Shown here one piece after another: positions 1 through 64,000 of a stretch of DNA of 64,000 nucleotides. Numbering within the stretch: the stretch's first letter is position 1; each line of letters opens with the position of its first letter. The position numbers were made by a program, and so were the translations under genes. The notes beneath the pieces were generated by a model, which was not told the origin of the DNA, ran no database searches, and saw only the letters and a program-made list of their open reading frames with translations. This stretch comes from Ramazzottius varieornatus (Eukaryota > Animalia > Tardigrada): positions 815,773 to 879,772 of the forward strand of contig BDGG01000010.1 of NCBI GenBank assembly GCA_001949185.1, read 5' to 3'.

Positions 1-129
1 GTTGTTACTGTTGTTACTGCCTTTCACTTACTTTGCTAATATGCAGCGAGCCTAAGAGAAGTACAAAACCCGAATCGATGCAACCACATGCACGATCAAA
101 ACGAGACCCCGTTTTCTTCGTCTTTCCAG

Positions 130-2060
130 ATGTGGCTGCGAGGTTGAAAAGGCTGGCCACGACGGTAGTTCTCGAGCGTATCCACATCGCCCCAGTGGAC
201 GTTTACCTGTCCGTCCACGCCTCGCTCAAGATGTTCGTGGCATTGGACAAGACTTCGCTATCTTTCAATGAGATCGAACTGAACGATATCAACTCTACCG
301 TAGCGGAAGTCTGGAACTTTGTGGCTATGCACTACATCAAAGGGACCCTTCTCCGTGCTGGCTGGGTTATTGGCTCCATGGACCTTCTGGGGAACCCCGC
401 CAACCTACTTCGATCCCTCACTTTCGGTTGCAGCGCTCTGTTCGTCCGACCGTTCAGCTCACTGCATGCTGGCCCCGTATCCTTCCTCCAAGGTGAGTTT
501 ACTCTTTGGGAGGTTAAAACGAAGCGTACATGATCGCTACCTCAAGTGGCGCAACTTATCGCTGTCACTGGCTGAAAGCGTGCGCCAATTGGGAAAACGG
601 TCTTTTACGTCTCGTTTGCCGGCTTCTTCTTTGTGTCTCAGCAGTCTTACCCACGAGATGTACTTTCAGGTCTGGCTGAAGGAGCTTCGACATGTTTGAC
701 CAAGATTTCCGCCGGGACCATTTCGTCCGTCACCAATTTGGCCGAGAGTGTCTCGCGGAACCTTGATAGGGTATCGTTGGACGATGAGCATGTGCAGAGA
801 AGGATGGCTGCGATGTATAGACATCCAGAAGGTCTTGGAAGTGGTTTGAAGCAAGGTTGGTAAAACGGGGGGTTCACCACTCTGTGTATGGCGGGGCAGT
901 TGTGACTAGCATGGTTTTTGTAGGTCTCAGTGTCTTCGGGATGGGATTGCTGGGTGCGGTGGCTGGTTTAGTGGACCAGCCCATGCAGGCAATGCTTCAG
1001 CCGTCTTTGACGCCCAGTCAGTACTTGACAGCCTTCATGTTGGGAGTGACGAAAGGAGTGGTGGGAGCCTTGTCCAAGCCGGTAGCTGGAGCTGCCAGCT
1101 TAGTTTCACAGACCGGCCAGGGTATGTATCCCAGACCTCCGGACTTTTCCGGACAGAAAAATAGAAAGTTGTTCAGGACGCAGTGGATAATTAGGTTTCC
1201 TGACGTTGGAAGATCATAGCTTTGAAATCATGATGAAGCTGCATTATTTTTTGACGCTGTAAACAACCGTAACCTTCGCCGATTTTTTCGACGTTCTACG
1301 TATGGTGTGGTGTTTTTGTTTATAAACTTCGAGCCTTTTCGCTGGTTGTGGAGATAACTTTTAATGAACCCGTCGACAGGGAACATACGCACTATCAATA
1401 ACGGTGCGCTATCTTTTCAGGAATATTGCGTGGTCATGGTCTACTAGACTTCCCTCCACGACGCTTCCTAACCGAGCCAAAGCTGGCGGCCGGTTTCCCA
1501 GAGTCCACGTTGAAGTACATTTGGTATGTGAAAATGTGCCTTAATATGCGGCAGCCCGGAATAACAGCTTCACTTACTTTGACAGGAAAGTCGCTCCGCT
1601 ATTGCCGAACACCGTTCGCACACTATGTGTCGTCCAAGCCGTCCCGATCGTTAGAGAGTTCGACCAAAGCTCTTCCGACACCGTCTGCCTGTTCCTCACT
1701 GACAGCGCTCTGTTCGTGATCAGCTCTACCGATGATGAATTCCGTCAAGCATATTCCCTGTCCAAACTGAGCATTCACCTGTCACGCCCTGTCAATCATC
1801 CTGGCGCAGACGATGTCATGCAAGTTACCTTGCTCGTCGAACCCGATCCCGGTGAGACCGTAACCACCGCCGAGGACTTTGATGGAGAGACCTGGCCGTG
1901 GAGTCAGAAACCAGAGAAGACTGTACCTTCCAGGCCGCATTCTTCAAAGTCTGGTTCAAGTCACATGAGTGGTAACTATTGTAAGGAAAGTTATTTCCTA
2001 GAGTGGAAAGATGCCAGGCTCTTTGAAGAAGTGTTCCTGGTAGCAAAAGGCTACATATAA
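130..2060 (+). CDS. VPS13B: VPS13B-like lipid transfer protein, C-terminal exons (5' part lies outside the window)
   Basis: Exons ~130-492, 670-855, 924-1121, 1421-1523, 1586-2060 with GT-AG borders. Motifs HYIKGTLLRAGWVIGSMDLLGNPANLLRSL, GVVGALSKPVAGAASLVSQTGQG and a terminal PH-like segment match the VPS13B C-terminus. Stop TAA ends at 2060. Confidence 0.9.
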
Positions 2061-2378
2061 GAAATCCGTTTTGTGATCTTTGGCTGCGAGGCTTTATGTG
2101 GTGGGAAAACTTTGTCGAGTCGCACATAGCGCTTTTGATATAGATGTTCTGACAAGATTCGTCTTGGTTTTTCGATTGTATCGGACCATATTCCTTTTAT
2201 GCGAAAACTCCTGTGGCGTACTGCGAATTTTCAAAGAGCTGAAAACACCGAAGGTTGACTCGCCCAAGTCTCCGTCGGACGGCCACTCCAAACTGTCCCA
2301 AAGTCTTGCGAAAACTATATCATTCTGAAGCAAAATTTTTAAATTATCAACACCAGTGCAGCGAAAATCTAAAAAAGT

Positions 2379-2450
2379 TGACCACGATGGGGGTCGAACC
2401 CACAATCTTCTGATTCGAAGTCAGACGCCATGCCATTAGGCCACGCGGCC
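2379..2450 (-). tRNA. tRNA-Arg (anticodon TCG)
   Basis: Minus strand reads GGCCGCGTGGCCTAATGGCATGGCGTCTGACT-TCG-AATCAGAAGATTGTGGGTTCGACCCCCATCGTGGTC: cloverleaf with A and B boxes. A T6 Pol III terminator follows immediately (A-run at 2371-2376 on +). Confidence 0.95.
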
Positions 2451-2586
2451 ATTGTTACACTGCTTGCGCTTTTAATTCTCACGATATGACCGTCGATCAT
2501 TCAGATTTCGTCTTATCGATCTGCGGTTCGCCCTTTTAATCAACGCGGTTGTTGTCAAGTCACAGGTATCAACTAAATTTCAAGGT

Positions 2587-4696
2587 CTACATGAATCGTT
2601 TAGGCGGCACTTGGTAATCGTTCCAGATGACGCCACGCTTTTGCAGATCCTGGTACCACCGTGCGTGGGATACTTGTCTGCATACTTCTTTGTGATGGAA
2701 GAAGTCCGAGTCCAGAGACCGCACCTTCACCATGTCTTCCACTGTCATGTGCACCCAACGGGGACACTCCATTAGCTGCTGCATATAAATCTTTCGCTTG
2801 TAGAAATCGAAATTCAGCCACCGCAAGGCCGCTTCATAGATGTCCACTTCCGACTGGAAAACCGAACCGCCCGATGAGCACGTACTATCCCAATCCAGTA
2901 GACCAGTCAACGTGAATTCTACTACGCTTACCCGAATTTGGATATAGTCACTGCACATGATGGTGTACACTTTCTCGGGAGATTCTAAACATGGATGAAA
3001 GCATGCCAGGTTAACCGGAACAGTTGCAAATGTTTCAGTGCAGTTCCGGCTTACGTTTAGTCCAGTTCGGGTCTCTGGCTGCGACGTAGAAAGCGTCAGG
3101 TCTAGAAAGAGGCAACCATTGAAGTCAGAATCGAGCATGTTGGCGGACATATTGTCAGGTGCAATGTGGAATGGCGTGTTCGCTTACTCGAAGGCAGGCG
3201 GAGGTGGAGGTATCCTGATCAGGACGATCTTCTTCCTCTCCTTTTCATCCATCTCTTCCTTCTCAATCTGCTCGACCAACGCATCGGCGCTGCTCTTTCC
3301 GCCCAGTTTGACGGCAGCTTGCTTGGCCAATGTCGCCACTTCCTCGTTGGTCATCTCGACGTTGGAAGACATCTCCGAGGTCTTTTTGACCAGAGCAGCA
3401 GGACCTAAGCCTCGCAGTTTACGCTCCTTCTCCTTCTTCAACGCTTCTGTTGGATTTTGACGAACTGGTGGAAGATCGCCGGCGTGTTCCAGCGGAGCCC
3501 TTGCGATAAATTTCAGCAGGAACTTAACGTTCAGCTGTTCCGCTAACTAGAACAGCGCAAGAAACCGAAGAAAATTGCATAGGTCCATTCACGACGTTCA
3601 CGATCCGCAGTTTGTATTGCTCTGGTTCTGTATAGCTGTATCTCGACAAAAGAAGTTAATATTACCTTTTTTATGTCACAGCCATATTTGCCCAGTTTGA
3701 TTCTTCCGGTGTACATCCATTTGAAGACTCTTTTGACCGCCCTGGCCTGGACACGTATCCGACCAAGATCAGTCATGATATTATAGACTTCCGGAGAATT
3801 GTCCGGGGCGCTGTATAAGTCGCACAAAATGGCTGAAAAGCTGGCAAAGACGATTTTATGGCCCATAACTGTGACGCCGGATATCTCCAGAGAGCAATCC
3901 CAACCGAACTCTTCGCGATACTGTATGTATAAGTTCCTTCCCAATTTCACCGCTACAATCGAAAAACAAATAATTATTACATATTGTGAGACTAATCGAG
4001 AGTGGTCTTTACCCTTTGTTTAGAGCGCCACTTGCCATGATCGCCAAGTTCTTGCATAGTGTATCCGAGGACGCCGCGTAACTGCAGAACTTCCGCCTTG
4101 CTGTACCGTACATGTCCGAAAACCTTGTCGAGAGGAATCTGGGATATCCGTACTGCAGGAATTTCGACAACTTTGGGTACTAAGGCTCCTTGTGACTCGC
4201 TTAGTGGCATAGGTTCTTCAAAGAGATCCGTCGGTTGAATGGGAGGTGCGTCCATCACGATGGAGCCCGCGGAAGCTCTTCTCTTCGGTCTGTGATTGAA
4301 TACAATATTCAGCGTTTCCTACCGAGATGCACAAGTGTTACTTCATATCCTCATCGTAACGTCGAAGAAAAATGGTTTGAGAATTTTCAGACACGATGTA
4401 TGTCTTTAGTCTCGTGATTTCTAATGGGTGGGGTGTGACTGATTACACTGTGCTAGAACAATGCGTGAACAATCCGTTGGTTGGACAAGATCACCTAAAG
4501 CCATTCTAATTACCTGTGAAGCAGACTTATTTAGAAACATTCTGGTATTCTCCAAAGCTTCCTCCAGCTCTGCTGGTTCCTCCAGGAAGAAATTGTCTGG
4601 ATCGACCCTGTTATCCTCGGGGCCGGTAGCTTCATCGATACCGATATGTGGCTTTGGCTTCCTGTGATGCACCGCATTCTTTAGTTTACCCAACAT
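2587..4696 (-). CDS. BTB/POZ-BACK domain protein without Kelch repeats (multi-exon; 5' end uncertain)
   Basis: BTB motif DCSLEISGVTVMGHKIVFASFSAIL...VFKWMYTGRI (ORF 3543-3950). BACK motif QSEVDIYEAALRWLNFD...LMECPRW (2587-2900). The ORFs at 3992-4258 and 4421-4696 (CAG|GTAATT donor near 4513) are probable 5' exons. Confidence 0.7.
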
Positions 4697-5702
4697 GGTA
4701 AAAACTTAAGAGAAAAAACAACGATAAGTCCAGTAAGTCAGGTAAACGAAAATGAAAATTATACTTCAATTATGTGATTATAACGCTATCCCTTTCTCAA
4801 AATACTGGACCGGTAAATACACCGGCCTCACCGAAGGAAGATACGCCGTTCTCTGCTGTGAAAAACGTGGGTTGAATAACCATGGGAACTCCAGCAAGTC
4901 TACTCTACTCAATCAAACCTACGTAAGAAACAGACACAAATTTGAACCAATTGCAACCGCTGCTTTTTTTCAGGGACTCCTAAATGGATTACGTCATGAA
5001 TTGGGAAATTAGAGCAAAAAACTGCAGACTATGCACTTGACTTGCCTCATTGGGCCATTTATACGGGAAGGATAAGATCTGCAGGGTTGAAGGTTTGACA
5101 TCGCTTAGGCTTATCAGTCTAATGGAGGTTTCCTTGGCGGAAGAGAGCGATTGCGAGGTCGTTAGCGGAGAAAAAAGCTTCAAAGCTCGCTGACAAGGGT
5201 CCTGACGATCACACACTGAGTACCGACTCAGTACCGAATCAGCCGGTTGACTTGCTTGCCTGGGCCAATGGGCGCGAAAGACCACGGCAAAAGTGGGCTA
5301 AACACGGTAAAGAGCACCCGCCACAATGTACATGCTATCGGGACCACTTTTGTCAGGACCATCCTGATTAATGGCTGTTCTCGTAATTTTGCTGCCATGT
5401 TGTAAAGTAGCCAAGAGCACACATAAACCCCACACTGTCAAATATTTCAATGAGCCTTGGCTCTTCAGTCTCCATCGAACGACCATAAACGCGAGACGCC
5501 AAAGCATTTGCCTACCAGAATTCGGAGAAATAATTTTAATATGAAAATTCTTTCCGACAAATCTTTATGGAGCCATTCAGGATTCTTTGGACGTTCTGAC
5601 AAAGCCAGACATGATATTATCTTTTGTTTCGGGCATTTTGCTACGATTTCAATAAACACTGTAGAGTGTGCGAAGTTGAGCAATCCTGAAGCTACAGTAG
5701 TA

Positions 5703-5743
5703 CTAGCTAGTGGTCCTGACCACTGAGAAGGCCGATCGAGCAG
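5703..5743 (-). mobile_element. Helitron-like 3' terminus (hairpin + CTAG|T), copy 1
   Basis: Minus strand reads ...CAGTGGTCAGGACCACTAGCTAG|T. A near-identical ~40 bp occurs at 48736-48772. Confidence 0.45.
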
Positions 5744-8648
5744 TTAGTATTATCCGATTAACTGGCGCATCTTTTAACAAAATAGAGTGTGTGGTAAAGC
5801 CATGACTGAACATTCTGATTAGCACTGAAATCCTGGGACTTATAAAGGCCTCGCTCGCTCGGACTGAGGAAGGTCTGATTTCCGGCTCGTACGATCGTAT
5901 CCTTCGGGTAGGTGATCTTTCTGAAGATGTGAATGAATATTGGCTGGTTCAATAGAGTAGGAAATGGGAGAACGTTCCTGATGTTTCATTCTTGAATGGT
6001 GCAATTGAGTAGATTCGTTTAGCCTTTGCCATGGGTTTTAAGGCTGTATGCGCGCCGGAAGAAGGAGACCATTACATGTGCACGTGCAGTCTGTGAATCT
6101 ATCTAAGGAGCAATCTTTTTAAAAGTCACACATGAATGAAGTTATATAGATTTGACAGTGACAAAAATTCCCGGGAGATTTGCGACCAAGCGCGTCAGGC
6201 AAAAAAATGAAGGCTCAGTGATCGTTATGATCAACATTTTTGTCCCAGCTAATGACTTTTTACAGTGTCCCACTGAGGAATAGGCCACTTCCACTAGCAG
6301 TCAACCAGTTCTACTGCCACATTGCCAACATAAAGGCGTAGCCCAAAATATCGAACTTGACTTGACAGTAACTCCCACGGCTTCCGGTATTGCTTGCTTG
6401 TTCTCCCTATTTTTCCCCGAAACGTAGTTCAGAACAAGCACACTGTAAATTTCTAGAAAAATGCGGTGAATCTGTTTTGGACCTTGCATCGTTTGGTCAA
6501 TTCACATAACCTTCGATCTCCGATGACGTGGCTGGAGTTTGGAAGTGAGTAATTAGGAAAACAAGGAACTGCTTGATGGTTTTCACGTTGGACGTTAATA
6601 AACCCAGATAAACATTTTCTGACGTCAGATCACTCTTCTGTGTGTACTGGAGTCTAAGCGTCTGTAGACCTCATGTCTTGGAGCATTACATTCGTCCCAC
6701 ACAGACGTCCAAACTATTGTGCAAATGCATGATGTCACTGATGTGTCGCAGGCCGGGTCTCCGTCTTCACGGACAAAAGCAAAGAGGCTCGACTGCATGC
6801 AAAATTATCTTTGCATGCATTTCCGGCTTTCCCGCCGTCTCAAAGACAACAACGTCAAGCGATCTCTTCCGTCCACGCTCGCTGGAGAAAAAGGGGAGTA
6901 TTCCCAATGCGCTTCAACGCGAGTCTCAACGCCGAGCGTACAGCTCTCTGTTCGACGCTCTTTGCATCTCCATCAACACGATAACTCGAAATAGTCCCTG
7001 TGCTCTCTTTGGCTGCGAACTCTATAGCTTGTCGAAAGCCACGTTAAGCATATCGGACTTGAAAAGCGACGCAAAGTTTCCCGGTCGTCAACATGTCCAC
7101 GCAGTTTGAGCCCAAGATCCGACTATACCCTGCCCTGGTTGACGACCTATCTTGATCAGGGCGCAGTGAGAATTTTATCCCTCTCGGCCTACTCTCCTGG
7201 TCAATGCTTTCCTCATTCCATCTGCATTAAGGACTTGGCCCAAAATACATCCATAAATTTTACGACTCCTATGCACGCCGTCGATCCCACTATTCACCCT
7301 GTACTACTCATGCACCGGCGTACCGTACATATACACAGCCGAGTTCTACTTCGATCCGTACGTAACTGCCATCGCGTGCCACGTACGTCGTTCAAAATGT
7401 CATTCCGAAGTCAAGATAAAGTTCTTCTTCTTTAGAATGTACAGTGAAAGAAAGGCCAGTTGCATGCACGACATTCCGGGAAAACTTGGAGAGCGAGCTT
7501 CCGCGTCTCTGAAGCTGAGTACACCATACATGTGGGATAGCGCGTACGCGTTGGGCAAGCTGACTGCCACTGGGCGCGCTGGCTAATGTCAAGACCTCTT
7601 TTTCGGGGTCTCCGTCGTGTACTAGGCATCTGTCTGGAGAACAGAGGCGAAGACAGGACTCATGACTCACTGCACAGTCTGTAGTACATCAAATGTCAGT
7701 TAAGTTTTCTTGAGCGATCCTTCTAACCGGCGATATCGCTCCCCTCGCTCCGCGCTCCTGAGCCTCCCTCCACTATAGATATATGTATTCCGGGGTGATA
7801 AATATCAGTGCAATGGCGTGCCGCGATCTTTGCTCAACTGTCTCTTGGTTTGATCAATAGGGCTGAAACCGTCCGGACACGTCAATGTCGTTTCTTCTTA
7901 AAGTAATGGTAGTACTGTATGTCTAACTTGTAATAACCGTACACGCAAAGACTTGCCGCGTGCCGACATTCAAAGATTGAGCGGCAGTTGTCGGAAGCGA
8001 AGGAAGATATAGCCAGTAGTCCTCTATAAACTCTGTGATGCTCTCCGTCTGCCATCATACATATGCAGATATATTCCGCGCCGGCCACACGAAAGGATCT
8101 CCGCACCATCCATCGCCACCTAATTAAGACAAAGCGATGCTTCAAGTATCCCTCAGCAGAACGTGCAGGTGTGCACGAACCGGCTCTGTTACCTCTACTC
8201 GCGAGATGAACCTCGCGGATTAAATATTTGCACACCCAAAGGAATATATCCTACATCCAATATGCTGATCCTTGTTTCTGCTCGATCTTCACAGGTCGAT
8301 TGTCGGTCCATCGATGTATCGATGCTTTCTTGAAAATATTGGAGATCGGCTCCATATGACATGATACTCAACACTCACTTTTTTCCTTCATCGATAGCGT
8401 GTCCATGGGACTTTGAAGTATCGGGTTATCACTTGCATTGTGTGTAAATTTTCCTCTTGTGAGTACTTTTTTGCTGATTTATTTATTATCTTTATTCCCA
8501 CATGAACCGGCATTGTTGGCCATTGTTCGGTGAAGTGATGATCCAGCTTCATGTGCCACGGATATTGCTCACTCGACGCCGGGCACTCTTACGGCTGGTA
8601 TAGCGAAGCTGTGCGGCTAGCCGGAGAACCAGTCCTCGTGCCGGCAGA

Positions 8649-11600
8649 ATGCGCAAGTTTTCGGCCAATGATAAATGCCAGAAATGCAAATATTACTGCA
8701 AGAAGTTTATAGCCTTTTTGTTTTCCCATATTGGCTTGTGTGGCCTTGTCGTCGCATATGTGATATTAGGAGCCATTTCCTTCTCCTACCTGGAGGTTAG
8801 TTTTTGCACCGCGCGAGGTTTCTACTGCCCGCGATTGGCTGCGGAGACCTATTGACCGTTTACTGTAATCTCGTCGGCTGGCGTCAGAACACTTGTAGAG
8901 ATTCTCTAAGTTTCCCATCCGTATTTCCCAGCACAGACAATATCCGCAGGGACTTCATGTGATTGCCTTTGGCCCAGTTTGTTTTCTTCCTGTTTTACTT
9001 CTTACAACTGCTCTGTTTATCTGAAGTCCAGGAGAAGTAGAAGGATCGGCTTTTTCCCGATAACTGGTTGAATTCTAATGAGTTCCCGGCGGGTTCTTGG
9101 GGAATTGTTTTTGGAGCGTAGGAAATGATGTTTGTCTAGCTTAAAAGTTTTATTGAGTGTAACATTGATTGAATAGGCTGTTTGCACAGATAGGAAGAGC
9201 ATGTTTTGCATATTGTGTAAAATGGGGTTCCCAGTGTCTGTTGACATAGGACAATGGCATCCGTAGCTGTCAGCCTTGTAGACACAGGACTTGAGCCATG
9301 CGCCTTTTCTTTACAATGTTATTTTCCGGGTCGTCATCTACTGATTCTACTCTTCTCTGATTACAGGCCGACTACGAAAGAAACGTCAAGCTAAGGGTGC
9401 AGGAGCTTCATAACCGGACCGTGGAAGAACTATGGAATACAACTTGTGCCAATGCGCCCATGGCTGATCTTGACCTCCAGGTACTCGACAGCCCATACAA
9501 ATCAAGTCAAATCACAAGGAGAAAACAAATCAGGAATCAAAAACAGAAACGCTAAAATTTCGAAGAGGATTGTATCACAGTTCGTATCTATGTGCGGTAA
9601 CGCAAATGAACTCAGGGACGCACCGACAAGCGCGTCAAAGAGAGAGGGTTGTCTTTTCTTCATAAGGCACCGGTTCCCTGGAATCGGATCTTCCGGTCGT
9701 AGGGAGAAGCTTTTCCAGTTGGGCTTTATGCTGTGTTTTGTACATAGGAAAACCCCGCGGTGAACATACGCAATGATATAGCGGATAGTCGCAGTTGGAA
9801 GAACCGGATATTGGACCAAGCAAGAAGAGAAGCGACCTTGGATTTATGGAATATCACCCTGGAAATGAATGTCCTCTTTGAGAAGAACTGGACCGCGCTA
9901 GTCAACGAGCGGATACTGCAATATCAGAACCAATTATTGGACATTTTATTAAACGATTCGATGGAGTTAAATAACGTTACGTCCTTTCCGGGCAACTATC
10001 CCTCCAATGATACGACATATGGCAGTGAGGGCAAGGAGTCGGTGCGGACCAAACTGTACAGCTTCGAGAAGCAAGTCCTGCAGGAAGTCAGACAGCATGG
10101 ATATGATGGGGACGATGATGCTTCGGAAGCCGGCACGGTCCAATGGTCCGTTGCTGGTGGACTCTTGTACTCCCTCACCGTCATTACCACAATCGGTAAG
10201 AGCTTCACTCGTGTACCTAATTTCCGCATTGTTCAATTTCCGGAACTCGTATGTGATCCGTCCGTGATTCTCCTGATGCTGAGATCTAGTGCGCCAATTA
10301 GGTTAAACACTGTAGGGAGAGTATGCCAATTGATCGGACGGAGTACCGTGCTCTAATATTATGGTGCTAGCGGCTATTATGGAGTATATATTTCTAGTGG
10401 TTGCATATGTGTATGGCTTGTACACGATAGCATGTCGTTTTTGTGTGATTGATCTGATTCCAGACAAACAGAAAATGTATGGGCCTTTAGAGCTACTTAG
10501 CTTTCAACCTATTGGCACCTCGCCATTATCGACAAATTTATACTCCCGCTAAACACGCACCCGGCTTCCATATGAGCAGTGGCACAGCCGGAAACCAGGA
10601 TAACAAGGGCACATGCACTACACGGGGTTTCATGGCGGAGAACCGGAAATAGGCTGCATTTTATTGGTAGTTCCGTGTACCTAGGCCCGTAGTGCGACCT
10701 CCTGTCACGGTGTGCTTAGCCTGAATCTTCAAAAGATCAATCGTCTGGTGACAGAAAATATTGATATCACTAATGCTGAACAAACAAGCTTACAATTAGG
10801 TCGATTAAAGATTAAACGGATCGATTTCGGCTGTAGGATTTATCTTCATGGTACTTGCTCGCTATCGGATTCGTGGTCATAATGTATTCCGCCAGGAGAA
10901 AAGTCCGGTGATTTGGCAAGACCATCTTCAGAAATGCGTAATGAAACCGAAGACGAGTATGGTTCTCGTCACTCGAGAACCAGACAGAAGTTTATAGTGC
11001 TAATAACTGTCACTCGACCTTTTCTAACCAGATTTCGCCTGCGACGACTGATGCCAGCCAGACGCTGCCAAATGCATCTTCTTTTTACGCATTTTGGAAT
11101 ATTTCTGAATATGTGGAGTTGCCTGTCCTGATGGTCCTTTGACGTCACGGCCCAGTTCGTGGCTCTTCATCACACTGCCAAGCTGTGAGGAGAAGCGACA
11201 TTTCGGCATGCTGAGATCGTATGCTCTTTAGCTGTGTATTGCTGGTGTGGGTCCGATCGGCATCGAACGTTAAGTGCAGCGGATCGGCTTGCTTTTATCT
11301 ACTTTAGGGACACGGAGGGAAACATGTTCGAGTACCATGACTTGCGTAAACGCAAAGAGATGAACTGCTTATCATAATTGGATAAAATGGTGCCACATGT
11401 CAGCAAGGGAAGGCAAAGACAAACTTTGTTATAGGTCAACTGTCTTCTTTTGGGGAGCGCGCTCGGTCTGCTGCCAAAGCCGGGCAAAAATGGAGGAAGA
11501 TGTATGCCTGATGGACTGTCAAAGATTTGCAGATCGACGAGTGAAAACCTGCACATACCGTATCAAGGCGTCATTAGGGGAATACGATGTTGCGTTTGAG

Positions 11601-14600
11601 GCGGTAAGCTGTAGGGCAAAAAGGCAGCCAAGGACTTTGATTGCATCCATTAACTTGAAGGTCATTGATTCGTTAGCCAGCCTTTCGCCGCCATCATTGC
11701 ACATCAGTATTACTCTATGCACTTTCTAGAATATTGTACCACCGGTTAAACCGTTGTCTGAGGCGTCGCCATCCACGCATTGTATCGAAGTTCAAGACTT
11801 GACCGATGTTAACAAATACACTATGGCCGACGAGGTTTCACTGTGCGGCAGCATACTGTATCCAGTAGCGGGAGACGTAGAAGCATGCCGCTGCGGGTCC
11901 TGTATTTGTGTAAGAACCTGGCAAAATCTCGTACTGCTGGCCGTGTACGAGAAGCTCAGAGCAGAAGAAGGACGAGCTAGGCTGGAGTTGCGTGGCCGAA
12001 ATCAACCATCTAGATTTCCATAACGGGCGAAGACCGCATTAATTTTTTTGATTTCTCTCAGTCACTTGTCAGTTTCTCCGGTCGGTTTTGCGAGCCGATA
12101 TCGATTGACCGTTAACAAGCCTTCGAGGTGCAATTATGGGCATACTCCAGCCAACTTCGTCGCACATTGATAGGCAGAGGATGCTTTGTGCCGACGGCTA
12201 TTTCCTTCTTACATGACATGACAAATCTTTCTCACGCAAGCCAGGCGGACTTTGGCACTGGACTTTTATTGTGGCGGACTGGGAGGGTACGCGTCAGTCT
12301 TTTGACCTGGGGATTATCGTTGTGTATCCACATGTCAGCTGGGTGCGACATCAATTTAAAGTGGGACTTTTCTCCTCTCATCACGCTTTTCGGTCGTTTT
12401 CCCCGAAAACATATATCTTCCCCGCATAGAACTCAACATGTCCGAACGCAAACGCTTGATTACGGCTATGTATAGAAAACAGTCGCTCTGAACTCTAGAC
12501 TACGTTCTCCGACCGACCTTCGATTACCCCGACTGAGCTGAGGTCAAAAGTTACTGGTTTGGAGAGCTGCGACGATTTCTAGGGGAAGACGTCCACTGCT
12601 TCCGTGCTGCTTAGTTTTAAGGAGCACACTGGTCTGAGCTGAGGTCAAAAGTGGGGGGGGGCTGATTTCTTTGAATGAACGAGAGCTAAAAACGAGACGC
12701 ACGGTACTAAAAGTAGCCAAATCACTTCTGACGTGCGCAACTTTTTACTCCAGTGACAACAAATCGCAGTGTTAGCATTCAATTAACTTGTATGTCGCTC
12801 TCCCGCTTTGACACGAAAAGACATCTTTGCCGCTTTGGTATGTTCCCTAATTATATTTTTCCCCCATATGTTCTGTCTAAGTTTAGCCGTCATCCTTCCA
12901 GCTGGATATGACGCACGTCGCCCATGTGCAAAATACAACAGACTTTATCTTACCACTGTGACTTGTTTTCTTTGAAAACAGTTACCCAAGAGCATCAGCC
13001 ATAAAAATATTTGGCCGTCAGTTGTTACCATAATAAGCCTTCCAAATAGGCATTTCTATTAAGCCTTCTTTACCAGACGCGCACCCGCTTTATAAAATTT
13101 TCGTAATCTGTTTTGCTTCCTAATAAACATGATGGTTGTATCGAAAGATGATGGTCTATACTGTCGCTTTGACATACGAGGGGTTCCCAGTAATAATATG
13201 TCAATCACGGAACTGAAGGCATGGCCTTCCTTACAGATGTACTACTGTACATCCGTGGTTTCTGCTGTAAAATTTGATGTGGTGGCGGAAGAGGGCGTGG
13301 CTGGTTGGGAAATCTTATCCATCACGGACCATTACTGCAGCTAATGGTTTTCCCACTTTACATGTAATCTTCTGCAAGCCAATTAATCTTGGTTTGGCCA
13401 GCGAACAGCTCATATCTGCATGTGTTCTTTCTGTACAACAAACGCTCACTTTGATTTGCACAGTAGAGCAAAAGTACTTTGACGTGGTAATTCCTGAGAT
13501 CAGAAGACGTGGAGAAGAACAACGCTGACGCTTTTCCGAGTGCTGGTCTCCGTTGTTCGGCGACCTTTACTGCATCTGCCGGAAGAGTAATTCTGAGCCT
13601 TGGTAGGAAACTCGTAGGAAATTAGTCGCATCTGTCAATTTGACGAGAGAACCGACTCGGAAGTTCAATCAACCGAAAAATTCTATTGTGGATGCAGAAA
13701 TTGCCGTCTATGACTGTGTGAAGCACCGATCGATGTCAAATCTTTTTAGAGTGTAACGATGGGCTGTATTCAGTTGCGATTTGATCAAGTCTGATTAGGG
13801 GAAGGCTTGTAGGGGAATAGGAGATGGAAAGTGGTTGGCCAAGCCGCAACATCCGTATGGGCAGCATCGCCCAAGCGAGCATGCTGATGGTGCATTATGC
13901 AGTCGTTAAAAGAGCAACTTAATTTTTGGCCACTCTTTGAGCTAGATTGAAATGCAACAGGACATGCACGATTGCCCCAAACGATAAGGGTACCATGACG
14001 TCATTCAAATCTCTTTCGCATCCTTTATCTAGATCCCTGGATCAGCCATGGCAATCGACCATGCAACGTTCTCTCTGATATTCTCATCCCCGTAACTGAG
14101 AAACCAACTAGTCGCTACTACCGGCTGAAAAGCGCAGCAAGGTATGTTCACTGGTCCTGGAAGGTTTCTGGGGTTTTCAGGTAACCTGCTCGGCCGTTTC
14201 AGCATGAACATGCCAAGGATTCAACCAATCAAAGACTCGCACTAGATATCATGCTGCATAGCTCAGCAGTTGCTACTGTTAGTAATGGACCCAAATCTAA
14301 CCTGTACGTTGCAAGTGACGAGCCCCGGATAAAAATCAACAGTGCGAATATTACTGTAAATAAATAAAGGTTGTTTAAAGTCTTAAAGGGCGAAAGGGTT
14401 TTGATGCGAAGCAATTAGAGGAGCCGAAGTAAAGGCACTTTAGTCAAGTACCGTATATATCATCAACGCCGGAGGCAAAGCATATGGCCATAATCTGGTC
14501 ATGGCTGGCGCATCCTCCATCTCTCCAAGGACTTTATTCATGGGCCATTGAAGCAGGGCGGTTCAAGCTGGCTCCCCGAGATGCATACTTTGACGAGGGC

Positions 14601-17600
14601 TGCAGTGCAATCGAGGCCAAATTGAAAATGCATTGGTGATGAACTTCACGTCAGATTTCTTGATGAGAAGGCGCGAGCAACGAAAAGGCGAATTGCTCGA
14701 TAGTCTCGATTAAGTTTTCTGTAGATTTTTATAGTGTGATATCAGATGGATGAACGGAATATTTTGTCCGGTTCATTCATCAATCCATTGATTTCTTCTT
14801 GGCATATCTCGGTGTTGTTTAGCTTGATAGGCATTTAGAGAGCCTAGGCTGCGTGCTGACAATGAAGTTCCCTGGAGTCGAGTTACCAAAGATCCAAATG
14901 GGTACGCTAGAATGTTCGCTGTCTGCAACGATTTTCATCCTTTCGATCCACGCTTCAAGCGGTTCTTCGAACAAGCTGCGACAAGTTTAGACGCCCTTTG
15001 GCAAATTCATGCTGCGTGGTCTCGCTCGACTGCCATCTCTTGATACGTCGCTGAAATTCCAGTGCGCCCACAATTCTCCATACAGAAAACTTGAATTGCC
15101 AAGATTCTGAGAGCGGAATCTCCCAACAAAAACTTGAATCAAAAACAAAAACGGTCTCGTTGGCGAAAAAAACTATTTTCGGGAAAGAGTTTGTGCGTGT
15201 TTCTTCTACGCGTGACAGTAGATCCGTCTTCTTCAATGTTGAGAATAATGGAAGAACTCAGGCAATCGAGAAACCTGCAAGAAACAGACGGATGATGAAA
15301 GAAAAGGCCATCAGTCAATTATTTTTAAGCTACACGCATTTCCGTTCGTAAATATACGTCGCTAAGGTTCGTGGCTGAATTGGCTTTCGAGAAGAAGGCC
15401 TGGCTGGGAGGGCGAAGCGTCTTGTGCACTCGTTTCGATCACAATACTGGCTTTGTTGCTCCTTCCGGTGTTTTGGACAGTTGTGAGGAGCTTTGATGGA
15501 TTGTAAAGGATAGAGGGCTGGGAAAAACAAGTACGCGACCAAGGACCGCAACGAAGCACCCAGTTCCTTGAATACGAGTGTCTTCCGTTTTGGTCCTCAT
15601 GACCGAGTCGCTGTGCTTTGCGCTTACATCATGACAAGCCACTGTACCAGTCGACGATACCCACAAACTACTGTAGAAAACTACCAGTATTATGAAAATT
15701 TGTTGCTTCGAACGAAGAAGTATCTAGCGGTCTCTTGCTCGATAGCTCGGGACCAACTTATTTTAATCCTAAGCCTACTCGGCTGAGGCCAGTGACGGGA
15801 TGGTGGGTGGGGGCGTAGGAGCTGAGTGATTCCTTTTTATCTTCCCTTTTTCGTGGGAATCTCGTTTCCTACGAGGAATCTGAGGCCGATCCCTGCAAGA
15901 CTTTTGTTGAGAAGCTTATTTTGCGTAGTATTATCCGATTTGATCCCGTATAGCGTTACACTATTGAAGATTTGTCCTCGTATGTCTTAAACAACAAATA
16001 AACATCAGATTAAACATTAGAAATCGCGAAAACGAAGGAATCTGTAACTATTACAGATAAAAATTCACAGATATTGAAGTTCGGTTCTCAATGGTCTTTG
16101 TTCATTTGTTCCAGGTTACGGTCACATCACGCCGAAAACAATTGCTGGAAAACTAGGAACCATGCTGTACGCCATCATAGGAATACCGCTGATGCTGCTC
16201 TGGTATGTTTCTGCATTCTTGATTTTTTCTTTTTCGCTAAATCAGGAAGAAGAATTCCAAAATATCCGAGAATATTTCGCTTTCTAAAATTCGGTTGAAT
16301 GTGTTCTTTTTTAGCCTTGCAAACATCGGCGACGCTCTTGCTCATGCCTTCAAGTTTTTCTACTGGAAAATATGTTGCCTCTACTGCGAGATTAAGAAGC
16401 GTCGGAAACGCCTGATGCGAATCCAGAGCATCCGCATGTCCCGGAAATCCCAGCGGTCCAGCAACAACACCATGCTGTCCAACAACATTGCCGGCGGCAG
16501 TATACACGCGAGCTTCAAAGCGCGACCTCCATCCAGCGCCACCCTCCCTTCACAAAATGACCTCAAAGTGGGCAACACCAACACACTCATCAAAATATCA
16601 GAAGGTACGCACTGTCGTTCACCCATATTCGCCCCCGTTTTTGAACCGCGATGAATTTTCAAAGGTACGCCGACGCCCTCGCCCACCACCGATGTCGTCG
16701 ATGAAAAGTCCGTCATGCTTCTGGACTCGCCGGGCAACTCCGGTATCACAAACGAGGCCGCGACCACCAGTAACGAAGCCTCGACCGACAACAGCAGTCA
16801 AAACAACCCGTACCACTACAAAAAAGTCAATAGTCTTCAATCCAACTTCTCAATAGGGAACGAGGAGAAGAAGGGTCCACCGCTAGCGGTGGACGATGAG
16901 GACGCGGAAACGGTCGTTGACGACGACCACGACGCTGAAAAGAAGATGATGGTCCTCATCCATCCAGCGGACAGCAAGAGGAAGCTCAGTGTGTGCAACA
17001 TGCCACCTGAAACGATAGAAGGGATAGATTACGCCGATGAGAGTCCACCGCCGTCGCCCAACCAGTTATCGCCCGATGAGCAAACTGCTGTGATAATTCA
17101 CGATGTCCAGGATATGGATGACCGGCTGGGCGATTTCGAGCCGCGGTATGAGAAAGCCTCGGTCCCGGTATACGTTTGTCTGCTGGTGGTTTTTGGATAC
17201 ATTATGGGTGGATCCATATTGTTTGCGACGTGGGAAGGATGGGATCTCCTGAACGGTGCCTATTTCTGGTAGGTTTAACTGATGACGAAGCAGGAAAAAA
17301 ATGGTAGATAGATGCTCTTTGTACAAAGATAACACCGAATTTCGATGAACATTCAGTACGAGCCAATTTACAAGCCACCAAGCCCCAAGCAGAAATTTTG
17401 AAAACTCATATTTTACAGTTTTATTACGCTTACGACAATCGGATTTGGAGATTTCGTGCCGGGAGTCAGTTCCTCCGGAGCCTTCACCCATAACAGCGAG
17501 GAAAAACTTACCTTGTGTTCCCTGTACCTGGTCTTCGGGATGGCGCTGCTGGCCATGAGTTTTAACTTGGTGCAAGAGGCTGCCACGGATAAGGCTAAAT

Positions 17601-17653
17601 GGGTGGCAAGGAAGATTGGTATCCTAGCGGAGGACTCCGATGAGGATGACTGA
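8649..17653 (+). CDS. Two-pore-domain (K2P/TWIK family) potassium channel
   Basis: Exons ~8649-8795, 9367-9480, 9748-10195, 16115-16202, 16315-16603, 16665-17268, 17419-17653. M1 FLFSHIGLCGLVVAYVILGAISF; pore 1 TVITTIG|YGHITP, split by a ~5.9 kb intron; M2 YAIIGIPLML; pore 2 FITLTTIGFGDFVPG; M4 LYLVFGMALLAMSFNLVQE. Confidence 0.93.
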
Positions 17654-18119
17654 AGACTATCATACCACCTCCACCGGACAACCGGACCTCTGGTCCAGAG
17701 CTCTTTGTCAGTGAGGAGCTCCTTGCGAGATCCATGCAGGTGACAGCCGCTCAAAGAACCCATGACTTCCCAAAACGTCAGTTTCGACGACGTGTGTCCT
17801 TGGACTTGACTTTGGTCCCCGATCCCGAGAAGCCTTTGATACATAGTTTGGAATCGTAAACTGACTCAAAGCTCGTTCACCTCAGTTTCAGTTGGAGAAA
17901 AATATTGTGATCGTCGTTTTGTACAATCGAAAAGGAGCTCTGCTTCAAATGAAATAAGTCGGGTTGATTATCACTTGATTATCATAGCTTGTTTACCGGT
18001 AAAGGGACGATGATTGTTTCGTTTCTGGAGAGGCTAAGTTTCGATGAATGAACTCTGAGAAGGACAAGAAAAAGAATCGAGGGAAAAACTGCGCTAATCA
18101 AATGGCGCCAAAATATGAT

Positions 18120-21100
18120 TTAGCTGGTTACTGCTAAACTTGTAAGGTCTTTTACGCTGCCCATATTTTTGGTGAGGACGGTCTGCGTGACCATTTCTCC
18201 ATCGGTTTCTCGATCGAATTTCATATCCCGTACGTTGTAGTATATCTGTAAACGGACACGTGTAATCCAGATACAAAAAAGTGGGTCGATCGAGGGTAAG
18301 TGTACCAGGAAGTAAGGTTTACACATCGACTTACAAATACATCCAGGAAACAAGCAACTAGCTTGATGACTGCAATATACAGGTGCATCTTGAGTCGGAA
18401 AGCGTCTAAATCGTACACCAAGCACGCCCCCTTCTCTCCACATTCATCGGTGTTCCATAACTTGCATGTCGAGTCGATCAGCATGCCCATCATGATTGGG
18501 CCCGGTATGAAAGCTGTTAAGATTCGTAGAAAAATTTTGCCGAGTTGATATTCGAACGTGCTGTAGTTGGAAATTTTTTCAAAAATGAATGGCGTCATTC
18601 ATGCTTACCGAAGAGCGAAGCACAAAATGTCTGCATCCCTTTTGACAATGCCTTCAGATCGGGATCCACAATTCTAAAGAAACGAGCGAAGACATATTTT
18701 CTAAAATAGTGCTCGGAATACTGGGCACTTATGGAACTCTGTGCTCGTACCTGAATGAGAGCATGGCGCTACCGGCGAAGGGTATCATGCTCAGGAACTT
18801 GAAGCAGGCACTGATTATTACGTAGTACCACCAAGCCGAGCATCCTTCCTCGCAAAACCCGCGCTTGACAGTTGGTTGATCCAGACTTTGGAAGGGCGAC
18901 GCAGTGTTGTACAGTAGTCCAACTGGAGGTGCGGGATGTGAAGAACCCCAGGACGGCAGCGTGCTAACATTGGCCGTCAGACACCTGCACTCGGTGAAAT
19001 ACTTTGTCTATCGGACAAAGCGATTCTAAAAAATGTCCACCGTACGTTGAGATATTGCTTGTCTTACCTCGTTGATGGAAGTAAATCCCGAACATCCCGC
19101 GTGACAGGCCGAGTAATAGTTGAACTGGAGCTCCTCGTGGCATACCGGTGAGTACGGAGTCCGCTCGCAGTGGCAGCGGTTACTGCATTGAGTGTCCACT
19201 CTCAACATTCTGAAATGAAACGGTCATACGAATCGATTGTGGGAGATAAGGTATTTCTGATCTTACTGTTGTTCGTCCCAGTGGCTGACGAGGTTCCGAG
19301 CTTCGCAAGTGACCATCGCCAAGCAGAAATAGCAGGTGGCTGTCAGCATCGATGAGGCCAGTAGGCTGAGCGCCACCTGCCGTGGTTGCAGCTTGAGCTT
19401 CCTGGTTACGATCCCACCTACCGCCACCCCGAGACCCATAGCTAGGATGCTTGAAAGGCCACTGGTACGTCCCGCGGCAGCCGCGGAAAGGCGGAAATGA
19501 AACTCTATATACTTTACCGCAAAGCTAAAGTAACCTGTAACCGGGGAGAAATTCTAAAATACTGATGGCTTATAGCGGGCATCCATACTTTCAAGGTCGA
19601 ACCTGAAACCACAAGCATGTCGATGCAGTCATTTATCAAACGAGCAACGAATATCTTGTTCGTCAGCAGCCGTTTGACATCCTTTGGTCCTTCTGCAACA
19701 AAACGGTTCACAGAGTTATCGGCGTAAGGCCGAACCAGACGAGCGAGCTATTGGCTCTTACCTCCTAGCTTCTTTTTGAAGGTACGCCCAGAGTCCGACG
19801 ATAGGCTTTCATTCTTTTTCTGGATACGTAGGCGTTCGCGGCGAACAGCATCTTGCCGTGACAGCGACCTGGGAAAACACTAGAGCGACTCAATCATAAA
19901 TGCCAAGTGATGGCTTACGACAAAAACTATTTTCACGAAGGACGGGCGGTTCTCACCAGGTAGAGCATGGCTGCCATACACAAGAGGCAGCCCATAATGA
20001 CAAAGCCCAGCCACCACGCACCCATCCATCGGGGATCTGTCGAGGATATGCTCTGTGGTGTGAGGTCTACATAGGTGTCCAGACAGAAGCCGCCAAGAAG
20101 AACGCCGAAGACAGGTCCCAAGAGCCTTCCCGCAAGTCCAAGAGCTGGAAGGAAGAAACCGCGAATACATGGAACGTGGGCGAACGATTTGCACCAGATC
20201 GTTTTTCAAAGTGGCGCACTCTTCAAGCCAATAACAATTATTACATGCGTCTCTCTGGTTCAATTCATCCGCCTACGTTCCACGTCCTGGAAGAAAATAT
20301 TAATTTCGATGAGACTTACAAAAGTAAGCCGGTGCATTCTGGATCTTGACGTTATCATCAATGAACGGCATAGCCAGGACAATGGGTGCTGTAGTCCCAA
20401 TCCCCAAAAGGCTTTGAGCGAGAACCAGGAAGAAAAACGGCCAAAAATTGTCGTGACGGTTGGCGTGAGCATTGGCATCACAGTTTGTCGTTTCGTTGTT
20501 CCAACCAGCTTCTTCCGCACTCAAACAGGTCTCTGTATTCCCCTGGGTCTGCGAAGAATTGGCCACCAAGGCCGTTGAGATCACTTCTCTCCATTTCGAC
20601 GCAACCATCTCCGGCATGGCGAAGACAAGGAAGGATATACCAACGACCATACTTGCGATGGCCATGTACCGTGGTCGATGTCCCTTCCCGCAAAAGTGCG
20701 CCACAAACAAGACGGTGGATAGATGTGTGACATCGTTGACGGTGGTCAGTATGCCCGTAGTCTGACTAGAGAGCTGGAAACGCTTCTCGATGGATGAGAG
20801 CGTCATCGGCCAGTACGAGTGAAACATTCCTACGATAATTCTTTCTTTAAGTTTGCTTGCAAATTTCCTTTCTGTACACGCACGACGGGAAATTATGAGG
20901 CCAGTAAAAATTATGGGAGCAGGCGGAAAAGACGGCAAAATGGAAATTCAAACGTAGAAAAGTGTCCAAAAGTGCATTACTATGAATCGATCACGTATGT
21001 ACGTGCTTCCGTACCGCCGTAGCGAAAAGGCCTGGTCCCATAATTTGTACTAGCCCCATAATTTCTCGTCGTGCGTGTACAGTGAGAGAAAAGTGTTTGA

Positions 21101-21652
21101 TCTATGCCCTTGTGCCATGAGGCCCTTAGCGAAGGCCTCACGATCGTTTGCGGCAGATAATCGACACAGCATCTAGATTCCAGAATCTTTTCCCTGTTGA
21201 ATGTCGCTGTGCCACATGTGAATCATATACGGAGCAAACCTTCGTTCGATCGCCAGTCAAAAAACAATATAAAATTATTCGGTCGATAATCAGGAGTCTT
21301 CTGACGCACCTTGACAAATTCCGACTATGATGAAAACCACCAAGAACGATTTCATATTCTTGAACCGCTGGAGGAAGTCCGGTTTGAAGCACCATATGCC
21401 GCAACGATCCCGATCGTAACGAGACTCTTCGTGCTCGGAGACGACCATATCTTCGAAATATAGTTCCTTCGGAGACAACGAAACTTTCTCTTCTTCGAAG
21501 GGGTTCCGGGCATATGAGTGTACAGAATTATTCTCCGGTATTGCATGGCCATTTTTCGAGCGACCACCACGTTCCTCGAAATCCTCCAGGTTTTCCACTG
21601 AATCAGCGGACGGTGCTGTTGATGCGGAGAAAGGCACTGCATTAATTCTCAT
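18120..21652 (-). CDS. Solute carrier organic anion transporter (SLCO/OATP)
   Basis: OATP motifs TLSSIEKRFQLSSQTTG, GHRPRY, FIDDNVK, DPRWMGAWWLGF, Kazal-like CSNRCHCERTPYSPVC, and PGPIMMGMLIDSTCKLW...CGEKGACLVYD. ATG at 21652; last exon ends in TAA at 18120-18122. Confidence 0.93.
20171..20281. mobile_element. Palindromic MITE family A copy (SLCO intron)
   Basis: Core CCAGATCGTTTTTCAAAGTGGCGCAC...GCCAATAACAAT is shared with copies near 25408, 32283, 33012, 33960, 45674, 52968 and 61392. Inverted ends GGAACGTGGGCG / CGCCTACGTTCC. Confidence 0.7.
20877..21077. mobile_element. MITE family B (TA target duplication, CACG termini), SLCO intron
   Basis: TA|CACGCACGACGGGAAATTATG ... CATAATTTCTCGTCGTGCGTG|TA. 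A homologous second copy lies at 41840-42049. Confidence 0.88.
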
Positions 21653-22365
21653 TTCATAAAATTAGGTTAGGGCGAAGGTGGCCGCAAATTAGGCCAGAGA
21701 TCAGTTGTGGATTGAGAATTAACGTAGTATGGAAGAACGGAAACATCAAAAGACGACAGACGAGTAGAGTTACATGGTGGGACTGACAGTGTGAAACATT
21801 TCGCTGCGAAATTCCACCGTTGCGCACTTCTGCCAAGAAGCGATAACAAAGCATGGACACATCTCTTGAGACAATGCCAGCACCGCATTAGAGTCCTTTC
21901 CGTGAGATATCTTATCTTTTGACACATTCTGCTCACTTCCCTAATCAGAGCCTTTGTACAGTGCGGCAAAATGCAGAGGTCACGCCTAGGTTTTATACAA
22001 GTCTCCACAAAGTAAAATAGCTTTATTGGAACCAGCAGCTCGATCAAACTATACAATAAAGTGCGCACGAGAAAATTCGGTTACCACTGAAGTGGAAAAT
22101 TAAATCTACAAATTCTTAAACCGTTGATTCTGCGTCCACTGCCAAGAAGCTGCCGCAGAACGTACTATTTATCCGCCATTATTCATCCCAGAAACGTATC
22201 GTTCAACACCGAGTTGGAGATTATCTGTAGTCCACGAGGTACACGTTTTCCGGAGTATGGTACGCGCACAATCTCTGCCATAAATTTTCCCACATCGCTT
22301 TGTTGCGCACCTGCAAACAATGGACCAAATGGGAGTTACAACATAACATGAAAGACCTACACACC

Positions 22366-22755
22366 TTACGCCTCTTCAACGAAACAAATACGTACGGTGT
22401 GGTCAACGAAGAATAGCCGAGCGAGATAGCTCTCCAACAACCGACACGCAGTATCCAAGTCAGCTTGTGTGACACCCGCCCGAACTTTCGATGGTCCCGT
22501 CAGAGCCGCAAGAGTAGCGGAAGTAGATGCCGAAGTCGGTACTATGTCTTCACCATCACGTTTAGGAAATCGCCAGCGGTAAGCCGAGTTCCATGTGCTA
22601 GCCCGTTTTCCCGAAGATTCTGATCGCGCACTGACATCTTTACTCAGAATGCGCGTACGCCATCCCGGACTAAAGGTCAACTGGGCCTCACAATAGGTTT
22701 GCATGCACAGACACACTAACAACGAAGCAACAGCATACTGGACAATGCTGTGCAT
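22366..22755 (-). CDS. AKH/RPCH (GnRH-superfamily) neuropeptide precursor
   Basis: Signal peptide MHSIVQYAVASLLVCLCMQTYCEA is followed directly by QLTFSPGW (AKH/RPCH consensus pQ-L-x-F-S-P-x-W). A GKR comes 17 residues later, then a second KR and a Cys-containing associated peptide. Confidence 0.85.
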   Translation of the reverse strand: MHSIVQYAVASLLVCLCMQTYCEAQLTFSPGWRTRILSKDVSARSESSGKRASTWNSAYRWRFPKRDGEDIVPTSASTSATLAALTGPSKVRAGVTQADLDTACRLLESYLARLFFVDHTVRICFVEEA

Positions 22756-25032
22756 TGTGGAGTCTTTCGAGAGGTCAGAAGAGAAAGACTCAAGCAAAAC
22801 AAGAATGTGAGAGCAGCAATCTCGACCACGGCAGTGAAAAGAGAATTAAGAGACAAGAAACTAAGTTCGAGCTTACAGTAGTTCATACAGTAAATGACAG
22901 CTGGGAAGTTGGAAAATGGGGATCACGTCTGGACTTGACGTGGAGTCAATACCGGGCCTTCATGTTACGCACAGTTATTAAACAATAAGCCGCGATTCTG
23001 GAGGGATGCAATGAAAAGATAAAGCCTGGTTCGGCCCAGTTTTATACGCCGTATTCGGGGTGACGACTGCGCCGGCTCGATCGACAGACGTCGGTTGTTC
23101 TAAGAGGATTTAACTACGGTCGTGGATTTTTCGCACTACTATGACGCTCTCCCAAACTTTGAATCTTTGTTTATCCTGTAAATTTATATGACCCATGTTA
23201 AGTGGACTTCCTGCCGTATGGTGCGAATGCGGTTGACGCACGACCTCGCTGTGCAGAGCAATCGAAATGTGGTGCGCTAGTGACGGGACCTGTTCATTTG
23301 TTCTGTTAGAACTGTAAATCCCCGCAATGTATACTATTGGATGGTAATGAGACCTTTCCTAATGACCGTCCCTAATGGTGACCGTTCTCCGAACTCTGCG
23401 CCGCAGGTGCCAGCTTTACGAAGTACTCACGCGATATACCAATCAAACGACTGACGCAACCCAAGCAGAAACTTTGTATTTACAACCCAAAAGTATCTTC
23501 TTCGATTTTTCCTGTATTTCCAGATCGACTTTAGATCAGGAGACTCGGGAGGCCGGTCTACTGTACATGAACACAGACACATGCCGTAAAAATACCGGAC
23601 TGTTTCGCGGGGTCCGGGGAGGAACCGTTACTGTAGCAGTTGTCTGTGGACGGCATTCCTGCGTATGCGTGGACGACATTGCTGCAACGATTACAACAAT
23701 AAAAATCACAAACCGGCAAAGAGTAAATTTCAAATCTATTCTTGTTTCGTACGGAACCAAAAAAAGGATAAACAAGAAGGATTCTCACAATGGAATCTTC
23801 GCTCACGGCCATTATGAAATAAGCAGTACAGTGCTGTCACCTGCCGCAGATCCGCAACCCGCTTCGCTTCCGCCTAGCCTATGCGTAACAGGGCCCATCC
23901 GCCTCCGCACCGCTGTCAGCGGCCAAGCATGAGTGACGTCTAACTGTGCCAACCGCGTCTCCGTAAACCGTCTGATTCATATTTCGCTGTTGCGCTGCTT
24001 CGTCCTCCTCCAAGCCATCATCAGCAGACTAAAACAGACTTGCTCATGACAAAATTTATCTCAAATGAAGAGTACATGCCAGCCATCACGTACTTTATGA
24101 TCCTTGTTTCCATACTTGTTTGTGGACGATTATTACCTCACTTGCAGCCAAATTGTAGGCTCGGACATCGGAGTGGCCTTGATTGTTTTCCTACGAAACC
24201 AATCAACAAATCAAGTGAATTCCGGCCAGCAATTTTTGCAGAAGGATTTACATTTGCATACCGTTATCTTGCTTCGGACGACGTCCCCTCATCTGGAAAC
24301 GATACGAAACAACACAGGTAAACTACCGTGATTTTGAAGAAAATTTGGGAGAAGTGGGTACGCACTAGACGGAATCTGACAGCTGGAAAATCCATAACCA
24401 TGCCGTAGTCCATTGATTGTTGATCAGCTCTGTCCGATCCATACAGTATGCAACCGCCGTTCCGCGCTTCGCCTCGTCGGATGTTCAACCATGGAGTAAT
24501 CGATACAATTCGACAGAAACCCTATTCAGATCCGTTATTCCGACAGGAGTTGTATATCAGAGAAACTCCCGACAACAGGCAGAAAAGAGGAATGCCAAAA
24601 ACTGTTCAAAAAAGCGAAAATAAAAGCCAAACAGGCGGCTAGGCCCTTGAACTCAACTGGCACGCCCCTTTGTTCAAGTTGTAGGACCATCAAGACCTAC
24701 GTGGTAGATCCTCAGAGTAGGCGTAGGAGGCTCAGCACTGGACTTCCATCCAGCCAATTTCCTTTGTTTTCTGAGTTTTCTTGTTTTCTGTAACGCGAAA
24801 AATGTTATCGTTTGATTGCTCTGCTTCCGTTTTCGGTGCATGGCAATGAATGGCTCGTCTGCGATGATTTGACCATGTAGCCAAGCCCTTTCTGCATGAA
24901 TATTCATGTGTGTCCGATCGGACGAAGAAATTGCTTGTTGAGATTGACGGTGATTTATTGCCTTGATGAAATTATGTTTCATTTCTGTGTTTACAGACCC
25001 ATCGGTTGCTGTTGACGTTACCTTGTCCCTGA

Positions 25033-30925
<5,893 letters not shown>

Positions 30926-32282
30926 CCACAGCTTTTTTAAGTTCCCCAAATTAAGCTCTGACTGTCGAACTCTGTTTCTGCCTTTTACAATAACCTTAAT
31001 ACTGGTTCTTTCGCGTAACTACTTCGATGGATGTCGCATTTTTTGAATTCATGCAGTTACGCAGTGTGATTCTTTTCTTGTTATCAGCTCGCTACTGCAT
31101 CTGGAACGGGACAGCTTTTCTAACTTTGACAGCATTTTTTAACTTTGACATTTTCAATTCTGAATTTACTTCATGCTCTGACGAATGGTTCTACACTTGA
31201 CTGTGCACTTTCTGGTATTTTGACGTTCATAGTTAGATATTGAAACTAGCTTCTGCGACGACCAAACTTGCGGCATTCTCCGGTGCGAGGTTTGGAAACT
31301 CTTTCAGGCTCGTAATCCTTACGCTAAGCGAAGCAGATTTCGAGGTTCTTGGTAAAGGACTGCAGACGAAGGCCGGTGGGACAATGGACAGCTCCTTCTG
31401 ATTTTCGCCTTAACGTGGCCAGATGAGCACGTTCACGTTTTTGGCCTACTAAATTTCCGGCATTTATCTCGGGCACGCTTCTGGATCTCGGGCTTAGGTT
31501 CAAGTGTATGGTCAGCTCTCCGCCGTGAATACTTCATCGGATGGTTAGGTTGGTTGAGCAGGCGTAGAGTCGAAACATCTGGGTTCCATGCTAGGCGGAG
31601 CCACTGTGGAGCGAACCTTACATCCGACTGCATACCGTACCAGAGGGCGACACCGATTAATGGAGCCATCAGGCTACGGTGGCTCCGGTCTTGGTCTGTT
31701 TGCGATCGGGATAATACAGCGTACTCTAACTTGGAAAAAAAATTGAAGGTTAAATTAGTACGCGTCATGTGAGTATGTAATTCCTAAACTCACCGTGTAG
31801 TAACTAGGTCCTTATGATTTTCAAACTAGCAATTGACGGTCGGTGATGGGCAATGATTTCACACGATAGCGGCAAACACGCACCGCCTGCTCCTGAAGTA
31901 ACAGCACAGTCTGAGGTAAAGACTCTTCTATCTGTTTACCACACGGAAGTAGGATTGTCCGAGTGAAGTGGTCGGACGTTCTCAGAAACAGCTTTACAAA
32001 GCTTTTTTCACAACATTGTCGAGTTAAACAAACACAATGGTGTCAAGGAAGGTGATCAAAGTACAAATTCAGCACGAACTTTTGACAGATCTCTTGTTGA
32101 ATCAACATAATACTTTTTCCACTCTACCTGCCGTCGAGCCTAGCAAGCTGAACACCATTTTCCAATTTTCCTACTTTCTTGTGCCGATGACGTGCGACAG
32201 AATATACTATTGTGTGTGGGCTTTCCGAAACCCCTAACCTCGTGAACCGAGCGAATAGAACGGCGAAGAAAACATATTTTTT

Positions 32283-32410
32283 GGGATATCGGCGAATGAG
32301 CTCACCCAGATCGTTTTCCCAATCGGCGCACATTTCCAGCCAATAACAATGAAAAAGTGCACCACTTGGGATAAAGATTTTGTTGCGTTCATATGCCCAC
32401 GTCTCAAATT
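32283..32410. mobile_element. Palindromic MITE family A copy
   Basis: CCAGATCGTTTTCCCAATCGGCGCAC...GCCAATAACAAT...GTGCACCACTTG. Confidence 0.7.
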
Positions 32411-33011
32411 TTCCTCAGCCGTTGACTGGGACGAAAACTATTCGGCGGTTTCTTCCAGGTAGAACAAGACTTGGGAATGTTAATTTTTGAAGGTAACTTG
32501 GCAAAGAATGGTCTTGACTTTCTGGACAAATGACTGTATGAATGAAAGAAGTGTTCCTGTGTCACTCGCGAGGCAGTACGGTGCATTTGGCGCCGCTAAT
32601 CATTAAGCATCCTAAACAATCATTTCTATGGTCTGGACAAACATGCAGGTCAACATCGGGTCTGTTCCCGAGACTGTGGGTAAAAGTCTTATGAGCTGCC
32701 ATGTCCAAAGACTCCAAGCTCAGCAGTGGCCAATTACCACATGTTTGCTAATTGCCTGTTCTATGTCTGTCTCCATATGTCGCTGACAATCAAGCCCCAC
32801 ACTCCCAACAGCGCCTTTTCCTCATTAAGAAAAATGAACAAATTAATTACCAATAAGAAGAACACAATGTCGTGCTTGGATTAGCACTCCCTTCGATGTC
32901 CCACCGCCAGTGCTCCTGATGATATCTCGTTCATGGCAGACTTGATCACATGCTCTGATTAATCACGTCCGAGAATAGATCAAGCCAAGGAAGGAACAAA
33001 CCGAGGTGGAA

Positions 33012-33140
33012 TATTTGAGACGTGGGCAAATGAATTGAATCAGATCGTTTTTCCTAGTGGCGTACACTCTCTGCTAACAAGAATGAGATCTTGCGCGAGT
33101 TGGACAGCGACCTTGTTTAGTCTAATTGCCCTCGTCCCAT
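33012..33140. mobile_element. Palindromic MITE family A copy (degenerate)
   Basis: GACGTGGGCAAATGAATTGAATCAGATCGTTTTTCCTAGTGGCG ... TTGCCCTCGTC. Confidence 0.6.
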
Positions 33141-33533
33141 ACAATGGATTAAATGGTGCTCGCGGCTCAAATGTACATTTTTAATCTGAGGAAAAGCTCG
33201 GCTTAACAACGCGCACACACGTGAGGGTATCAAGAAGGAACACGGGTTACGTGACAAGGTGCAGGTACGAGACTGATTCGTACATTCAAATTTAAAGGTC
33301 GTCAAGACCCACTTCAATAATATCATAATTGCAAATGTAAGGTGGGAGCTTCAAGGTGATACAGAAATTGCAATGAGGTAAGCGGAGGATGTAGAGGAGG
33401 ATACTGGTGGAGTGGGTAGATAAGAGGAGGAAAATTAGCGAGGGACCGTGCGCGCGAGATCAAATTTCCAACGTTGCATGAGAGGGTAATTTCCGGTTAA
33501 TTTTGCTGCATGGAAATGAGCTGTGGCTTCCAG

Positions 33534-35132
33534 TTACTCCGTTTTGAAATACACATTGGGGTTTTGAAATGCCTTCGACGTCATATGGATAACAGAGCCG
33601 TTCTCGCGAGATTGCTGGGGAACCTGCATCTGCTGCATGCGAAAGTCGTTCTCCGACTGACCGTAGACGGGACGCTGCTTCAGGTCTTGCAGGCTGAGGT
33701 GTCGCATGGAGTCGGCCGAGTTTTGTACAGCACAGGTGGGACCACTGTTTTGGTTGACTGCTTCGCTGATGCTGGTGTTGTTAGCGTTACCCACAGTTAG
33801 CGGACTGAGGTCGTGATCGTGGGAGTCGTCATCCAGGTCGTCCAGATGCGCCTGATCGCTGGAAGCACAATTCGAACCATTTGGAGTCGACCTGTAAAAT
33901 CGAAACAATAAACAATCGTGTTCAAAACAAGACGGAAAAAAATCGCAGAATGCCGATAACTGGAAGCCTGGGCAAACAATACGTATAATTTTGTCAGTCT
34001 AAGTGGCGCACACCTTCAGCTAAAAACAACGAGGACGTGCGCCACTTCGTGTAACCATCTTGTACAGTACGCTCCGTTTGTTCATCATTCTCCCAACTTG
34101 ATTTTCAGGACGGAAAACAATCGCTTTTTCTGCATTATACTGTTCGAGGACTAAAATAGCCTGTTATTGAATGGCCGAACCATAATATTATTTAATACAA
34201 CAAAAAGAGCCATTCGCATTGGTACGAAATATCGTAAATAAATCTGGAAAGGTAGGGTAGCATTTCTTTACAGCAACAGATGGTTAGTTAGCGCAATCGG
34301 GATGAGTGTTTACTGGACTGGTCACTCGTCTATCCAAAACTTTTTTCCACCAGGAAAAATAAAAATATTATTTTAAAATGATTATCGATTTCCTGGTGTA
34401 GTGTACAAGACACCTGTCAATCATAACTTACCGGCCGCCATCTTTGCCTTCCGATGCGCGATCACGTTGACGTCGGTTCTTGAACCAATTGGATACCTGT
34501 GTGGTCGTCAGACCAGTCTTCTCCGCAAGCTCCCGCTTCTCCCTCGGGGATGGATAAGGGTTCGCTCGGTACCAGTCCTTCAAACAACTCCGGCTCCTCT
34601 CCTTGAAGCAGTAGCTGGTCTCTTCGCCATCCCAAATGGTTCTTGGCAACGGGAACTTTCGGCGAACCCTGTATTTGCCCACAGCGCCCAGTGCGCGACC
34701 CCGCAGTTTCTCCGCTTCATTATAGTGGGCCTTCAGCCACAGCTTCTGCAGTTCGTTGTGGGACTCCGGACTGAAATTGTGGTTCTCCAACAAAGCGTAC
34801 AGCGCCTTGTATTCCTGATGAGCAAAAGCCAGGTGCGCTTTAGCCTTCAGGACACTTTCGTGTTTTTGGATCTCATAATTGGATGGTAAGGTCCACAAGA
34901 AGGAGTTCAACGGGGCGTAGTCTCCGGACCGTAGACAACGTTCTTGGAGGACGGTGCACAAGACGTTAATCTGGTCGAGGGAGTAATTGATGTAAGCATC
35001 GTTGGGATCGTTGAGGCGAGGCTGGTGGTGAGTGTGGTTGGGATAGGGTATATAGGAGCCGGAATGTGCTGCCGTGACGATCCGTGGCATCAGGTCAGCC
35101 ATTTTCTCGGCGTAATCGGATTCCCAGGTCAT
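33534..35132 (-). CDS. Six1/2: SIX homeobox protein, Six1/2 (sine oculis) class
   Basis: SIX domain (ESVLKAKA...[43 protein letters not shown]) followed by a homeodomain with the class-diagnostic ETSY tetrapeptide and [11 protein letters not shown]. Exons 35132-34432 and 33891-33534. Confidence 0.96.
33960..34095. mobile_element. Palindromic MITE family A copy (Six1/2 intron)
   Basis: AAGTGGCGCACACCTTCAGCTAAAAACAAC...GTGCGCCACTT. Confidence 0.6.
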
Positions 35133-38100
35133 CCGAGAACGTTAGTGTCCAAGTGTCAGATCAAAAGGCGCGCAGGCCTGCAAGCTGTAAGTTTTCCAAT
35201 GCTGGATATGACTTGCAGATGTGAAGTCGGAAACCGTTTCGGCCGATATTTGAGAGCTCACTAGTCAGCAGTCAAAGTCAACTAGGTTCATCATCAACTA
35301 AACGTTGCGCTCTTTGTGTATACTGTGCGCCAGTAAGTACGGGTACCCCGTCCAATGTGTATCTAGCATCTTAATGCAAAGTGTGTATAGTCAGCAGAAG
35401 CTAGGCGGAGGAAAGAAGAGTAGCTGAGGCCTGACATTCTGACTGCATGGCTGCTATCGCTGAATCAGAGCGCCAGGAGGAGCTTCTCAAGTGCCCGGGC
35501 TCATATACCGGAATCCATCAATGAGTTATGGTTGACAGATAGGCACGTAGGACACGCCGCACCATCTACCTTCTCTTCATAGATTTCACTCAACTCGCCC
35601 CTTCTTCAACATCCATTCCGTTTCATGCCGACCAGTCCACTCAAAACTAGCCTTCCCAAACCCAAAACTGCCAACCCCGAGGTGAAGCTTCTGAACTTAC
35701 AACCAACAGCCCGCAGAAAAGACATTCTTACGTCAAGGTCCCGAGGTTCACATCGGGAGTTACACCGGGGAAAAACCAATTCTCCGTGTAGCTATACAGC
35801 CCTGAAATATTCGTGGGTGTTTTTTCGGTCCTCCCATTTGAGTCTCATCGCAAGTAAGGTGATCATTCGGGTGGATCATGCCAGAATTCGAATCTTCATT
35901 TCTGTGCGCTTCTTTTGTGCTTGGCTGTAATTCCGGGGATCAAGCCTCGAAATTTGGCTGCGCGTTAAAGGATGGCACCTTTAACAAGAAGACAGTTAAA
36001 AATGTACTCTTCACATGCTTGCAGATATTTCCGATGCCATCCCTCCAATTCGACTTGTCTGTCAGAGCACTCGCTGATAATGATGATTGACAGCGACGAT
36101 CGCCATCAAATCATGTCGTTTGCTAAACTTAGCCTATTGCTCCGGCATATGGCGCACCCTTCTCATGCACATGCGCATACAGCAAACGTCCGCGAGAAAT
36201 ACTGCTTGGCCCAACGAGATTCTAACACTTGATTTATATCTAAGCACATGTTTAAAGACGCTAATCGAGATAATAAACTATCGATACAGTACTTCAAGCA
36301 ACCATTAAAACACGTAAAGTGTGTTGAATATCCTTCTTGAAGAAAACACTTTGAAAAGTGCCGCTGACTCAGCAGCGCCAAAGGTTACACACAACGACCC
36401 ATCAAAATCACGTCTGAATTTCAGGTACCTCCTTTTGTAAATTCAAGTTTGATCCGCCCATCAGAATAGTTTAAGAGAAAAGTCATGCGTTAAAAATGAA
36501 CGTTGTCCAGAAATATGGAAGAATAATTTTCCGCAGGCAATCTGAAAAAATGCGACAAACGGCATACTAATTGAACACGATTGTCATCTCAAATGACGCA
36601 CGTTTCCATTGTTTTCAACAGCAAGAGTGCGCAACTGGGGAAAACGATCATGTCTGAGTCGTCTGCCGAGGTCCTAAATATTCCAGCACACTGCTTTTGG
36701 CAAACGTGGAATCCTTTCGAGCCAGATAAGAGCATTTTTTGGACTGACAACGAAGATACGCGGACTCGAGATCGCCATAGTCTGGTTAGCGCGATCAGTC
36801 TGGGCCTTAATTATGTCTAACGAGGAACGCAAGCAAGCAATTTGCCTTCATTTTTTGTCCATTAGACTTTGAGTAATCCCGAACTAATGTTTGGATGGAA
36901 GAAGAAGTACAAGAGCAAACTTCTGGCCATGTGCGCAGACAGATAGAGACGAAGTGTAAACAAAAGGGGGAAGTACGCGGAGTACAGTAAGGTCCACTAT
37001 CCAGGAAGTGACTGTCAAGTGATGTCGGCGGCAGTGAGATCATGGCCAACTGGCGCCTAAATCATTTGGCTGATAAACAAACGTGTACATTGTCGACTGA
37101 CCATCATCCGTTCATCGTGGCAGCTCCTTAAAGTGCTTTTAGGGGATTGTGCCTTGACTTGAATGAAGGCATATTCAGAGATTACTACGTTGTACAAACT
37201 TCGCTCCTCAATCAACAGGCAAACAACGCCTCGATTCATTGGCAGTGACGCTTACCGGTCACTTCGGTCTGTAAATCTACAGACGGTAGCTCAAAATGAC
37301 TGAGCCGCAGACAAGGACAAAAGTGGCTGCAGTCATGTTGACATTTGGTTGCGGATCTGTCTGTGTGTATTTTCACAAACCGGAATGAATTCCTCCAACT
37401 GCATTAGCTTCCTTCCCTTCTTGGCTTCTGCGCCACTTGAAAACTTTTGCCTTTTACTTCCTTGTTCAGAAATCCAGACTGACCACTCTGCCTTTTCAAC
37501 GAAGGCAAGTGTCCGCAGGTTACACACCCGCTGTGCCAGATAACTTTTAATGGCTTTGGAGACTTGCCTTTGATCAGCCACGCAGAGCATCAAGAAGGAG
37601 GGAGATTGCCTTTGCTGGACACTACTGGCTAAGATAGCAACAGCACCCCGAGTCAACTTGACTTTACAGCCTACGCAGTATGAACTGTCCTGTTGTGAGA
37701 AATGGCAGGAAGATTGACCGGCCGAAGCTCGACTAGACTCGCCGACGTCGAATTAAACGAGCGGTACTAACTTGTACTGTCCTCGGACCTATTGCTCTAG
37801 CATCCTTCTACTGCAACTGGACAGCCATGTTGACATAAGCAGCTGAAACCCATCCATCAAGCTCAAATTTCACTCCATGGTTCAAGCTGAGAAGGAAACT
37901 CGATATGAGCGTGGGATACAAGCCATTTTTGCCCTTCAAACGTAGGCGCGTTCGTGCCATCAACAGGAATTCCCTCATGCGCGCGCATCGAGATGAGAGC
38001 GAGGCCACAACACCAGCTCGCTCTTCCACCGCGTTGTCGCGACCTGACTTGACATACTATACTGCCTGCCACACATATTCCTGACCAAGACGCCCTGACA

Positions 38101-40250
38101 CTTCTCCTCGTTAGCTCGATGAACGTCTAATTGAAGTAATCTTTCGCGCCCTCTTGAAACAAAAACTGAGCGTCAATCAGGCCACGCCATCCACTATTAG
38201 AGAACCCAAGGAAAACTAGAGTCGAGCATCACAGTATCGAAACTCCACCTTCTTCGTTTTATTCAGACCTGAGGCTAATTCTAGAGCGTAGAAATTAATT
38301 GGGCACTATCAGTCTATTTTCTACGAAACGCTTCGCACACCAAAGCCAGAGGGATGTGCTACTGGCGAACCGGGAAGTCCCGCAAGACCAGACCACGCAG
38401 GTGCGGGAGCATTGGTTGCAAGATTGGTGAAGAGCTCTTTCTAATCAAGGTAGGTGCAACCATGATTAGGACTGAAAGAAAGAAGCGATAGCTGCACGCG
38501 CTGACAGGCCAAGCAATTACATTAACCACGCAATTTAATCTGGCTAGCCGCAACATTCGATCCGTTTTTAAGACTACCAGGAGTAAACAATGACGCGTTT
38601 GAGGGATATTACTTTTCCTGGTGAAGCCTCCTGATCAACCTAAACTTGTATTGTATCAACAGTATGGAATATCATCATCTGACATTTTGGCACCCTTCGT
38701 TTCCATGAACAGCCATTTGTAACAGCCGGCACTTGTCGCTTCATGTTCCTCAGGTTCCCCGGCTCCTTCCGTACCGCAAATGGCGGAAGAAGATACACAC
38801 TGACGTGCAACGCGATATGCTCCAAGCAGTATTCGACACTGTGTTGATGCTTGCGTACCAAGCGTTTTTCACGCTATGCTTCCTGACAAGCGTGTGTCGC
38901 ACAAATTAATCTCCGTGTTCAGCCCCATTTGTCAAGCCATTCTTGGCCTAAAGCTTGTGCGCAAGTTAAACGTGCATCTAATTGTGGAGCCCAAAAATGC
39001 TCGGAATTTCGTGTGAGTGACAGTATGTTTGTCCATTAAATCTAATGGCTGAATATTTGGCTCGTTAGAACCCACAAACGTATCGTGGTACGGTGCAATC
39101 ACGACAAAACGCAGACGTCCGTATATTCCTACGCAGTCAAGAGAAAGACACGGAAAACGTGAGCCAGTTATGACAGCGACATTATTACAGAGTGGGCGAA
39201 GCAACGAATCACCGGCATCACTTTGACGACATTCACCGGTAGGCGGCTTTTCACCGGGGCAGCGGGGAGAGACTTGTACGACAAAGCTGTTCGCGGACAT
39301 ACGCCACAAAAATAGCCATTTTGAGACAGTATTCTATGAGCGTTGTGACCGTGGTCTGTGGGTGTACATCTGGACATACAGCTGCATGTTGACTACCGTT
39401 TGCTACGTTTGCTTACGAGAAACCCAGGCGCATCAAACCCAAACGAATTTAATCTACGAGATACACGAATGCTGCGCTGCGTTGCTGCTAAAATCGACCA
39501 AGAGGGTGAAGTCGAACAATAACAGTGCAAAATATGGTTCAAAGTGTGTCGAGTTTGAGAAGGGTGGTGAAGGACCAAGTAAGCAAGCTGAAGTCGTTAT
39601 TTAACTTGTTAAGCAATTTGCCAGTGCGCGCGTCTAAAGTTACAGCTGTTTGGTGTGGACGAACTCGATATCTATGCAAAATTCTATGTTGTTCGCTTTG
39701 ACAGAGCTAGGAAGCCAGCATAAAGCCCCGTGAAGTTAAAACAGGCCACTGTGTGCTTTATCGATGGATGCTGTTTGAGGTTTCAGGCTTCTCCATTTTC
39801 ACCACGATGGCAATATTGCTTCACTCTTCACCTCTCAAACAAGGAAGGTCTCTATTGTGTTCAATGCAGCCGGTTCTAAGCAAGGCCATCTCCCATTTCA
39901 TGCCGCTTAATTCCCAGCCGACAATCATTATATAAACACCGAAACTTCATGAAAGTAAAGTCAGTTTGTACAAGTCAGATGAATGTGTCACGTTTGACGA
40001 CAACCTCGTGAGCTCAAGGTACTAACACACTGTCTCGTAAGTACCACCATCTGCCTCCATCCTTCCCGTCACCAGCCGTTATGAATCCCTTCTTGGAAGC
40101 CTGGCAACACGGAAAAGCTAGCGCTTGACCACGAAACGACACGACAAAGTTATTCACGGAACCAAAATATGATCACTGATTTTCTAGACCGACAGAGTTT
40201 CAAAGGTCACCTTGATCAAGTCATAAATAACAAACAACTCGAAGTTTAGA

Positions 40251-42336
40251 ATGTTATTCTATACCGTTTTCAAATTTTGTTTATTGCGCTTGGTTGTGTT
40301 CCTTTATTCCGCATCTCGACCGTGTACAGCTCTGACACCCTTCACGGGATCTGGTAAGAAACAAAAACCAACCAGCTAGAAAAGATGTTAGCACGAGCTA
40401 CGCGCAAGCAAATATGCAGTTGAGACTCGCATTTCCGAAACTGGGTTTTCACAAAAATACCTAATATTCTTCCCTTTCCAAAATACAGCACCAACGTTCG
40501 ATAGATTTCTGGGGGATACGGCCCTTGATCTGCACGGAAAAGAGGCGCAAACACCGGAGGCAACAACAGCTCGGCCAGAGCACAAGCCAGCAGGTGGCGC
40601 TGTTGCAGAGTTTCTTCAGAAAACCCATCTTCTCGCGCGAACTAAGTTCACGGCTGTGGAAAAACTAAGATCGCACGTTCGTTCAGAATACGAACGCCTG
40701 TCTGACGGCACAAAAGAGTTAGCCATGCTCACCGAGGCCCTCAAGAAAGCATTGACGGCAGCTGAAACCGAACTGTCCACGAGCAGCAAACTCAAAGCCG
40801 TTGAAAATCGGTAACATTTTGACGGCACTCGTTCAAGTTCAAGAAAGACAGATGTCCAAATGGTTTGTTCGGAGTACAGGAAAGACCAAGTCGACGAAGG
40901 ACTCGACTCGCTTCACAGCAACATCTCGGAAATTGTGAGCCAGCAGTTTACAATCTCGCGCGAGGTGGCGGACCTCGGAATGCTGGATGCGAAGACTATC
41001 CGCCAGTTCGTTGTACCGACCCTATTTCAAGCTGTGAGTTGAGCAGGTGCGTTCCCAAGCGTAAAGTTTACACGAGAACTTTTTACGACCCTCGACCGAA
41101 ATTTTGGGGTGTTGCATTAACCGCTGTAAAGTATCGTTGTTTCAGGAGCAATTACAAGAAGAATTCGCCAGATTTCCTCAACTTCTACAAGAACAGTTCC
41201 TGACCAAGAGCAAATTCTTCGACGAACTGCGTAAACATCGGAATTTCCTTCAACTGAAAGCAGCATCACTGGTATGTTAAAAAGAAATTAAGTCTAGATT
41301 GATGGCTGTATCGGCTTTAAATTCCCAGGTTGCGTGGTTCTGTCGTCACTTCCGGTCGGTCAGATAATATGCCCGAATTTCTTGTGCCATTCCAGACTTT
41401 TTACTACGTTGATATCCTCCTTATATTAATATAATACTGTATTATCATAATATCGTGCCGTTTGTTGAAGTACACGGAGCCAAAGACTCCGTACACAAAT
41501 CCCTTCCGCGCCACTGATATGGAAAGTCTGGTTCAAAGTCATCTGGACCTGTTAGCACGGAATAAGCTCTCCGACATCAACTACGCCTCGGATGCATGTG
41601 GCGCCACCGTCGTGCGAACCGTCAATAGCACCGGAGCTCCCAATAACGACCCCGCCCTGATGTTGTCAGACACAGTCGTACCCGGTCACGCCTGGTCCTT
41701 CCTCGAGCTTCCCGCTTCCATCTTGGTCAAGCTATGCCTTCCAATACGGATAAACAAGATATCGCTAGAACACATTATAGGATACTTCCCGGAAATGCAC
41801 TTGACGGAAGCGGCACCGGCGGACTTTGAAATCTGGGTACACGTACGAAGAGAAATTATGGGACACTAAAAATTATGGGACAGGCGGAATGGCAAAATGG
41901 AAATTCAACCGTAGAAAAGTGTCGGAAAGTACATCAGTGTGAATCGGTCAAGTACGTACGTGGTTCCGTGCCGCCGTAGCGAAAAGACCTGTCCCATAAT
42001 TTTTATTGTCCCATAATTTTTATTGTCCCATAATTTTCCATCGTGCGTATACGTCAGTGAATTGTATATTCGAGTTTACGTCTGATGCGCAGCTTTCAGG
42101 GATATTCGGGACGAGTGGACCTGACGCCCTCGCTTTTGCTCAAAGAACGTTTCGACAACACCGGCCATTCTTTGCAAACCTTTTCGGTGGAGAACGAGAG
42201 GCAACTTGAGCATAGGTTCGTCGAGCTGAAGATCCTCAAGAACCACGGAAACCCTTGCAAAACCTCTGTGTATCACTTTCAAGTGTATGGTGTGCCTGCA
42301 AATGAAACCCTAGAGCGATATAAAATTGGAATATGA
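40251..42336 (+). CDS. SUN (Sad1/UNC-84) domain protein with coiled coil and hydrophobic N-terminus
   Basis: Phase-compatible exons ~40251-40353, 40489-40810, 40880-41033, 41146-41271, 41471-41836, 42100-42336. SUN motifs NYASDACGATVV, VVPGHAWSF, ISLEHI, AAPADFEIWG, QTF, VELKILKNHGNPCKTSVYHFQVYG. Confidence 0.85.
41840..42049. mobile_element. MITE family B copy, inserted at the donor site of the last SUN intron
   Basis: TA at 41838-39 and 42050-51; homologous along its length to 20877-21077; extra tandem copies of the subterminal TGTCCCATAATTTT unit. Confidence 0.88.
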
Positions 42337-43658
42337 TTCCCGACAAATTTCCGGTTTGAATGGTGAGAGCCGCATTTGTGATAACATTGCAAGATTACTA
42401 CAGATCTTAAACTCCCCGCAGCCATGTTCCCAATGAAACTATGATGACTGTTTCTTTCCTCTGGTGACAGCAGAAACCGCGTCATCGATCAAAGCGTCTA
42501 TGAGATCCATTTGAAAATTAAAACTATCTGAAGTTGCCTTCTCTAGAACGTGAGTACTGGCGTACTTATCTGGTATTATCGGGTTCCTCATGTGTTCCTT
42601 ATATGCGTGTTATTCTCTTATATTCCAAAAACAGACAAAAAGCTCAGCAGCAACATGATTTTGTGGAAAAACTGTCCACATTTGCACCGGGTAAAACTGT
42701 AAACATCACTCTTGCCATAGGAAATCGATTTCGGTGTACGATGTACGCTGACTGGCGAAGTAAAAAATGGAAATCAGGAACTAGCACCAAGATTTTTGGG
42801 TCTAGCGTGACGACTTTCGAGAGGTTCTTGTATTGTATACGTAGAATACTACGCAGCATGGCGACAGCAGGAAGTCTCAACACGGCTCCTCGCGCGAAAT
42901 TTTATCTTTACCCCGAACTATAATGAGTCCTTTCAGCCCGGGGCGTCGAGTTACTAATTAATTGTGGGTAATATGAAAAGGGGAGCAACGTGTGGTTCTC
43001 CGTGGTTGCCTATACAATCAAGAGGGATTTGCCATTTTCTGCTCCAACACGCCTGCGGGAAAAGGAGGGCGGCATCTGAGAAGCTAGCTGTTGCCGAACA
43101 AATAGCCCTACATACGTTGCGTTACAAGATCCCCCCTTCCCCCGGTTCCGCTTTTTTCACAAATCCATTTCCATGTCTATACAAACAAAAACTTTGCCTT
43201 TCTTCCCTGCACGCATACAGTCTTCACATTGTAACTTTGTCATTCTTCCTTACGGGATGAGCAAGTCTGTACGTACACACACGCGGAAAATCTCACTTGC
43301 ATCCACTTTCCATCAACATGATTTTTTCACACATCTCTCCGCTTACTGAATATTTGATCACCCCATTACCACTTTAGCTGGATGAGATATTCCCAATTCG
43401 GCCTTTTCCGGCAATGCCCGCCTTCACCCGAAAGTTGGCTTATTTTAGCATATCTAATTTCCGGCTGCCCGCGGACAATATCTCACCACGCTATCCTTCC
43501 CCGCATTGATTGTGTTTCTACCACCATGTAGTCTAGCTCATATGAAATGCATCTCAGAACAGTTTCGTTATGAAAAAATTTCACATTGTTGTGTCTTGTG
43601 CGGGTTTCTGACCTGCTAAGGTTGCACTTCCGGTAAGCATCTGTTCCGTCATCCCAAA

Positions 43659-46071
43659 ATGCTTACTCGCTCATTGTCCGATGGGAATAATGTGGCCTGT
43701 CAGTCATCACGAACCAAGGTGTCAAATCACCCAGCCATAACAAGACCACATCAACCATCAGCCTCTTCGCGGTTACTCCAAATACCTCCTTCAAAGACCA
43801 CAACATACCGAAGCTGTCCACACCACACCAAACCCCTCCCTCAACACCACGGTTCTTACTGGAGTCCGGTCATCAGTGAAATTGATTATCCGTTTGAGCC
43901 TCTTGGCACCCGGTCCTTAATCTCAAAAGCCCGACTTTCGCGGTTGATCCTCTTCCTTCTTCAACTATCTCTGACAATCTCCCATATCACGCTGACAGTT
44001 CAGCATAAGCACCTCGAAGACCTTGCTAATTTATACTTCGTCGTATTTTATTCTTCGGCATTCCTAACGACTGTATTTTCGCCTGTGATTTCGGCAAGAA
44101 TCTCGAAAAGTTTCATTGTAGTGAGTGGGATTATATCGGCTTTCTTAGCAGCAAGTACTCTCTTCATTCCCCAAATGGGAATTTTACTGGCCATTAGCGT
44201 CATCAACGGAAGCTGTTGGGGACTAGTAATGGTCAAGCCGGGTCTCTCGGCACTTAACCTCGGTCTACAGTACGCTTGCATCAAGGACCTCAAGGACCGA
44301 AAAGGAACGGCGGCTGATTGGTATCTGTGGAGTCAAGTGGCGCTGCATAATGGTGCCTTATTAGGATCGATGATCTTTGCCGGGACCAAAAAGCTCCTAA
44401 CTTTGCCACAAGCCACTCTCCAGCCCACGCTCAAGATGCCTTGTGGAAGAAGTGCTTGCGGGACGAGTGACAGTAAAATTAAAATGCCTCCTTTCGGCTC
44501 TGCTCGCTCTTTTGCCTCCCTCAACCAAACTCTCAGACCGGAAAGACCAAGCTTGATTGATGATGGTCATGCCAACGGGATTTTAGCTGTGATTGCCGCA
44601 TGTTGGGCATTAACAGCTCTGGCTGTGCTTGGCTTGACTTACTGTTGTAGTCCCTCAAGAAGGAAGAAAAGGAGGCAACGATATGACGGGAATAGTAGTG
44701 GTGGGGGTGGAAATCATTTACGGGATGATCAGAGCTCCCTATCACTCGATGGCAGCCAAGCCAGTACTCAAGTCTTTCATGAAACGGCCATCAGCCAGCT
44801 GCGTCAAATCGCTGATCTCCTACTCTACGATCATAAACTCCAAACGGTGCTTCCGCTCGTTCTCTTTACAGGCATGCAAAGTGCCTTTATTTTCAATACA
44901 TTTACGAAGGTACTAACCTCGCCCCTTTGATCTTTCTGTGATTTCCGCCCCGTGGGTCTCCGTGATCCTCCGAAGACACGTCACGATATCCCATATCCAT
45001 ATCCATATCCATAATACTTTAAGAAAAAACACGCAAATGCAGTGGATTAATTTCCGGAAATTTTATTGTGGCCACCTTTCAAACCATCACTCACTCACCA
45101 TTTGATACTTTCCACACACTTCCGGCAGCGTATTATCCATTACACTTTATAACACACTAGTCCCGCGAGCTCCTTCAAAAGAGAGCATTATCCCGTGAGA
45201 CGAAAATACAACCTTCATGAAAGCCTAGTCGATTATTCGACAAATTTGATTACAATGAAAACCTTTCCAGTGCTGGGAGTTTATTTTCTTTTTAGGATTT
45301 CGTGCTGTGCGCTTTGGGCGAAGAGCACGCCGGATGGACCCTGGCGACCCACTCTTCCGCGTATGCCTTAACCCTTCTCGCTGTGTACCGTTTGAGCCTC
45401 CACACAAAGCGACTGTACATCCTCTGCTGGACAGTGGTCTTCCAAGTGGGCATCGGTGTCGTGCTGTTGTGGTGGAGAGCCGGGAATCGCGATTTGCCCA
45501 TGTTCCTCATCGTGACCACCGTTTTTGGGGTCGCCGAAGGTGGCTTCGTCGCCTTGCTCACAGGTAACGTAGGTTCTGCTCCTCCACGATGAGGAAGACT
45601 GGTCGGGGCAACGCCTACTCCATACCTGAAAGATATCAAAATAGAAATTTATGTCCATGAAATCTTGATGAATACTACGACGTCGGCAAATAACTTGAGT
45701 ACGATCGTTTTACCTGTGGCGCACACTTTCGATCAATAACAATAGAAACGTGCGCCACTTGAAACAACGACCCTGTTCAGCTTATACGCCGACGTCCAGT
45801 TTTTACAAAATAAACTTGTGGTGCTTTTTCATCTTCAGGTTTGTTGGTTCGACTTTTTTGTCACGCCTGGACCAACGTCTTGCCCATCATGCTCGCCTTC
45901 CGTTTTTTGGGATACGCGATCGGCGTTTCCGCCAGTTTGCTTTTGTGCATCACTGCTCAAATATATTTCATGTATACAGTACTGGGCTTGGCGTTGATTC
46001 CGTTTGGCATATTGGAGTGGAAATACAGTGTCTTTCTGCACAAGAAACATTTGCTAGAGGCCTTTGTGTAG
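43659..46071 (+). CDS. UNC-93-like MFS membrane protein
   Basis: Multi-TM protein with loop CGRSAC and LQTVLPLVLFTGMQSAFIFNTFTK|DFVLCALG, similar to the UNC-93 family LLIPL..SG..QAF...FT..YV.CALG motif. Exons ~43659-44909, 45296-45563, 45839-46071. Confidence 0.8.
45674..45800. mobile_element. Palindromic MITE family A copy (UNC-93 intron)
   Basis: GACGTCGGC...GTGGCGCAC...CAATAACAAT...GTGCGCCAC...GCCGACGTC. Confidence 0.75.
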
Positions 46072-47108
46072 CCTCGTAAGTCTTGGGATAGATCCGCCGC
46101 CATACTCTGTGCCTTTGTAAAGCCCTTCGCGATACAGATAATCTAAAATCAATTTCCTGTAAATTACTCATTGTCATAATCAAATTTCGACTTCTTACTG
46201 GCCTCAACAAGCTGTGCGGACTTAAAAATTACCAGAATGCAAGCGCCGCGATTTGGGTACGGATAACCGTTGCTCATTCCGCTCTCCTGTCGCCTGCAAT
46301 TTTCCACTCTGCCGAAGTCAACGAGATGACACAAAATCGATGTCCTCGTGTTTTCTTTGCACTTATCTCCATATCTCTCCCAGGACAACCGCAACCACGT
46401 CTCATTCATCCTACCGCACCTTCCAGAAGCGTACGTGGGAGAGGGCACCACTAGAAACAAGAAGAAACTCAGCAGGATTGTGCGTGCAGTTATCAGACCT
46501 TAGAACGTATCGAAGTTCGTACCTTCTCAGGGATCTCTCTTGACCTCAACACATCCCCGAGATCGGCCTCGAGATAGCTTCCACCCCCCGAAACCGAAAC
46601 TGTTTCGCTTGAAGGGCAGTACTAACTGTCACTCCCATAACGTCAAGAAGCTTGAGCGTAATAACACACTTCTCGTGCAGTCGAGCTAGAGAAGGGTCTG
46701 TCTTCTTACCCTAGAAGCCGTAGACCCCTTATGCGACATGCAAAGCTGGCTAAGGCTCCAGGTACCAGAACTTCCGGTCTGGTACCTAGAGCCACTCTTC
46801 GCCGGTGAATATCAGCTTTCTCTCAATCCCTTGTACAACTTTTTCTCTTTCTCAGTATGACATCTTTCATCTTAAGGCTATCAAATATCGCCGAGTACGC
46901 CTACAGGGAAAATGTGAAACGTGGGCAGTTACGCCACTGCTGCGCAACGTAACCGTTCTGGAACGGCGCAGAGCCCGGAAGCGGACAGGATAGGGGGAAC
47001 GGCAGCTCAGCTGAAAATTTTACCCGCGTCCCATTTAACTAGTCAGTTATATTTGATCGAAAGTTCTCCGCATGAAGGAGATCAGAACACTTTTAACGAT
47101 GCAAGTAT

Positions 47109-48038
47109 CTACGAAGGTAACGCGTATATGGTCAGATTATTTACTCTGACCGATTTCACCACGTATTCGCCTTCCGGTTCATCCATTGCTTCGTCCTCGG
47201 ACTCTGCGACGGGAGGTATATGTACGCTTCTTGCATGCGCTTTGCTGCTTCGAGCAGCCGTCGGCTGTGGAGTGTTGCCCCGTTTGGAGGTTCTGATGGT
47301 AAAGTCCAAGACTGCTTCAGCTTGTGTATGGTTGAAGTTCAGGTTATCGACGAGGAGACTGCGGATCAGCAGCATTGCCGAAGAGTCCTTGGAGAACGGT
47401 GCAGCAGGACTTGTCTCTCGACAACAGCTGTGCTGACATGCATGGCTGATTTCCACCTTCTTCTTTGTTGGGGAGAGAGCAACCAACCCTTCCACAGGTT
47501 TCGTCTTTCCGCTATGTCGAGACTGTCTTTTCGGAATGTCCGTCTGACTTTTCCTCGGAGATCTTCGCTTGAGCGACATCAAAGCCTTTGCTTCCGGATG
47601 TCTTTTGAAGAACAACCGGCGCCATTTCTCGTGACAGGTTCTCGCTTTACGACCTCTGCCTAAACAGCAAACGTACCAGTGCTGATCTTATTCATTGCTG
47701 GTTGAATGAAGTGCATTACCGAGTCTTTCCTTGACGTATTTGAGAACAAGCGACTGAAATTCATCTGTCCGTAGTGGCTGACCCGTGCTCTCGCGATGTT
47801 CCTGCAGGATGGTGACGAGGGCTTCTTCTTCTTCAAGAGTCATAAACGGAGGCCGTCCCATCTTTACCATCTTTGACTGTCTACGACCGTGGTTTGCTAA
47901 GTAGTTCCTGATGGTGCCTGAACACACTCCATATTTCATCTCGGCTGCTCGCAGTGTCATCCCAGACTTGACCGCTTCCACCGCTTCCATTAGATCCTCT
48001 TCTCCGTATGGTCGCATGATCTTGCCTCTTTGTCCCAT
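47109..48038 (-). CDS. Pogo/Tigger-derived DNA-binding protein (psq-type HTH + CENP-B HTH), copy 1; no DDE domain
   Basis: YGEEDLMEAVEAVKSGMTLRAAEMKYGV...GRPPFMTLEEEEALV, then after a ~60 nt phase-1 intron KWRRLFFKRHP. Confidence 0.8.
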
Positions 48039-48735
48039 CGTTCCCAAAATGCCAAAGACTCCTGGAGGAGGTGTACACGCACAGAAGAAGAAGGTTTGGA
48101 TTGTGACAATCGAGTGAATGGAAGTTAACGGGAGTTACCGTTCAATATGGAACTTCCGAACCAGCATCATTGAATTGATTCTGCTTTATGGTTGATTGAA
48201 AAAAAGAAAGATTCCATTTCCATGTCATGTGTAACGCATGTGATGTCATGCAGTAAAGTGGCACCACGAAGGGAGGAACGTCCGAACGATCATCTGAGAA
48301 TAGGGCTTCGTAAAGCATCTGAAGACGATGCCGGATGCGACTTTAGCTCATTCAGCAGACGCCCATGAAGAGATTCGGGCGGAACTTCCTAAACTTACCC
48401 TTTGGATTCGACACATCGCTACGTGAATCGTGGGGTTACTGCATGCAGGTTTCCAAATTCGTTCTGAAGAAAGCCTCAACCGAAAACGAAACTGTTCTAC
48501 GTGAACGGTAGTGAAGCCTGTACGTTGTAAGTCCAAGAGCTCCAAGAGCCTTCTTTCTCGGAAGGTCCCACAACCACCTACAGTGAACTTGATTCCATGC
48601 TCCTCGGCGAACGAACTCTTAGAAACGTTTTTGGGTTCTCACCCTCGAAGGCCCGTCGTCCCTTCTACGACTTAAGTTTAATTCAAATGTTCGTTACGTC
48701 ACCGACCATGCAACCAAACAAATAAATGAATAAAA

Positions 48736-48772
48736 CTAGCTAGTGGTTCTGACCACTGGGAAGGGCGAGCAG
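48736..48772 (-). mobile_element. Helitron-like 3' terminus, copy 2
   Basis: Minus strand reads ...CCCAGTGGTCAGAACCACTAGCTAG|TTTT; matches 5703-5743. Confidence 0.45.
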
Positions 48773-49636
48773 AAGCAAAACCGCTCGGTTTTTCGCCTTA
48801 ACTTTTTCGTTTAGTGCTGATTAGTGCGGATTTTTGCAACCTACGGGAATCAGGTTGAGCAGCCTGCGGAAAATGTTTTTCTGGCGGATTTTCACTTTGG
48901 CGCGTTTTCTATCTTCCTGTGACACAACCCCTTCTGTACTCACCCAGGATCTTTTGCATAGAATCTATCGAAGTATATACTGACTCATCGAGAAATGGCT
49001 GATGACGGGGATAACGAGGAGATGCATGAAAGGAATCTTGAAAGAGTAAAGGCAGTCGGCCACTTCCGACAGGTTGTGGTCTATGACATGACACCACACC
49101 ATATGACATGACCTGACCTAACATTCCGTTTCTGCCGCATCGGAGTATGAACGACAGGCAGTTGTACGGAAAGGTGCAGAGTCAAAACTTGGCGAAAAAG
49201 TTGTAACATCATGCCTGCGTCAGAAATTTGCGAACCGTTGGCAGCCGCATTACTGGATTGTAAACTTCTCGCCTTTGACTTCTGTAGCCGACGCGTAAGC
49301 ACAAGTGGGGCATTAGAGCTCTGAAATTTGAGAATAATGCCTTCCGCGATGCGGATCAGAGTATTCTGCAGTTTATGGTTCGTAAAAAGTCACCTCATGA
49401 CTTGATTTTCCGACCTTCGATGCAAATGTTGATGTGTGTTTATCCTCTTCCTACGGCGGCTGCTGAGTCAGTCTGCACTTTGGCACGCCGTTGTTTGCAA
49501 GCGGTACGGTACTGCAGCTCTACAGTGCTTTCAGGCTCAGCTGAGCAATTTACCCACGTCCCATTTACATACGAGTACTACTATTTCCGTTAAAAGAGAT
49601 GAAAACACAATGTCATTAACGCAAACATTTATGAAA

Positions 49637-50611
49637 TTACAAAGGTAAGGCATACATGGGCATATGGTTGACTCTGACTGACTTGACCACATATTCGTCT
49701 TCCGGTTCATCCATTGCTTCGTCCTCAGACTCTGCGACGGGAGGTATATGTACGCTTCTTGCATGCGCTTTGCTGCTTCGAGCAGCCGTCGGCTGTGGAG
49801 TGTTGCCCCGTTTGGAGGTTCTGATGGTAAAGTCCAAGACTGCTTCAGCTTGTGTATGGTTGAAGTTCAGGTTATCGACGAGAAAGCTGCGAATCAGAAG
49901 CATGCTTGAAGAATCCTTGGTCAGTGGAGCAGCAGGGCTTCTCTTCTGACAACAGCTGTGCTGACACGCAGCCTTGATTTCCACCTCCTTTCGGGTCTGT
50001 GGAGGGACACTTACCCCCTCCACGGGTTTTGTCTTTCCACTTCTTCGACACTGTCCTATCGGAATGTCCATTTGACTTCTCAATGCAGCAACTTCGGCGT
50101 TCGATCTCCGCTTGAGCGTCATCAAGGCCTTTACTTCTGGATGTCTTTCGAAGAACAACCGCCGCCATTTCTCGCAGAAGGTTTTAGGTATGTTCTTTCT
50201 CGTTTTACCTGAAACATCAAACGTTCACCAACGTCAACTATCATTCATAGCTGGTTAAATGTACTGCATTGGCAGCTATGCTGCAGCATTACCAATATTT
50301 TCAGTGGCGTACTTGATAACGAGCGTCTTAAACTCGTCCGACTGCAACGTCTGACCCGTATTCTTGCAGTGCTCTTGAAGGAAGGTAGCAAGGGCGTCTT
50401 CTTCTTCAGGAGTCATAAAGGGACGCCGTCCAATCTTTGGTCTGTGTCCGTGGTCTACGGAGTAATTCTTGATCGTGCTTCTTGCGACTCCATATTTCCT
50501 CTGAGCTGCATGCAAAGTCATCCCAGACTTGACCGCTTCCACTGCATCCATCAGATCTTGCTCTCCGTAGGCTCGCACGCGATTGTTCTTCAGTCCTCTC
50601 GTCGTCTCCAT
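49637..50611 (-). CDS. Pogo/Tigger-derived DNA-binding protein (psq-type HTH + CENP-B HTH), copy 2
   Basis: YGEQDLMDAVEAVKSGMTLHAAQRKYGVARSTI...GRRPFMTPEEEDAL; intron at the same position as in copy 1; KWRRLFFERHP. Tandem paralog of 47109-48038. Confidence 0.8.
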
Positions 50612-51889
50612 AATGCCAAAGACTCGTGGAGGAAGCGCACACGTACAGAAAGGAAAGTTGGTGTAATGAGGTCTGACTGAAGTCAGTGGACTGACATGGA
50701 GTGAAAACTCTTTGCAAAAGTTAACGAATAACGAAACCAATTCTCTCGATTGATTTTACTTTACGATTGATTCGATACTCATGTATGATATATGTTTATT
50801 ACGTTATCTGATGCCGTGTCTGTCATGTCACTGGTTAATCCAATTCCATTAGTCCATCACGTGGGCCGTGGGCCGTAGCAGACACCGAGCAGGCGCGCGT
50901 AGTGTTGGAGAGCAACAAGGAGGTGGACATGGTAATGGTGGACAACAGCGAAGTAACTCCGTACATTCGGGAGGAGGATGGCCTCCGAATGACTATCACA
51001 CCATCGACCTGCCAAGCCAGGTGGCTCAAGTCTCCGTTGGTGCTCCCAGATTCGGAGGGAAAACCCAGTTCTACGAAAAGAACCGCCGCGACGGACATCG
51101 AGGAGCCAACGATACCAGCTTAGGATCCAACCAGAAGCAAGGACCAGCCCGAACGTCGAACCGAGAACAGCGAAGCCATTCGGACATGGAAACGGACGAA
51201 TGGACGAAAATGGAAGAACGCTTCCTTATTTCCTTCTTAGTGAACTTAGTTGCTTCTGCCATGGCCCTGTGACATTTCCATCTGGTGGCCGTTCTCGAAT
51301 TGTAATTTCCGTGTGCCGATCTCTGGAAGTTACCCTTTGATTGCTTTCCCTTGCCCAAAGCAGGTATTACTTTAGATTTGCATGTTCCATTATCCTCCGA
51401 CGATCAAGGAGTCCGTTGACTAGACTGTCGAGCCTCAATAATTATCTATCTATATCTGCACGAAATTTGTGATCCGTGGGACAGCGTAATGTTACAGTAA
51501 GACACTCGTCTTTCGAGATTTGCAAGCTACAGGAAACTGGGCGTGGGTATTGTCCTAAGCGACAACTTACCAACCAACCACTTCAAACGGCTCTTTGACT
51601 CTTTGACGGCTCTTTGACTTAGAGCGTTCGCCTGAGAAGCCCGAAAGCGTACTGCGTAGAAATTCTCTTGCTTCGTGGAATATGAACGTGACCTATATAT
51701 CGCTCATTGGAACTACGAGCTGATACTGGCCAGGGTCGCGAAGGTGAGCCGTGGTTCTAGGACTTCTATCCAGACAAACAATGATGAAGGCTGTTCTATG
51801 CCGGCAGGCTTATTTGGAACAGCTTCAGTGGTTGACAAGATCTTTGGATAACTTACAAGGTGAAGTGTTGCAGACGGTATTTGAACGAT

Positions 51890-52300
51890 GACTGTGGCTT
51901 ATTTACAGGTCAGTTGGAAAACTGGGACTGTTTTTCGAACTCATTTTCCGCTTACAAATGTGAAGATTAATTTTGTCATCGGTGTGAGAAGTTTTACAGC
52001 GGTCTTCAAGGGGAACCATGGATCTTATTGGAAAAGCTCGAACTGCCAGGTGTGGCTGGAAAACTTACCTCTCTGGAACGGGCGTTCCTCGGGAGACTTC
52101 TGCTGATCATAGACAAGTACAGTATGAAAAGATCCCAGGCCAAGAACCTCCACCTTGCGCTTTTCCGGAGGACTTGGAATTTGAGTCCACGTACGGCACG
52201 AAAACCGCGCAAGAACCGTTCAGACGCAAGAAGTCTTCACAACCTTGAGTCCTTGACCATTGTCGGCCTTGCACCTAGGGGACGATCACCTCCAGCATAG
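51890..52300 (+). pseudogene. Possible decayed PIF1-like (Helitron-type) helicase fragment
   Basis: Degenerate motifs in the expected order but in different frames: VSWKTGTV (Walker A-like), MDLIGKAR (APTGKAA-like), LLIIDKYSM (LIIDExSM-like), PF...LGDDHLQ. Confidence 0.3.
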
Positions 52301-52488
52301 ATCCGTACTCATTATGTATTTTCGCCGTGTAAATACAATCCGCCGAATCTTCGGAATTTTATCTGATAGTAAAACAAAGCGTGTATTTCGATTGTATGGC
52401 TACGAATAAACAGTTTCTAACAATAAAAAAGAAACACGAGGAAACGGAACGAACATATAAAGAAGCAGTGTCATTCCAGGCGTTATGC

Positions 52489-55095
52489 TCAGTCATCTTC
52501 ATCTTGCCCGCCTTGCTTTGGTGGTTTAGGTCCTCCGGCTTGCTTGGCCATCACGATCTTGTTGACTCTCAAAAGCGTCACTGCTGCTCCGACAGCTAGC
52601 CGCATCGCTTGCTGCTTCGTCATGTACAGATCTAGGATTCCGGCCTTCTCGGCATCTATCGTCGGTTCAGCTTCATCCTAGAGAAGACACGAATATTCAG
52701 AATCGGAAAAAACAACACTGCTTGTCAGTTCGGTTGATTTCACTTACCTCGATGTTAAAGCCGACGTTCTTCAAGCCTTCTTGGTGTGCAGCTTGCAGCT
52801 TCGCCAAGATATCAGCAGCTTTAACGCCGGCGTTCTCTGCTAGGACTCTCGGGAACACTTCCAAGGCAGTAGCGAACTTCTTGATGGCGTACTGCTCCAA
52901 ACCAGGTCGAGTCTGCAACGTACCACAAACTCAAAAGCATGCCCACTAACTTAAAGTTTCACACAACCGTTGGGAGCTCGGCAAACGAACTCGACCAGAT
53001 CGTTTTTCCAAGTGGCGGTAGCTTCAAGCCGATATTGTTAGAGACTGCGCTCCATGGGAAAACGGTAGGGTTCAATTCGTTCGCCGGCCATCCAGTTGGC
53101 TCCTTTAACGTCCACGAACAGCTTGACACGCGCAACAAAACCTACGTCAGCGTATTGAGTGAGGAGTCGTGCAAGCTCAACTTCCGTAGCTCCGGCACCG
53201 GGCAGAAGGCGATCATCCTGCAGCAACAGAAGCAAGAACGATAATTCTAACGGAGCTTATACTTATGAGGTTATATACCGTACCTTGGTTAAGGCTTTGA
53301 AATTGTTGACACCATCATCGACTGCTCGCTCGATATCGTCCATGGAGTTCTCCGTCGCGCCTCTCAGGACAATGGTCGAAATGGCTCCCTCCGCTTTATC
53401 TTGTTTGAAGACGACAACCGAAGTATCGCCGATCTCATCCAAGTACACCAAGTCACAGTGCCCTTGGACATCGGGTGTGGGAGGAACAATGGTGCTGAGC
53501 ACGATGGCTCCAACTGAGTTGGCCACTCTTCTGATGTCGAACTTAGACATGAGTCGGACCACCATCAACTTGTACTTGTTGACGAAGTGCAGCGCCATGT
53601 CGCCAACCTTCCCTCCAGAGACGATCACCTTCACACCCGATTCCGCGATCGCTTTGATTTGCTAAAGCAAGGTAAGATCTGAGATCGGCGTACAAAGCGG
53701 GAAAGCTTCACACACCTGCATACAGGCATATCACGGCATAAAGCGTAGCCCAGTATATGCAGGTGCGTGGAGTTGAACCTCTGCTTAGTACACGACCACT
53801 ACGATTGTGCGGTGTATGCAGGTCGGTGGAACATAACTACATAATATGTGCTGGAAGATTACTTACCTTTTCTAGGAGATCTTCTTCGTTCTTGCTATAG
53901 TTCAAGAGCTCATTGGCGGTCTTTATCAGAACGGTGCCTTTGGTTTCGGTCTGGCTGATGTCGAGAGCGCAGGAATAGACAGCGATCTTGCAATCAGTGG
54001 CTTTCTGGACATCGCCTTCGATGTCGCGTTTGAAGACCATACCGTTCATGACGGTCGAAGATAGTAGTCCGGATCCGAGAAGCTTGATGACTCGAACGTT
54101 ATCAACGCTGAAGGTCTTTCCTTTCTCGGACAACAGTCCGACTGAAATGACAAATAAATATGTTCCAGCGGGTCACCAAAGTAAGAAGAACATGAAGCAC
54201 AACCCTGTCACCTACTGCAAGCATCCGAGATCAACCCAGCGAGGAAATCGTCCGTGCCAAGCTGCTTGCTCGTGACGGAGGCCTTTATCGCGCGTTTGAC
54301 TTGTTGAGAATCCCGGAAGTTCGTGACTCTTCCACATACGCAATCTACGCAAAACGTATTGAAGAAAATATTTTCAAAGAAGACTTTCGTAAGGAAAATT
54401 ACCATCAAGGAGTTCCAGAGCTTTTCCGAGAGCAATTTCGTAGCCATCGGTGATCTCAGGGACAGAGATACCCTGAAGAGTAAGCTACCCATGTAAGCTA
54501 TCTGGCCCACACGCAGCGAAGAAGATAACGGAGACTCTCCGGAGAGAGTCTCCGTCATCTGTATTGGCATTATTGGGATAATAAATCGTACCATTCGCAA
54601 AAGTTCCTCGGCTTGGTCCAGCAATGCACCGGCGAAAATGAGAACGAAGTTAGTTCCATCTCCGATTTCTTTCTCTTGCATTTCTGAAGCCATTATGATC
54701 AGTTTGACGGCTGGATGTTCATTCTGAAACGAACACAGACCATCACGCATATTTCGACAGTAGTGAATTTGTGGCTGTGTACTCATACCTCGATCTCTTT
54801 GACGATGGTGGCAGCGTCGTTAGTAATGAACATCTTGCCGAGGTGAGTGACGACCATCTTATTCAAACCTGTACAGATCCAGCGTTTGGTTTTACCAGAG
54901 TTGCATTACTGTCATATTCAGCGGAAGCCAGGAGGATGACTTGCCTTTTGGTCCATAGGATGTGCTGACAATCTGGCTCAGTTCCCGGCAAGCTTCGATA
55001 CTTCTGATAACAGTCTCATCCAGGCCAGAATAGTACCGTGCGCCATCAGACATCATCTGGGCAAAGCCTGGAGCGGAAGGGACGTGCATTGCCAT
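52489..55095 (-). CDS. CCT8: T-complex protein 1 subunit theta (CCT/TRiC)
   Basis: MAMHVPSAPGFAQMM; NEHPAVKLIIMASEMQEKEIGDGTNFVLIFAG; TETKGTVLIKTANEL; LRGATENSMDDIERAVDDGVN; LPGAGATEVEL. Stop TGA at 52489-52491. Confidence 0.97.
52968..53097. mobile_element. Palindromic MITE family A copy (CCT8 intron)
   Basis: GGGAGCTCGGCAAACGAACTCGACCAGATCGTTTTTCCAAGTGGCG ... TTCGTTCGCCG. Confidence 0.75.
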
Positions 55096-55924
55096 CTTTG
55101 GTCGTGGTGGAGATCCAGCTGTTTGACAAAGAAACAGCTGTCGACAGTCGATGTGGATGACAGAAGGAGCGTAGCCGATCTAGCCGATAACTTCAAACGT
55201 CCTGGAGCCGGATGATCTCTACAGAGGAGCACAAAGAGCCCAGATTTTTCGCCGATCGAAGAAGCGGAAGACGGGAAGAATCAAAGAGAATCCGGATCCT
55301 ATCTGCGCCGGGAGCGGAAATGCGAGCCTGTGCCGTTGATTGTTGATCAAGAAAATCTCGAATGGGAAAGGCAAGTGACCTCTTGCTTCCCCGGGTGTAC
55401 GGCTTGAAGCCCCCTAGGGTGAAAGGGCAAATTATGCCCAAGCTTTACGCATCCCGTTTTTGCCTTTTGTTTCCCGCCGTTCCAGAGCGTCAGCACGGAG
55501 CAAGTGAGCAACCATCATTTGAATCCATTCGCGTACAAGCTGGAACGTTTTTGTTTTCTGGAGACAAAGAGGTTTTTCGGGAGCCAGTTCCCTACTCTTG
55601 TATTCGCAGGTCTTGTGGCATGACGACATTGGATGGCCATCTCATCCGCTTTACGAAGGAGAGGATATCGGATCAATCTCATTGTCTCGAGACAAGATCC
55701 CGTGAACTCGAACATTGCTGCGAACTATACGCAAGATTGAGTTCTTATAAGATGATGATGCTGGCTTTCTCTGCGATGGATTCCTGAGTGGATAACAGTG
55801 GATGAACGAGGTGAGGTTCGGGTGCGGATATATTTTTCCCAGTATTACTTGCTTGAACTTCTTATCATTGAATTTTGGCGTCATGAATCTTGTGTTGATT
55901 CCAGATTCATTTTCATTCCCTCAA

Positions 55925-58900
55925 GCACGACGAGACGAAGAGGCTGATTCGTTGGATGTTGTCGGAGTAGGATCTGCCGAGAAAAGAAGATCCTTTTAGT
56001 AAGGTTAAGTTCTATCGAGTTCTCATGGCCAGCTGGAAAACTCCCCCGTTCATCAGCGATGTACACCATGACCAACGTTCCTCCACCCCGAAAAGTTCCC
56101 ATGGTGTACCGTACGAGCATCTATTTGCGGCCAACGAGTCGGACATATTGGAGAACGGTTCGCCAGCCTCACTTTCCGATCCTCAGCAGCCACCCAAGCC
56201 TAGCGTCAAGCGGAAACGTAAGCATAGCTTCTTTCGATGAAGCGTGAAATTCTCGTTAGTGTTCAATCTTATTCTTCCAGTTGACTTCGACGAGAACTCG
56301 TCGTTTCGTCGGAAGGCCAGACAACTAGAGAATCGGATGGCCGGACCATCAATGACAGTCGATGAAGGTTTTCCTCGAGGACCCTGTGATGTGCTACAGC
56401 CTCTCCTAACGGATATGGTCGTCCTGGACGATCCTGCTCCTGTCCCTGAAGATCAGGATGCTGCTCCGTGGACCAGCGCACACAAGAGAGCTTTCTACGA
56501 GGCCGTTCAGGAGGTTAAATCCTGAGCGACTGTTCCGTAAAGTTCAGTTAGAACAGCCTGGGACTGTAACGCTTCTTTTTGTGTAGTGCGGTTTGGATTT
56601 CCCGACTATTGTGGAGTGCATGAAGAGACGTCTGCAAAAGAGTCTAGGAAAGTATGCGCGCGGGAAAAGCTTACAAGCGGTTCAGAAATATTTCTTGGGT
56701 GTCATTAAAGAAGTCACCGATATTCGTAAGTGCGGCACTGTTTACATCATTTTGGTTCCACCAGTGTGTTCTTCGGATGACTATAGCTGGACGCTTTACA
56801 GTGGAGACAAAGGACTCGAGCGAGGCCTTTCTTACTTACGCTGTGGTTAATTTTGGTGCATGGATCGACATGGTTCCAGGTAACGAGATTACGAGAAACT
56901 GGGGATGCTCTCGCGACACCTACAGTCCGTATATACGATGACTGCCTACTATATATTATTTTCTTTTGCAGGACCAAGAAATAAGGATCGTGATATCTAT
57001 TTTGGAGCGTTGTTCCGATCAGGGTGAGGCTATAAGAGCATCGTTTCAATTACTGCATTCTATAATGTCGTTCTTTCTGGGTTTTTTTGTAGCTCTGCCA
57101 ATTTCACCGACACGCCGCCGAAGGAACGAAGCGCTGGGTTCATTTCCTTGGAGGCATCCAGGAAGTAAGCAATTAGTAATATCGACATACGATATCGTTT
57201 GCAGTTGGGGTTGTTATTTCCGTTACTAATGTGAGACCTGTTCGTCAGGTATTACATACGCACACCGTCCTGCCCCGCTCTGAACAGACTTCATCTGTCC
57301 GAAGGTAAGCGCCTAGCGATTTCCAACCCACAACATAACCTGCGTTTTGTAAAAAGGCGATTTTTACTGTTGCTTTATGCAGACTTTGCTCGGCTTCCGT
57401 CGGTCGTCCAAGTCAGGCTTCGCCCACGTTCGGCTGTCAGCTGGTTCAATGTTCAACGCAGTGGTCGATCGCCCCTTCTGTCCATTGCCCTGCCTCAGTC
57501 CTCCACCATGAAGTTCCTCGCGGACCTCCTCCAGCGTCACTGGTGGATCGAACGAACCGAAAGACGGTACCTCAACTCTGAAATTCCTGAATTCACGGTC
57601 CGCCCCGTGCTCCCACTTGACGGCCTTCACTGGCCCACAGCCATGCCCGATTTTGGCCTGTTCCTGAATATGAAACCCCAGCCCTGTTGGTCAACTTTTG
57701 ACAGGTACGTACGATAAGTTACAAGGTCCGCCGCTCATCTTCATGCATGTCTCATACACCTGCATACGTTCGGCTCTGTTGGTGTCTCGCGTATACGTGT
57801 ATGCAGGTGTGCGCGAGACGCGAGTTATGACCTCAGTTTGTTTGCCGACGCATCGAGTCGCGTTAGAACGACAATTAGTCGGCTGGTGCAGGTACCGTAT
57901 GGTAGCCATAACGATATGTTTCTTCGGCAGGTATGCCAAGATGTATCCGTATCACGAGGCGCTGCGGAGACCGCTGAAGAACCCAGTCAAAGAGGTTCTG
58001 TGTCCCGACACGTTCGACCGTGAAAACCTGTACTACTGTGACGACGCGATGCAAGAAGAACCAGAGCAGAGTGATGAGGATGACTTGGATTCTACGGTTG
58101 TGGAGAAGACGAACAATAACGGCTACAATCCGAGAGTATTGTACAAAGAGTACTTCGATGAAAGGGGGAATGTGGTGTGGAGCTCGGCCAAGCACGGTTA
58201 CGTCTCTATTGCCGAAATCTACCTTATCGTAAGTTTTCTATACACGGCCTGCTTTAAAGGCGGGCAGGGACAAAAATGTGGTAGCGGAGCGAAAGCGGCG
58301 TTGCTCCGATTGATTTAACTAATTGGTCGACTTCAGTTGGCCCGTGCCGCGTTCGCTCCGCTGCCCATATTTTTATCCATGCCCACATTTAGAGCAAGCG
58401 CGTGTACTTGTTTCGTGAAATTTTATTCAAGATCGTTGAGTAAAGATAGACTTATAGTTTAGAAAAACAATATTGTTAACCTATCACGCAAGCCAGTTTC
58501 TCTGCTTTTTGTAGTTCCCTTAACTCGGGTAGGCTCATCGTGGCAGGTTTCCGGTAACTTTCTACCAATATTTTACGGGTATTTTCAAATTGAAGTTAAA
58601 CTCCGCAACAATTTGTTTTCCTATTTTAGGCTGGTCGTGACAGCATACTGCTCCTTGATTACGACTGGATCATCCCCGAAGAAGAAACCTACACAGTCCC
58701 GACTAACCTCTTTGACCGCGAAGACTTCAGTGAGAAGTTTCACCGACTACTTCAGATCAAGCCTCCGCCCGCCTCGGAAGTCAGCCGAACACAGGCTCGA
58801 GAGCACGTCGACACTTTCAAAAACTCTCCACGTAAGGTCGCGGTTCAACAAGTCGCTCAGTATACTCCTCAGAAGCAACTCCGCCGTTCCCCTCAAAAGT

Positions 58901-59563
58901 CCGTCTCGTTTGGTGGAGAAGTTCATCAGCCTCACTTCGACATGATCAGTCCGTCGCCGACATTTGCACAACCTTCCGAAGTTCCTGCGATCAGTAGCGA
59001 AGTAACTCTAGAGACTACCGTTACTCACCAAGAAGTGGCGATGAGCCATGAGAGCACCGAGGTGTTATACCAGTACATCAAGACGCACTTATCGACCAGC
59101 GCTTTGACACCATCGGCCAGTTCGCCAGTACCGACAATGGCGTTGGACGGACAAAACAACAACCAAAATTCTCCACAGTGCATGTTTGGTCAGGTATGAT
59201 CTTTTTCTCTATCGACTTAATCATATAAATTGTCTCTGCCTCGATTAAGTAGACTGTGATATATTTGTAGAACGAGCTTGGAGAATTGGTGTATCTCGTC
59301 CCAGTGATGGCAGTCGATCCAGCCGCTGCTGCGGCTCAGGTAAGCAAACCAAACACACAGTTTGAAAGTTAACTTTTCTGCTTTCTTTGTAACGATCTTC
59401 GTTCTAGTCATTCTTGAACGAGTTCATTGTTGTGAACCAAGGACAAGCGGCATCGCAAGCGCAAAATACAACCTACCCAACCAGTACTTCCGCAGTTCAA
59501 CCACCGCGAAACGCTCGTAAGAAGGCTGACGTTCCAAAGCCAGCAAAGGCAAGTCCGCCGTAA
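55925..59563 (+). CDS. CRAMP1: Cramped/CRAMP1-like SANT-domain chromatin protein (5' end probably extends to ~55200, unresolved)
   Basis: SANT WTSAHKRAFYEAVQE|CGLDF...AVQKYF; YAVVNFG; LPSVVQVRLRPRSAVSWFNVQRSGRSPLL...LLQRHW and SIAEIYL match cramped-family blocks. Last exon 59408-59563 ends in TAA. Confidence 0.78.
58243..58404. mobile_element. MITE family C (TA target duplication, CACG termini, ~60 bp imperfect TIRs), cramped intron
   Basis: TA|CACGGCCTGCTTTAAAGGCGGGCAGGGACAAAAATGTGGTAGCGGAGCGAA ... TTCGCTCCGCTGCCCATATTTTTATCCATGCCCACATTTAGAGCAAGCGCGTG|TA. Confidence 0.8.
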
Positions 59564-59585
59564 CCCTCCATACTGCGTAGCTTTA

Positions 59586-60427
59586 CGAGGGAATTTTGCC
59601 AACGCTCCAGTCTTATTTCACAAGCTGAAACGATAGAAAGGTAGAAGTGAGTTTTCTCTATCGTCTGGGATAGACTAGGCTGGCAAAAAAAATTCTGGAA
59701 GACACAGCAGGAAGCGGAATTGACGTCAGAATCTGGGCGGAACGTGGGCATCAGCGCAGTTCACTGTGGCATCAGTCAAGTGCTTTGATTGTCTGCTGGG
59801 TGATTCGCTATTTGATTGATCTGTAACATTATAATATGGGAAAAAGAGTAGCTGATCACTACAGTTTTGACTGTTTTGTCAACCTTCGTCCTCTGTTCTC
59901 GTCTGCTCTCCTCCAGTTATCGCAGACATGGATTCTGGTGTGAACCTTAACAATAAGCCTACCGCACCTTTGAAAAGTGCATTCAGCAGCTTGTCATGGT
60001 CACTTGGAAAGTCGTTTGGTTGAAAATCCTGCTCATAGTCCATCCACAAAAGCTTTAGGATGTTGAAGGGGTTGACAGAATTCATGTCTGCGATAACTGG
60101 AGGAGAGCAGACGAGAACAGAGGACGAAGTTTGACAAAACAGTCAAAGCTGTAGTGATCAGCTACTCTTTTTCCCATATTATAATGTTACAGATCAATCA
60201 AATAGCGAATCAACCAGCAGACAATCAAAGCACTTGAGTGATGCCGATGTCAACTTTGCTGGTGCCCATGTTCCGCCCAGATTCTGACGTCACTTCCGCT
60301 TCCTGCTGTGTCTTCCAGGATTTTTTTCTGCCAGCCTGGTCTAGCCCAGGCGATAGAGAAAACTCTCCTCTACCTCTCTGCCGTTTTAGTTTTTGAAACA
60401 AGACTGGAGCGTTGGCAAATCCCCTCA
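59586..60427. mobile_element. Fold-back element with ~350 bp inverted arms and ~140 bp spacer
   Basis: 59586-59938 is the reverse complement of ~60076-60427. TTA flanks both sides (59583-85, 60428-30), a candidate PIF/Harbinger-type target duplication. Confidence 0.85.
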
Positions 60428-61012
60428 TTAGTCCTCGATTGAAAAGGCGAATCCTAAGCGAGTAACTGAGCATTTATATTTTCAGCAGCCCGCAAGTCGT
60501 TCAGGACGACCACGTAACGCTGACACCTCGAATTGTCGCATCACCCCTAGCGGTACATCGGTACTGAAGACGATCCTTCCCAAGTCGCAACGATAAGGAA
60601 TATTTCCAGTAATATTAGATTCACGTTCTTTTTTATTTCCGTTTGCAGCTATGTGCTCCAAGTCTTTTTATGTATATTATCAGTGTAAACGAAGAAAACG
60701 GTACATTCTGTTTTTGCATGTCACCTTCTTGTGTAATATTCTTCTTTTTGTTTTTATCCTGGTTTTCTAGAGGTGACAGATGTGTTTCGGTGGCGTTTCT
60801 AATTTTCTGTACTAATTTCCCACCTCAGCAGCTCATATTTTATTGCGCGGACTTCACTATCCACCTAAATCAGAAATAGCATCGAAAAACAACCAAATTA
60901 GCCCACTTTAGTACATCAACAGCCAATTTTCTACAGTAAAACAACAACGAGATACTCCATAAAACAATATCCTGCCAAAGAAGTAGAAAAGAGATTCAAG
61001 AAAACGAACAGC

Positions 61013-62647
61013 TCATTTTTTCTTTGTGTATTCCGTGTACTTTTTACACGAACCGAACACCTTGTCGACAGGGTACCGTGTAGCATTAATCTGCATCTTC
61101 TTCTCGATAGCTTTGGGAAGGTTCACCTTACAGACATCCGCTAAGCGGATCAGGTAAATGGCAACGTCGGCCAGCTCTTGTTCCAGAGCACTCTTGTCTT
61201 TCCTGTCCCAGTCCGCAAGACCAGCTTCAACCTCACCTTTCCACTGGAAAAGCTCGGCGACTTCACCGACCTCACCTACCATCGCCATCACCAAATTCCT
61301 CGGCTACAACATCACGAATATTTTTAAACTATTTCGATCAAAATTCGCAGAGCAGCTCCGATACTGGACCGATAGAACAGAGCACGGAGTTTCTGGTAGC
61401 TCGCCAAACTAACTTCGCTCGACAAAGTGTTTTCCCAAGTAGCGTAAGTTTCCAGTGTTATTGGCGGAAGGCTTGCGCTATTCGGAGGAAAACGATCCTG
61501 CCAAGTATATCCGAACTTACTGTATGAAATTTCTGCCAGTCGCGGGCTTCGACGAACTTCTGCTGCATCAGCCTTCTGTAAGGAAACATACCGAGTAACC
61601 GAAGTTAGAGCGAAAAAAGGAAATCGATGTTGGCTGGACTCACATTCGTTCCAAGGTTGGGGCAGCAGCGAAGCAGAATGCCGGTTTCTCTTTCTTGCCT
61701 CCATCGTCCTTCGGTTTCCCTGGAGTCGCCGGTCTCTGCTTCTTGCACGTGAACGGCTGCGGGATCTTCCCGTCACTCCAGTAGTACATCACGACAGCGA
61801 AGTTTGCCGCTACTTCTCGACTAGCGACGTTTGGTACGAAGTACGCCACGATCCTCTTAAAGCCGGCCGCCGTGTCACTTCGGTAGTAGATGCGAATGAA
61901 AGGTCTGCTCTCTGTCAGGTCCATATTCCATACTTGACCATTGCCCGTCCTCGACTGCTTCCACCCACCGTTCCCGTCATCCCGTAGGAAGTCTACTGCA
62001 TCAGCTTTCTGAGCGTCACTCAACCTCACCACAGCCGAAGCTGTACCTTGGAACTGGTTCGGCATGGTGTCGTTCGCGTACTGGTCTAAGACTTCCTCAT
62101 CGGACAGCTTCTTCAGAATGGATTCCATCGAATCTTCCGTCCGGAAGTATTTGTAATCGTTGCTGCAAAACGAACAAACGTTAAAATCGATCCTTGAGAA
62201 TGACTGGACGAGTTTACCTGTCGTAGTAGATGTTGCCGAGAACGGGGTCTTCCGTCATAAGGACTTTGGCGATGCCGTTGTTTCCGTCATGGTAGAGGAT
62301 CGTTGGCAAAGAGAACTTTTTGGTCGAGCCATCAATCAACTCTTCTTGCGTATGTTCGCCAATCTCGTCCATGTCATCTACCTTCCGTTTGTGTCCACCG
62401 TGCATGGAAAGACCATTGTCGTCTTCCCCTTCCGTCATGAGTCCCTGATCCTCTTCGGCACTGTGAAATTCAAGTTTTGAGCGGCTGACAACGGACCAAG
62501 TAGGAGGAAGGCTAAAGAAGCAAGATTGTGTAGGAGTAAGAAATCTTACGGGGTTTCCGTTTCAGCAGATATCTCGCTTTCGGCGATGTGCTCGTCCTGC
62601 ATCGAGTCCGCTTCGTTCATACGATCCAGCTCCACAGAATCCATCAT
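61013..62647 (-). CDS. DCTPP1: dCTP pyrophosphatase 1 (MazG-like) with a long N-terminal extension
   Basis: FCFAAAPTLERM|RRLMQQKFVEARDWQKFHT|PRNLVMAMVGEVGEVAELFQW...LEQELADVAIYLIRLADVC...RYPV. Phase-compatible exons ~62647-62550, 62460-62218, 62162-61643, 61576-61521, 61303-61013. Confidence 0.88.
61392..61520. mobile_element. Palindromic MITE family A copy (DCTPP1 intron, opposite orientation)
   Basis: CTGGTAGCTCGCCAAAC...TTTTCCCAAGTAGCG...TGTTATTGGC (reverse complement of GCCAATAACA)...GAAAACGATC. Confidence 0.6.
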
Positions 62648-63103
62648 CTTCAGTTCGCTTGCGGATGAGGAGCAATTCTGCAGGGGAATTTTGCTGGACT
62701 AAGGACAGTTTTTGATAGATTCCTACTGCAGCATCAAAAACTAGAGTCCTACTTGCACATGCCATGAAATGGAACGGTAGCGAACGATTTGATGGGAACG
62801 TTCAACGTCCTACCCCTCTGTCGCGTGTTGCGGAATAACATCGGAATGAACCACGTGGTCCGTATCATGGTTCGATCGGTTCAAACTATTTACAATATTG
62901 TCAATCAACGAGCATTGGAAATCAACTTGTCCAGATATTTGTGGTTCGTTGATTTTCTGGAAGAAGTCCTGTGACTCCTGTTGCCATTAGCTGTTGCCTC
63001 GTGTTGTTCTTTTTGAAAATTCATGTAGTCTTTCAGATGTTAAGTACGAAAAGAGGTACTCGTACTCCTAAGCCATTTCTGGATTCACCGAAGCGCGGTC
63101 AGG

Positions 63104-64000
63104 ATGTCGTTTAGCTTCGGAGCGACGGCGTTTGGCAGTCAACCCGCAACACAAACAGCTCTGCCTGCTTTCGGCTCATCTTTTGGAGGCTTCGGACAAC
63201 CAGCCGGAACAAGCCTTTTTGGTGGCCTGTCAAATACATCAATTGGGACTAAACCGTCAACGGGAAGTACAGGCTTCGGCGGTTTCTCTATGACTGCAGC
63301 CACCACTGCGCCGAGCTTCAACTTTCCCTCCACTACCACAACAAACGCTGCTCCGTCCAGCCAGCCCTCTGTCTTTGGAATAAGTACGACAACTCCGTCA
63401 AGCACCTATCACTTTCCCACGAAACCGTCGGAGCAACCGGGAACATCGTCTTCGGGCAGCAATGCTCAACAAACCGTTACTCCCGCGAAAGCGTACGTAT
63501 CTCATCAGCAGGCTCATGACGTCATGCTTCATACGTCATGCTTCATACGTCATGCTTCATACGTCATGCTTCATACGTCATGAGCCAGCTGATGAGAAAG
63601 CACTGTTCAACGCGCAGCTTAATCGGAATGTTTATGTCATGCGTGACCCAATCGGATAAACGGATTTGTTCCCGTATTTTCCGTTCTGCTGACAGTTTAT
63701 GTGCTTTTCTTTACAGTGGATCGACCGGATCGCGACCGAAAGACCAGATTATCCCGGAGCAGTTGGGTTCGGACATTTTTGATTTGGAGAAGCAGATTAA
63801 GAAATATCAGAAGATCCAAGAGGACGCATCCGAGTACTCTTTAGCTGACGCTGTGGCATGGAGTTCACAGATGGACGGCTTTGACGTGTCGGCGACGAAA
63901 GTCCGAAATCAGTTATCAGAAACATTCAATGTGATAGATCTCTTACGTCGGAATACGGCCAGACTTCGGTCGCATAACCTCTTGTTCAACCGGCTGGCCA
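63104..64000 (+). CDS. NUP58: FG nucleoporin p58/p45 (5' part; runs off the window)
   Basis: FG-rich exon 63104-~63492. The exon from ~63717 encodes IPEQLGSDIFDLEKQIKKYQKIQEDAS...IDLLRRNTA, resembling the start of the Nup58 helical region. Confidence 0.75.
63500..63597. repeat. 14 bp tandem repeat (ACGTCATGCTTCAT x ~4.5) enclosed by a 23 bp inverted repeat, Nup58 intron
   Basis: TCTCATCAGCAGGCTCATGACGT ... ACGTCATGAGCCAGCTGATGAGA (one mismatch) brackets the array at 63519-63582. Confidence 0.9.

What the first reader, a model, noticed from the sequence alone, without database searches (positions are those of the whole stretch)
61013..62647. dCTP pyrophosphatase fused to a putative CG-1/WRKY-GCM1-like DNA-binding domain
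Seen: the DCTPP1 N-terminal motif FCFAAAPTLERM ends an uninterrupted exon that first encodes a ~130 aa globular segment (FLRDDGNGGW...RIYYRSDTAAGFKRIVAYF...AVVMYYW). Two acidic, phase-compatible exons precede it, one with an NLS-like HKRK. Known: DCTPP1 is normally a small stand-alone MazG-fold enzyme that sanitises the nucleotide pool (dCTP, 5-methyl- and halogenated dCTP). Inference: the pattern R-DG..W / YY / F.R...Y / VV.Y parallels the CAMTA CG-1 domain, a WRKY-GCM1-type fold often derived from MULE transposases. That suggests a chromatin-targeted nucleotide-sanitising enzyme, or a nucleotide-sensing DNA binder. I do not know of this architecture being described.
Basis: partly seen in the sequence, partly recalled or inferred. 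Interest (0 to 1): 0.85.

Follow-up and report, generated by a model that had tools for sequence, protein, structure and literature searches.

The report
Tardigrade dCTPase with transposon-derived DNA-binding arm
The only dCTP pyrophosphatase (DCTPP1) gene of the tardigrade Ramazzottius varieornatus carries a conserved N-terminal arm taken from a Mutator-like transposase, whose folded part is predicted to look like WRKY/NAC/GCM DNA-binding domains, so this nucleotide-cleaning enzyme is probably tethered to DNA.

Summary
Window 61013-62647 (minus strand) holds a five-exon gene with GT..AG introns. Its exon translations match the public 401-aa protein RvY_14384-1 of Ramazzottius varieornatus piece by piece. 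Hypsibius exemplaris has the same fusion (393 aa, named "putative dCTP pyrophosphatase 1"). The architecture is therefore already a deposited gene model, but its N-terminal 270 residues have no Pfam match, and I found no paper on it.

The C-terminal 125 residues are an intact DCTPP1 (E 1e-37 to mouse and human DCTPP1). It is the only such locus found in the genome.

The exon-3 domain folds with high confidence. Its best structural matches are NAC, GCM and WRKY DNA-binding domains (Z 6.5-7.2), but it has no zinc ligands. It does not match the CG-1 profile.

The same domain forms the N-terminus of Mutator-like (MULE) transposons at about 16 other loci in this genome. Three copies show roughly 78-bp terminal inverted repeats and perfect 9-bp target duplications.

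The domain is more conserved between the two tardigrades (82%) than the enzyme part (76%).

DNA tethering of the enzyme is inferred, not shown. No RNA reads could be obtained. Earlier scan notes flagged Mutator-like elements elsewhere in this genome, but not this fusion.

The parts
62550..62647 (-). Exon 1: start codon at 62647 and the first 32 codons plus 2 nt of an acidic, poorly conserved N-terminus.
   Evidence: translation found at residue 1 of P0084. Donor is GTAAGA.
62218..62460 (-). Exon 2: acidic region with an HKRK nuclear-localisation-like motif, then a conserved pre-domain stretch (residues about 81-114). This stretch is homologous to the exon upstream of the domain in the transposon copies.
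   Evidence: The stretch is 74% identical to Hypsibius. BLASTP alignments to P0008 (E 1e-17, from residue 94) and P0012 (E 2e-15, from residue 22) run across the exon 2/3 junction. AF2 gives low confidence here.
61739..62161 (-). Exon 3, first part (residues 115-255): the folded domain, with two short helix pairs and a five-strand antiparallel sheet. Family motifs are FQG, DGNGGW, YY, GFKR and YYW. It has no Cys/His ligands and is WRKY/NAC/GCM-like in the predicted structure.
61682..61738 (-). Exon 3, middle (residues 256-274): a basic, Lys/Pro-rich linker (pI 9.8). Its length varies between species but it always stays in frame. This is the likely junction between transposase-derived and DCTPP1 sequence.
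   Evidence: Similarity to the transposon copies ends just before it.
61644..61681 (-). Exon 3, end: start of the DCTPP1 homology (the motif F-C-F-A-A-A-P-T-L-E-R). The donor AT|GTGAGT gives Met-stop if the intron is retained (isoform 2).
   Evidence: alignment to mouse DCTPP1 starts at residue 275.
61521..61575 (-). Exon 4: first helix of the MazG-like core.
61013..61303 (-). Exon 5: MazG-like catalytic core with the metal-binding motifs (E-V-G-E-V-A-E and E-Q-E-L-A-D) and the stop codon.
   Evidence: Pfam PF12643 at 44.3 bits against a cut-off of 27. Alignment to DCTPP1 structures 2a3q, 6sqw and 7mu5.
60839..60844 (-). Candidate AATAAA polyadenylation signal, about 170 nt after the stop codon.
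   Evidence: Read from the sequence only. Not tested.

Best explanation
This is the single DCTPP1 gene of Ramazzottius varieornatus. In an ancestor shared at least with Hypsibius, the enzyme acquired the N-terminal arm of a Mutator-like (MULE) transposase. That arm is an acidic tail followed by the transposase's N-terminal domain, a zinc-free beta-sheet module with the WRKY/NAC/GCM fold.

Shown:
- The coding fusion.
- Its conservation.
- The intact enzyme motifs.
- Homology of the arm to the transposon N-termini.
- The predicted fold.

Inferred:
- The arm still binds DNA.
- Because DCTPP1 is a tetramer in mammals, the protein would present up to four DNA-binding modules. These would hold a dCTP / 5-modified-dCTP pyrophosphatase on chromatin, so the nucleotide pool is cleaned where DNA is synthesised or repaired.
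- An intron-3-retaining isoform would give the arm alone.
For: - **Gene model.** It equals deposited protein P0084 exon by exon, with GT..AG introns.
- **Orthologous fusion.** Hypsibius exemplaris has the same fusion (P0017, 393 aa, Pfam MazG-like). Two further unnamed sequences (P0019, and P0003 at 52% identity) have the domain and the DCTPP1 motif in one open frame.
- **Single locus.** The exon-5 search found this DCTPP1 locus alone. The Pfam search found one other weak match, inside a larger helical gene.
- **Enzyme part.** E 1e-37 to mouse and human DCTPP1, with the acidic metal motifs kept.
- **Constraint.** Identity between the two tardigrades is 82% in the domain, 76% in the enzyme part and 30% in the acidic tail.
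- **Fold.** AF2 mean pLDDT 86. VIA-align against 48,161 chains puts GCM first (Z 7.2), with NAC 6.2, WRKY33 5.4, WRKY1 4.6 and AFT2 3.5 also in the top 50. In the second look, the ten best rows are all NAC or WRKY, and nearly the whole WRKY domain is superposed at about 3 A rmsd.
- **Charge.** The sheet core is basic, pI 9.1.
- **Transposon link.**
  - About 16 other loci carry the domain, usually with a transposase C-terminal piece about 1.1 kb downstream.
  - The ORFs carry the motifs ITDGERAL, LCVLHI and NLSEAMNK, plus a SWIM-like CxC...CKH.
  - Pfam MULE is the only hit on four ORFs and exceeds its cut-off at copy C1:3804440 (28.7 bits).
  - The element in L049 spans 577-9356, with about 78-bp TIRs. 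Perfect 9-bp target duplications are seen in three copies.
  - BLASTP of P0084 against the transposon-type P0008 gives E 1e-17. Against Paramacrobiotus P0012 it gives E 2e-15, covering residues 22-257.
- **Single origin.** The fusion-type domains form one clade (85/93).
- **Literature.** MULE transposases are known to carry N-terminal WRKY-GCM1 DNA-binding domains and to give rise repeatedly to host factors (PMC1702500).
Against: - Transcript support rests on the public models, which were built from RNA-seq merged with ab initio predictions (PMC5034306).
- Structural Z scores of 5-7 are in the range the tool calls common for unrelated models. Foldseek E-values are weak, 0.05-0.25.
- The zinc ligands that define WRKY-GCM1 domains are absent.
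- No sequence profile of WRKY, FAR1, GCM, FLYWCH, NAM or CG-1 matches.
- The domain as a whole is near neutral (pI 5.5) and less basic than its transposon relatives, so DNA affinity may have been weakened or changed.
Confidence: 0.72

Rival explanations
1. The arm is transposase-derived but no longer binds DNA. It serves instead as a protein-interaction, oligomerisation or regulatory module for the enzyme, for example autoinhibition together with the acidic tail.
For: The whole domain is near neutral (pI 5.5) and less basic than its transposon relatives, net charge -1 against +3 to +15. The arm has a long acidic tail. No zinc ligands are present.
Against: All family-wide motifs are kept, and the sheet core is still basic at pI 9.1. 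At 82% identity the conservation is that of a working surface. The nearest folds are all DNA binders.
Confidence: 0.17
2. The gene acts mainly in transposon control. The arm, especially the arm-only isoform from intron-3 retention, binds MULE ends and competes with transposase. The enzyme part would be incidental.
For: An arm-only isoform is annotated (P0001). Related MULEs look recently active, with 95-97% identical copies and intact target duplications.
Against: The arm is only 25-37% identical to present transposon domains, so shared DNA specificity is doubtful. The Met-stop after the donor follows from the splice consensus itself in this phase. The reading frame through linker and enzyme is kept in four lineages. 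No TIR-like sequence lies in the window.
Confidence: 0.06
3. The fusion is an annotation artefact. A transposon-derived gene and a short DCTPP1 gene lie next to each other and are transcribed separately.
For: No RNA reads could be examined here. One annotated isoform stops before the enzyme part.
Against: - The domain and the first DCTPP1 residues (aligned to mouse residues 22-32) lie in the same exon and frame, with no stop between them, in four sequences. The linker differs in length among them.
- No in-frame Met lies between the domain's last strand and the motif.
- Independent annotations in two species give the fusion.
Confidence: 0.04

Closest known systems
DCTPP1 / RS21-C6 (all-alpha MazG-like dCTP pyrophosphatase; PDB 2a3q, 2oig, 6sqw, 7mu5)
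   Same: Residues 275-397 align over the whole mouse and human core at E 1e-37, with the acidic metal-binding motifs kept. Pfam PF12643 is over its cut-off.
   Different: The mammalian enzyme is 170 aa with a short disordered N-terminus. Here 274 residues of transposase-derived sequence precede the core.
WRKY-GCM1 superfamily DNA-binding domains of MULE transposases and their host-recruited derivatives (FAR1/FHY3, Aft1/Rcs1, GCM1; Babu et al. 2006, PMC1702500)
   Same: It sits at the N-terminus of a MULE transposase. The predicted antiparallel sheet superposes on WRKY, GCM and AFT2. It was recruited into a host gene.
   Different: No Cys/His zinc site. No profile match to the WRKY, FAR1, DBD_Tnp_Mut, FLYWCH or GCM families. 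It is recruited onto an enzyme rather than becoming a stand-alone transcription factor.
NAC domain (ANAC019, ORE1)
   Same: This is the best whole-domain superposition: Z 7.0-7.2, 98-105 residues aligned, rmsd 3.0-3.3 A, with the N-terminal helices included. NAC is also zinc-free.
   Different: No sequence-profile match. NAC is a plant transcription-factor family with no known transposase link.
CAMTA CG-1 domain
   Same: Only a loose motif resemblance (DG..W, YY, F.R, V.Y), read by eye.
   Different: No Pfam PF03859 match at E<=1. A search of this genome with that profile found nothing. No solved CG-1 structure appeared in the fold searches, so fold kinship could not be tested.
SETMAR-type genes (a transposase DNA-binding region fused to a host enzyme)
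   Same: A DNA-transposon transposase part is joined in frame to a host enzyme, and the fusion is kept by selection.
   Different: The transposon superfamily differs (mariner against MULE), the enzyme differs (SET methyltransferase against dCTPase), and here only the N-terminal arm is kept, not the catalytic core. This comparison rests on my own knowledge and was not tested here.

Membership tests
DCTPP1 (MazG-like all-alpha NTP pyrophosphatase) | Profile match over the curated threshold | tested here: met
   PF12643 scores 44.3 bits on exon 5 and 40.5 bits on P0084, against a cut-off of 27.
DCTPP1 (MazG-like all-alpha NTP pyrophosphatase) | Full-length core homology to solved DCTPP1, with the acidic metal-binding motifs | tested here: met
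   E 1.2e-37 to 2a3q, with residues 275-397 aligned to 22-144. The E-x-x-E and E-x-x-D motifs are aligned and kept.
DCTPP1 (MazG-like all-alpha NTP pyrophosphatase) | Homotetramer and dCTP / 5-modified-dCTP hydrolysis | not testable with these tools
   This needs enzymology. No complex prediction was run.
WRKY-GCM1 superfamily | Core four-stranded antiparallel sheet fold | tested here: met
   This is met at the level of a predicted model. Scores are GCM Z 7.2, WRKY18 Z 6.7 (79 of 81 residues, rmsd 3.1), WRKY1 Z 6.5 and AFT2 Z 3.5. NAC and WRKY fill the top ten rows. The Z values are middling by the tool's own note.
WRKY-GCM1 superfamily | Zinc-chelating Cys/His residues | tested here: not met
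   The domain has no His and only one Cys, at residue 253, which lies outside the sheet. The family alignment has no conserved Cys or His column.
WRKY-GCM1 superfamily | Sequence-profile membership (WRKY, FAR1, DBD_Tnp_Mut, FLYWCH, GCM) | tested here: not met
   hmmscan against Pfam at E<=1 gives none of them for exon 3, and at E<=0.1 none for six relatives.
WRKY-GCM1 superfamily | Position as the N-terminal domain of MULE transposases | tested here: met
   The domain lies upstream of the DDE core and the SWIM-like motif on the same strand, in two element subfamilies.
CG-1 (CAMTA) | Profile match to PF03859 | tested here: not met
   No hit at E<=1.
Mutator-like (MULE) transposon, for the paralogous copies | Terminal inverted repeats and 9-bp target-site duplications | tested here: met
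   L049 positions 577-654 pair with 9356-9279 as an inverted repeat. The 9-bp duplications TGGCCAACC, ATATTCAGC and GAGCAAATC flank three copies.
Mutator-like (MULE) transposon, for the paralogous copies | MULE DDE transposase core | tested here: met
   PF10551 scores 28.7 bits, over its 27.6 cut-off, at C1:3804440-3804640, which lies between the domain and the C-terminal piece of one copy. Other copies score 15-25 bits, with MULE as the only family hit. The motifs are visible.
Mutator-like (MULE) transposon, for the paralogous copies | SWIM zinc finger after the core | tested here: inconclusive
   PF04434 scores 14.1 bits, E 0.036, below its cut-off. The CxC...CKH pattern is present in two subfamilies.
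Domesticated transposase-derived host gene | Single copy, orthologues in other species, no element ends, purifying selection | tested here: met
   There is one locus. Hypsibius has an orthologue. No TIR motif lies in the window. The domain is 82% identical between species, with short branches in the tree.

The most novel reading that the evidence does not exclude
Tardigrades tether their only dCTP / modified-dCTP pyrophosphatase to DNA through a domesticated, zinc-free WRKY/NAC-like domain of a Mutator transposase. Nucleotide-pool cleaning would then happen locally at replication and repair sites and contribute to their unusual genome stability under desiccation and radiation. The domain itself would be a new, unannotated branch of the WRKY-GCM1 fold, so far seen only in tardigrades.
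Probability: 0.3. Interest if true: 0.8.

Novelty: new variant of a known kind. Interest (0 to 1): 0.62.

Why it matters
**Evolutionary interest.** Recruitment of transposase DNA-binding domains into host genes is a known route to new regulators. Joining one to a nucleotide-pool sanitising enzyme is, as far as my searches show, undescribed. I found no paper on it, and the domain has no Pfam family.

**Conservation.** The arm is more conserved than the enzyme it is attached to, and the fused gene is the organism's only DCTPP1. The arm is therefore unlikely to be a passenger.

**Relevance to tardigrade biology.** Tardigrades are studied for DNA protection and repair. A DNA-tethered dCTPase is a concrete candidate that can be knocked down and assayed.

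**A dated capture event.** The parent transposon family is still present, with intact ends, in the same genome. This offers an unusually complete before-and-after view of a domestication.

**A possible parallel.** One metagenomic protein (P0064) carries a Zn2Cys6 DNA-binding domain in front of a MazG-like domain. This hints that DNA-targeted DCTPP1 may have arisen more than once.

Tried and rejected
- **Searches on exon 3 that found nothing.** The ESM Atlas gave no usable hit. A PDB sequence search gave only chance-level hits. Pfam gave only noise for exons 2 and 3.
- **Foldseek.** Against the PDB, no match reached E<=0.001. The fold assignment rests on the VIA-align runs.
- **Second AF2 model.** The P0001 model of exons 1-3 did not extend the folded domain into exon 2. 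Residues 1-110 have pLDDT about 50.
- **CG-1.** A search of this genome with the CG-1 profile found nothing. Its controls were uninformative.
- **Second MazG-like hit.** The hit at C3:4242032 (28 bits) sits in a 146-aa helical ORF inside what looks like a large multi-exon gene. It is not found with the exon-5 protein. I rejected it as a second DCTPP1.
- **TIR remnant.** The transposon's TIR start motif is absent from the window.
- **Promoter scan.** The sigma-70 promoter/terminator scan is irrelevant to a eukaryote.
- **Domain tree.** It shows the fusion-type domains as one clade but leaves the deep branches unresolved. It does not name the donor subfamily.
- **Joined sequences.** I made no joined (spliced) sequence of my own. 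Exons were searched one by one by reference. Whole-protein steps used only the database entries P0084, P0001 and P0017 returned by the tools.
Full report
**What is in the window**

On the minus strand, between 62647 (ATG) and 61013 (end of the stop codon), lies a five-exon gene. I placed the exons at 62647-62550, 62460-62218, 62162-61644, 61575-61521 and 61303-61013 by reading the sequence and translating each exon.

All four introns begin with GT and end with AG. Each exon's whole-codon translation is an exact substring, in order, of a public protein. That protein is P0084, RvY_14384-1 of the tardigrade Ramazzottius varieornatus (GAV04043.1, 401 aa).

A second deposited isoform, RvY_14384-2 (P0001, 287 aa), is exons 1-3 with intron 3 retained. 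Reading through the donor AT|GTGAGT gives Met and then a stop. The spliced form continues ...LERI-RLMQQ....

The published gene set was built from RNA-seq of six states merged with ab initio models (PMC5034306). I made no joined sequence of my own. Exons were searched one at a time by reference, and whole-protein steps used only database entries returned by the tools.

**The enzyme half**

Exon 5 matches Pfam MazG-like (PF12643) at 44.3 bits against a cut-off of 27. Residues 275-397 of P0084 align with residues 22-144 of mouse RS21-C6/DCTPP1, and with human DCTPP1, at E about 1e-37. The two acidic metal-binding motifs are kept.

A search of the whole assembly with the exon-5 protein finds this locus only. 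A search with the Pfam model adds one 28-bit match, inside a helical ORF of what looks like a large unrelated gene. The fusion gene is therefore the organism's only recognisable DCTPP1.

**The fusion is a coding fusion, and it is conserved**

The globular segment, a basic Lys/Pro-rich linker and the first DCTPP1 residues lie in one exon and one open frame.

The same arrangement is found elsewhere:
- Hypsibius exemplaris has it in P0017 (OQV25255.1, 393 aa, named "putative dCTP pyrophosphatase 1", 75% identical over exon 3).
- Two unnamed sequences show it as well: P0019, and P0003 at 52% identity. The linker differs in length among them but the frame stays open.

Between Ramazzottius and Hypsibius, identity by region is as follows:

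| Region | Identity |
|---|---|
| Acidic tail (1-80) | 30% |
| Pre-domain stretch (81-114) | 74% |
| Domain (115-255) | 82% |
| Linker | 53% |
| Enzyme core | 76% |

The added domain is thus at least as constrained as the enzyme.

**What the added domain is**

It has no Pfam match, no PDB sequence match and no ESM Atlas neighbour. A phmmer scan of 1.84 billion representatives gave 14 hits at E<=1e-3. Every hit that carries a name is from a tardigrade: RvY_14068 of Ramazzottius and LOC129590911 of Paramacrobiotus metropolitanus.

The alignment shows a family signature: FQG, DGNGGW, YY, GFKR and YYW. It has no conserved Cys or His. The Ramazzottius domain has no His at all, and its only Cys lies outside the sheet.

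AlphaFold2 on a 17-row alignment gives mean pLDDT 86, and above 90 for residues 1-140 of exon 3. The model has two short helix pairs and a five-strand antiparallel sheet. A second model of exons 1-3 (P0001) leaves residues 1-110 at pLDDT about 50 and reproduces the same domain.

Foldseek finds nothing at E<=0.001. Its highest-probability rows are WRKY18 and NAC.

VIA-align against 48,161 representative chains gave these matches:
- GCM bound to DNA ranks first (Z 7.2, 100 residues aligned).
- Next come SSR4 (6.7), the WOPR domain of Wor1 (6.3) and the NAC domain of ORE1 (6.2).
- WRKY33 (5.4), WRKY1 (4.6), another WRKY (3.8) and AFT2 (3.5) are also in the top 50.

In the second look at Foldseek's best 1000 chains, the ten best rows are all NAC or WRKY:
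- ANAC019 scores Z 7.0-7.2 with 98-105 residues aligned at rmsd 3.0-3.3 A.
- WRKY18 scores Z 6.7 with 79 of its 81 residues aligned.
- WRKY1 scores Z 6.5 with 75 of 76 residues aligned.

The tool warns that Z below 8 is common for models without true relatives. No single score is therefore decisive. What carries weight is that several branches of one DNA-binding superfold (GCM, WRKY, AFT, NAC) crowd the top of both lists, out of tens of thousands of chains.

The sheet core is basic (pI 9.1). The whole domain is near neutral and less basic than its relatives.

**The transposon link**

Searching the Ramazzottius assembly with the family alignment found 22 matches. These fall at about 16 loci besides the gene itself, and many contain stop codons.

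A C-terminal piece found next to the domain in one copy recurs at most of these loci, about 1.1 kb downstream. Copies on different contigs are 93-95% identical in protein.

In the fuller copies, the frames between the two pieces carry the hallmarks of a Mutator-like transposase:
- ITDGERAL, the second catalytic Asp region.
- LCVLHI, the C-x-x-H motif.
- NLSEAMNK, the catalytic Glu region.
- A SWIM-like CxC...CKH pattern following these.

A second, more divergent subfamily shows YSDTTF, ITDGETAL, LCAIH and NYNEAFH behind its own copy of the domain.

Pfam MULE (PF10551) is the only family hit on four such ORFs, at 15-24 bits. In a six-frame scan it exceeds its 27.6-bit cut-off (28.7 bits) at C1:3804440-3804640. 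That position lies exactly between the domain and the C-terminal piece of one copy.

Comparing copies defines an element of about 8.8 kb, at L049 577-9356, with roughly 78-bp terminal inverted repeats. Three copies are flanked by perfect 9-bp target duplications: TGGCCAACC, ATATTCAGC and GAGCAAATC. L025 and L026 are internally deleted derivatives.

These are therefore genuine Mutator-superfamily transposons that appear to have moved recently. Two earlier scan notes (s1-794809, s1-792723) had flagged Mutator-like elements in this genome. The first covers my matches at C10:1309710-1310067.

**How much of the gene comes from the transposon**

BLASTP of P0084 against the transposon-type protein P0008 gives E 1e-17 over residues 94-251. 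Against the Paramacrobiotus protein P0012 it gives E 2e-15 over residues 22-257. Both alignments cross the exon 2/3 junction, and the second reaches into the acidic tail.

The intron before the domain is phase 2 in both the gene and the element. In the gap-free alignment the two intron positions lie within one codon of each other.

Similarity ends just after the last strand, where the Lys/Pro linker begins. The whole arm (acidic tail, pre-domain stretch, domain) therefore looks transposase-derived. The joint with DCTPP1 lies inside exon 3. That points to a genomic rearrangement rather than exon capture by splicing. This last step is inference.

In a maximum-likelihood tree of the domain, the four fusion-type sequences form one clade (85/93) with short branches. 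Deeper branches are unresolved.

Two points make transposon-to-host the likely direction of transfer. The domain is integral to two divergent MULE subfamilies. None of the other DCTPP1-type proteins returned by the search matched the arm region; their alignments cover only the MazG part.

**How it most likely works**

Shown:
- An intact DCTPP1 core.
- A conserved, well-folded N-terminal module of transposase origin.
- A predicted fold of the WRKY/NAC/GCM type.

From established knowledge:
- MULE transposases carry N-terminal WRKY-GCM1 DNA-binding domains and have repeatedly given rise to host DNA-binding factors (Babu et al. 2006, PMC1702500).
- Mammalian DCTPP1 is a tetramer that hydrolyses dCTP and 5-modified dCTPs. 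This rests on my own knowledge of the RS21-C6 and DCTPP1 literature.

Inferred:
- The arm still binds DNA, so a tetramer would carry up to four DNA-binding modules.
- These would hold the enzyme on chromatin. HKRK and the basic linker are plausible nuclear-localisation elements.
- dCTP and modified dCTP would then be removed where DNA is being made or repaired.
- The arm-only isoform could compete for the same sites.

I put about 0.72 on the combined structural and evolutionary reading with DNA tethering as the function. Most of the rest goes to a version in which the arm has changed to a non-DNA role.

**Comparison with what is known**

- **DCTPP1.** The enzyme half is a clear family member.
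- **WRKY-GCM1.** The arm works like, and by context descends from, the WRKY-GCM1-type DNA-binding domains of MULE transposases. It fails two defining tests of that superfamily, the zinc ligands and profile membership. I describe it as a zinc-free WRKY/NAC/GCM-like domain rather than file it as a member.
- **CG-1.**
- **Other DCTPP1 fusions.** These exist: methyltransferase fusions in Rhodosorus, tandem cores in Chloropicon, and a Zn2Cys6 plus MazG-like protein in a metagenome. "Always stand-alone" is therefore too strong, but none of them carries this arm.

**Novelty and verdict**

The gene models are public, so the architecture is not undiscovered sequence. Three things appear to be undescribed:
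- The identity of the arm.
- Its transposon origin.
- The existence of this domain family.

Five literature searches found nothing on it. I rate it a new variant of a known kind (a domesticated transposase DNA-binding domain fused to a host enzyme), with interest 0.62.

Noticed in passing
L049:577-9356 (G000:C2:2509576-2518355); deleted copies L025:3982-9141 and L026:3198-7678: A Mutator-like transposon family of about 8.8 kb with roughly 78-bp TIRs starting GGCTTGCTATGC and perfect 9-bp target duplications in three copies. Copies are 95-97% identical, and two are internally deleted. It looks recently active in a tardigrade genome.
   Followed up: yes
L047:2992-4951 (minus strand) and L048:3051-4181 (plus strand): A second, divergent MULE subfamily with its own copy of the N-terminal domain and clearer DDE motifs (YSDTTF, ITDGETAL, LCAIH, NYNEAFH). 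Its domain is among the closest (37%) to the one on DCTPP1.
   Followed up: partly
window 63104-63583 (+): An ORF rich in FG/GFG repeats, nucleoporin-like, starts about 450 bp upstream of the DCTPP1 start codon on the other strand. The two genes probably share a divergent promoter region.
   Followed up: no
P0012 (Paramacrobiotus metropolitanus LOC129590911, 299 aa) and P0008 (RvY_14068, 305 aa): These are annotated stand-alone proteins that consist of the acidic tail plus the domain, with no transposase core. P0008 is nearly identical to the element copies, so it is probably a transposon fragment annotated as a gene. P0012 may be a second domestication.
   Followed up: partly
P0004 (945 aa, origin unknown): A protein with seven near-identical repeats, each containing W-V-R-D-E-N-N-G-G-W-K-Q-T. 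This matches only the DGNGGWKQ strand motif of the domain (seven stretches). I have no explanation for it.
   Followed up: no
P0064 (298 aa, JGI metagenome), P0063 (225 aa), P0044/P0048/P0050 (Rhodosorus), P0023 (Chloropicon-like): Other N-terminal additions to DCTPP1-type cores: a Zn2Cys6 DNA-binding domain, an unknown beta-rich domain, a methyltransferase, and a tandem duplication of the core.
   Followed up: partly
L024:1375-1815 (minus strand; G000:C3:4241906-4242346): A 146-aa helical ORF inside an apparently large multi-exon gene scores just over the MazG-like cut-off (28.1 bits). It is not found with the DCTPP1 exon-5 protein, so it is probably a chance helical match.
   Followed up: partly
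L044:6663-7864 (minus strand): Two adjacent ORFs with a reverse-transcriptase-like Y-I-D-D motif lie next to a MULE copy. They are probably a retroelement.
   Followed up: no
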